From positions 1,920,001 to 1,952,000 of the forward strand of contig JAIZWK010000001.1 in the NCBI GenBank assembly GCA_021498095.1: a stretch of 32,000 bases of DNA, in the 5' to 3' direction. The stretch is from Candidatus Harpocratesius repetitus. Lineage in GTDB: Archaea; Asgardarchaeota; Lokiarchaeia; Sigyniarchaeales; Promethearchaeaceae. Every line of letters begins with the position of its first letter. The first letter of the stretch is position 1. The translations under genes were made by a program, and so were the position numbers. Positions 1 to 32,000 of the stretch are shown here, piece by piece. Below the pieces are notes generated by a model. That model saw only the letters and a program-made list of their open reading frames with translations. It was not told the origin of the DNA and did not search any database.

Positions 1-168
1 CATTGTAAAATAGTTCCATAAAAACAATCCAAAACTTGCTATACTGGAAAGGAAAACTATAGTTGCAAATAAACAAGTTATCCATTTTGCAAAAATAAGT
101 GTTAGAATCCAAAACATCAAACTACAAAGTGTAGCAATTGCTACAAATCGCAATCTTTCGAAATACAT
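1..168 (-). CDS. N-terminal part of a membrane protein, runs off the left edge (missing from the ORF track)
   Basis: ATG at 168-166 with GGAG upstream; 56 stop-free codons to position 1: MYFERLRFVAIATLCSLMFWILTLIFAKWITCLFATIVFLSSIASFGLFLWNYFTM, two hydrophobic helices. Confidence 0.6.
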   Translation of the reverse strand, partial: MYFERLRFVAIATLCSLMFWILTLIFAKWITCLFATIVFLSSIASFGLFLWNYFTM

Positions 169-296
169 TATTAATTCTCCATTTCTATTGATTATTATTT
201 TTTATTTTATTACTTTTTACTGTTAGCTTTTCATTGCTAAAAATTGTTTATTGGTTTTCCTTATTTAATTTCCCTACTTTTTTCCATCAAAGTATT

Positions 297-1298
297 TTAT
301 TTTGAGATTCGCAGTACTGCTGCACCAGAAAATCGACTATATTTTAAATCTTCTAAAGCTTCATTTGCTTCAAAAAGCGAATATTCATTAACTTCGGTCA
401 AAATATGCGTTTTTTCAGCAAATTTCAAAAATTCTATTGCATCTTCACGAGTTGTATGAGCCACACTCCGCAAAGTTCGCTCGTAATAAATCTGATCATA
501 TGAAAAGGATGGTATATCAGTTAAATGAACTGCGTTTATTGCAAGTGTTCCTCCTTTATCTACGCAATTTAATGCTCGTAATACAATCTCTCCAACAGGA
601 GCGAAAGTTATTGCACTGTCAAGCATTTTTGGAGGTTGTTGATTTGGATTTCCCACCCATGTTGCACCCAATTCTCGAGCGTGTGATTGATGATTGGGAG
701 ATCGTGTAAAAACATAGGTCTCACAATCCATTGCTTGAGCAATTTGTAATACGATGTGTGCAGAAGCACCAAACCCAAACAAACCGAGGCGCTGTCCAGG
801 TTGAATGTCACTCAATTTATAAGATCGATATCCAATGATTCCGGCACATAAGAGTGGTGCAGCATGTAGATCAGAATATAATGAAGGAATTTGATATGCA
901 TAAGCTTCGTTAACTGCGATATATTCGGCAAATCCTCCATCTGCAGTGCATCCTGTAAAAATTGCACTACTACATAGATTTTCTTTTCCAGTCTTGCAGT
1001 ATTTGCAATTAGAACAGCTAGAATTAAGCCATGCAACGCCAACACGACTTCCTATTGTATGCATTGTAACTTTGGGACCTATATCTTTCACTATTCCGAT
1101 AATTTCATGTCCTGGAATTCTGGGATAGGTTGTCATTGGTAAATCTCCTTCGACCACGTGTAAATCTGTATGACAAACACCGCAAGTTCGGATTTTTATT
1201 AAAATATCTTTAGGACCAATCATGGGTATTGGTATTTCTGTTTGTTTTAGCGGATGACTCTCAATTTTTCGAGGTTGATCGATCTTCATTATTTCCAT
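297..1298 (-). CDS. adh: Zn-dependent alcohol dehydrogenase (MDR family, AdhP/CAD-like)
   Basis: CGVCHTDLH, GHE, structural Zn CxxCxxCx7C (CSNCKYCKTGKENLC), LLCAG, Rossmann GLFGFGASAH. Confidence 0.95.
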   Translation of the reverse strand: MEIMKIDQPRKIESHPLKQTEIPIPMIGPKDILIKIRTCGVCHTDLHVVEGDLPMTTYPRIPGHEIIGIVKDIGPKVTMHTIGSRVGVAWLNSSCSNCKYCKTGKENLCSSAIFTGCTADGGFAEYIAVNEAYAYQIPSLYSDLHAAPLLCAGIIGYRSYKLSDIQPGQRLGLFGFGASAHIVLQIAQAMDCETYVFTRSPNHQSHARELGATWVGNPNQQPPKMLDSAITFAPVGEIVLRALNCVDKGGTLAINAVHLTDIPSFSYDQIYYERTLRSVAHTTREDAIEFLKFAEKTHILTEVNEYSLFEANEALEDLKYSRFSGAAVLRISK

Positions 1299-1357
1299 AA
1301 TGTTACACTCGTGAGAAAATTACATTTTATTCATTTTAAAAGATCCTTTTTTGGTTG

Positions 1358-1384
1358 TGCAATAATATTGCATAACTTTATAAA
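1358..1384 (+). promoter_or_regulatory. 15-bp palindrome (putative operator) next to a TATA-like box in the divergent adh / redox-cluster intergenic region
   Basis: TGCAATA-A-TATTGCA at 1358-1372; TTTATAAA at 1377-1384, 43 nt before the ATG at 1428. Confidence 0.5.
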
Positions 1385-1427
1385 TATAGTTTCTATATAC
1401 TGCATAGAGTGTTATAAGTGAGAAGAT

Positions 1428-1796
1428 ATGATTGTAAAGCAAATTGATCTTCCTGAATTCAACATAATAATTCCACCAGAAGTGCTTGAATTTTTAAAAC
1501 AACGAGAAATTGTGCAAATTTATATCGATGTACGATTGGAAGAAGAACCTTGTATTCAAATTTATACACCTACAGTTCGATTGGAATCAATGAGTTCCAA
1601 ATCTGGCGAAAAATCCAAATCTTCTCAATATCCAGTAAAACAAGAGAAAAATGGTATAAATTTTAATTTTTCTCAAGATTTTGTCCAACGTTTTTCACTT
1701 AATTCAACTGTTGAATTAAGGCTGAAAGGATTTTTTCGAAAACGTGTTGATATTGGGAATATCGATCCTATTCTGATAAATGTATGTAAAGTATAA
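1428..1796 (+). CDS. Hypothetical protein, loosely HesB/IscA-like (CC/Se-motif-like) fold
   Basis: Clean ORF behind a TATA box; pattern helix-IYIDV..EPC..PTV..Y..NGINFNF..LKG resembles HesB-like small proteins. Weak, by eye only. Confidence 0.55.
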   Translation: MIVKQIDLPEFNIIIPPEVLEFLKQREIVQIYIDVRLEEEPCIQIYTPTVRLESMSSKSGEKSKSSQYPVKQEKNGINFNFSQDFVQRFSLNSTVELRLKGFFRKRVDIGNIDPILINVCKV

Positions 1797-1867
1797 TCGT
1801 ATTTATAACAATTTATCTTCTCAAACTAAGAAAAAATTTAAACAACTCACTAAATGCTGTGATTATC

Positions 1868-2557
1868 ATGGCTAAATCAAAATATCAAAAAAATGCTAAA
1901 AAAAATCTAAATCGAAATAAAAGTAAGCAAAAACGCCCTGTTTACTATGATGAGAATATAAAAACCAAAAAAACACCAGCGATTGCTATTTTTATGCTAT
2001 TTATAATTGCAATTGCAGGTGGTGTTGCAATTATTGGCTCTCTCTTGAATAATAATAGTGCTAGTAATGTAGACCAAGCTGAAGTTAATCCCAACTATAC
2101 TCAGAATACTCAAAATTCAATAATAGATAATTCTGATACTTCAGGTTATAAGACTCCTATTACCATTACTACTATATCTGGTGAAAAGTTGATATTATCA
2201 AACTATGCAGGAAAAGTGGTGGTGTTATATTTTCATTTCCTACAGTGTAGTGCATGTAAATATCACTCTCCTGCCTTACAAGCCGCTACCAGTGCTTTAG
2301 GTAGTGATAAAGTAATTGTAATTGCAATATCTGTATCTGCTGCTGATACATCAGAGTTATTAAATGAATGGGCAACTTCAAATGGGTATAATTTTAAATT
2401 AGCCAAAGATACCGATTATTCTTTATCTTCATATTTTGGGGCTCAATATACTCCACACACTGTCTTTTTCGGTCCTGATGGTGATTCTTCTACTCGTCAT
2501 ACAGGTGTACAATCAGAAGCTGAAATTACTGCAACTATTGAATCTCTTTTATCTTGA
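1868..2557 (+). CDS. Membrane-anchored thioredoxin-like TlpA/ResA-type redoxin
   Basis: Basic N-terminus, one TM helix, N/Q/S-rich linker, GKVVVLYF..CSAC (CxxC), PHTVFF; ATG 1868 preferred over the GTG at 1859. Confidence 0.85.
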   Translation: MAKSKYQKNAKKNLNRNKSKQKRPVYYDENIKTKKTPAIAIFMLFIIAIAGGVAIIGSLLNNNSASNVDQAEVNPNYTQNTQNSIIDNSDTSGYKTPITITTISGEKLILSNYAGKVVVLYFHFLQCSACKYHSPALQAATSALGSDKVIVIAISVSAADTSELLNEWATSNGYNFKLAKDTDYSLSSYFGAQYTPHTVFFGPDGDSSTRHTGVQSEAEITATIESLLS

Positions 2558-2650
2558 AATTTATTCTATAATAAAAAAAATTACTATTTTTATTTTACTT
2601 ATTTACTGAAAATCACAAAATTTGAAATAATTTAAAAGAATCGATTAAAT

Positions 2651-3499
2651 ATGGCAACAATTACATTATTTGCAACTTCTCTGGGTGCTGGAATTGTTTC
2701 GTTTATTTCTCCTTGTAGTTTAGCATTAATTCCTGCATTTCTTTCTTATATAATAACAACTGCAAAAAATCGTCGTGAAAGCTTCTTTATGAGTCTACTA
2801 TATGCAATCGGATTTTCTGTTACATTTGCTGTTATTGGAGTGATTTTTTTAGCGGGTGTCATGAGTTTAAAAAATAGAGTAATGTTAAATATAATGGCAG
2901 GGAGTATCACCATTATTTTAGCTATTTACGTTTTTTTTAATAAAGAAATTCAAAAGTTTTTCCGAAAACTCAAAAAGACTCATTTAAATGGAAATGGAGA
3001 TCTCTTAAACAATAATAAACAATATATTCAAAAAAATTCCACCAAACAAGAGGAAACACTAAAACAAACCGATTTTAATGGTGAAATAGGAAAAACAGAA
3101 ACCTCTGAAAAATCAGTGGTAAACGAGAAATTAGAAGTAAATGAAAAATCAGAGACAATTGAATATTCTAAATATGGAGGTGCCTTTATTCTTGGTTTTT
3201 CTACAGGATCTTCTTGGATTGCTTGTGTTACTCCTGTTTTTACGACTATTTTAGCTATTGGTTCTGTTCAAGGTGATTATGCAACAGCACTTTATCTTAT
3301 GATCACATATGGAATTGGAATAATGGTTCCATTTATTATAATTGGAACAATTGTTGGTACACTAAACTCTAGATTATTAGCCAAAGTTATACATATCGGA
3401 TCGATAATTGAGCGTTTGTTTGCTATTCTTCTTTTATGGATTGGAATTGAGATACTTCTAAGTGCTTTTAATATTCCTGGTATTTTAAATGCATTTTAA
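2651..3499 (+). CDS. ccdA: CcdA / DsbD-transmembrane-domain thiol-disulfide transporter
   Basis: About six TM helices with the two catalytic Cys motifs SFISPC and WIACVTP; directly downstream of a TlpA-like gene. Confidence 0.9.
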   Translation: MATITLFATSLGAGIVSFISPCSLALIPAFLSYIITTAKNRRESFFMSLLYAIGFSVTFAVIGVIFLAGVMSLKNRVMLNIMAGSITIILAIYVFFNKEIQKFFRKLKKTHLNGNGDLLNNNKQYIQKNSTKQEETLKQTDFNGEIGKTETSEKSVVNEKLEVNEKSETIEYSKYGGAFILGFSTGSSWIACVTPVFTTILAIGSVQGDYATALYLMITYGIGIMVPFIIIGTIVGTLNSRLLAKVIHIGSIIERLFAILLLWIGIEILLSAFNIPGILNAF

Positions 3500-3502
3500 C
3501 CA

Positions 3503-3535
3503 TTTTTTTTTTGTTATTCTATTTTTTTCCTTTTT
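3503..3535 (+). terminator. Oligo-T (archaeal-type) terminator after ccdA
   Basis: T10 at 3503-3512 followed by further T runs just after the stop at 3499. Confidence 0.5.
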
Positions 3536-3594
3536 CGACAAATTCGTAATGGTTAAATTCTTCAAAAATGAAGGTTAATTTGAGGCGAACTTGA

Positions 3595-5130
3595 TTGAGT
3601 AATAGAGGGAAGCAGCAAAAACAGTTATATGTATGTACTTACTGTAAACAAGGGTTTTTCTATTCTGAAGTTGAAGGAAAGAGTAAGATCTGTCGAAATT
3701 GCTTGCAAAACACTCTCAAACTTCAAAAACGGCGTACTATTTTAGTCTGTCCGACATGTCATCGCTATTATGATAGTTCAGATATTATCAATCTAGATAT
3801 TCCACGTGAAAAACGCCCTGTTTTTGAACTTGGAAAATTATTGTGTAGTAAGGATAAAACACCACTCTTAATTCGCGAGTTAAAGGAAGATATTCAACAA
3901 TTGAATCAACAATTATATGGCAAGTTTAAGCATGAAAAAGAATCTGAGATTTCAGCTGAAAGACAATTTCTTGAAAAATTGAAACAATTACGATCTGAAG
4001 AAGATGTTGAAAGAGATAAAGAATCGGTTAAACCTGTTGCTCCTATAGAAGAAGGTGTACCAGCACCATCTGAATATTTTTCCCGAAAATCAACTTGGCC
4101 AAGCGGTGAAAAACTGAATACTCCTCATGCAGATGAATTTTGGAAGTACTATTTTATTGATCGACAAATTTATGATCCTTCAAATTATCTTGGTGATGAG
4201 AAAAAAGTCCTAAAAATTAAGGGTTTACTGGATGAAATTAACCTTTATTTATTCAATCCAGATAAATTGAATCCTGGGCTTCCTGTTGTTGATCATCTTG
4301 AAAATGGAAAGATCTTTTATGTTGGAGATACTCATGGATCGATATTTGATCTTGATCAATGCATCAAATTTTTCGTAAGTGAAATCGAACAGTCTTTAAA
4401 GGAAGGTTATCATGTTTTAATTGTTTTTCTGGGAGATTATGTAGATCGCCATGAAATGGATATTCATAATTTGTTATATCTCTTTAGTTTTGCCCTCCAA
4501 TTTCCTCAAAATGTCCGATTATTACGTGGAAATCATGAAGAAGTTACAATTAACATGCAATATGGGTTTTGGAGCAACATTAATCGTTATCTTCCCAATT
4601 CTTATTTGTTCAATGATTTTGAATATACTTTTATCAATCTACCGTTAATTCATGTTGTTAGAACTCCAGAAAAAGCAGTAATGGCTTTACATGGTGGAAT
4701 TCCTTTTTATCCAAAAGAATATGAGATAATTCCTAAAATACCACGGATTGTCGATGGAACTGTCTTATTAAAACCTTCATTTTCAACGGTCGAAGAAATG
4801 GATGTTCTTTCTAAGCAAATTCTCTGGGGTGATCCTGAAGAAGAACTGCCGCCTAATGTTTACTATCTTCCCAGTCGACGTGGTGTGGGATATAGTTTTG
4901 GAAAAGAGATTTTTATGAAATTTCTCGATATTAATAATATTGATAGAGTAGTACGTTCTCATGAAGTCTTTATTGATGGACATAAAGAATACTTTGACGA
5001 TAAAATGTTCAGTATATTTTCCAGCTCGAGTTATGGAAAGCGTGATATTGATGCAAAAATCTTGGAAATTGATCTAAGAAGACCATGGGTACAGAATTGG
5101 AAATTATATACTATTTTAACAGATTTATAA
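3595..5130 (+). CDS. PPP-family Ser/Thr protein phosphatase with N-terminal tandem Zn-ribbon and coiled-coil region
   Basis: GDTHG, GDYVDR, LRGNHE, HGG, LWGDP, RRG..F, RSHE, FSSSSY; N-terminal CxxC x3 plus CxxD; TTG start with GAGG upstream. Confidence 0.92.
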   Translation: MSNRGKQQKQLYVCTYCKQGFFYSEVEGKSKICRNCLQNTLKLQKRRTILVCPTCHRYYDSSDIINLDIPREKRPVFELGKLLCSKDKTPLLIRELKEDIQQLNQQLYGKFKHEKESEISAERQFLEKLKQLRSEEDVERDKESVKPVAPIEEGVPAPSEYFSRKSTWPSGEKLNTPHADEFWKYYFIDRQIYDPSNYLGDEKKVLKIKGLLDEINLYLFNPDKLNPGLPVVDHLENGKIFYVGDTHGSIFDLDQCIKFFVSEIEQSLKEGYHVLIVFLGDYVDRHEMDIHNLLYLFSFALQFPQNVRLLRGNHEEVTINMQYGFWSNINRYLPNSYLFNDFEYTFINLPLIHVVRTPEKAVMALHGGIPFYPKEYEIIPKIPRIVDGTVLLKPSFSTVEEMDVLSKQILWGDPEEELPPNVYYLPSRRGVGYSFGKEIFMKFLDINNIDRVVRSHEVFIDGHKEYFDDKMFSIFSSSSYGKRDIDAKILEIDLRRPWVQNWKLYTILTDL

Positions 5131-5187
5131 GAAAATTGTAGCCGTATGAATGAAAATTTTTAAAAATCAATTCTTTTTTCTCTTCTT

Positions 5188-8154
5188 ATGGGTTCAGCAC
5201 GCGATAGATCTTACCAAAAAACAGGGGAATTAGGAAGATGTTCTGGTTCAGAGCGACTAGATCCGAACCAATTTTCAGAGCGAGATATAGATAACCAAAA
5301 GAGCGCACAACATTGGTTGGATGATCAAATCCATCAACCAAGCTTTCGAAAAGAGATGGAAGATCTATTTCATCAATGGGAATTTATTCTAAAACCTGAA
5401 TCCTTTTCAACTTATCATATACATATGGTTGGGCAATCTCACATTGATATGGCATGGTTATGGAGATTCGAGCAGACTCGTCAAAAAGGGATTAAAACTC
5501 TACAAAAAGTTATTTTTCATGCTGAGAGATTTCCAGATCAATTTAAATTTGCTTTATCAAGCCCACAATTACTACAATGGGTAAAAGAAGATGATCCTGA
5601 ATTGTTTGTGAAAATTAAAGCACTACAAAAACAAGATATTATAGAATTGGTGGGTGGATCTTGGGTTGAACCTGATTGCATGATGCCTAGTGGTGAATCT
5701 ATAGTACGACAGCGTTTTTATGGAATGAAGTTTTTTTGGGAAGAATTTGGGACTTTACCCGAAGTAGAATGGTTTTTAGATTCATTTGGATACAACCGTG
5801 GATTACCACAATTACTCATCAAATCTGGTTCTAAATATTTTTGGACATCTAAATTAACATGGAATAAACAGACTGAATTTCCATTTGTCTATTTTAATTG
5901 GAAATCTCCTGATGGTGCCTCCCTTTTAACTGCTAATTTTGGACAGAATCGTGAAATTTTCGATCAATGGAAGGATTTTCAATCTGGACGTTATACTTTA
6001 TCCGAAGAAGCACCAAAATTATGGGATTATTCAAAAGATTATTCAAATTTTCAAAATTTTGTTAATTCATCTAGTTCTATTGTTCCACTGGGCCTATTTT
6101 GGGGTGCTGGGGATGGTGGACATGGACCCAGTCATTGGGAAGTTGCCCAAATGCAAGTTTTGTCTCAAATTGCTCAAGAACGTGGAATCTTGTGGAAATG
6201 GTCTGAAGTTCGTTCATTTTTCTCAGAACTTAAGCAATACCAATCAAAATTAGCTACATGGCAAGATGAACTTTATTTAGAAACTCATCGGGGAACTTTT
6301 ACGGTACATAGTGAAGTTAAACGTCAAAATCGGCGATTAGAAAATTTAACCCTGGATATTGAAAGACTGGCAACATTAGTAGAGTTGTTAAATCCAAAAT
6401 ACAAATTTCCTACTAATTTGTTTGATATAATTTGGAAGCAAATATTGCTTAATCAATTTCATGATGTATTGCCTGGGAGTTGTATTCCAGAAGTATTGGA
6501 TGATACATTTAAACATGGAAAACAATGCGATAACCATTTAGAAGAGATTATTCACCAAATTATTCCTTTTTTACCAATTAAAATTCCTTCTGAATTTGAA
6601 TCTTCGAATTTAGTTGTGATTTTTAATCCATTGAATTGGAGTCGGAAAACTCGAGTTTTCATTCCAAATAAAAATATTTCTATTCCAACCAATGCAAAAA
6701 CTAATAATTCTTACAGTCTTCCTTATGCTCGTTTGTATTATTTTAGTAAAGAGAATCTGGTCTCTTCAATTTGTCAACCCGTTAGAGCCGAATTCGATGA
6801 TAACATGCATAATTATGGTGAAGGTTGGTGGACGATATTAGAACTTGGTGCTCATGAAATTCTGATTGGCGAATTACGATTTGAATCTGTTCAATCACCT
6901 CCGCTATTTGTAACTCTAAGAAAATCACCCAGAATTACTAATGGAAAAGTGACATTAGAATTTGATTCTCATCTTGGAAGTTTAATTTCATTAAAAGCTC
7001 GAAAAATTAATCGAGGAGAAAATTTGCTATATGGAAATCGAAATCTTATTTTGGAAGGTTATCAAGATAAAGGTTCTCATGAATATCCTGCATGGGATTT
7101 GCAGAATGAATATTGGAAATTTCCCCTTAATTTTAACCAAAGTCAGGAATTAGAAATTTCAATTTTAGATAAAGGGCCTGTATTCAGTACTCTTCAATTT
7201 CGCCGAATTCTTGCAGATACAAATGTTATTCAGAAAGTTCGCCTATTTCACGATGATCCTGTTATTTATTGCAGTTGGGAAGCAGATTGGAAGCGACCAG
7301 AAACTTTATTAAAACTAGGATTGTATACTCGAACTCAAGCAACTAAAGTAATTGCAGATCAAATGTACTGTGCTACTGAGTCATCAACTTTACCTGAGAC
7401 ACCCGCTGATAAAGCTCGCTTTGAGAAGGTAATGCAAAAATTTGTAGATCTCTCCACCCCAGATAATTCTTGGGGAATTGCAATTTTAAATGAAGGAAAG
7501 TATGCATATGATGCTTCAGGTGGAAGAATTCGAATTTCAATGCATCGAAGTCCTAAGTATCCACGACCATCTGCTGAATCATGGGTCCAATATGAAAGAA
7601 AACAACGAAAACAAGAAGGCAAAGGAAAACCCCCTAAATATTCTGGATTGGGACCAACAAGTTGTCGATTTGCTATTCTTCCGCATGTTGGAGGTTGCTT
7701 GGTAAACTATAAGAATGAAAGTTCTTCTTATGTCTCAAAAATGGCTGAAGAATTTAATCATCCTCCAATAGTTATTAAAATAAATCCCACTGAATTACTT
7801 AATGCAGAGCAAGCAAATATTCAAAAATCTAAACAAAAAGATGAAGAAATATCCCCTTTTGCTTTTTCTTTACCCTCAGCTGTGAATCTGGCAGTTATTA
7901 AACCAGAACAATGGATTGGTGATGGAACTTTAATCTTAAGATTTGCAGAAAGAACTGGATTTAACCAGAAAAATTGTGTAATTAAATTACCAAACAATAT
8001 TGGTAATAAAGTCGACCAAATAATGGAAGTGGATTTACTTGAAAGACCAATTGAATCATCATACCTTAAATGGGATCCTTCTTCGATGGAAATCACGCTT
8101 AATTTTGCACCTTTCGAAGTAAAAACGCTTAAAATCATTCTAATATCACAATAA
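5188..8154 (+). CDS. Alpha-mannosidase, glycoside hydrolase family 38
   Basis: HIDMAWLW, VGGSWVEPD, nucleophile region DSFGY, GDGGHGP, ELYLETHRGT, NQFHDVLPGS; no obvious signal peptide. Confidence 0.95.
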   Translation: MGSARDRSYQKTGELGRCSGSERLDPNQFSERDIDNQKSAQHWLDDQIHQPSFRKEMEDLFHQWEFILKPESFSTYHIHMVGQSHIDMAWLWRFEQTRQKGIKTLQKVIFHAERFPDQFKFALSSPQLLQWVKEDDPELFVKIKALQKQDIIELVGGSWVEPDCMMPSGESIVRQRFYGMKFFWEEFGTLPEVEWFLDSFGYNRGLPQLLIKSGSKYFWTSKLTWNKQTEFPFVYFNWKSPDGASLLTANFGQNREIFDQWKDFQSGRYTLSEEAPKLWDYSKDYSNFQNFVNSSSSIVPLGLFWGAGDGGHGPSHWEVAQMQVLSQIAQERGILWKWSEVRSFFSELKQYQSKLATWQDELYLETHRGTFTVHSEVKRQNRRLENLTLDIERLATLVELLNPKYKFPTNLFDIIWKQILLNQFHDVLPGSCIPEVLDDTFKHGKQCDNHLEEIIHQIIPFLPIKIPSEFESSNLVVIFNPLNWSRKTRVFIPNKNISIPTNAKTNNSYSLPYARLYYFSKENLVSSICQPVRAEFDDNMHNYGEGWWTILELGAHEILIGELRFESVQSPPLFVTLRKSPRITNGKVTLEFDSHLGSLISLKARKINRGENLLYGNRNLILEGYQDKGSHEYPAWDLQNEYWKFPLNFNQSQELEISILDKGPVFSTLQFRRILADTNVIQKVRLFHDDPVIYCSWEADWKRPETLLKLGLYTRTQATKVIADQMYCATESSTLPETPADKARFEKVMQKFVDLSTPDNSWGIAILNEGKYAYDASGGRIRISMHRSPKYPRPSAESWVQYERKQRKQEGKGKPPKYSGLGPTSCRFAILPHVGGCLVNYKNESSSYVSKMAEEFNHPPIVIKINPTELLNAEQANIQKSKQKDEEISPFAFSLPSAVNLAVIKPEQWIGDGTLILRFAERTGFNQKNCVIKLPNNIGNKVDQIMEVDLLERPIESSYLKWDPSSMEITLNFAPFEVKTLKIILISQ

Positions 8155-8199
8155 AAAAGAATGGAATATATCTATATAATATCTCTGAATAGAAATTAA

Positions 8200-9036
8200 T
8201 TAGATGAATAATCTAAGCACGGGTTCAATGTAGTTATCTAAAAACATCATAATTACAAACCCTGCAATAATTCCAAAGGTAACTTGGCGGGAATGTTTTT
8301 TTCCATACATTTCAGGAATTATTTCATCTGTAACTACAAAAATCATTGCTCCAGCGGCAAAGGCCATTCCAAAACCCAAAAAAAACTTCGCAATATTAAC
8401 AATTGCAGCTCCAATAAATGCTCCGATTGGTTCAACTAATCCTGTACATGTTGCAATCCAAAATGCTTTTCGACGGGAATACCCTTCACGCAATAAAGGC
8501 ATTGCCACCCCTGTGCCTTCTGGAATATTTTGTAAACCAATTGCAATTGCTACAATTAATCCTGAAGTAATTTGTTCTGAATCACCTGTTCCAAAGCTCA
8601 CGCCTACTGATAATCCTTCAGGAAAATTATGAATAGTAATCGCAATTATAAATAACCAAGTAGCAGCTAACCTTTTTGAAATCTTTCCTTCATGACCTTG
8701 AACAAAATGCTTATGGGGTGCCCAACGGTCAATAAGATCGATAAATAGCGCACCTACTACAATACCTATTACTACAATCATTACAACCCATAAATTTTGT
8801 AAACTGGGTGACAAAGATGCTGGTGCTCCTCCATCTTCTGCAGAAAGAGACAAAGCAGGAACTAATAAGCTAAAAGCGGATGCAGCTAGCATAACTCCTG
8901 CTGCAAAACCTAAAAGTATATCTAAAGTCTTTTCTGATATCTCTTTCTTAGAAAACACTGGGATTGCACCAAAACTCGTTGCAAGACCTGCACCAAGTGA
9001 AGCCAAACTTCCATATAGGACCACAATCCAATTCAT
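8200..9036 (-). CDS. zupT: ZIP-family (ZupT/GufA) divalent metal transporter
   Basis: GFAAGVMLAAS, His-containing loop PHKHFVQGHEG, TM4 HNFPEG, TM5 QNIPEG, GAMIFVVTDEIIPE. Confidence 0.93.
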   Translation of the reverse strand: MNWIVVLYGSLASLGAGLATSFGAIPVFSKKEISEKTLDILLGFAAGVMLAASAFSLLVPALSLSAEDGGAPASLSPSLQNLWVVMIVVIGIVVGALFIDLIDRWAPHKHFVQGHEGKISKRLAATWLFIIAITIHNFPEGLSVGVSFGTGDSEQITSGLIVAIAIGLQNIPEGTGVAMPLLREGYSRRKAFWIATCTGLVEPIGAFIGAAIVNIAKFFLGFGMAFAAGAMIFVVTDEIIPEMYGKKHSRQVTFGIIAGFVIMMFLDNYIEPVLRLFI

Positions 9037-9168
9037 AAAATAAAATACGAAATAGACTTTATGAATTCTCTGATTTTATTTGAAAAATATAGAAAGTATA
9101 ATTAGAAATTCAGAACACAATGTTATTAAGAATCAACAACAATGTGATCAATGTTGGAGTAATCAAAA

Positions 9169-12100
9169 ATGAGTGAGTGTAATCAATGCGGTGCTACTAT
9201 TGAAGACGAAAACGCTCGATTTTGTCGTGCTTGTGGTGCAGAAATTCGCCCAGCCGAAGTAATTTTCGCCTCAACTTTGGATGAAGATGCATCTACCATT
9301 CAAAAAATGGTTCATAATTTAAAAAATACATATTATGAAATTTACTATAAAATCAACACCTTATTCTATGAAAAAACATCAAATCTATTTCATAAAAGGA
9401 TGTATTTGGAAAATAATCTTAAAATTCTTGAAAAAGCAGATTTAGATGATCGTTCTGAAAGATTGGATGAAATTAATCTTGGTCTTAAATCTGTTGCTCA
9501 AAATATAAGAGCAGAAACTGAAAATTTGCAGACTAATTTTTCCAATGCATCAAGGTTATATGATGAAGGAGAATTTATTCCAGCAAAAATCGCATTTCAT
9601 GACCTTCATAATACAACACGGAAATTAGGATTTTACTCTTGGTTGAATGAAATCATAAGAAATCAACATCAGATACAAGAAAATATTAAATGTTTGCATG
9701 CACTTGAGCGAGTTTTAATTCCAGAAGAAAGATCTGATATTACTCCTGAAGAACTCAAATCTCAACTAAGTTATTTATATTACAAAACTCTACAAATAGA
9801 GAATTTCATCAAAAATCGAAATGAATCGGTTAAAAATCCTTTAAAAATTCATAAAACTGTTTTAGATCGATTAGAAAGTCAAAAAACTCAACTAATTAGT
9901 CAAATTGAGAGTGATTTTAAAAAACTCCCTGAATTTAATTTTGGAAATAAAATAAACTATTTCTTCAAAACCACCATCCAAAATATAAAGATCACTTTAC
10001 ACTTGATTAAATTTGATAGATTACTAAAAATCGGACAAGATTATAGTAATCTTCCTAGAGCATTAAAAAGCTTGCAGGATGCTCAAAAATTATCAGAAAA
10101 TCCTGATATTTTGATTTATTCTGATAAAAAATTGGAAATGGAGTTAATAATCAAGCAAATTATGGATATGATTGCTGATTTCACAAATGAAAAAGATCAA
10201 GCTGTAAATCAAGCTTTAGAATTGGCTTTGGATTTTGAATTCGATAAAGCTATACAAATTTTGAATGAAAAAGAGCAATATCTAACTCAATATTCAATGG
10301 AAGGATTAATAAAAGAACTTCAAATACAGCAAAATATATGTAAATTTAATAAGGAAATTAATTCCGAATTAGAGCAAATTAACTCTGTTTATGAAAATGG
10401 TGATTATTTAGAAGCTTTTCAATTAATGGAGACAACTAAAAAGAAATTAGATGAAATTGATGAAAACTTAGAAATATTAGAAAATATACAAACAAAAATT
10501 AAAGATTATGAAAACAAAATATTGAAAAGCCGAAATGAGGGAGAATCCTTATTAAATCAAGAATTGGATGAAATTTGGAAATCTCTTGCTGAAGATCTTG
10601 ATTTTGAGAAAGCGCGTAATGCAATAAATGATCAACTTTCGATAGTTAATAAACAAAAATATCACTCTACTCAAAAAAGAATTGAAGATTTACTAGAAAA
10701 TTTGGAATTAAATTACGAAGCATATAAAGATTATAATGAAATTGTTAACCTTCATCAACAAAAACAATTGAAGATCGCTCAAGAAAAATTAAGCAATTTA
10801 AAGAAAAAGATCGAAAAGAATGCAAATAATTACATAAATGAGCTTCAACAACTTATTTCATCATTAGAAAAGGAATTAAATATTTTAACTGAAGAAGAAG
10901 CTAAAACAATTCAACAAGATATTAATAAAGCCCAAAGTTTACTTGTAAATCAACTAGAATTTTTCCAAGCAACAGAAATTCTATCTAATTGCAAAAATAG
11001 AGCTATAAATGCAGGATTAGAAAAATTTATTAAAATAATTGATGATTTGGCTCAAAGAATTGTCGACAATCAACGAATTCAAACAGAGCAAGTTAGTTAT
11101 GAATCGAAGATTCAAGAAGGATTTCTACAACAAGCCAAAGATGGATTAACTTCCCTTTTACAAACTGTAACTCATAATCAAGAGAAATATGAACCTCTTC
11201 TAATAAAGCAACTACAAAAAGTAATCGAGAAATTAGATAATAAAATTAAAGAAAAAGAGCATGAAATTGAAACAAAGATTGATGCATTCCATGATAAAAT
11301 GGATGAATCTTTGGATTTTGCTCCTGCTGAATTATTACTTAACGAGATTGATCAACAAATTCAAACATCTGGATTGGAGAAATTTAATAAAGTTCTATCA
11401 GAATTACGCCAAAAGGTAGAACATAATCGGTCGAAATTGATGGAATATGAAGAATTACAAAAAGTATTTGAAGAGGGAGATATTCATCAAGCCGAGCGTC
11501 AAGCCAAAAACCTTTTGAATTCAATTGAAAAAGAATTAAAGAAATCCCCACGATTTTATAGCGTTGCACTCAAAGATGCAGTATCCTTATTATATTCTGA
11601 AATTCAAACTGCATTGAAGGATGGAAAGGAAAAACTTACAACAGATTTTCAAGAAATTCAAAAACGAGTACATACTGCATTAGATTTTACTGAAATTCTA
11701 CAGTTATTAAAGAATTATCAAATTCGAGCTCAAAGATTAGGAGAAGATGTATTAAAAACTCAAATTGTTGTGTTAGAAAATCAAGTACTACAAAACTCAG
11801 AAATCATCGAAAAACACAATTTACTTGCCCAGAAATATTCAAAAATGGAAGATTTTATTGTTACACTTAGAGAAATAAAAAACCTCGTTAATCAAGTTAA
11901 AGATAATATTGCTATTTTTGATCAAATTAAAATTGTGGTTCAGTCATTACAAAATCGAGTTGAAAGTGATAACGAAAAACGTGAAGAACAAATTAGGAAA
12001 TCTTTACAAAATATTGTTGAAACTGAATTGAATGCCTTAGATTTTACTAAAGCTGCAGAATCTTTAATGAAATTAAAGGAAAGTGCACAAAGTTTAGCAA

Positions 12101-12972
12101 TTAATCAATTTAATGCTGAAATTAATCAATATTTGCTAATGTGTCAATCCCATAAGAATTTCAAAATTAGAATTGATAATGCTTTAGTAAAAGAGAAGGC
12201 TGGCCAGATTATTGAAGCTCGAGCTGTACTCGAAGATATTAAAAGTGATTTAGATCACCACGATAGTCCAGTTTTAGATGCATTAAATCATTATTTGGAT
12301 AAAAACTATGAGCGGATAAGTAATTTAATTTCAAGTGAAATTGAAAAAATAACTAAAGATGTAAAAGATCGACTGTTTAAATTAATTGAAGGTAAACAAG
12401 GAGAAGTTGCATATTTTGTTTTAGAAGAACATCTTGAACGCGCGCGCTATTTACAAGCATCTGATTTAGTAAAAGAAATAAATGATTTAATGAAACTTTG
12501 CACTTTACAATTCGATCCTACAGATAAAAAATACCGTAAGAAAAAGAAAAAGCGCCAAAAAATAGATATTGAATCACAAATTGAACAAGCTTTAGAAAAA
12601 ACAACGATGATCGCTACTTCAGAACAAGCGCAAGTAGTTGAATCGAAAAAAGCAGGTATTCAAACCATATTGGTTAAATATGATTTTGATGCTCAAGAAA
12701 AGACTCCACATTTTAACACGACTAAAGAATTGCGTGAATACAAACGAAAACAGCGAATATTAAAACAAGCAAGAGTTATTAAACCCCCTAAGGTAACAGA
12801 AAACTTGAATAATCATGTAAGATCTTCTGTAACTCGTGCCAGATTGCAAGCTTTTGATCGTCAAGCAAATAGACCTTTAAAGCGCGCTGAGAATAAAAAA
12901 TGTTTATCTTGTGGATATATTCAAAAACAGACTCATAACGTTTTCTGTGAATTTTGTGGTAATCCTTTATAA
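9169..12972 (+). CDS. Large alpha-helical repeat protein with Zn ribbons at both termini
   Basis: N-terminal CNQCG..FCRACG, C-terminal CLSCG..FCEFCG; central E/K/L/Q/N-rich helical repeats; basic patch KKYRKKKKKRQK; no NTPase motif. Confidence 0.85.
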   Translation: MSECNQCGATIEDENARFCRACGAEIRPAEVIFASTLDEDASTIQKMVHNLKNTYYEIYYKINTLFYEKTSNLFHKRMYLENNLKILEKADLDDRSERLDEINLGLKSVAQNIRAETENLQTNFSNASRLYDEGEFIPAKIAFHDLHNTTRKLGFYSWLNEIIRNQHQIQENIKCLHALERVLIPEERSDITPEELKSQLSYLYYKTLQIENFIKNRNESVKNPLKIHKTVLDRLESQKTQLISQIESDFKKLPEFNFGNKINYFFKTTIQNIKITLHLIKFDRLLKIGQDYSNLPRALKSLQDAQKLSENPDILIYSDKKLEMELIIKQIMDMIADFTNEKDQAVNQALELALDFEFDKAIQILNEKEQYLTQYSMEGLIKELQIQQNICKFNKEINSELEQINSVYENGDYLEAFQLMETTKKKLDEIDENLEILENIQTKIKDYENKILKSRNEGESLLNQELDEIWKSLAEDLDFEKARNAINDQLSIVNKQKYHSTQKRIEDLLENLELNYEAYKDYNEIVNLHQQKQLKIAQEKLSNLKKKIEKNANNYINELQQLISSLEKELNILTEEEAKTIQQDINKAQSLLVNQLEFFQATEILSNCKNRAINAGLEKFIKIIDDLAQRIVDNQRIQTEQVSYESKIQEGFLQQAKDGLTSLLQTVTHNQEKYEPLLIKQLQKVIEKLDNKIKEKEHEIETKIDAFHDKMDESLDFAPAELLLNEIDQQIQTSGLEKFNKVLSELRQKVEHNRSKLMEYEELQKVFEEGDIHQAERQAKNLLNSIEKELKKSPRFYSVALKDAVSLLYSEIQTALKDGKEKLTTDFQEIQKRVHTALDFTEILQLLKNYQIRAQRLGEDVLKTQIVVLENQVLQNSEIIEKHNLLAQKYSKMEDFIVTLREIKNLVNQVKDNIAIFDQIKIVVQSLQNRVESDNEKREEQIRKSLQNIVETELNALDFTKAAESLMKLKESAQSLAINQFNAEINQYLLMCQSHKNFKIRIDNALVKEKAGQIIEARAVLEDIKSDLDHHDSPVLDALNHYLDKNYERISNLISSEIEKITKDVKDRLFKLIEGKQGEVAYFVLEEHLERARYLQASDLVKEINDLMKLCTLQFDPTDKKYRKKKKKRQKIDIESQIEQALEKTTMIATSEQAQVVESKKAGIQTILVKYDFDAQEKTPHFNTTKELREYKRKQRILKQARVIKPPKVTENLNNHVRSSVTRARLQAFDRQANRPLKRAENKKCLSCGYIQKQTHNVFCEFCGNPL
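10228..12393 (+). repeat. Six tandem protein repeats of 119-123 aa
   Basis: L[DE]F anchors at nt 10228, 10597, 10954, 11311, 11680, 12037 (spacings 369, 357, 357, 369, 357 nt); a degenerate seventh unit starts at about 12394. Confidence 0.8.
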
Positions 12973-13026
12973 TTCTTGAATATATGAAATTTAATCGTGA
13001 ATTCTATTTTTCACATTTTTAGTTTC

Positions 13027-14912
13027 CCTTCTTTAACAGAATTTTGCTTTCAGACATGTCATTAATCCAGATCCCCACGATTGGGTAAGAAATTCTCCGG
13101 CTGATAGGGTTTGAGTAATTTTTGCTAGTATTTTTCTATTCACATTTTTATGCCAGATTTTTGCTTTCCGGATTGTTTGCGGCTTGTATCTTGAAGATTT
13201 CAGAGATTTTATCAGTCTGTAATAATGCCATGAATTGCAAAGTAGAGAGGCGATGATAAAGCGAATATGACGGGCTTGGACACTCCGTTTTTTACATGGG
13301 ATCCAAAATTTGTCCTTAATGCTTTGAAAGGCACTTTCTATGCCCCATCGCTGGTGGTAGCCTGTAGCAACTTGCATAACTTCATCTTTAGCTGAATCTA
13401 TCGTTTCATCTAAGCGACAATTGACACAAAAAAACATCAGACGCTTACATAAATTTTGTTTCTTCTTTCTCAGGTTTTTTAGTTGAGCATAAAGCCCTCT
13501 ACATGTTTCATAGTGGGACCTTTCTTCATCAATCTTGAATCCTTTCCGATGTTTGCCTTTATAATTTAATTTTTTTGCGTTGTCCTTTGAATAATACTTC
13601 AATCGAAATTTAATATAGTGTCTCTCTGCGAGCTCTAGTTCCGATTCCAGTTTAAGAAGGTTTTGTTCTATTTTTTGTGCCTTTTTACGTGCCCACGACA
13701 AGCTTTGCTTCCGTTTACGGTTTGAATAGGCATCAAATGTCGCTATTGAGTAGAATGGTACCAAATGTCGAGTTCCTTTTGAATTAGACGCGAAATAGTG
13801 AAGCGTTGTCTTGATCAAGCCTTTATCATAATGTCCAAGTTCAATTTTGTCAATTTCAATATCTTTTCTTGAAGAATCCAGCAAAAATTCCCATTTTTTT
13901 GAAATGCCATCACGCATTTTTTTGGGGATACAAAAGCGTGGATTATGTGTAGGGTCTTTTGAGGGTGAAAATTTTCCTAAAGTGGCCCATGCAAACCCAA
14001 TCCCTTGATAATACTCTCGATCTCCATAAATTGCCTTCACATTGATATTTTGAGATTCAGCTTTTATTACTTCTTTTGCTATCAGTGAAAGCCAGTCAGG
14101 AGGGGCTTTTCGTTTATAGTGGCTTCCTGTTGCATATTTTGGTTGAGTTTGAATAATAAATTGGCTAGTAGTGTCGTATATGCCAACTTCAGAAAAGGCT
14201 TTACCATACATTTCCTTTTGTCCAATATATCCAACAGGTTGACAATGATTGGGCTTGATTCCGGTATATTCCTTAACTGTAGGATCGATTGCAGTAGAGA
14301 TGGTTTGGTTTTGCAGTGCTTTTTTCTTTAAATTTCTCCGCATAAATGTCTGTTGCTCTTGCAATATGCGATCTGCTTTCACAGGTCTAATTGTGTCAAA
14401 AGTTTCGTTTTGCGTTTTATACGTAGTTCTAAAGAGAGATTTGCCTCTATTCTTTCTATTATTCATTAAAAATGCTTTCATCATTCCGATAGGGTCTGTT
14501 TGTTCGCTTATCCATTGAATAAGCGAGTATGTATATTGTCCTATCTCACTTAGCAAATGTTGGGCTTGTTTGAAACTTGTATGGCATATAATTTGGGTCA
14601 AAGTTGACAAAACAAGATTGTTTGACTGAGTGGGTGTTATTTTGGGTTGCTTTTCCTTGACACGCTCAGCATTGAATAATGTGGTCAGAATACCGAAAGC
14701 TTTATTGGTTGGCAATACTTGGTTTGACATTGGATGGTGTGCCCTCGGGCAGTAATTTGGAATAGTTCGGCGACTTAACCAAATTCGCCATCCCTTTTGA
14801 ATCTATCGCCATATTTCTTGTTGTTTTGTAGATTCGATTTCCATGTCACGCAAGTTATTTTGATTCTAAGATTTTTCTCTCATCCTTCTTTGAAAGAATT
14901 CCGTTTTGCTTT
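13027..14912 (-). mobile_element. Putative insertion sequence, boundaries uncertain
   Basis: Intact transposase; segment visibly GC-richer than its flanks; imperfect direct repeat at 13027-13050 and 14884-14912; no convincing terminal inverted repeats or target duplication found. Confidence 0.5.
13033..14730 (-). CDS. DDE transposase, IS4 superfamily-like (ISH3/IS1634-like)
   Basis: AIDPT (D149), YGDREY (D237), YHQRWGIESAFQSIK (E465; Y-x2-R-W-x-I-E-x2-F-x2-x-K signature), followed by the LLCNSW helix. Confidence 0.85.
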   Translation of the reverse strand: MSNQVLPTNKAFGILTTLFNAERVKEKQPKITPTQSNNLVLSTLTQIICHTSFKQAQHLLSEIGQYTYSLIQWISEQTDPIGMMKAFLMNNRKNRGKSLFRTTYKTQNETFDTIRPVKADRILQEQQTFMRRNLKKKALQNQTISTAIDPTVKEYTGIKPNHCQPVGYIGQKEMYGKAFSEVGIYDTTSQFIIQTQPKYATGSHYKRKAPPDWLSLIAKEVIKAESQNINVKAIYGDREYYQGIGFAWATLGKFSPSKDPTHNPRFCIPKKMRDGISKKWEFLLDSSRKDIEIDKIELGHYDKGLIKTTLHYFASNSKGTRHLVPFYSIATFDAYSNRKRKQSLSWARKKAQKIEQNLLKLESELELAERHYIKFRLKYYSKDNAKKLNYKGKHRKGFKIDEERSHYETCRGLYAQLKNLRKKKQNLCKRLMFFCVNCRLDETIDSAKDEVMQVATGYHQRWGIESAFQSIKDKFWIPCKKRSVQARHIRFIIASLLCNSWHYYRLIKSLKSSRYKPQTIRKAKIWHKNVNRKILAKITQTLSAGEFLTQSWGSGLMTCLKAKFC

Positions 14913-15051
14913 ATGAATGCCGAAGCTTGAAATGAATGGAGTGAATTTGAGTCGAAAATCTTTGTTTTGAAAAAGAAATTAGAATAATTAGAAATAATTA
15001 TTTATGTGTTTTTTTTCTTCATTTTTAATACACTTAAATCTTCATTCAATT

Positions 15052-15564
15052 ATGAATTCTGAAGTAAAAATCTGGATTGAAAAATTATCTCTAACTCCTT
15101 ATCCAGAAGGTGGTTATTATCGTGAATCTTACCGCAGTTCTCAAATTATTCCCGGAAATGTATACGTACCTCCTCGATCTGAAAATCGTGTTTCTGCAAC
15201 CAGTATTTATTTTCTACTTGAAGGAGATCAACATTCCAGCTGGCATAGGCTGAATTCTGATGAAATTTGGTATTTTCATTCAGGAACAACAGTAATTATT
15301 CACACTTTTTCTCAAGAGGGCAAATATTGTCGATTTTTCCTAGATAATCAACTTCAACCAAATCATTATCCACAAATTTTAATATCTGCTGGAACAATTT
15401 TTGGAGCAGAATTGCTGGATAATTCTCAATATGCTTTGATGGGATGCATGGTTACTCCAGGTTTTGATTTTACTGACTTTAGTATTATTTCTCATCAAGA
15501 ACTGCTTATAAAATATCCCAATTTATCTACAATAATACTAAAATTAAGAATAAAAGAAGAATAA
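15052..15564 (+). CDS. Cupin, DUF985/Cupin_5 family
   Basis: LSLTPYPEGGYYRESYRS, ATSIYFLL, WHRL.SDEIWYFHSG, LMGCMVTPGFDFTDF; ATG 15052 preferred over 15004. Confidence 0.9.
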   Translation: MNSEVKIWIEKLSLTPYPEGGYYRESYRSSQIIPGNVYVPPRSENRVSATSIYFLLEGDQHSSWHRLNSDEIWYFHSGTTVIIHTFSQEGKYCRFFLDNQLQPNHYPQILISAGTIFGAELLDNSQYALMGCMVTPGFDFTDFSIISHQELLIKYPNLSTIILKLRIKEE

Positions 15565-15622
15565 ATATAAAATTGGGAAAAAATTAGTAGAAAAATTAAT
15601 TTTATCATTTCAGATATCTAAA

Positions 15623-16333
15623 TTATTTTAAATCGGCAAAAATACGTACCAAAATGATAAAAATTCGAATTAACACAATAATGAAATCAAGAAATATATC
15701 AATAACTGCCACCATCCAATATCCAGCAGCAATTTTTAAAGGTAATGTAGCACCATCATAAACAGTTATTCCCATGATCCATATTAAACTTAAAATACTT
15801 ATGAAAATAAACCATCCTGACATTTGGCTGATAAAAATTGATAAGCTCCATTCCATAATGATTATTATAAAGCCAAAAATCAGAAAAGAAACAATATATT
15901 TATGACTGAAATTTTTACGGAAAGTATAGCCAATAAATAAAGCACCTCCAACAGCAAAAACTCCAATAATTGAAGCTGCAACAAATAAATCCTTTGCTAA
16001 AGATAATCCAACTTCAAGAGCACCTGAATAAAGAACGAATGAATTTAAAATACCTGTAATAAACGCTGCTGCAAAAAATAATAATCGAGAAATTTCATTT
16101 TGTTGGCGTGCAGCTAATATTATTGTAACAATCCAAATAATAAAATAACCAATACTTAAAGCAATGATTATTCCAATTGAAGGAATGATTGCTTTACCTG
16201 TAATATAACCTGAGAAAAACAACGCTGAAAATGCCCAAATTGCTGCTCCAAAAAACAGCGTAGGCATTGTTTTACTATAAAAATCATCACCAATTGGTTC
16301 TTCTTCTACATCGACTTCTCCAAAATATTTCAT
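15623..16333 (-). CDS. Bax inhibitor-1/YccA (TMBIM) family membrane protein
   Basis: Seven TM helices, N-terminal FYSKT..L, C-terminal VYD(193)...FLD(216)FI; GGGTGA RBS upstream. Confidence 0.8.
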   Translation of the reverse strand: MKYFGEVDVEEEPIGDDFYSKTMPTLFFGAAIWAFSALFFSGYITGKAIIPSIGIIIALSIGYFIIWIVTIILAARQQNEISRLLFFAAAFITGILNSFVLYSGALEVGLSLAKDLFVAASIIGVFAVGGALFIGYTFRKNFSHKYIVSFLIFGFIIIIMEWSLSIFISQMSGWFIFISILSLIWIMGITVYDGATLPLKIAAGYWMVAVIDIFLDFIIVLIRIFIILVRIFADLK

Positions 16334-16402
16334 TATAATTCACCCTTTTTCCTTTTATATCAATAACTTATTAAAAAATCAGAAATAATAAAGTTTTTGC
16401 AC

Positions 16403-17590
16403 TTAGTGTGAAGTTTTAGCATGATAATACTGCATCAATTGATGTTCTAAAAATTCCTTGTTCACCCATACAATACCTTTTCGCTGCTCTTCTTCAGGTC
16501 CAATTTCTGAAATGCTTGTTTCAGGTAATAATCGCAGAAAACGAGCATTGCCAATCTTTTTTCCATCATATGTTGAAGTACTAAACAAAGAAATTAAACG
16601 ATTATCCCAAAATAGATGATAACCTTCGCTAAATTTTTGATGACCTCTAATAAATAGATTAAAACCATTTAGTTCCATAAAATCTCGAAAAGCTTGCTCG
16701 CTAAATCTTGGTCGTCCAGTTCTGGGTGTTGGAGCAACCATTTCTTTTAATTCAGGATCTGGATCTGACCAAAGAATTGTTTGGGAATAAACATCCATAT
16801 CAAAATGTTCAAGTTGATAACAATTTAGATTAGATTCTATCTCATCTATTCGAATTGGGGCATAATTTGAGACATCAAATGGTATTCCTCCATGAACTAC
16901 TAGTCCCTGTTTATTCCCACTTCGAAATATTAATCCTAAAGGTAATTTGCTGAAAAAATCTGTAATAAGCTTCCATATCATTTCAAAACGCTCACGGGAT
17001 TGTGCTTTTTCAAATAGATGCTGCGAAAAACCATATCTGGAGCAAACTGATGAATCTTCGTGATTTCCACGTAAAATAAATACATTATCTGGAAAAAGGA
17101 TCCAAAATGAGAGAATAAAGGCTAAATTTTGTAAATCATAAGGATTTCGATCCACAATATCTCCAATCCAAATTACTTTGACTTTTGGATTTACTTGAAA
17201 TACCTTTATGAAGTAATCAATCATTAAATACGTATCATCAAATGAACCATGTGTATCTCCAACAAAATAATACGTATAATCTGGTGTTTGCATGTCTCGA
17301 ATAAATTTATGATATTTCTCAGTTGTATATTTATGTTCTAAGAGTTTTTCGGCCATTAGAAATAGATTCTCATAGTTTTCTAACAAATCAACGGGTTCTG
17401 ATTTGAATTTTTCTGAACCAGCAGCAAAATACCGAAAAAACCATTGCCACACATATTGAGGTGGATTCAAGTTTCCAATATAATAAAGTTGATCTCTTAA
17501 TTCATTTGGGATTTGATTTGCATTTGATTGTGTAATTTTAATCAACCTCTTGAGCGTATATTTTAAAGGGAATTCGATATGTTTTTCCAT
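16403..17590 (-). CDS. PPP-family Ser/Thr protein phosphatase
   Basis: GDTHG, GDIVDR, LRGNHE, HGG, LWSDP, RGHQ, FSTSTY; start overlaps the kinase 3' end by 53 nt. Confidence 0.92.
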   Translation of the reverse strand: MEKHIEFPLKYTLKRLIKITQSNANQIPNELRDQLYYIGNLNPPQYVWQWFFRYFAAGSEKFKSEPVDLLENYENLFLMAEKLLEHKYTTEKYHKFIRDMQTPDYTYYFVGDTHGSFDDTYLMIDYFIKVFQVNPKVKVIWIGDIVDRNPYDLQNLAFILSFWILFPDNVFILRGNHEDSSVCSRYGFSQHLFEKAQSRERFEMIWKLITDFFSKLPLGLIFRSGNKQGLVVHGGIPFDVSNYAPIRIDEIESNLNCYQLEHFDMDVYSQTILWSDPDPELKEMVAPTPRTGRPRFSEQAFRDFMELNGFNLFIRGHQKFSEGYHLFWDNRLISLFSTSTYDGKKIGNARFLRLLPETSISEIGPEEEQRKGIVWVNKEFLEHQLMQYYHAKTSH

Positions 17591-19514
17591 CCGGTGCTAC
17601 AAATGGGACTTCAATTAACATATTTCCCAAATTTGCCCGGGATAGTTGAATCGAGACATTATCTAAATTTTTTATTGCAACATTATTATAAACTTGTCGA
17701 TTTGGCATAGTTAAATTTGAAAGGTATGTTCCCATCGGTGAATAAATATCCCTAATATATGCAATATCACCGTCAATATATAATTGAAAAGAAAATTTAC
17801 CTTCATCTGTTGGTAGTAATGCGTTGTAAATATGTCCGTCCATTTCATGCGTCCGACCCACGTTTAAAATTTCCTCTCTTCCTATATTAACTATTGTTTT
17901 AGGCGGTATTTCTAAAAATCCTTGATTATAATCGCAATAAAGATAATATTTAATTCTTTTTTGAGGGGATTGGATTTTTTGAATTAATTTTCCTGCTGCG
18001 TCATAAATCCATTGTAATGCATCATAAACTTTAACCATATCTGCCATTCGATCTGCCGGCTCATATTGTGTCATATATTCTACTAGTTTATTGAATTCTT
18101 CTGGTAATTGTGGATTAAAATCGCTAGGATGAAGCACAAAATCTTCATTAGTGGCAGCAGCTCCTGCATAATGTCCTCCACTAAAAAGATAGAACATAAT
18201 ATGACCCAACATGTATATATCTGTTGTTGCAATTGGCTCAAATCCTGCCATTACTTCTGGAGGTGTGCCTCTATTTCGAATTCCTGTCGCTTCCGGCGTT
18301 GCTGATACGTAATAGGGTTTACGGGGATGATACATTTGATCCATTCCAATCTCTTTAGCCACTCCCCAATCAATAATTATTGGATAATAGTTTCCATCTT
18401 CTTGAGTTACAATCATTACATTTTGAACTGTTAAATCTCGGTGAACAATACCTTTTTGATGACAAAAATACATATGGCGAGTAATCGGCATTAAGATGTT
18501 CTTGATTAAATCTTGTAATGCAGTTAGAGTTAAATGGTCAAGATCAGGGAAATTTTGAATATACCATTTATCTAATGGAATTCCATCAATGAATTCTAAA
18601 AAGATATAGTATTCTGGATTTTGAAATTGTGTTAAATGAAGATTACCTAAGTATTTCATAGTTTTTTCAGGGGATTCACTTTGAATTTCGGTGATCTTTG
18701 ATTCTCTTTTCCAGTATTTTTCACAGAAGTTTTTACCTGATTCTGGATCATGAAATCGAGTGAAATAAAACTCTTTCAAAGCTGCAATTCGATCGGTGTT
18801 CATGTTTTTTACTTTATGAACTGCTCCCATACCTCCAGTTCCAATTTTTTCGATAATTTGGTATTTTTCACCATTTAATATTAAAATATCTCCATTTTTA
18901 ATCCCTGCATGAGTTTTTTCTACTAAAGCATTATCTGGTTTTGTAGGAGATGGAGGAAATGCCTGAATATTTTGAAAAATAGGATTTTTTTGGGCATTTA
19001 AATTAGAATTCTTTGAACTGACCTTTTGAGATGATGATTCTTCATTTCCTTCTATAATTGGGAAAGGTAAAAATGCACTTTTTTTTATTTTAGGTTTTGG
19101 TTGTGCTGCTAATGTTTTTGCCAATTCCAAAGCTTCATGTGAACTTGATGCAGCTAATTTCCTTCGTTTTGGGATTTTTGGTGGTAGTTTTGCATCAAAA
19201 CCTTTGATTGGTGAACTATTTTTAGATCTTAATGTATTACTATTACTCTTTGGTTTTACACCAATTCTAATCGCTTTTAGCTGACCCTTACAATTTGACG
19301 ATTGGCATATTAATTTTGAATTGCCATGTAGTTGAATGAAGCTATTTTTATTTTGAGTCAAACCACATTTCCGACATCGAAGAATAAATCTACCGCTTAT
19401 TTTTTCTAAGCGAAGATTATTGCATTGTTCACAAGTATGTGTTCCTTGGCTATCTAAAAGATAAATATTTTTACATTGAGGGCATTGAAAGAATTCTTTG
19501 GGAGAAATCGACAT
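17538..19514 (-). CDS. Hanks-type protein kinase with N-terminal tandem Zn-ribbon and C-terminal FHA-like domain
   Basis: GTGGMGAV, AALKE, HRDLTVQN, DWG, PPE, DIYMLG, R in subdomain XI; eight N-terminal Cys; C-terminal IGR...IRDIYSPMGT resembles FHA GR and D-x2-S-x-NGT. Confidence 0.93.
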   Translation of the reverse strand: MSISPKEFFQCPQCKNIYLLDSQGTHTCEQCNNLRLEKISGRFILRCRKCGLTQNKNSFIQLHGNSKLICQSSNCKGQLKAIRIGVKPKSNSNTLRSKNSSPIKGFDAKLPPKIPKRRKLAASSSHEALELAKTLAAQPKPKIKKSAFLPFPIIEGNEESSSQKVSSKNSNLNAQKNPIFQNIQAFPPSPTKPDNALVEKTHAGIKNGDILILNGEKYQIIEKIGTGGMGAVHKVKNMNTDRIAALKEFYFTRFHDPESGKNFCEKYWKRESKITEIQSESPEKTMKYLGNLHLTQFQNPEYYIFLEFIDGIPLDKWYIQNFPDLDHLTLTALQDLIKNILMPITRHMYFCHQKGIVHRDLTVQNVMIVTQEDGNYYPIIIDWGVAKEIGMDQMYHPRKPYYVSATPEATGIRNRGTPPEVMAGFEPIATTDIYMLGHIMFYLFSGGHYAGAAATNEDFVLHPSDFNPQLPEEFNKLVEYMTQYEPADRMADMVKVYDALQWIYDAAGKLIQKIQSPQKRIKYYLYCDYNQGFLEIPPKTIVNIGREEILNVGRTHEMDGHIYNALLPTDEGKFSFQLYIDGDIAYIRDIYSPMGTYLSNLTMPNRQVYNNVAIKNLDNVSIQLSRANLGNMLIEVPFVAPDGKTYRIPFKIYAQEVD

Positions 19515-19624
19515 TTTTTTTTACCGAAATGAGTGATCGCTATTAATAAATGGTTGATTTTGCTTAAAAAATTTATTTCATTAAAAAAATTCTTTTAACT
19601 TTAAATTGTATATATACTATTATT

Positions 19625-19843
19625 ATGGAATTGAATTCTAAAAAAACCGCTTTTATTCGTTATATGACTTCTGGTGATAAACCAATATTTCGAAACGAAC
19701 AAGATTATCCACTCGAAGATTTAATTCATCCATTAATATATAATGATCTTACCTCAAATAAAGGTAATTTATTAAAAATTCCTATGGCATATCATTTTCA
19801 ACGCCAATTTACAGCATTTGTTAAAAGTTTATTGCAAGATTGA
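19625..19843 (+). CDS. Small hypothetical protein (72 aa)
   Basis: ATG-started ORF filling the gap between the kinase and rnz, with codon composition like its neighbours; no recognisable motif. Confidence 0.5.
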   Translation: MELNSKKTAFIRYMTSGDKPIFRNEQDYPLEDLIHPLIYNDLTSNKGNLLKIPMAYHFQRQFTAFVKSLLQD

Positions 19844-19899
19844 CAATGAAGTTAATCTTCCCTAATAAATAAATCAAAGTAATCATTAATTCTTTTGAT

Positions 19900-20982
19900 A
19901 TGGAACTGATATTTCTAGGAACAAGCGGAGCCACTCCCACTAAGGAGCGAAATTTACCATCTGTTGCTCTTAGGTTGGATTCTGGGCATATTTTACTATT
20001 TGATGCAGGTGAAGATGTTCAACGAAGATTTGAAGCTGCAAATTTAAAATTTAATGTTCCATCAACAATTTTTATTTCACATTTACATGGAGATCACGTT
20101 ATTGGTCTTCCAGGTCTTTTATTTAATTTTCATCTTAATTCCCGCACAAAACCTTTAACAATTGTTGGTCCATTAGGTATTGCTTCTTTTTTATTAATGC
20201 ATTATCAAATTGTTGGATTAAAGGCTCAGAATTATCCATTAACTGTCATTGAAATTGTTCCTCCAAGATTGAATAATTCCAATTTCAAAAATTCTACAAA
20301 TAACGTTGAAAATCATCAAAAGAATCAAATTTCTCAAAATACTCAGATAATTGTTTATTCTCGCTTTTTAACACCTGAATATGAACGCAAATTTTTAACT
20401 AAAGAAGATAATATCATTTTTTCTGCAAAAAAGTATCACGTAAAACACTATTGGTTGAATCATTCTGTGCCTACTATGGGTTTTAGATTTGAAGAACATC
20501 CATTAAATGGAAAATTCAATCCAATACAAGCAAAAAAAATTGGTGTTCCTGAAGGAAAGTTGTGGAAACGCCTTCAAAATGGTCAATCAATCACATTAAA
20601 GGATGGACGAATAATAAATCCTGTCGAATCTGGTATTGTTACCCCTCCTCGACCTGGAAGGATTATTTGTTACGGTGCTGACACAGCAAAATGTGATTCA
20701 CTCGTTAAATTAGCTGAAAACGCAGATATTTTCATATGTGAATCTACATTTGGTAAAGAACTCCAAGATATAGCTATAGAAAAAAAACACCTTACTGCAG
20801 AAATGGCAGCAGAAATCGCCAAAAAGGCAAGAGTTCAAATGCTATTTTTAACTCATTTTTCCAGTCGTTATAAAGATGTAAAGGATTTATTAATTGAAGC
20901 CAAGCAAATATTCCCATCAACACAAACGGCTAAAGATCTTTTATCTGTAAATATAAAAGTTCGAAATCAAAAAAAGAATTAA
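19900..20982 (+). CDS. rnz: Ribonuclease Z (tRNA 3' endonuclease)
   Basis: FLGT...PT..RN, DAGE, SHLHGDH, GP-rich exosite GVPEG, ADT, EST, HLT, THFSSRY. Confidence 0.95.
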   Translation: MELIFLGTSGATPTKERNLPSVALRLDSGHILLFDAGEDVQRRFEAANLKFNVPSTIFISHLHGDHVIGLPGLLFNFHLNSRTKPLTIVGPLGIASFLLMHYQIVGLKAQNYPLTVIEIVPPRLNNSNFKNSTNNVENHQKNQISQNTQIIVYSRFLTPEYERKFLTKEDNIIFSAKKYHVKHYWLNHSVPTMGFRFEEHPLNGKFNPIQAKKIGVPEGKLWKRLQNGQSITLKDGRIINPVESGIVTPPRPGRIICYGADTAKCDSLVKLAENADIFICESTFGKELQDIAIEKKHLTAEMAAEIAKKARVQMLFLTHFSSRYKDVKDLLIEAKQIFPSTQTAKDLLSVNIKVRNQKKN

Positions 20983-20989
20983 TAATAGT

Positions 20990-21050
20990 AAAAAGAAATA
21001 AAAGTAAAAGGAAATAAAAAAAGGTTTACTATGGTGGTTAAAATCCACCA
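20990..21050 (-). terminator. Short hairpin plus U-rich tract after the ubiquitin-like gene
   Basis: TGGTGG/CCACCA inverted repeat (21032-21037 / 21045-21050) around the stop codon, followed on the minus strand by T-rich runs. Confidence 0.4.
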
Positions 21051-21247
21051 GCAATTTTAGGTAAAATAGTGATTTCGCTTCCTTGCTCAATTACATTATC
21101 TAAGCTAACTTTTTTTCCATTAGCTAAAACAACAAAAACTTTACTTTCTAATTTTAAATCTTTCAGCAATTCTCTTACCGTGCGTGTAGTTTGAACGCGG
21201 TAAGTCTTAAGTGTTCCAATTGTGTTAATTTCTTGAAGACTCTGCAT
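21038..21247 (-). CDS. MoaD/ThiS/SAMP-like ubiquitin-fold protein with a one-residue extension after the di-Gly (GG-F)
   Basis: 69 aa; VVLANG...LD..I..GSEITILPKIAGG is the beta-grasp sulfur-carrier pattern; codons GGT GGA TTT TAA. Confidence 0.88.
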   Translation of the reverse strand: MQSLQEINTIGTLKTYRVQTTRTVRELLKDLKLESKVFVVLANGKKVSLDNVIEQGSEITILPKIAGGF

Positions 21248-21471
21248 TGTTTTTCCCTTCTTGAAAATAAAACTTCTTCATTTTAATTGTGAAAAACAAC
21301 CCATTTAAATGTTATTCATATTATAAATTCGATTTAGTTGGAAAGATCAAGATTATGGAAGAATGGAAGAATTAAATATAGATTTTTTTTCAAAAGATAA
21401 CCTTTTTCAAAAATTGATTGTTTTTTTAGATAGCACTTGAATTATTTCAAGATTTCCCGTGATCTTTAATT

Positions 21472-23379
21472 ATGGATGATTCCCACATTTTTGCTGAACA
21501 AGAAGCTATTATTAATTATGTTAAACAAGCTATCCTCAAAATTAGTCATTGTTCAACAGAAACAGAAAAAGAACAGAGATTGTATGATTTATTAGCATAT
21601 CTTATATCTTCTTCTAATGACATCGCTCAGCGACATGATTTTTATGAAGCTGCTGGAAGGTTATATAGTGCAGCTTACTATTTAGAGCAACTTCATCCTT
21701 TAAAAGCCCAAGAAATCTATTTTCAAGTAATCAATTATTATCAAGCTTATACAGAACATCTAATTCATAAAAAAAACTTCTCAGAAGCAGCGAATGTAGT
21801 TTTGAAAATAGCATCTATATATAAAAAAAAAATAAAAAATCAAAATGAATATCTCGAACAACTAAAACTCGGAATAGAATTGTTGAAAAAATCATTTAAA
21901 ATTATTGAAGGTCCTCTTGAAAATTTATCAAACTTAAAATTAAGAGAAATTTGTCATAATCATCAAAATTTAGCTTTATTATATGAAAAAATAAAGAACT
22001 GGAATTTAATGCTTTTTGAAGCAAGAACTGCCCTAAAAATTGCTAAAAAGATACCTGATTATATGGTAGCTGCTAATTCTTTCCAATATATATCTCGTAG
22101 TATAAGCAATTTACAAAATAGAACCAAAGGAATAAATATACTTCTTGAAGCTATTGATTATTTTGCAAAAGAAGCAGAAAATTGCGAAATTAAAAACGAA
22201 TTCATACCTTTAGCTCAACTTTACCAAATCATTAAAAATTTGTATGATCAAATGAATAATGTTGAAAGATATGAATATTTTGCAAGAAAGGAAGCAGGTG
22301 TATATCTTGCCTTAGCTAACCAAGGAATACGAAATCGGATTAAAAATGAGCAAATCGCATCCTATTACAGAGGGGCTGCTTTGTGCTACCAGACTTTGAA
22401 AGGAAATTCAATTGATGCGGCCAGTTGTTTTTTTTTAGCGGCACACTATTCCAAAAAAGCGAAAAAATTTTATGATGCTGCAATAAGTTATGAGGATGCT
22501 GCTAAATTACTTGAGAATTTGCTTAAATATCAAAAAGCTTGGGATCTCTATCAACAGGCAAGTTCTTGTGCAATTCGTGTTAATGATTATGAATTAGCAA
22601 TTTTAAATTTGATTAATGCAGAAGCAGTTGGAACAAAAATAAATCAAGATCTTCAATGTTTATATCATAAAATGTATAAATACCTCTTAAAATATGCACA
22701 AATTCAACATTATAAAGAGAATTATTTTATTTCAGGAACACTTTTCTTAGAAGCTGCTGAAAGTCTCTCAAAACTTCCTGAAATACCAATTGATAAAATT
22801 AAAGGGATTCTTTATGCTTGTTATTGTGAATATCTCTCTCTTTTTCAAAAAACAGATATAAAATCTTATCCTTCTTCAACAATATATTATATTGGAGTTT
22901 TAGTAAATTTTCTAGATCCAATTTTTTCATCGATGACAGAAGAAGAGATTAAGTATTTAGAAGATATAAAAAAAAAAGTCGAAATATTTAATGAAAAAAC
23001 TAATAAAAAGAAAAAGAAAGATGAAAAAGATGTTAGATTTTTAATAGGTAATCATCATATTAATCTTAGTTCTTTAAATAAATATGAAAATCGAAATCTT
23101 AATGAGAATCAAGAGAAATATGAGAAATCTTTTTTCAAACTTCAATCTTCCCAAGAAATTTATGAATATTTAATTTCTCATGCTCCTAAAAAATATATTG
23201 ACTTAATTTCAACTCTGCGCGATTTTTTACATTCACTTAAACCTCTTAGAAAATCATTTTTCATAAAAAATAGAATTGTTTTTCCTGATCATGGAATTGC
23301 TGAAATCCTAAAAATCCATGATTTAATTCTTAAATATCCGTTACTATTAAAATCAAGTAATTCGATTTCTTTAATTTAA
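21472..23379 (+). CDS. TPR-like alpha-solenoid protein with a SNAP-like segment
   Basis: Repeated A-A-x-x-Y-x-x-A-A helices, e.g. AASCFFLAAHYSKKAKKFYDAAISYEDAAKLLE; no TM segment. Confidence 0.75.
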   Translation: MDDSHIFAEQEAIINYVKQAILKISHCSTETEKEQRLYDLLAYLISSSNDIAQRHDFYEAAGRLYSAAYYLEQLHPLKAQEIYFQVINYYQAYTEHLIHKKNFSEAANVVLKIASIYKKKIKNQNEYLEQLKLGIELLKKSFKIIEGPLENLSNLKLREICHNHQNLALLYEKIKNWNLMLFEARTALKIAKKIPDYMVAANSFQYISRSISNLQNRTKGINILLEAIDYFAKEAENCEIKNEFIPLAQLYQIIKNLYDQMNNVERYEYFARKEAGVYLALANQGIRNRIKNEQIASYYRGAALCYQTLKGNSIDAASCFFLAAHYSKKAKKFYDAAISYEDAAKLLENLLKYQKAWDLYQQASSCAIRVNDYELAILNLINAEAVGTKINQDLQCLYHKMYKYLLKYAQIQHYKENYFISGTLFLEAAESLSKLPEIPIDKIKGILYACYCEYLSLFQKTDIKSYPSSTIYYIGVLVNFLDPIFSSMTEEEIKYLEDIKKKVEIFNEKTNKKKKKDEKDVRFLIGNHHINLSSLNKYENRNLNENQEKYEKSFFKLQSSQEIYEYLISHAPKKYIDLISTLRDFLHSLKPLRKSFFIKNRIVFPDHGIAEILKIHDLILKYPLLLKSSNSISLI

Positions 23380-23481
23380 ATCAGAAAGTATATTGTGCTT
23401 ATGATAATTTCTGAGATTAATAAAAAAGATATCATTGAAGTTGAAAATGTTATAATAGGAAGAGGAGTTATTTTTTATGTT

Positions 23482-24189
23482 ATGAATGAAAAATTACTGA
23501 TAAATTTATTAAATCTACAAGATCCAATTAATAATCGACTATTTAGATTCTTGGATTATATAAATCGGATTTTAAATGCAACAAAAGCGCCTTATGTGCG
23601 AGATTTAGTTACATTAGATTATCTTACAACAACCTTAGAGATGGATTACAAAACTGCAGAAGGATTTTTAGATTTATTGGAAAAATTAGGAATTATTGAA
23701 TCTGATCAACATGGTGCTTTTCCAGGTTGTTTTTTAACCCCAAAAGGAAAGAAAATACTTGAAGAATTACGAACCATCTTTAATAATTCTCAAGCAAAGC
23801 AAGATATAATTAAATCAAGTTCAAAAAAAGTATTTATTTTAGGAAAAACTCAAGATCAGGAAATATCCGATGATTCTGAAACGATTTTAATAAAAGATCA
23901 TTTAAATAATTACTCAGAAGAACTAATTTTTAGATTCTTAAAATTCCATCTTGGTGTAATAAAAAATGCTCAAGTTCCCTATTTACGTGATTTAGTTGCA
24001 GAAGATTTTCTTAAAGATTGTGAACATCTAAGCTTCAAACAAACGTCAGATTTTATTTCTTCCCTCGTTGATAAGGGAATTTTAGCATATAATCAATTTG
24101 GCGCATTTCCAGGAACAACTGTAACAGATTTTGGAAAAAACATTTTCAGAAAGCTTAAAAAGAAAATAGGAAAAAATGAAAATCATTAG
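23482..24189 (+). CDS. Protein of two tandem homologous winged-helix-like domains
   Basis: FRFL..PY.RDLV..GI..Q.GAFPG..T..GK occurs twice (nt 23542-23760 and 23929-24147); ATG 23482 with GAGGAG upstream preferred over the GTG at 23395. Confidence 0.75.
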   Translation: MNEKLLINLLNLQDPINNRLFRFLDYINRILNATKAPYVRDLVTLDYLTTTLEMDYKTAEGFLDLLEKLGIIESDQHGAFPGCFLTPKGKKILEELRTIFNNSQAKQDIIKSSSKKVFILGKTQDQEISDDSETILIKDHLNNYSEELIFRFLKFHLGVIKNAQVPYLRDLVAEDFLKDCEHLSFKQTSDFISSLVDKGILAYNQFGAFPGTTVTDFGKNIFRKLKKKIGKNENH

Positions 24190-24207
24190 GTATTTTCATT
24201 CACAGAG

Positions 24208-24660
24208 TTAGAGCCATGGTTCTTTGGGTGAATCTAAAGCAATTCCATCCATTCCCTTTAATATTGCAATTTCTTTTTTAAGTAGTTTATATAAATACAT
24301 TGCATTTAACGGTTTATGAACAAATAAATCGCAATTAAGCCATTTTCGCGCTTCGCTAGTTTGTGCATCAATGTATATTCCAAACCGACTATGAGCTCCA
24401 GATAATGCAATAAGAAAAATATGATTTAAATTCTTATTATGTTTTACTCGATAGCAAAATTGGAAAGCTTCAGCATAATCAGTATCCATATTAATTACAA
24501 TTATCTGAACACTCTGTGATCCTAAAACATGATAAGCTTCTTCAAATGTTTTTACATGATAAAGTGAAAATCCTTTTTCTTCAAAAACATCTGTAAATCT
24601 ATTAATAGAAGGTGAATCCTCCATATTTATAAGTAAAATTGTATTGTATCCATATTCCAT
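24208..24660 (-). CDS. Stand-alone CheY-like receiver domain, atypical (phosphoacceptor Asp appears replaced by Asn)
   Basis: Receiver pattern TILLIN / QIIVINMD / LIALSG / DLFVHKP; GGAGG RBS; 45 nt downstream of hydA. Confidence 0.8.
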   Translation of the reverse strand: MEYGYNTILLINMEDSPSINRFTDVFEEKGFSLYHVKTFEEAYHVLGSQSVQIIVINMDTDYAEAFQFCYRVKHNKNLNHIFLIALSGAHSRFGIYIDAQTSEARKWLNCDLFVHKPLNAMYLYKLLKKEIAILKGMDGIALDSPKEPWL

Positions 24661-24705
24661 TTTATTTTCCTCCTAAATTTGTCTATTTTCTTTAATAGAT
24701 CTCAT

Positions 24706-26469
24706 TTAATGTCTCCTTTCACTACGTGGATAATAGTGAGTATGTAGTAAATGATGGGCTTCATTGCTACCTAAAGTCTTTAAAAAGTTAGCATATAACC
24801 GTTGTACTGCTGTATTTTCATGAGATAATCTGATTGTATATTGCTCATCCAATTTATAAAGTGCCTGTGCACGTTGTTTAATTACTTCCAAATCCATTCC
24901 TCTTGGTTGGCCTCCTCCATTGATACATCCACCAGGACAAGCCATAATTTCAATAAAGTGATAATTGTTTGGATTACCTGCTCGAATTTCATCACAAATA
25001 ATTCGTGCATTTTTTAAACCACTAGCAGCAACACAATTAACTGTTAACTCTGGAGTTAACTGAATTTTTGCCCTTTTTATTCCTTCAATACCACGTACTT
25101 GAGTTATTTCAAGATGTTCCAAATTTTTTTTGTTCACCAACCAATAAGCAGTTCTTAAAGCAGCTTCCATGACTCCTCCAGAAGCTCCAAAAATTTTTCC
25201 TGCTCCTGTACTTTCTCCTAATGGATCATCATATTTTGAATCTGGAAGAGACTTTAAATCTAAACCAAACTTTTTAATTGCTCTAATCAATTCACGTGTG
25301 GTTAAAACTGCATCAGTATTGGGAAGTCCATCATTAACCAGCTCAGAACGATCAGCTTCGAATTTTTTTGCCATACATGGCATAATTGCTACTTGGAAAA
25401 TTCGTTTAGGCATGATCTGTTGATTCTTTGCCCAATAGCTCTTAATAATTGCACCTTGCATGCTCATAGGAGATTTACACGTAGACATATATGGGATTAA
25501 ATCTGCATATTCATGTTCCATAAACTTAATCCAACCTGGGCTGCAGGTAGAAATTAACGGGAGAGTTTTATTTTCTGTAATTCGCTTGATTAATTCATTT
25601 GCTTCTTCTAAAATAGTTAAATCTGCTCCAAAAACTGTATCAAAAACAGCATCAAAGCCCATTCTTTTTAAAGCGGTTACTAATTTTCCAGAAACATCTG
25701 TACCGATGGGAAATCCAAATTCTTCGCCAATTGTAACCGAAATACTCGGTGCAACTTGAACAGTTACAATGGTGTTTGGATCATCAATTGCTTCTCTGAC
25801 TTCTGTGCTTACATCTCTTTCTTTTAATGCTCCTGTGGGACAAACTCTTACGCACTGCCCGCATAGTACACACGAAGATTCATGAATTGTTTTTCCAAAT
25901 GCGCTGGTAACTATAGATTCAAATCCACGTTTTGTAACATCAATTGCGTGTACTGATTGAACTTCATCACATACTTTTACACAGCGTTGGCATAAAATAC
26001 ATTTATTAGGATCCCGTACAAGAGCCATGCTTGTTTGATCCAAAGGATTTTGTCGTTTTGATCCTAAAAACCTGTGATCTCTTATATTATAGATTTTTGC
26101 TAGATCTTGTAATTCACACTCACCATTTCTTTCACAATATAAACAATCCATTTCATGATTTGCTACTAAAAGCTCAACAATAACTTTCCTTATCGCTTGA
26201 ATTTTTGGACTGTTGGTGTGAATTTTCATTCCTTCTTTTACAAATGTACTACATGAAGGAACAGGTCGAGGGAAGCCTTCAACTTCAACCACACAAATTC
26301 TGCATGATCCCGTAGGTGTTATTTCATCCAAATAACATAATGTAGGAATATGGATGCCATGATTACGTGCCACTTGAAGAATTGTTTGAGTATCTTCCAC
26401 TTTCATGGGTTCATCGTTCATCCAAATATTAACTGGTTTTGATATAAGTAATTTTGTTGATGTTGCCAT
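24706..26469 (-). CDS. hydA: [FeFe]-hydrogenase catalytic subunit (group A, HydA)
   Basis: [2Fe-2S] CY..GSCRIC, His-ligated HEMDCLYC..C, two CxxCxxC ferredoxin motifs, H-cluster motifs STCSPGW, MPCMAKKFE, EIMACPGGCINGGGQP, fused small-subunit tail LLHTHY. Confidence 0.95.
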   Translation of the reverse strand: MATSTKLLISKPVNIWMNDEPMKVEDTQTILQVARNHGIHIPTLCYLDEITPTGSCRICVVEVEGFPRPVPSCSTFVKEGMKIHTNSPKIQAIRKVIVELLVANHEMDCLYCERNGECELQDLAKIYNIRDHRFLGSKRQNPLDQTSMALVRDPNKCILCQRCVKVCDEVQSVHAIDVTKRGFESIVTSAFGKTIHESSCVLCGQCVRVCPTGALKERDVSTEVREAIDDPNTIVTVQVAPSISVTIGEEFGFPIGTDVSGKLVTALKRMGFDAVFDTVFGADLTILEEANELIKRITENKTLPLISTCSPGWIKFMEHEYADLIPYMSTCKSPMSMQGAIIKSYWAKNQQIMPKRIFQVAIMPCMAKKFEADRSELVNDGLPNTDAVLTTRELIRAIKKFGLDLKSLPDSKYDDPLGESTGAGKIFGASGGVMEAALRTAYWLVNKKNLEHLEITQVRGIEGIKRAKIQLTPELTVNCVAASGLKNARIICDEIRAGNPNNYHFIEIMACPGGCINGGGQPRGMDLEVIKQRAQALYKLDEQYTIRLSHENTAVQRLYANFLKTLGSNEAHHLLHTHYYPRSERRH

Positions 26470-26487
26470 TTTTTGATTCCTCCATAT

Positions 26488-28455
26488 TTATTCTAAAAAT
26501 ATTGCGCCAAATTTACAATTTGATTGACATAGACCGCATTTTACACATTTTTCTTCAATAATATAATGTGCTTGTTTTTTCTCTCCCAATATTGCTTCAT
26601 TAGGACAGTTAAGTTTGCAAAGACCGCATCCAATACATTTTTCTGCATCTATTTTAAATGATAATAATCCAATACATGCTTTTGCAGGACATCGGTTTTC
26701 ATAAAGATGAGCTTCATATTCACTTCTGAAGTATTTTAAAGTTGTTAAAACTGGATTTGGAGCACTGATTCCAAGACCACATAGAGCCGTGTCTTTAATT
26801 ACATGCGCTAATTCCTCGAGAGAAATCATGTTATTCATTCGATCTACTACTTCCTGATCATTTTTTGGTTTTTGTGTTAATTTTGTTAATGTTTCAAGAA
26901 GTCTTCGGGTTCCTTCACGACATGGTATACATTTACCGCACGATTCATCTTGGATGAATTTCATGAAAAAACGAGCAGTATCAACCATACATGTCGAATC
27001 ATCCATGATTACTAATCCTCCAGAGCCCATCATGGCTCCTACTTTCTTCAATTGTTCATAATCTATTGGTGTATCAATTAAGTGACTTGGAATGCAACCA
27101 CCTGAAGGTCCACCAATTTGTGCAGCTTTAAATTTGTGCCCATTTGGAATGCCGCCTCCAATTTTTACAATATCACGAATTGTTATTCCCATAGGAACTT
27201 CGACCAATCCAGCACGACAAATTTTTCCAGTAAGTGAAAATACTTTAGTTCCACGAGATCTATCGATACCCCATTGTGCAAATTTCTTAGGACCATAATT
27301 TAAGATTTTGGCAATTTGAGCAATTGTTTCTACATTATTAATATTAGTTGGTCGACCCCACAATCCAACTGTGGCAGGATAAGGTGGTTTAATACGGGGC
27401 ATTCCTCTTTTTCCCTCAATCGATTCCATTAGAGCTGTTTCTTCACCACATACAAAAGCTCCGGCACCTTTTTTGATTTCAATATCAAAAGTAAAATTTG
27501 ATTTTAGAATATTCTTCCCTAAAAGACCACGTTTTCGACTTTGCTCAATTGCATTAGTTAATTGTTGGATAGCTATTGGATATTCTGCACGACAATATAT
27601 TATTCCTTTGGTCGCTCCAATAGCATATCCCATGATAAGCATACCTTCAATAATTGAAAATGGATCTGATTCTAATACTGCGCGATCCATAAACGCTCCT
27701 GGATCTCCTTCATCTGCATTACAAATGACATATTTTTGGCCATCTGGACTATTTGCATTTCGACAAAATTGCCATTTCTCTCCAGTTGGAAATCCTCCAC
27801 CTCCACGACCACGAAGACCGCTGGATTTAATATCATCAATAACTTTTTGGGGGTTTCCCTGTTCTAATACATTTGCAAATGCACTAAAGCCTTGTTCATA
27901 TGCAATATATTCTTCAATTGAACGAGGATTGAGTACTCCGCAATGAGAAAGAACAAATTTTTGTTGATTTTTGAAAAATTCATTAGCAGATATAGGAAGT
28001 ATATCTGAAAAATCTTCGTCACCAGAATTTTCCTCAACTGGATACTTCCCCAATACCCAATCTTTGATAATTTCCCCTTTTTGTATCGTTTTTTGAATTA
28101 TTTCAACAACTTTTTCTTTAGTGATTTGTTGATAAGCCACTCGAGCTTTTTTTGGTAATTTTATATCAACAATTGGCTCAAGATAACATGAACCAATACA
28201 ACCAACTGGGATGATTTCTGCATCTATTTTATATTTCTGTAATTCTGCTCTAAATGTAGTATAAGTTGATTGTGCTCCTGAAGCAAGACCGCATGTTCCC
28301 ATTCCAATGAAAATTAATGGTTTTGAATTTTGGATATGCTTTGCAGCATAATATTGCTCTTTAGTTAATGTAATTGGTGATTTATCGATTTTTTCTTTTG
28401 TAATTTTTTTTTTGGGAGATAAGTTTGCTTTCTTTACTGAATTTGTTTTACTCAT
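26488..28455 (-). CDS. hydB: NADH/FMN-binding diaphorase subunit HydB (NuoF-like), bifurcating-type architecture
   Basis: N-terminal Trx-like Cys domain, GRGGGGFPTG, NADEGDPGAFMDR, GAGAFVCGEET, GGPSGG, ESCGKCIPCREG, H..RCPAKAC, C-terminal 2x[4Fe-4S]. Confidence 0.95.
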   Translation of the reverse strand: MSKTNSVKKANLSPKKKITKEKIDKSPITLTKEQYYAAKHIQNSKPLIFIGMGTCGLASGAQSTYTTFRAELQKYKIDAEIIPVGCIGSCYLEPIVDIKLPKKARVAYQQITKEKVVEIIQKTIQKGEIIKDWVLGKYPVEENSGDEDFSDILPISANEFFKNQQKFVLSHCGVLNPRSIEEYIAYEQGFSAFANVLEQGNPQKVIDDIKSSGLRGRGGGGFPTGEKWQFCRNANSPDGQKYVICNADEGDPGAFMDRAVLESDPFSIIEGMLIMGYAIGATKGIIYCRAEYPIAIQQLTNAIEQSRKRGLLGKNILKSNFTFDIEIKKGAGAFVCGEETALMESIEGKRGMPRIKPPYPATVGLWGRPTNINNVETIAQIAKILNYGPKKFAQWGIDRSRGTKVFSLTGKICRAGLVEVPMGITIRDIVKIGGGIPNGHKFKAAQIGGPSGGCIPSHLIDTPIDYEQLKKVGAMMGSGGLVIMDDSTCMVDTARFFMKFIQDESCGKCIPCREGTRRLLETLTKLTQKPKNDQEVVDRMNNMISLEELAHVIKDTALCGLGISAPNPVLTTLKYFRSEYEAHLYENRCPAKACIGLLSFKIDAEKCIGCGLCKLNCPNEAILGEKKQAHYIIEEKCVKCGLCQSNCKFGAIFLE

Positions 28456-28498
28456 TTAATTTTCCTCCGAAATTACTTTTTTTTATTTTTCTTATTCC

Positions 28499-28951
28499 CT
28501 ATTTGTATTTACGCAAGATTTTCTTAATTTCTCCAGCAGTCAAATTACCGTAAAAATCAGAATCGATATTCACAACAGGACTTAACGCACAAGCACCTAA
28601 GCATGCAACTAAATTTAGTGTAAAACGACCATCTTTAGTCGTTTCTCCTGCCTTACACTTTAATTCCTGCTCAAACACTGGAATTAATTTTTCTGATCCC
28701 TTTACGTGACAAGCAGTTCCAGTGCATAGATTGATGACATGTCGTCCAGGAGGTTGTAGGCGGAATTGTGCATAGAATGTTGCTACTCCGTAAATTTTTG
28801 AACTGGGAATGTTAAGATATTCCGAAATTTCATATACTGATTCTTCAGAAATAAACCCATATTCTGCCTGCACCGCTTGAAGTATAGGAATAAGTTCTGA
28901 AGAATTTCCTTGGGTAAAATGGGATAAAATGTCAGATATTTTTGTAGGCAT
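28499..28951 (-). CDS. hydC: [2Fe-2S] subunit HydC (NuoE-like)
   Basis: LIPILQAVQ..GFI, GVATFYAQF, CTGTACHV, CLGACALSP. Confidence 0.95.
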   Translation of the reverse strand: MPTKISDILSHFTQGNSSELIPILQAVQAEYGFISEESVYEISEYLNIPSSKIYGVATFYAQFRLQPPGRHVINLCTGTACHVKGSEKLIPVFEQELKCKAGETTKDGRFTLNLVACLGACALSPVVNIDSDFYGNLTAGEIKKILRKYK

Positions 28952-29095
28952 TTTGTATCTATCCTCCTAAATTGTTAAAATAAAAAATGATTGTCAGAAA
29001 AAGAATATATTCTGAAGGAAATCGGTAATTTCATAGACGAAATGAATTCATTTTCCAAGAAATCTAATTTTTTTATCTTTATCAATGATGGTAAA

Positions 29096-29113
29096 GCGAC
29101 AATGTTATGTCGC
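29096..29113. promoter_or_regulatory. GC-rich inverted repeat upstream of hydC (operator or leader hairpin)
   Basis: GCGACA-N6-TGTCGC in otherwise very AT-rich DNA, 145 nt upstream of the hydC start. Confidence 0.4.
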
Positions 29114-29209
29114 AGATAGATCATTTTTTCGCAAAAGGAATATTTAATTACCAAAAATATAAATATTATTTTAAAATTAAATTTATGATTTTTTAAAAAA
29201 TTGCTTATA

Positions 29210-29842
29210 TTAGCTAAATCCACGACTTTCAAGAGAAATGGAGAGGTTTATTGAAAAGTCCATGATTCTTAATAGTGCTGGAATTGCAATAGGTCCTGGT
29301 TTAAATAGATTAATTTTGTATCCTCTGGATTTTTGAATTACAATTATTTTCTGAACTTCTTGAGTTAAAAGGGGTAACCAGCTAATTGCGATTACTATTG
29401 CAAGAATATATTTTGCTGGAATTCTAACTTTACGTAGTTCAGTTATTAATTCAATCGGTGGGGTTGCATGCGTGAAAAGAAATGATGCGATTATCATTAT
29501 TAAAATAGTTACTGCGAAATTTCCAAATAATATAAGTGCTGATTTCCATTCTTTGGTTGCAAAATAAAAAATGAGAAAAATACTAAGAAAATTTAATATT
29601 AAGACTTTAAAAAATCCATTCATTATTCTCCAAGGTAATCGAACTAAAAAAGCAAAAACACATTCAATTAAAAGGATGATCCATCTTAGGTGTTTAAAAC
29701 TAGAAGAAAATGCCAACAAATTAAAACTAATAAAAATGCTTAATTTAATAATGGGATGAATATGGTATTTGAATGAGTAACTCTGGATGTCTTCATTACT
29801 TAATTTTAAATTGGTTGATTTCCTTTTCTGGTTATGTTGCAT
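29210..29842 (-). CDS. ecfT: ECF transporter transmembrane coupling subunit (EcfT/CbiQ)
   Basis: TM helices plus the two coupling motifs QKSRG and LESRG; overlaps the ATPase gene by 11 nt. Confidence 0.88.
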   Translation of the reverse strand: MQHNQKRKSTNLKLSNEDIQSYSFKYHIHPIIKLSIFISFNLLAFSSSFKHLRWIILLIECVFAFLVRLPWRIMNGFFKVLILNFLSIFLIFYFATKEWKSALILFGNFAVTILIMIIASFLFTHATPPIELITELRKVRIPAKYILAIVIAISWLPLLTQEVQKIIVIQKSRGYKINLFKPGPIAIPALLRIMDFSINLSISLESRGFS

Positions 29843-30578
29843 GATTCCACATCCAAAGTGATCGTTTGCTCATTAACTCGCTTTTTAATTTACGAGAAAT
29901 TTGATGATCTTTAATATACAAGATTTCTTCACACATTTGCCCAATTAACCAAGGATCATTACTCGCAATTAAAATAGTCATATTCATTTCTAAATTCAAC
30001 CGAGTAAGCCAATGCATAAGTGCAATCTTATTTCGATAATCTAGATGAATAGATGGTTCATCTAATATCAAAATTTTCGGTTGTAAAGCGATTATTGACG
30101 CCAATATAACTCGTTGTTTTTGACCTGCAGACAAATTCATGGGAATTCTGTCTTTTAGATCGATAATATTCAAATTTTGTAAAGCATCTAAGGCTAATTT
30201 AGGATTCATTTTTAGATTAAGAAGCCCGAATTTCACTTCATCTAAAACGGTATTGCTGAATAATTGAGCATTTAAATCTTGAAAAACCATACCAGTTGTT
30301 TGGGCTAAAGAGGCTAATTTTGTTTTGTGTACAAGGTGACCATCAACAATAATTTCTCCTGAATATCTATTTCCTTTAATGGCATGAGGAATAATTCCTT
30401 TTATTAAATATGCTAAAGTAGTCTTTCCAGAGCCTGAATTACCTGCAATGCCCAGTATCTCTCCTTTGTTAATTGAAAAATTAATATTTTCATAGATAGA
30501 TCGTGATTTCTCATAAGAAAAGGATACATTGTGAAATTCTATGATAGGAGAAGGAGAATCGTTTGAATCTTGTTTCAT
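29832..30578 (-). CDS. ecfA: ECF transporter ATPase (EcfA/CbiO)
   Basis: Walker A GNSGSGKTT, Q-loop VFQD, signature LSAGQKQR, Walker B ILILDEPS. Confidence 0.92.
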   Translation of the reverse strand: MKQDSNDSPSPIIEFHNVSFSYEKSRSIYENINFSINKGEILGIAGNSGSGKTTLAYLIKGIIPHAIKGNRYSGEIIVDGHLVHKTKLASLAQTTGMVFQDLNAQLFSNTVLDEVKFGLLNLKMNPKLALDALQNLNIIDLKDRIPMNLSAGQKQRVILASIIALQPKILILDEPSIHLDYRNKIALMHWLTRLNLEMNMTILIASNDPWLIGQMCEEILYIKDHQISRKLKSELMSKRSLWMWNHAT

Positions 30579-30720
30579 TGTTGTAGATCACCTAATTATT
30601 GGTTATCCATAATAAAAAAAAGAGTATATTATTGTTAAAAAAAAGGACACTCTTTCAATTATTCATTTCTCTCAATTAATAATAATCAATCAAACTCCTC
30701 AGAGATGAAAGTGACTATTT

Positions 30721-31422
30721 TTACATTTGAGAAAAGCGCGCATAAATTGCTGTTTTTTTAAGTTTTAAAAATAATCCCCATGAAATATAACACATAATTA
30801 TTGTGGGTAAACTTGATGTGATTCCACAAACAAGGGAAAATTTAACCAAATTCCAAGAAATCCCCGTGACTGGAATTGAAACAAAACTACTGATATTCCA
30901 AAACGCATTAAATAAATTACTAAAACCCATTACATAAGGAAATTGGAAAAGGGTCCAAATAGTAAAAGTAGATAACCACCAAATAGTACTACCTAAAATG
31001 CCAACCAAAATTGGGCGAATAATCCGAATTTTAATAAGATATACTGCATCCAATACAATACCAATAATTATTCCTACAACGATTTTATAAATTCCTGGGA
31101 CTGAACCAAAAAAAGTTGTAGGTGCCGCAATGGTGCCAAAAATTATCATATAAAGAGTTAATGATCCAAAACGATCATCTATGAGATATTTGGTAAGTGA
31201 AATAAATAAAAAATTAAGTGGAAGCATAATCAGAACCCCTGCAATTATATGTGAAAAAAGCAGGATGAATGAAGGACTTAATAATAAATCAATTCCAACG
31301 TTTGTTGCACTCATCAGTGCAATGAAAATTATATTAACTAAACTTAATGATTTTTTTACATTTTGATGTGTTTCTTGTTTTAAAAGCGGAGAAGATCTGT
31401 TTTTTTCAGTCATTATAATCAA
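30721..31422 (-). CDS. Probable ECF substrate-binding S component
   Basis: About six TM helices, IFIALMSA first-helix pattern, upstream of ecfA and ecfT on the same strand; substrate unknown. Confidence 0.65.
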   Translation of the reverse strand: MIIMTEKNRSSPLLKQETHQNVKKSLSLVNIIFIALMSATNVGIDLLLSPSFILLFSHIIAGVLIMLPLNFLFISLTKYLIDDRFGSLTLYMIIFGTIAAPTTFFGSVPGIYKIVVGIIIGIVLDAVYLIKIRIIRPILVGILGSTIWWLSTFTIWTLFQFPYVMGFSNLFNAFWNISSFVSIPVTGISWNLVKFSLVCGITSSLPTIIMCYISWGLFLKLKKTAIYARFSQM

Positions 31423-31628
31423 TGATAGAATAAGTTCAGTATTATCTAAATGCTTGTAAAATGATTATTACATATTTGATTTTCACCATTTGAGGATCAA
31501 AGATGATCATCTAATTGTCATTTTTCGATCTTTTTTATTAGATAATATGAATTATAATCAAAAGTCGAAGATAATCAGAAGAAAGTAAAAAAAATAGAGG
31601 TAAAAAAAATTAAGAAATCGTAGGAAAA

Positions 31629-32000
31629 TTATCGTCGTTTCCCTGCTTTATGGATTGCCATTCCGTGAGTATCTTCAACAGCTTCTAAAACTATCTCACT
31701 TAATGTAGGATGAGAGTGAATGACACTAGCTAGCTGATGAGTGGTCAATCCTAAACGCATTGCTACAGAAATCTCTGAAATTAATTCTGGTGCAGCTTCA
31801 CCAATACATGATGCACCAACAATTAGATCTGTGTGTGCATCGACAATGACCATCATGAATCCATTTTCTTCTGCCATACATTTTGCTTTGCCAGAACTGG
31901 CGTATGAAAATCGGCCAATTAAAATATCACCATATTTTTCTTTTGCTTCTTTTTGTCGTAATCCAACAGAACCAATATTTGGGTGAGTAAATGTTGTGGC
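31629..32000 (-). CDS. lpdA: Dihydrolipoamide dehydrogenase (E3), C-terminal dimerisation domain, 5'-truncated by the window
   Basis: Frame is open to 32000: FTHPNIGSVGL..EA..GRFSYASSGKA..ELISE..HSHPTLSE. Confidence 0.9.
   Translation of the reverse strand, partial: ATTFTHPNIGSVGLRQKEAKEKYGDILIGRFSYASSGKAKCMAEENGFMMVIVDAHTDLIVGASCIGEAAPELISEISVAMRLGLTTHQLASVIHSHPTLSEIVLEAVEDTHGMAIHKAGKRR

Follow-up and report, generated by a model that had tools for sequence, protein, structure and literature searches.

The window analysed in this study, a stretch of 32,000 nucleotides (C1:1920001-1952000), is part of the 4.36 Mb genome of Candidatus Harpocratesius repetitus, which is assembled as a single contig and has a family-level relative in Ca. 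Lokiarchaeum ossiferum (G137). The nearest relatives of the encoded proteins come from MAGs labelled Promethearchaeia/Promethearchaeota and from Candidatus Harpocratesius. It encodes a PPP phosphatase and a Hanks-type Ser/Thr kinase, both carrying a tandem Zn-ribbon module at their N-terminus, and a second PPP without this module, with the following features:

3595..5130, + strand: gene of the Zn-module PPP phosphatase (P0001), an ORF of 511 aa with a TTG start
3622..3879, + strand: N-terminal tandem Zn-ribbon module of P0001, residues 10-95, supported by alignment, AF2 model and the HMM of family Y described below
3880..4308, + strand: charged linker of P0001, which leads into a conserved pre-catalytic segment; residues 96-230 have a net charge of -5
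4309..4965, + strand: PPP (calcineurin-like) catalytic domain of P0001, Pfam PF00149 Metallophos, 70 bits, residues 239-457
16403..17590, - strand: gene of a module-less canonical PPP (P0015), 395 aa, Metallophos at 82.5 bits, motifs GDTHG, GDIVDRN and GNHE
17538..19514, - strand: gene of the Zn-module Ser/Thr kinase (P0002), an ORF of 658 aa
17541..18017, - strand: C-terminal region of P0002, homologous to the FHA-bearing tails of orthologs (BLASTP to the tail of P0038, 4.7e-28)
18042..18863, - strand: Hanks-type protein kinase domain of P0002, Pfam PF00069 Pkinase, residues 218-491
18870..19259, - strand: basic K/P/S-rich linker of P0002, little conserved, residues 86-215, net charge +13
19260..19496, - strand: N-terminal tandem Zn-ribbon module of P0002, residues 7-85, supported by the same three means

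In P0001, the motifs GDTHG, GDYVDRH and RGNHE are all intact and agree with the patterns GDxHG, GDxVDR[GHN] and GNHE of PPP phosphoprotein phosphatases, and orthologs of the protein are found in five other genomes (G133, G135, G136, G137 and G138). The catalytic domain of P0002 is assigned to the Hanks-type kinases by a Pkinase score of 75.4 bits, at a cut-off of 31.7, and by the presence of the motifs GTGGMG, HRDL and DWG. Its C-terminal region (residues 495-658) has no match in Pfam, FHA included; the tail of the orthologous kinase P0038 is recognized as FHA domain with 21.3 bits at a threshold of 20.7.

The N-termini of both enzymes display the pattern CxxC-x13/15-CxxC-x15-CxxC followed by a fourth knuckle, with the respective pairs located at C14/C17, C33/C36, C52/C55 and C84-x-x-D87 in the phosphatase and at C11/C14, C28/C31, C47/C50 and C70/C75 in the kinase, where the fourth knuckle takes the form CxxxxC. 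This resemblance had been noticed by eye in the original prediction, which assigned it to nt 3628-3867 (residues 12-91 of P0001) and nt 19278-19493 (residues 8-79 of P0002). Its coordinates are correct, every residue match that it quoted is found at the same register in a MAFFT alignment of 23 modules, and both sequences contain the four knuckles it had described, the last one as CxxD in the phosphatase. Seven Cys are invariant throughout this alignment. The eighth ligand position is occupied by Cys in the kinases (CxxxxC), in the Y proteins and in L038, a distant ortholog of the phosphatase (CQDC), and by an invariant Asp in the near phosphatase orthologs (C-x-[KR]-D), and it thus appears, in light of the fourth knuckle of L038, that this Asp resides at the position of a former Cys.

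A comparable arrangement could have emerged if the two N-termini were independent generic Zn ribbons without common ancestry that have converged in their Cys spacing and hydrophobic strands, and the direct comparison of both modules is compatible with such an origin, since pairwise and single-family profile scores fail to distinguish the two from other segments with three knuckles. In BLASTP, the two N-termini align with an E-value of 3.3, and their Smith-Waterman score of 48 corresponds to z=3.7 when compared to free shuffles but to z=1.1 (p=0.15) against shuffles with fixed Cys positions. In HMM searches of the host genome, represented by 11,167 ORFs from all six frames with a minimum length of 60 aa, the phosphatase ranks 7th with an HMM built from kinase modules only (E 0.061) and the kinase ranks 3rd with its counterpart built from phosphatase modules only (E 0.031). 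A similar picture is obtained with hhalign on a decoy set of 26 host-genome segments containing three CxxC knuckles at similar spacing, where the kinase profile scores the phosphatase at 32.5 and the best decoys at 31.6, 31.5 and 30.0, and where the phosphatase profile scores the kinase at 26.3, beneath four decoys (5th among non-self segments). The similarity seen by eye, on which the proposal of a shared module was originally grounded, is thus at chance level, and pairwise BLASTP and single-family HMMs, which give no signal above other ribbons, were dropped as a basis for homology. Searches of the host genome with either module have revealed no additional copy. The top decoy of the hhalign test, an ORF at C1:3213681-3215963 on the - strand, carries a similar Cys pattern at its N-terminus.

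The case for homology is instead carried by a third family of proteins. Profile searches with the phosphatase module against 400 genomes of the phylum and with the kinase module against 161 genomes of the class have recovered, in related genera, proteins with lengths of 500-640 aa, here termed family Y (among them L039, L044 and P0017, which is NEF87_001325 of L. ossiferum), whose succession of module, linker and PPP fold is that of the phosphatase. L039 is colinear with P0001 over its full length including the module (E 2e-18), and the module of L044, a dead PPP, aligns with the kinase module over 74 ungapped residues at 30% identity in BLASTP (E 5e-10), with the kinase-module HMM detecting L044 at 4.9e-12 and L039 at 2.2e-10. 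An HMM of five Y modules, none of them from the host genome, was run unfiltered against the same 11,167 ORFs and returned as its top two matches the kinase, with 34.0 bits (E 1.2e-8), followed by the phosphatase, with 26.8 bits (E 2.3e-6), the latter separated by a gap of 11 bits from the third-best ORF (15.1 bits, E 0.0096). On the decoy set, the Y profile scores the kinase at 63.5 and the phosphatase at 49.5, compared to 34.5 for the best decoy. Alignments of the profiles of the kinase (K), dead-PPP (Y) and phosphatase (P) types by hhalign yielded probabilities of 98.6% for K-Y (E 1.4e-15), 96.7% for P-Y (E 4e-10) and 96.3% for P-K (E 1.6e-9), values that are inflated for such sequences, since family Z, which also has tandem ribbons but appears to be unrelated, obtains 92.5% with P. 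Family Z, which consists of 547-aa proteins with similar Cys pattern, scores 9% against Y and was excluded as further module type.

Judged by these comparisons, the homology between K and Y appears firm and the one between Y and P moderate, with the Y profile finding the phosphatase at 26.8 bits and, in hhalign, with a lead of 15 units over the best decoy. The inflation of hhalign probabilities for Zn-ribbon profiles would again be in line with convergence. This origin is, however, difficult to reconcile with an independently built Y HMM that selects exactly P0001 and P0002 with a wide gap to the next ORF and with a K-Y similarity that is significant even in BLASTP. The fact that the K, Y and P types share their N-terminal position and seven-Cys register points in the same direction. 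We thus regard convergence, already disfavoured on these grounds, as very improbable, and the two modules of the window as most probably derived from a common ancestor. The shared module of the original prediction is in this way retained, with its support coming from family Y rather than from the likeness between kinase and phosphatase.

The Y proteins comprise P0017-P0020, P0025, P0028-P0032, P0034 and P0035 and are encoded in the genomes of L. ossiferum (NEF87_001325), G133 and G138; no module-bearing Y copy was found in the genome of the window. Their genes, each encoding the module and a dead PPP, include the following loci in other Lokiarchaeia:

L039:1073-2620, - strand
L044:696-2612, + strand
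L054:763-2301, - strand

In 11 of 11 members examined, all metal-binding and catalytic motifs of the PPP fold are lost, with GDxHG changed to GD[IL]xGD or GN.., GDxVDR to GNYFN, GNHE to GA[KN]D and similar sequences, and HGG to N[ST]G. By the loss of these motifs, family Y is a conserved family of catalytically dead pseudophosphatases, which is new and which, as candidate pseudoenzyme regulator, is of interest in its own right. Dead folds that are retained under selection alongside active enzymes are familiar from the pseudophosphatases of eukaryotes, where the known examples mostly belong to the PTP/DUSP and myotubularin families and not to PPPs, and eukaryotes also contain cases where one accessory or targeting domain is found on opposing kinases and phosphatases. 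The module and Y proteins are analogous to both without being related to them in sequence.

The architecture of the module is illustrated in AF2 models of its kinase (pLDDT 84.3, pTM 0.71) and phosphatase (pLDDT 89.9, pTM 0.78) versions, which are both confident and compact and contain a hairpin, strands, the third knuckle, a short helix and a terminal hairpin in the same order, a likeness that is partly by construction and not independent evidence, since one joint alignment was fed into both predictions. The module is assigned to the zinc-ribbon fold class, which is defined by two CxxC (or CxnC) knuckles located 10-20 residues apart on beta-hairpins; this unit is repeated here in tandem, with beta-hairpins placed at the knuckles by AF2. 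From this fold class and the Cys pattern we infer that the module binds Zn. Classical zinc ribbons, such as those of RPB12/RpoP, TFIIB, TFE/TFIIE-alpha, eL43 and RPB9, likewise consist of pairs of CxxC knuckles on beta-hairpins, and Foldseek superimposes half of the kinase module on RPB12 (36 residues, rmsd 1.5) and the second half of the phosphatase module on the ribbons of TFIIE-alpha. However, these ribbons are single, whereas the module is a unit of two, and for this whole unit no match was found in the PDB, the AlphaFold DB clusters and the ESM Atlas, where TM by query was at most 0.48 and E-values were at least 0.018, nor did a sequence profile search of the PDB identify a match to the whole module (insignificant, E of at least 0.016). 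The mentioned single-ribbon proteins, which are the nearest matches, all sit in nucleic-acid machines. Together with the net basic charge of all three module types (+8, +7 and +5) and of the kinase linker, this would be consistent with a module that binds nucleic acid and thereby anchors its enzymes on RNA or DNA, or on the ribosome or RNA polymerase. Since these matches are all weak (with E-values of at least 0.016 in PDB sequence and of at least 0.1 in Foldseek searches) and concern one generic ribbon only, and since the linkers of the phosphatase P0001 and of the Y proteins are acidic, we consider such tethering to be quite unlikely.

The comparison with described domains bears out the statement of the original prediction that it did not recognize a named family, as no family in Pfam, NCBIfam, the PDB or AlphaFold DB covers the whole module. 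In Pfam, all matches of the N-termini of P0001 and P0002 to Zn fingers are below cut-off, the best being DUF3797 with 16.7 compared to 25.1 bits, and NCBIfam contains no match for either N-terminus. Two families with consecutive CxxC knuckles in signalling contexts resemble the module and were rejected as its identity. One is TackOD1 (PF18551), an output domain of archaeal response regulators with 11 conserved Cys arranged in five CXXC and one HXXC motif (PMC5847659), to which the kinase scores 14.2 and the dead PPP P0017 15.2 bits at a cut-off of 32, with the module containing 7-8 Cys; the other one is DZR (PF12773), which is unreported for P0001 and P0002 at E<=1. Zn ribbons are also fused to phospho-signalling parts in the Zn-ribbon-FHA proteins found in operons with kinases, phosphatases and vWA proteins, but these ribbons are short, generic and assigned to Zn_ribbon_3/DZR by Pfam, and the module HMMs detect them only at noise level. 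The literature on Asgard PPPs and archaeal kinase/FHA systems, as far as it is searchable, does not describe the module. The module is a new domain family of known fold class and with a known use as accessory domain on signalling enzymes, and its distribution is unusual.

This distribution was defined in a wide search of 1.84 billion representative proteins with a profile of all 23 modules, which has returned only 40 matches at E<=1e-3. About 25 of them are clear carriers, with the module being N-terminal in all, and the other matches are multi-stretch generic ribbons. The carriers include the kinases P0021, P0023, P0038, P0052 and P0053, the last of which combines module and kinase with LRRs, the active PPP P0027 with additional fragments, eleven dead PPPs of the Y type, and P0037 and P0042, two proteins of 275-277 aa where the module is followed by an FHA domain alone (with 21.3 bits at a cut-off of 20.7 in P0042) and whose gene neighbourhoods contain nothing related to signalling. 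The search for recurrence that the original prediction had suggested has thus located the module on kinase-FHA, kinase-LRR, active PPP, dead PPP and FHA-only proteins. Its occurrence on phospho-signalling proteins only is the pattern expected of a dedicated signalling accessory module. The kinase type is found in 10 of the 13 other genomes of the family to which the window belongs, including 4 of 4 in genus g6, and obtains no significant score elsewhere in the class; in L. ossiferum, all three types (K, Y and P) are present.

When PPP domains are placed in a maximum-likelihood tree, active phosphatases with the module group together in a clade (96/98) that is nested among module-less paralogs of the host genome, and Y forms a separate one (100/100), whose placement is uncertain in light of its long branch. 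The position of the nested phosphatase clade apart from Y implies that the module has either joined PPP domains more than once or been lost in paralogs. Either way, it behaves as an independent unit, which is combined with phospho-signalling domains only. The host genome contains at least seven PPP-type paralogs, which is unusually many for an archaeon.

The genomic context does not favour a special pairing of the two module-bearing enzymes as writer and eraser of the same phosphorylation. The module-less phosphatase gene P0015 begins inside the kinase gene, with 53 nt shared between the start of the former and the end of the latter, and the two genes are also adjacent in G136 and L. ossiferum, and it is evidently P0015, rather than the Zn-module PPP, which is the operonic and obvious eraser partner of the kinase. 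The distance between the genes of the kinase and the Zn-module PPP amounts to 12 kb in the window, G135 and G136 and to 21 kb in L. ossiferum. We have rejected the 12-kb linkage as sign of coupling, as it belongs to a block of 30 kb, extending from a wHTH to an AhpC/Trx gene, in which synteny with G136 and L. ossiferum holds for nearly all genes. Finally, the PPP-type profile detects no module-bearing phosphatase in genus g6, where all genomes contain the kinase-type module and where the weak matches (best E 5e-4) are the kinases L046 and L047 and the Z-family protein L021. The proposed writer/eraser pairing is weakened by all three observations.

Several other genes of the window were noted. 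The gene at 9169-12972 on the + strand, which lies between those of the kinase and of the Zn-module PPP, encodes a protein of 1267 aa that carries a Zn ribbon at its N-terminus (Zn_Ribbon_1, NOB1-like, with a score below cut-off); it has kept this syntenic place in G136, where the protein is 61% identical, and in L. ossiferum, where it is 35% identical. A ZIP zinc-transporter gene (8200-9036, - strand) and a DDE-transposase-like ORF (13033-14730, - strand), for which tblastn finds no counterpart in the corresponding, otherwise syntenic blocks of either G136 or L. ossiferum, have the appearance of insertions restricted to the host genome.

The described properties are best explained by both N-termini having diverged from a single lineage-specific domain, which comprises about 80 residues and consists of two consecutive zinc ribbons, the first formed by CxxC...CxxC and the second by CxxC, a short helix and CxnC, with Asp in place of the last ligand in the near phosphatase orthologs. 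This domain would constitute a mobile accessory module of the Ser/Thr phospho-signalling toolkit of Lokiarchaeia, placed at the N-terminus and, via a long flexible tether, on a Hanks-type kinase with FHA-like tail, an active PPP, a dead PPP and an FHA-only protein. Its most likely role would be that of a Zn-stabilized basic docking domain, which places its carriers at a partner or cellular site. Such a role is suggested by the exclusive association with writers, erasers, dead erasers and readers, by long linkers of little conservation and by the basic charge of the module.

The conservation within the module places constraints on what it might bind. While 30-41 columns are nearly invariant within each family, only the seven Cys are common to K, Y and P, and the stretch following the third knuckle is invariant within a family but unrelated between them, with the sequence GLTQNK..F..LHG in kinases, EYWPK in dead PPPs and HRYYDS in PPPs. 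These family-specific surfaces argue against one common interface and suggest that the targets of the carriers are probably related but not identical. They could also be expected of homologous modules that have no targeting role and that instead regulate or stabilize their own protein by packing on or masking the catalytic domain, with their sharing being a result of domain shuffling, and the conserved segment between module and catalytic domain of the phosphatase would fit this explanation. In contrast, the linkers are long, with the one of the kinase comprising about 130 poorly conserved, basic residues, the FHA-only carriers have no enzyme to regulate and the module is joined to unrelated catalytic folds, all of which speaks against an intramolecular role and leads us to view it as rather unlikely. 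We thus lean towards a docking module with family-specific partners inside one signalling network. The original idea of a targeting domain accordingly persists in part: a homologous domain without a name, found on a kinase and a phosphatase and recurring only on phospho-signalling proteins, is retained, whereas the delivery of both enzymes to one target and their docking on each other are hypothetical, and a common interface and a special pairing of the two are disfavoured.

A more far-reaching arrangement, where a Lokiarchaeial scaffold would gather a kinase-FHA writer, a PPP eraser, a pseudo-PPP decoy or adaptor and an FHA reader at one hub via the zinc module, appears unlikely to us. If true, it would be a prokaryotic counterpart of the kinase/phosphatase scaffolding in eukaryotes and contain the first pseudo-PPP regulator. 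To our knowledge, very little is known about the source of Ser/Thr signalling specificity in these archaea, and the module, with its size of about 80 residues, offers a clonable handle on the substrates or site of the network in the cultured Ca. Lokiarchaeum ossiferum. If it were a structural ribbon only, the finding would shrink to a new lineage-specific domain family.

Tandem ribbons are also encountered in other proteins of these archaea. The host genome contains a second phospho-signalling operon of nine genes (L065:153-10806, corresponding to C1:635153-645806 on the - strand), which encode, in this order, a vWA protein, a Zn-ribbon-FHA protein, a CpXC/Zn-ribbon protein, a member of family Z, a Zn-ribbon protein of 291 aa, a kinase, a PP2C and two PPPs, and where the Z protein, with a length of 547 aa, contains a tandem ribbon with similar Cys spacing and no Pfam domain. 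Weak matches to the module profiles (E of about 3e-4 per genome) were obtained for L040-L043, L048, L049, L052 and L055 of the families f3, f4, f20 and f31, which are proteins of 500-730 aa with multiple N-terminal ribbons, a coiled coil and weak matches to bPH, Vps23_core or CdvA. They resemble Znr_CC_PH_SB, an Asgard-specific ESCRT-associated family (PMC10936438), and their third knuckle, CPKCHS..IINI, is similar to the one of the phosphatase module.

Follow-up and report, generated by a model that had tools for sequence, protein, structure and literature searches.

A two-gene kinase-phosphatase unit predicted to form a reversible Ser/Thr phosphorylation module in Promethearchaeaceae

The window analyzed here, 32,000 nucleotides long, belongs to Candidatus Harpocratesius, a Lokiarchaeial Asgard archaeon of the family Promethearchaeaceae. 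Two neighboring genes on its minus strand encode a protein kinase and a phosphatase. The kinase gene (17538..19514, minus strand) is an ORF of 658 aa, as the preliminary description had it, in which zinc ribbons, a linker, a Hanks kinase domain and an FHA-fold domain follow one another. The second gene (16403..17590, minus strand; 395 aa as its longest ORF) encodes a Ser/Thr phosphatase of the PPP family, recognized by a Metallophos match. Where the two genes meet (17534..17590, minus strand), the sequence and an alignment of junctions reveal three candidate phosphatase starts. A PPP paralogue of the phosphatase, with a zinc module at its N-terminus, is encoded at 3595..5130 (plus strand; Metallophos, E 4e-19). 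The best match to the kinase, with 94% identity, comes from Candidatus Harpocratesius sp., and further matches come from Promethearchaeota; a bacterial origin of the window was rejected on this evidence. Full-length kinase orthologues (50-94% identity) occur within Promethearchaeaceae, P. syntrophicum and L. ossiferum among them.

The kinase begins with a tandem Cys4 zinc-ribbon module (aa 1-85; 19260..19514, minus strand), identified from its conserved Cys residues and a structural model (pLDDT 76). Its eight Cys are conserved in 23 orthologues; C70 and C75 are invariant in all 32 full-length orthologues and the remaining six are found in at least 90%. The motif GRFILRCxxCGLTQNK is also conserved. 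Foldseek returned only generic zinc-ribbon matches for this module, none of them significant (e.g., PolD and the RNA polymerase subunit Rpb12/RpoP). The Ser/Pro/Lys-rich, low-complexity linker that follows (aa 86-215; 18870..19259, minus strand) has the conserved short motifs PxxPxRRxL and FxPFP, with P112, P115, R118 and P152 at least 90% conserved in the kinase orthologue alignment. The Hanks-type domain (aa 218-491; 18042..18863, minus strand) matches Pfam Pkinase (PF00069) over residues 218-491 with 75.4 bits (cut-off 31.7; E 6e-21). Invariant in 32 kinase orthologues are G225/G227/G228 of a GTGGMG Gly loop, K247, E271, H358-R359-D360, N365, D382-W383-G384 (a DWG variant), P418/E420 (E420 in a TPPE variant), D432 and R489. 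Given that each catalytic motif is invariant, the domain is, judged by its sequence, catalytically intact and is the predicted writer, in line with the role first assigned to it.

The C-terminal domain (aa 519-658; 17541..17960, minus strand) carries a long insertion after its Gly-Arg motif and was delineated with AlphaFold2, VIA-align and hhalign. According to the model (residues 505-658, pLDDT 91), it has a beta-sandwich FHA fold. FHA domains (ArnA, CEP170, Rv0020c and APLF) head the Foldseek list, and VIA-align superposes 93-102 residues on solved FHA chains of about 100 residues, covering whole chains, with Z 11.2-8.6 and rmsd 2.1-2.6 A. The profile of the domain family aligns with another protein of this genome that is Pfam-positive for FHA (hhalign, 92%, E 6e-7), and Pfam FHA matches 12 of 35 family members (best E 8.5e-5). 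The preliminary description had called the domain FHA-like and had pointed to an FHA HMM or a structure prediction as checks; the structure prediction agrees with it, but the window's own C-terminal sequence has no Pfam FHA match at E up to 10. It also has no match among PDB sequences (phmmer, E up to 10), and the family profile finds ArnA alone there (E 0.4). An exhaustive representative search with the domain gave six matches, of which two looked spurious and were removed from the alignment: P0124 (a repeat protein that carries a type IX secretion signal) and P0126 (Laminin_G_3).

Conservation in this domain is highest in the loops equivalent to those at the end where FHA domains bind peptides. 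The Gly-Arg of the beta3-beta4 loop, which includes the phosphate-binding Arg, is kept (G545 at least 90% conserved, R546 invariant), as is a Ser-x-x-Gly-Thr motif. D589 and S592 are likewise invariant, and G595 reaches at least 90% conservation. The roles of individual residues in the S-x-x-H / N-G pocket are known for Rad53 (S85, H88, N107) and ArnA (S146, T167) (PMC6509490). In the window, the equivalents of the ArnA phospho-Thr ligands Ser146 and Thr167 are Gly572 and Pro593, and those of the canonical FHA His and Asn are Ser575 and Met594; positions 572, 575, 593 and 594 vary across the family.

The phosphatase matches Metallophos with 82.5 bits, and PP1, PP2A and PP5 come out as its best relatives of solved structure (E about 1e-25). 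The 60 listed of 94 PDB matches consist of PP1, PP2A, PP5, rdgC, BSU1 and FAP15 (E 6e-26 to 7e-21), i.e., the closest solved relatives are PPP enzymes and not other metallophosphoesterases; the NCBIfam model for ApaH gives 24 bits, far short of its cut-off of 176. In a word-indexed search, the next matches past the Promethearchaeota-type ones are eukaryotic PP5-/PPEF-type enzymes. Alignment with PP1 matches all of the GDTHG, GDIVDRN, GNHE, HGG and RGH blocks, the sole variant being DRN for DRG, and 28 orthologues show no variation at D112, H114, D144, R148, N176, H177, H233, H317 and Y341. All metal and phosphate ligands are thus kept, and the protein is by sequence an intact PPP enzyme and the predicted eraser, as had been proposed.

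A PPP orthologue follows directly downstream of the kinase gene in 13 of 14 distinct loci, on the kinase strand and with tight spacing, so that the synteny check proposed earlier comes out in favor of the pair. In the exception (L003), a gene for a Rag/Arf-like small GTPase stands between kinase and phosphatase. Of 13 further genomes in this GTDB family, nine have the pair, and the four without a match are only 76-91% complete. It was found in none of 135 genomes of the sister family and nowhere else in a 200-genome sample of the phylum. A Bax1-I gene was considered as a conserved third member and rejected; the gene after the phosphatase is unrelated in L. ossiferum and encodes a metallo-beta-lactamase-fold protein in P. 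syntrophicum. We consider it likely that kinase and phosphatase are functionally linked as an operon.

The genome encodes eight PPP paralogues (seven besides the operon enzyme), one PP2C and six other kinase-like matches. The preliminary description had set the PPP enzyme against the PP2C phosphatases usual for bacterial kinases, and had joined the pair with the phosphatase at 3595 in a three-gene network. In archaea, Ser/Thr phosphatases are normally PPP enzymes (PMC5007285), and the host is an Asgard archaeon with eight of them, so both the contrast and the network carry little weight. The 3595 phosphatase is 29-35% identical to the operon phosphatase and ranks sixth of the eight PPP matches in the genome. 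In each of the four genomes checked, the orthologue of the 3595 gene sits about 10-18 kb away from the kinase gene. The zinc ribbons of the 3595 phosphatase are weakly similar to those of the kinase (hhalign 73%); BLAST between the two N-termini is not significant (E 4.2). The network proposal draws on these two observations; the 3595 gene is linked to the kinase-phosphatase unit, in which its product is at most a putative member.

The locus is likely a two-gene operon specific to Promethearchaeaceae that encodes a reversible Ser/Thr phosphorylation module. It is a lineage-specific form of a familiar sort of phosphorylation switch and not a new type of system. This reading builds on domain identities, intact catalytic residues, an FHA fold and a conserved adjacency that were observed or computed here. 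The first gene would yield a soluble multidomain kinase in which a tandem zinc ribbon, probably directing the kinase to a partner, is followed by a predicted disordered linker, an intact Hanks kinase domain and the C-terminal FHA-fold domain. The second would yield an intact PPP (PP1/PP2A-like) metallophosphatase, whose translation may begin at the kinase stop or a few nucleotides from it; we therefore propose that one transcript gives rise to both proteins. The kinase would autophosphorylate and phosphorylate substrates, and the FHA-fold domain may bind the phosphorylated site through a conserved loop face, in which Arg546 and Ser592 are invariant and Gly595-Thr596 and a His/Asp-rich insertion are conserved. 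The bound site could lie within the kinase, similar to Chk2/Rad53-type activation, or else in a substrate, and the phosphatase would return the state to the start.

The original picture was of a self-contained writer/reader/eraser switch. The invariant catalytic residues of writer and eraser, the FHA fold and the conserved pairing all fit this picture, but its reader has a pocket without the canonical Ser, His and Asn. For this reason the role of phospho-Thr reader, with which the fold, Arg546 and the Ser-x-x-Gly-Thr motif are consistent, is only plausible, and we rate true phospho-Thr binding by this divergent domain at just short of an even chance. There is also an appreciable chance that the FHA fold serves as a phosphorylation-independent interaction or regulatory domain, in which case the locus would comprise a writer and an eraser with no reader, and conserved Cys527, His556, Asp559 and His561 of the insertion region could possibly form a metal site or a new pocket. 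Such a loss of reading would agree with the missing residues, with a Thr-equivalent position that is Pro in the window and Lys in most relatives, with the lack of a Pfam FHA match for the window's own sequence, and with an insertion of about 20 residues and two helices after the Gly-Arg that includes residues at least 90% conserved in the family. However, the Arg central to phosphate binding is invariant, the Ser-x-x-Gly-Thr loop is retained, a basic residue (Lys/Arg, or Gln) usually adjoins the lost Ser, and similarly long insertions occur at the same point in Pfam-positive FHA proteins of the same genome. A more elaborate reading seems quite improbable: the FHA tail would be a new Promethearchaeaceae-specific subfamily, its triad replaced by a pocket of the invariant Arg and the Cys/His/Asp insertion, and the zinc-ribbon module would be an address tag common to the kinase and the nearby zinc-module PPP phosphatase. 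The common tag would bring the writer and a second eraser to the same target, and if the whole reading were true, it would amount to a targeting logic as yet undescribed in prokaryotic Ser/Thr signaling.

The eraser and its start codon also admit of other readings. Co-transcription might serve common regulation only, with the phosphatase acting mainly on targets other than the kinase or its products, and the locus would then not be a self-contained switch. We consider this unlikely; the eight PPP paralogues and several kinases encoded in the genome, its other kinase/phosphatase gene clusters (~635-644 kb and ~1.870-1.874 Mb) and the splitting of the pair by a GTPase gene in one lineage would be in keeping with it, but the two genes stay adjacent in relatives with kinase identities of 50-94%, even though their neighbors change. 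A complex prediction for kinase residues 100-658 and phosphatase residues 16-395 scored 0.01, which is below the mark and carries no weight either way. As for the junction, the longest-ORF phosphatase and the kinase share 53 nt (17538-17590), exactly as first noted, and this overlap had been taken to indicate translational coupling. The candidate starts are ATG at 17590 (53-nt overlap), TTG at 17545 (8-nt overlap) and ATT at 17536 (1 nt past the stop), the latter two giving proteins of about 377-380 aa. The ATG sits within conserved kinase codons (Asp-Gly of PDGKTYRIPF). Across 15 related loci, junction alignment and frame analysis find the phosphatase frame from this ATG open only in the window and its closest relative, L004 (94% identical); in the next relatives, L005, L006 and L023, a stop closes it. 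The 53-nt overlap is thus probably not a conserved arrangement. What is conserved, and bears on coupling, is the close juxtaposition of the genes: orthologous phosphatases start -4 to +35 nt relative to the kinase stop, and therefore TTG or ATT are equally possible starts here. It is somewhat unlikely that the long overlap is real in this species; in that case an ancestral ATG start would have become ATT and a TAG would have become TTG, after which the conserved in-kinase ATG would have been recruited, adding 15-18 residues to the phosphatase. Along with the restricted open frame, the ATT of the window at the ATG start position of L005 and L023 speaks for such a history. Against it, the sole substitution between the window and L004 in the overlap is silent in the kinase frame but replaces Thr by Met in that of the phosphatase (n = 1), all 27 of 27 orthologues are shorter (371-389 aa), and the TTG offers a canonical alternative.

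From the perspective of signaling in Asgard archaea, the kinase-FHA/PPP unit is an added variant of known archaeal phospho-signaling and introduces no new principle. Both cultured Lokiarchaeia (Promethearchaeum syntrophicum MK-D1 and Lokiarchaeum ossiferum) have the unit, which places it among the few Asgard signaling modules open to direct testing. The fusion of FHA and kinase domains, known from eukaryotic checkpoint kinases, is also present in the archaeal lineage closest to eukaryotes; it was found there in only one Asgard family and has a non-canonical pocket.

As in the checkpoint kinases Rad53, Chk2, Dun1 and Mek1, FHA and Ser/Thr kinase domains are joined in one polypeptide, and the FHA structures of Chk2, Dun1 and Mek1 compare well with our model (Z 8.7-9.7). 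In those kinases, binding of the FHA domain to a phosphosite drives dimerization and activation, which by analogy could be a model for how the Harpocratesius kinase works. However, their FHA domain is N-terminal with the canonical Ser/His/Asn pocket, and they have neither a zinc-ribbon module nor an operon partner. Nothing suggests orthology to them; the best solved relatives of the kinase domain are CDKs, at E 1e-9 only.

In prokaryotes, the actinobacterial fhaA-fhaB-pstP-pknA-pknB cluster encodes writer, reader and eraser together. The Deinococcus operon DRA0331-0334 is likewise reported to unite a kinase, an FHA protein and a PP2C (10.64898/2026.01.23.701218). The locus described here shares with these clusters the presence of writer, reader and eraser in one place, although its FHA reader is putative. 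In the bacterial clusters, the eraser is a PP2C/PPM enzyme and the FHA domains, which are canonical, are mostly on separate proteins, whereas here the eraser is a PPP enzyme and a divergent FHA domain is fused to the kinase.

The phosphatase resembles other archaeal PPP enzymes (PP1-arch of S. solfataricus and M. thermophila, and Saci-PP2A) in being a monomeric catalytic subunit with GDxHG, GDxVDR and GNHE motifs (PMC5007285). It differs from them in having DRN for DRG, STSTYD for SAPNYC, and an extra N-terminal segment of about 35 residues with a conserved YVWQWFFRYFA motif. The archaellum regulatory network of Sulfolobus acidocaldarius consists of ArnA (zinc finger and FHA), ArnB, the kinases ArnC and ArnD, and the PPP phosphatase PP2A (PMC6509490, PMC7472852, PMC5007285), and like the present unit it combines archaeal Hanks kinases, a zinc-finger FHA reader and a PPP eraser in Ser/Thr phospho-signaling. 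The FHA structure of ArnA (5a8i) is the top Foldseek match to our model (Z 10.7), but ArnA keeps the Arg/Ser/Thr phosphate triad, of which the Harpocratesius domain keeps the Arg only. In the Arn network, the zinc finger and the FHA domain make up a protein of their own, and no kinase gene is paired with the phosphatase gene, whereas in Candidatus Harpocratesius zinc ribbons, kinase and FHA are in one chain and the phosphatase is the next cistron.

The kinase gene (17538..19514, minus strand, 658 aa) and the PPP phosphatase gene (16403..17590, minus strand, 395 aa in its longest reading) form a real, conserved operon of one Asgard family. Both ORFs are present where the preliminary description placed them and, when the phosphatase is read at its longest, they overlap by 53 nt in a window with a G+C content of ~31%. 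The closest relative of the kinase protein, at 94% identity, comes from Candidatus Harpocratesius sp., and the other full-length relatives (50-76% identity) are from Promethearchaeota, among them Promethearchaeum syntrophicum and Lokiarchaeum ossiferum. Given that Harpocratesius belongs to the Promethearchaeaceae, an Asgard archaeal family (NCBI taxonomy), the bacterial frame in which the pair was initially set against kinases accompanied by PP2C phosphatases is misplaced.

Synteny bears out the pairing. The 17 related loci examined represent 14 distinct places, and a PPP orthologue lies directly downstream of the kinase on the same strand in 13 of these; the pair is kept while flanking genes change from genus to genus. 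In the remaining locus, from a metagenomic relative (L003), a gene for a 387-aa Rag/Gtr1/Arf-like small GTPase (L003:7857-9020, plus strand) sits between the kinase and phosphatase genes, which hints at a link of the module to small-GTPase signalling. Among species-representative genomes, the FHA-tailed kinase occurs in 9 of 13 others of the same GTDB family and in none of 135 from the sister family, and it was not found elsewhere among 200 genomes sampled from the phylum. This kinase is an invention at the level of the family.

The kinase domain (residues 218-491; Pfam, 75.4 bits) is a divergent member of its superfamily; among solved structures it comes closest to eukaryotic CDKs, with an E of only 1e-9. 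Across 32 aligned orthologues the catalytic residues are invariant (Gly loop, K247, E271, HRD at 358-360, N365, D382, E420, D432 and R489), with D382 within a variant DWG and E420 within TPPE, and the enzyme should be active. Residues 1-85 carry eight conserved Cys as two zinc ribbons, plus a GRFILRCxxCGLTQNK motif; structure comparison of a model of this module (pLDDT 76) gave no specific match. A Ser/Pro/Lys-rich linker with a few short conserved motifs follows the ribbons.

Residues 500-658 of the window kinase, taken as a single sequence, have no match in Pfam or PDB, and an exhaustive search found the domain to be nearly confined to orthologous kinases. An AlphaFold2 model built from 35 family members (mean pLDDT 91) has FHA domains as its top PDB matches in Foldseek, the first being ArnA of Sulfolobus acidocaldarius. 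VIA-align superimposes it on FHA chains with Z of 11.2 to 8.6 and rmsd of 2.1-2.6 A over 93-102 residues, nearly all of chains that are ~100 residues long. Independently, the second match of the family profile in its own genome (E 1.6e-4) is a true FHA domain according to Pfam (E 1.7e-9), hhalign relates the family to this protein with 92% probability (E 6e-7), and 12 of the 35 members individually reach Pfam FHA (best E 8.5e-5). Because the modelled structure and the sequence evidence agree, the predicted FHA fold is confirmed, with boundaries approximately as first proposed.

Whether the domain reads phospho-Thr, as the preliminary description supposed, depends on its pocket. The phosphate site of ArnA consists of Arg132, Ser146 and Thr167, equivalent to that of Rad53 FHA1 (PMC6509490), and we mapped these positions through a HMMER alignment to ArnA, an hhalign alignment and the family alignment. 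The phosphate-binding Arg is retained as R546, invariant in the family. In the Ser-x-x-Gly-Thr loop, S592 is invariant, G595 is conserved in at least 90% and T596 is mostly Thr, sometimes Ser or Cys. The position of ArnA Ser146 is G572 (G, D, N or E in the family), and that of Thr167 is P593, with Lys in most relatives; the His of S-x-x-H is replaced by S575 and the Asn of N-G by M594, both variable. K573 adjoins the lost Ser, and most relatives have a basic or polar residue there (Lys, Arg or Gln). The model also places a two-helix insertion between the Gly-Arg motif and the following core strand, in which D559 is invariant and H556, G560 and H561 are at least 90% conserved, as is C527 of the domain; long insertions occur at the same point in Pfam-positive FHA proteins of the same genome. 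We read the strong constraint on the canonical binding face as a sign that the domain binds some ligand. That this ligand is phospho-Thr is a tentative prediction, to which we give slightly less than an even chance.

The downstream gene encodes an intact PPP enzyme, as had been proposed, with minor sequence variants. Pfam Metallophos scores 82.5 bits, and the best 60 of 94 PDB matches are PPP-family proteins (PP1, PP2A, PP5, rdgC, BSU1; E down to 6e-26). The blocks GDTHG, GDIVDRN, GNHE, HGG, LWSDP and RGH align with PP1, and 28 orthologues show no variation at the metal and phosphate ligands. Variants are DRN versus DRG and STSTYD versus SAPNYC, and there is an additional conserved N-terminal segment.

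The 53-nt overlap, first read as a sign of translational coupling, is doubtful as a start arrangement. ATG 17590 falls on the codons for Asp-Gly in PDGKTYRIPF, the conserved end of the kinase, so that the kinase frame accounts for its conservation. In three related loci, L006 and two that correspond to the two other genomes of the same genus (L005 and L023; genomes G089 and G094), the phosphatase frame from that ATG hits a stop at the position of the window TTG. Orthologous phosphatases, 371-389 aa in length, start between -4 and +35 nt relative to the kinase stop; where L023 and L005 start with ATG, the window has ATT (17536) and L006 has ATA. Given these closed frames, orthologue starts and the ATT correspondence, the candidate starts are ATG 17590, TTG 17545 (8-nt overlap) and ATT 17536. 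Between the window and L004, the relative with a 94%-identical kinase, the overlap has a single substitution, silent in the kinase and non-synonymous in the phosphatase extension, which leans weakly against the long form. Termination-reinitiation coupling has been described in archaea and, given that the cistrons abut in every case, such coupling and co-transcription would fit. By eye, a TATA-like element lies ~28 nt upstream of the kinase ATG, and a T-rich tract plus a TATA-like element follow the phosphatase before the Bax1-I gene. Two orthologues are anomalous: an in-frame stop splits the one in L007 (7920-9059) into called pieces of 52 and 275 aa, and L006 (7953-8075) has no ATG, GTG or TTG start from the upstream stop to the conserved N-terminal region. 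For each, an assembly error, a pseudogene or a non-canonical start is a possible explanation.

A three-gene network with the paralogous phosphatase at 3595..5130 (plus strand) was also proposed, and we treat it as a lead. In each of the four family genomes checked, an orthologue of this phosphatase is ~10-18 kb away from the kinase. Because synteny extends over the whole region, this linkage may be passive. The two phosphatases share 29-35% identity, the 3595 protein ranking sixth among the PPP matches of the genome. BLAST found no significant similarity between its zinc module and that of the kinase, but hhalign aligned the two over 58 columns (73% probability, E 3e-5). The modules (3595-3924, plus; 19260-19514, minus) have a common CxxC-x13/14-CxxC-x15-CxxC spacing and an R-x-IL-x-C motif, and the phosphatase orthologue P0174 carries the same module.

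The region that lies divergent to the kinase is conserved within the Promethearchaeaceae. It holds a small ORF of 70-86 aa without a Pfam family (19625-19843, plus), a metallo-beta-lactamase-fold gene (tRNase Z/Apyc1-like; 19900-20982, plus), a ThiS/SAMP2-like ubiquitin-like gene (21038-21247) and a SNAP-like TPR protein gene (21472-23379, plus), at whose position P. syntrophicum has a faint TPR match, not SNAP. On the other side, a 565-aa ORF (13033-14730, minus) that weakly matches a DDE transposase lies between genes for a 1267-aa repeat protein and a cupin. The short gap between the Bax1-I and 1267-aa genes in L004 holds no transposase gene, and the ORF looks like a strain-specific insertion.

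The genome as a whole has 8 PPP-like genes, 1 PP2C, 7 kinase-domain matches and 4 Pfam FHA domains. A second phospho-signalling cluster (G000:C1 ~635,000-645,500; loci L011, L014 and L019) comprises two PPP genes, a PP2C gene, a Hanks kinase and a 280-aa protein with a zinc ribbon, a Pro-rich linker and a Pfam-positive FHA domain, an architecture similar to that of Sulfolobus ArnA. Another multi-zinc-ribbon protein adjoins it, and a neighbouring 253-aa ORF has no Pfam match. Writer-reader-eraser sets are also known from bacteria. Among archaea, Sulfolobus has such a set in ArnA/B/C/D with PP2A (PMC7472852, PMC6509490). Together with the genome context, these known sets make the operon less surprising.

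What the first reader, a model, noticed from the sequence alone, without database searches (positions are those of the whole stretch)
21038..21247. Ubiquitin-like protein encoded as a precursor (GG-F)
Seen: C-terminal codons GGT GGA TTT TAA, so a Phe masks the di-Gly. Established: MoaD/ThiS/SAMP proteins need a free C-terminal Gly for adenylation by E1-like enzymes. Most end at GG, while eukaryotic Ubls and a few bacterial sulfur carriers need protease (for example JAMM) maturation. Seen: no Moco, thiamine, E1 or JAMM gene lies nearby. Inference: a protease-gated protein modifier or tRNA-thiolation carrier; the convergent neighbour rnz is suggestive only.
Basis: partly seen in the sequence, partly recalled or inferred. 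Interest (0 to 1): 0.6.

Follow-up and report, generated by a model that had tools for sequence, protein, structure and literature searches.

The report
Capped ubiquitin-like protein of Lokiarchaea
This small gene of an Asgard (Loki-type) archaeon encodes a ubiquitin-like protein whose reactive Gly-Gly end is covered by one extra amino acid; relatives across the class share this, so it is a real precursor that must be trimmed, but precursors of this kind are already known in archaea and eukaryotes.

Summary
Window 21038-21247 (minus strand) encodes a 69-residue ThiS/SAMP2-family beta-grasp protein ending ...LPKIAGG-F-stop.

It is neither a sequencing error nor a private mutation. Among 92 homologous loci from 161 Lokiarchaeial genomes, 65 carry exactly one residue after GG and 21 carry none. 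Three are fused at GG to ribosomal protein eS31. The capped genes of two families are positional orthologs, flanked by RNase Z and a TPR/SNAP-like gene.

The cap residue is highly variable. Its codon changes in a neutral-like way: 28 sense-to-sense changes against 3 stop gains. So the cap looks tolerated rather than selected, and I found no evidence for regulatory "gating".

The window holds no detectable E1, JAMM, Moco or thiamine gene. Elsewhere the genome has a UbaA/MoeB-like E1 inside a sulfur-relay cluster. It also has a stand-alone 167-residue JAMM protease. Within the family, that JAMM's orthologs occur in exactly the 11 genomes that have capped or eS31-fused forms. They are missing from the three genomes whose ortholog ends at GG.

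JAMM trimming of SAMP precursors is already shown for Caldiarchaeum (PMC6043591). I rate this a new member of a known kind, of moderate interest. This scan had already reported the eS31 fusion elsewhere in the same genome.

The parts
21038..21247 (-). Gene for a 69-aa SAMP2/ThiS-type ubiquitin-like protein precursor (MQSLQEIN...ILPKIAGG-F)
   Evidence: ORF. Pfam ThiS 35 bits (cut-off 22.5) and SAMP2 PF21965 29.6 bits (cut-off 27). AlphaFold model pLDDT 84 with beta-grasp secondary structure. Nearest folds are ThiS, Mth1743, SAMP1, MoaD, TtuB and PfSAMP2. Homologs found in 147 of 161 class genomes.
21044..21049 (-). Gly67-Gly68 codons (GGT GGA), the conserved reactive end of the mature protein
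   Evidence: PKIAGG is at least 90% conserved in alignment A1, and I-A-G-G is present in 90 of the 92 class-wide loci; the other two read ISGG and IKGG. The ThiS profile ends at Gly68.
21041..21043 (-). Cap codon TTT (Phe69), one residue beyond Gly-Gly
   Evidence: At this position orthologs carry F, Y, C, H, M, A, K, I, V, S, R, N, L or E. Codon parsimony is neutral-like.
21038..21040 (-). Stop codon TAA, followed by an oligo-T tract
   Evidence: Orthologs use TAA or TAG after the cap codon in 64 of 65 cases.
21248..21471 (.). Divergent intergenic region shared with the TPR/SNAP-like gene (presumed promoters; contains TTTATAA and TTTAAAT boxes)
   Evidence: Sequence read. The divergent arrangement is conserved in 27 of 30 ortholog loci. 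Promoter function is inferred, not tested.
21472..23379 (+). Conserved divergent neighbour: 635-aa TPR/SNAP-like protein of unknown function
   Evidence: Weak Pfam SNAP hit. Atlas neighbours are SNAP/TPR clusters of Promethearchaeota. It clusters with the flanking gene in 27 of 30 ortholog loci. Homologs include NEF87_001213 of L. ossiferum, which by locus-tag number lies next to the Ubl NEF87_001214.
19900..20982 (+). Conserved convergent neighbour: ribonuclease Z
   Evidence: NCBIfam RNase Z 313 bits, above the cut-off of 252. Present beside the Ubl in 24 of 30 ortholog loci across three families.

Best explanation
The gene encodes a SAMP2/ThiS-type ubiquitin-like protein (beta-grasp fold) translated with one extra C-terminal residue (Phe69) after its Gly-Gly end. 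E1-type enzymes adenylate the free carboxylate of the last glycine (established for MoaD, ThiS, SAMP and Urm1). The Phe must therefore be removed before the protein can be thiocarboxylated as a sulfur carrier or conjugated to proteins. This step is inferred. The most likely trimming enzyme is the genome's stand-alone 167-aa JAMM metalloprotease at G000 1654715-1655218. The most likely activating enzyme is the UbaA/MoeB-like E1 at G000 3076413-3077234, which sits between DsrE, TusA and cysteine-desulfurase genes. Both assignments are inferred. The cap is best read as a tolerated, neutrally drifting passenger, made harmless by a constitutive Gly-Gly-specific processing activity. That activity is needed anyway to release the paralogous Ubl from its eS31 fusion and probably to deconjugate targets. 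The cap does not look like a regulatory gate.
For: Family and fold:
- Pfam ThiS and SAMP2 both score above their cut-offs, and the profile ends at Gly68.
- The model has pLDDT 84, and its nearest folds are ThiS, SAMP1, MoaD, TtuB and PfSAMP2.
- The nearest solved sequence is P. furiosus SAMP2.

The cap is real and inherited:
- 25 of 28 complete close homologs and 65 of 92 class-wide loci have exactly one residue after an invariant GG.
- Capped genes of families f1 and f3 share the flanking RNase Z and TPR genes, so they are positional orthologs.

The cap is unconstrained:
- 14 different cap residues occur.
- In family f3 there are 28 sense-to-sense codon changes (4 synonymous) against 3 stop gains.

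Processing capacity exists:
- The closest paralog (56% identical) is fused exactly at GG to eS31 in this genus.
- 58 of 129 SAMP2-like cluster representatives are extended beyond GG.

Candidate protease:
- The stand-alone JAMM has E28, H87-x-H89 and S100-x-x-D103.
- Its orthologs occur in all 11 family genomes that have a capped or eS31-fused Ubl.
- They were not found in the 3 genomes whose ortholog ends at GG.

Candidate E1:
- It is the best UbaA/MoeB-like hit in the genome, and it lies in a DsrE-TusA-cysteine desulfurase cluster.

Precedents:
- CsJAMM cleaves C. subterraneum SAMP precursors (PMC6043591).
- DRJAMM cleaves the MoaD-MoaE fusion (PMC8832034, abstract).
Against: - No cleavage, adenylation or conjugation has been observed. 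All steps after translation are inferred.
- No E1 or JAMM gene lies next to the Ubl in any of the 30 ortholog loci examined.
- The JAMM co-occurrence rests on only two or three independent lineages (genera g2 and g7). Two of those three genomes are only 76-80% complete.
- Family f3 has capped orthologs but only weak JAMM matches, inside roughly 470-aa proteins. The short JAMM therefore cannot be the universal processing enzyme.
- The E1 scores below NCBIfam's UbaA cut-off (230 bits against 450), and a second short E1 (416022-416762) is an equally possible partner.
- The genome also encodes an M32 carboxypeptidase that could remove a single residue.
Confidence: 0.6

Rival explanations
1. The single cap residue is removed by a general carboxypeptidase (for example the M32 enzyme at G000 592582-594042) rather than by a JAMM endopeptidase. 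Trimming would stop at glycine because such enzymes release C-terminal Gly poorly.
For: The genome encodes an M32 carboxypeptidase (515 bits). The cap is almost always exactly one residue (65 of 71 extended forms), which suits an exopeptidase. Cap residues never include Gly, Pro or Asp, and Glu occurs only once. From memory, unverified here, these are the residues that archaeal M32 enzymes release poorly.
Against: The eS31 fusion and the 2-, 4- and 8-residue tails cannot be matured by an exopeptidase, so an endopeptidase must exist anyway. With only about 25-30 independent changes, the absence of a few residues is not significant. I could not confirm M32 specificity in the literature search.
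Confidence: 0.12
2. One reading: the cap is a selected regulatory gate. The modifier stays inert until a specific protease is switched on.
For: The cap persists across two families whose Ubls are only about 40-45% identical. Surviving cap codons are mostly ones that cannot become a stop in one step (52 of 65).
Against: Cap identity is unconstrained. The rate of stop gain (3 per about 47 nucleotide changes) is at or above the neutral expectation of roughly 3-5%, so there is no sign of selection to keep the cap. Bare-GG orthologs occur in the same genus (G013) and in at least five other lineages at the same syntenic position. No protease or regulator gene is linked to the locus.
Confidence: 0.1
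3. The protein does not use its C-terminus chemically. It acts non-covalently, for instance as a beta-grasp partner of the conserved TPR/SNAP-like neighbour, and the cap simply stays on.
For: The tightest conserved link of the gene is to the divergent TPR/SNAP-like gene (27 of 30 loci), not to any E1, JAMM or sulfur enzyme.
Against: L-P-[KRH]-I-A-G-G is the most conserved part of the protein in capped and uncapped orthologs alike. That pattern is characteristic of E1-activated Ubls. Capped and bare-GG forms are interchangeable at the same locus, which is hard to reconcile with a functional capped end.
Confidence: 0.07
4. Sequencing error or strain-private mutation of a normal GG-stop gene.
For: None beyond the prior that most ThiS/MoaD proteins end at GG. 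The other five ThiS-family ORFs of this genome do end at GG.
Against: The genome is one closed 4.36-Mb contig. The same GG-F is present in another species of the genus, and one-residue caps occur in 65 of 92 loci from independent assemblies.
Confidence: 0.01

Closest known systems
Caldiarchaeum subterraneum SAMP precursors (Csub_C0702, Csub_C1603) and CsJAMM (Csub_C0703); Fuchs et al. 2018, PMC6043591
   Same: Both are archaeal MoaD/ThiS-type Ubls translated with residues beyond Gly-Gly. In Caldiarchaeum a small stand-alone JAMM protease cleaves them in vitro.
   Different: There, by locus-tag number, the SAMP gene and the JAMM gene are neighbours. Here no JAMM lies within the 32-kb window or beside any ortholog. 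Here the extension is a single, freely varying residue conserved across a whole class. Nothing has been tested biochemically.
SAMP2 of Haloferax volcanii and Pyrococcus furiosus (PF1061; PDB 5LDA with PfJAMM1), and TtuB of Thermus
   Same: Same size (about 65-70 aa), a ThiS-like beta-grasp fold and a ...GG end. These are the best sequence and fold matches among solved structures. The Pfam SAMP2 model is passed.
   Different: Those solved chains end at a free GG (the alignments run to their last residue), whereas this one carries a cap. Similarity is weak (PDB E = 0.08; NCBIfam SAMP2 21.6 bits against a cut-off of 70). Partnership with UbaA and NcsA is untested.
Eukaryotic ubiquitin precursor genes (polyubiquitin with one extra terminal residue; ubiquitin-eS31)
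   Same: A single, variable, non-conserved residue caps the last Gly-Gly, and a paralog is fused at Gly-Gly to ribosomal protein eS31. Both require a Gly-Gly-specific endopeptidase. The yeast cap (Asn) is mentioned in PMC8122580.
   Different: The protein is ThiS/SAMP2-type and does not match Pfam ubiquitin PF00240. It is a monomer, not a poly-Ubl. eL40 is not fused. Eukaryotes process with Cys-protease DUBs, which I did not search for here. The resemblance is probably convergent.
Bacterial JAMM-processed sulfur carriers: D. radiodurans MoaD-MoaE/DRJAMM (PMC8832034); from memory also QbsE/QbsD and CysO/Mec+
   Same: A ThiS/MoaD-type carrier whose Gly-Gly end is exposed by a JAMM protease before E1 activation.
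   Different: Those systems lie in biosynthetic operons with their protease and E1. This gene is unlinked to any such enzyme.

Membership tests
ThiS/MoaD beta-grasp superfamily (Pfam PF02597) | Sequence match to the family profile above the curated threshold | tested here: met
   35 bits against a cut-off of 22.5; residues 17-68 cover profile positions 17-76 of 76.
ThiS/MoaD beta-grasp superfamily (Pfam PF02597) | Beta-grasp fold | tested here: met
   AlphaFold2 model pLDDT 84 with strand-strand-helix-strand-strand-strand order. Foldseek's best hits by probability (0.96-1.00, TM 0.55-0.62) are ThiS, Mth1743, SAMP1, MoaD, TtuB and PfSAMP2. E-values are weak (0.1 or worse) because the protein is small.
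ThiS/MoaD beta-grasp superfamily (Pfam PF02597) | Gly-Gly as the very last two residues of the gene product | tested here: not met
   The translation ends GG-F. The feature would be met only after trimming, so this is a precursor form.
SAMP2 (PF21965 / NCBIfam NF041919) | Profile match above threshold | tested here: inconclusive
   Pfam SAMP2 gives 29.6 bits against a cut-off of 27 (passed). The NCBIfam SAMP2 equivalog gives 21.6 bits against 70 (failed).
SAMP2 (PF21965 / NCBIfam NF041919) | Activation by a UbaA-type E1, isopeptide conjugation to proteins, and/or a sulfur-carrier role in tRNA 2-thiolation with NcsA | not testable with these tools
   Candidate genes exist: UbaA/MoeB-like E1s and PP-loop ATPases. 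No biochemical or proteomic data were available.
JAMM-matured Ubl precursors (CsSAMP/CsJAMM type) | Residues encoded beyond Gly-Gly | tested here: met
   One residue here; the same state in 65 of 92 homologs.
JAMM-matured Ubl precursors (CsSAMP/CsJAMM type) | A JAMM/MPN+ protease with an intact metal site encoded in the genome | tested here: met
   At least five JAMM ORFs. The stand-alone 167-aa one has E28, HxH and SxxD and co-occurs with extended Ubls within the family.
JAMM-matured Ubl precursors (CsSAMP/CsJAMM type) | Genomic linkage of Ubl and protease | tested here: not met
   No JAMM in the window or in the flanks of 30 ortholog loci. The candidate lies about 285 kb away.
JAMM-matured Ubl precursors (CsSAMP/CsJAMM type) | Cleavage exactly after Gly-Gly | not testable with these tools
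   Requires an enzyme assay or mass spectrometry.
Eukaryote-type ubiquitin (PF00240) | Match to the ubiquitin profile | tested here: not met
   PF00240 is not among the Pfam hits at E up to 10. The genome's only PF00240 match is a different gene at 1085331-1085522.

The most novel reading that the evidence does not exclude
Lokiarchaeial SAMP2-type Ubls form a precursor gene family organised like eukaryotic ubiquitin genes. The forms seen are a monomer with a one-residue throw-away cap, a fusion to ribosomal protein eS31, and (in metagenomes) fusions to other C-terminal domains. All would be matured by a dedicated Gly-Gly-specific JAMM. Precursor-style Ubl expression and processing would then be a standing feature of the closest archaeal relatives of eukaryotes, possibly tied to tRNA/ribosome biology through the conserved RNase Z neighbour, and not an invention of eukaryotes.
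Probability: 0.3. Interest if true: 0.65.

Novelty: new member of a known kind. Interest (0 to 1): 0.4.

Why it matters
If the cap is trimmed as proposed, these archaea run a constitutive Gly-Gly-specific maturation step for a SAMP2-type modifier. That is the same logic eukaryotes use for ubiquitin (a one-residue cap on polyubiquitin, and ubiquitin-eS31). Together with the eS31 fusion in the same genus, it gives a concrete protease-substrate pair that can be tested in the two cultured relatives. It also cautions annotators: about 45% of SAMP2-like cluster representatives are extended beyond GG, so "ends in GG" filters miss many archaeal Ubls. On the other side, the neutral-like evolution of the cap argues against reading every capped Ubl as a regulatory switch.

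Tried and rejected
1. Sequencing error or private mutation: rejected by orthologs.

2. Selection for keeping the cap: tested by parsimony on the codon after GG and by codon inventory. The result is compatible with neutrality, so I make no claim of gating.

3. RNA hairpin. In this genome TGGTGG-ATTTTAA-CCACCA pairs the Gly codons with downstream sequence (-8.4 kcal/mol). This could have explained a fixed one-codon spacer, but even the same-genus ortholog lacks it, and no common structure appears in the printed ortholog folds. Rejected.

4. Linked enzymes: Pfam scans of all large window ORFs and of the variable genes inserted at ortholog loci found no E1, JAMM, MoaE, ThiG or similar.

5. The E1-JAMM pair at 2.40 Mb looked promising but is a CBASS Cap2/Cap3/CD-NTase defence locus.

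6. No NCBIfam desampylase equivalog is present; the best hit is 21 bits against a cut-off of 130.

7. Atlas searches of the TPR neighbour and of the gene downstream of the JAMM gave nothing functional.

A genome-contig scan and a class-wide search for the Ubl-Zn-ribbon fusion P0118 found only the Ubl part. The context of the long-tailed metagenomic forms is therefore unknown.

9. A literature search for M32 carboxypeptidase specificity gave nothing usable. PMC3534793 is not held.

Full report
**Observation**

The minus strand of window 21038-21247 carries an ATG-initiated ORF of 69 codons. Its last codons are GCT GGT GGA TTT TAA. The stop lies at 21038-21040, Phe69 at 21041-21043 and Gly-Gly at 21044-21049. 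An oligo-T tract follows the stop.

The protein passes Pfam ThiS (35 bits; cut-off 22.5) and Pfam SAMP2 (29.6 bits; cut-off 27). The profile's last position aligns with Gly68, so Phe69 is one residue too many. NCBIfam models (moaD_arch, SAMP2, SAMP1, ThiS, Urm1-like) all align to residue 68 but stay below their cut-offs.

An AlphaFold2 model built on 30 homologs has pLDDT 84 and beta-grasp secondary structure. Its best structural neighbours by Foldseek probability are ThiS, Mth1743, SAMP1, MoaD, TtuB and P. furiosus SAMP2, at TM 0.55-0.62. The nearest solved sequence is PfSAMP2, and only weakly so (E = 0.08).

**Organism**

The window lies at 1,920,001-1,952,000 of a single 4,361,485-bp contig. 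Named homologs are from Promethearchaeota, including Lokiarchaeum ossiferum and Promethearchaeum syntrophicum. This is therefore a Loki-type Asgard archaeon.

**Is the cap real and inherited?**

Among 28 complete close homologs (61-84% identical), PKIAGG is nearly invariant. It is followed by one residue in 23, by FF in one, and by nothing in four.

I then pulled 92 homologous loci from 161 genomes of the class:
- 65 have exactly one residue after GG.
- 21 have none.
- 3 (this genus only) continue in frame into ribosomal protein eS31.
- 3 have tails of 2, 4 or 8 residues.

The cap residue is F, Y, C, H, M, A, K, I, V, S, R, N, L or E.

In 30 loci with 1.5-kb flanks, RNase Z lies beside the Ubl in 24 and a TPR/SNAP-like gene in 27. 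This covers families f1, f2 and f3. The capped genes of the large family f3 (53 of 58 capped) are therefore positional orthologs of the window's gene, although only 40-45% identical.

A quick maximum-likelihood tree of the 64-residue domain is poorly resolved. It does separate the f1 target clade (9 capped, 2 bare), the f3 clade, a GG-ended paralog clade and the eS31-fused clade. Sequencing error and private mutation are excluded.

**Is the cap selected?**

I ran Fitch parsimony on the codon following GG. In family f3 it gives 28 sense-to-sense changes, of which 4 are synonymous, spanning about 47 nucleotide differences. It gives 3 sense-to-stop changes. Roughly 3-5% of random single-base changes in sense codons create stops. 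The observed loss rate is thus not lower than neutral, and amino-acid identity is unconstrained.

Surviving cap codons are mostly ATT, TTT and AGT, which cannot reach a stop in one step. Survivorship under neutrality predicts this as well.

Bare-GG orthologs occur at the same syntenic position in a same-genus species (G013) and in genera g2, g7 and family f2. I conclude that the cap is tolerated, not demonstrably maintained.

A perfect hairpin in this genome pairs the Gly codons with downstream CCACCA. The same-genus ortholog lacks it and no common structure is seen in the other orthologs, so I dropped it as an explanation.

**What must happen for the protein to work**

Established knowledge of MoaD, ThiS, SAMP and Urm1 says that E1-like enzymes adenylate the carboxylate of the terminal glycine. 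Capped and bare orthologs share the same conserved L-P-[KRH]-I-A-G-G end and are interchangeable at one locus. The simplest reading is that the cap is removed after translation. This is inference.

Independent support that these cells cut after this Gly-Gly:
- The closest paralog (56% identical) is fused exactly at GG to eS31 at G000 1867960-1868421 and in two sister species.
- Of 129 SAMP2-like cluster representatives carrying the motif, 71 end at GG, 26 have one extra residue, 16 have 2-9 and 16 have 10 or more.

**Partner enzymes**

The window contains none, and neither do the ortholog flanks.

The genome has six ThiS-family ORFs, and the other five end at GG. It has five ThiF-family E1s:
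- One is part of a CBASS-like Cap2/Cap3/CD-NTase locus.
- One is a 573-aa Ube1-like enzyme.
- Two are short MoeB/UbaA-like enzymes.

The best UbaA/MoeB-like match is at 3076413-3077234 (230 bits to the UbaA model, below its 450-bit cut-off). It is flanked by DsrE-like, TusA and cysteine-desulfurase genes, which makes a sulfur-relay setting. The other short E1 (416022-416762) lies beside Pus10.

Among JAMM genes, the only small stand-alone one is at 1654715-1655218. It has 167 aa and carries E28, H87-S-H89 and S100-K-T-D103, with a spacer three residues longer than in Rpn11 (Rpn11 motif recalled from memory). It is divergent from a Dus gene and followed by a conserved unknown 290-aa gene. It matches CSN5, Rpn11, CsRpn11 and PfJAMM1 among solved structures.

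Within family f1, clear orthologs of this JAMM (41-60% identity, about 170 aa) occur in all 11 genomes that have a capped Ubl or the eS31 fusion. They were not found in the three genomes (G009, G010, G021) whose positional ortholog ends at GG.

This pattern is suggestive but weak. It covers only two or three independent lineages, and two of those genomes are 76-80% complete. Family f3 has caps but only weak JAMM matches inside roughly 470-aa proteins. An M32 carboxypeptidase is a plausible alternative for removing a single residue, although it cannot release eS31.

**Function**

Sequence cannot decide between protein modifier and sulfur carrier. PP-loop ATPases (NcsA/TtuA candidates) exist in the genome.

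The conserved RNase Z neighbour fits the old comparative-genomic idea of an ancestral tie between ThiS-type Ubls and tRNA modification (PMC2948915). So do the Dus and Pus10 genes beside the candidate JAMM and the second E1. None of these pairs is an operon, however. The tightest conserved link is the divergent TPR/SNAP-like gene, whose role is unknown.

**Comparison with what is known**

- Fuchs et al. 2018 showed that C. subterraneum SAMP precursors are cleaved by CsJAMM, and that the 9-residue tail of CsUb is removed by CsRpn11 (PMC6043591).
- DRJAMM cleaves a MoaD-MoaE fusion (PMC8832034).
- Eukaryotic polyubiquitin ends with one variable residue, and ubiquitin is fused to eS31 (PMC8122580).

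The principle is therefore known. New here, as far as my searches show, are three things:
- the class-wide one-residue cap on an Asgard SAMP2-type Ubl;
- its neutral-like evolution;
- its pairing in one genus with an eS31 fusion and a co-occurring small JAMM.

**Verdict**

This is a real, conserved precursor form and a new member of a known kind. The mechanism is inferred and the interest is moderate.

Noticed in passing
G000:C1:1867960-1868421 (+), about 52 kb before the window; also G013:C284 and G014:C14 (L048, L050): A SAMP2-type Ubl (56% identical to the window's protein) is fused in frame, exactly at Gly-Gly, to ribosomal protein eS31 (S27ae). It occurs only in this genus among the 161 class genomes. 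This scan already reported it (e1-5448676).
   Followed up: partly
G000:C1:2401316-2404813 (L005: 756-1214, 1192-2865, 2878-3495, all minus strand): A CD-NTase-like cyclase, a 557-aa Cap2-like E1 and a 152-aa Cap3-like JAMM form a CBASS type II-like anti-phage locus in an Asgard genome.
   Followed up: partly
G000:C1:1653500-1656100 (L014/L108) and ten family loci L109-L118: Conserved arrangement: Dus (tRNA dihydrouridine synthase) divergent from a 167-aa stand-alone JAMM, followed by an unknown protein of about 290 aa. The unknown gene follows in 9 of 11 loci and Dus is present in 8 of 11. The unknown protein has no Pfam or Atlas lead.
   Followed up: partly
G000:C1:3074952-3078656 (L001): Sulfur-relay cluster: DsrE-like gene, UbaA/MoeB-like E1 (273 aa), TusA and a class-V aminotransferase (cysteine desulfurase-like).
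   Followed up: partly
Proteins P0061, P0064, P0070, P0074, P0092, P0106, P0110, P0112, P0118, P0138, P0141, P0164: Metagenomic SAMP2-like proteins continue beyond Gly-Gly into long unrelated tails: eS31, Cys-rich zinc-ribbon-like, coiled-coil, and one hydrophobic, possibly transmembrane, stretch. The P0118 type is absent from the 161 class genomes, and its genomic context could not be fetched.
   Followed up: partly
window 21472-23379 (+): A 635-aa TPR/SNAP-like protein is conserved as the divergent neighbour of the Ubl gene in 27 of 30 loci across three families. Its function is unknown. The SNAP resemblance is weak (20 bits, below cut-off).
   Followed up: partly
window 24706-28951 (-): Three adjacent same-strand genes encode an [FeFe]-hydrogenase large subunit with its small-subunit domain, a NuoF-like flavoprotein and a NuoE-like 2Fe-2S ferredoxin. 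From general knowledge this gene set resembles electron-bifurcating hydrogenases.
   Followed up: no
window 16403-19514 (-): A eukaryote-type Ser/Thr protein kinase (658 aa, with an N-terminal Cys-rich region) overlaps by 53 bases a calcineurin-like phosphoesterase (395 aa). This is a possible kinase/phosphatase pair just upstream of RNase Z.
   Followed up: no
window 21030-21056: A perfect 6-bp hairpin (TGGTGG / CCACCA, 7-nt loop) encloses the cap codon and the stop codon. It is absent from the same-genus ortholog and has no counterpart in the other orthologs printed.
   Followed up: yes
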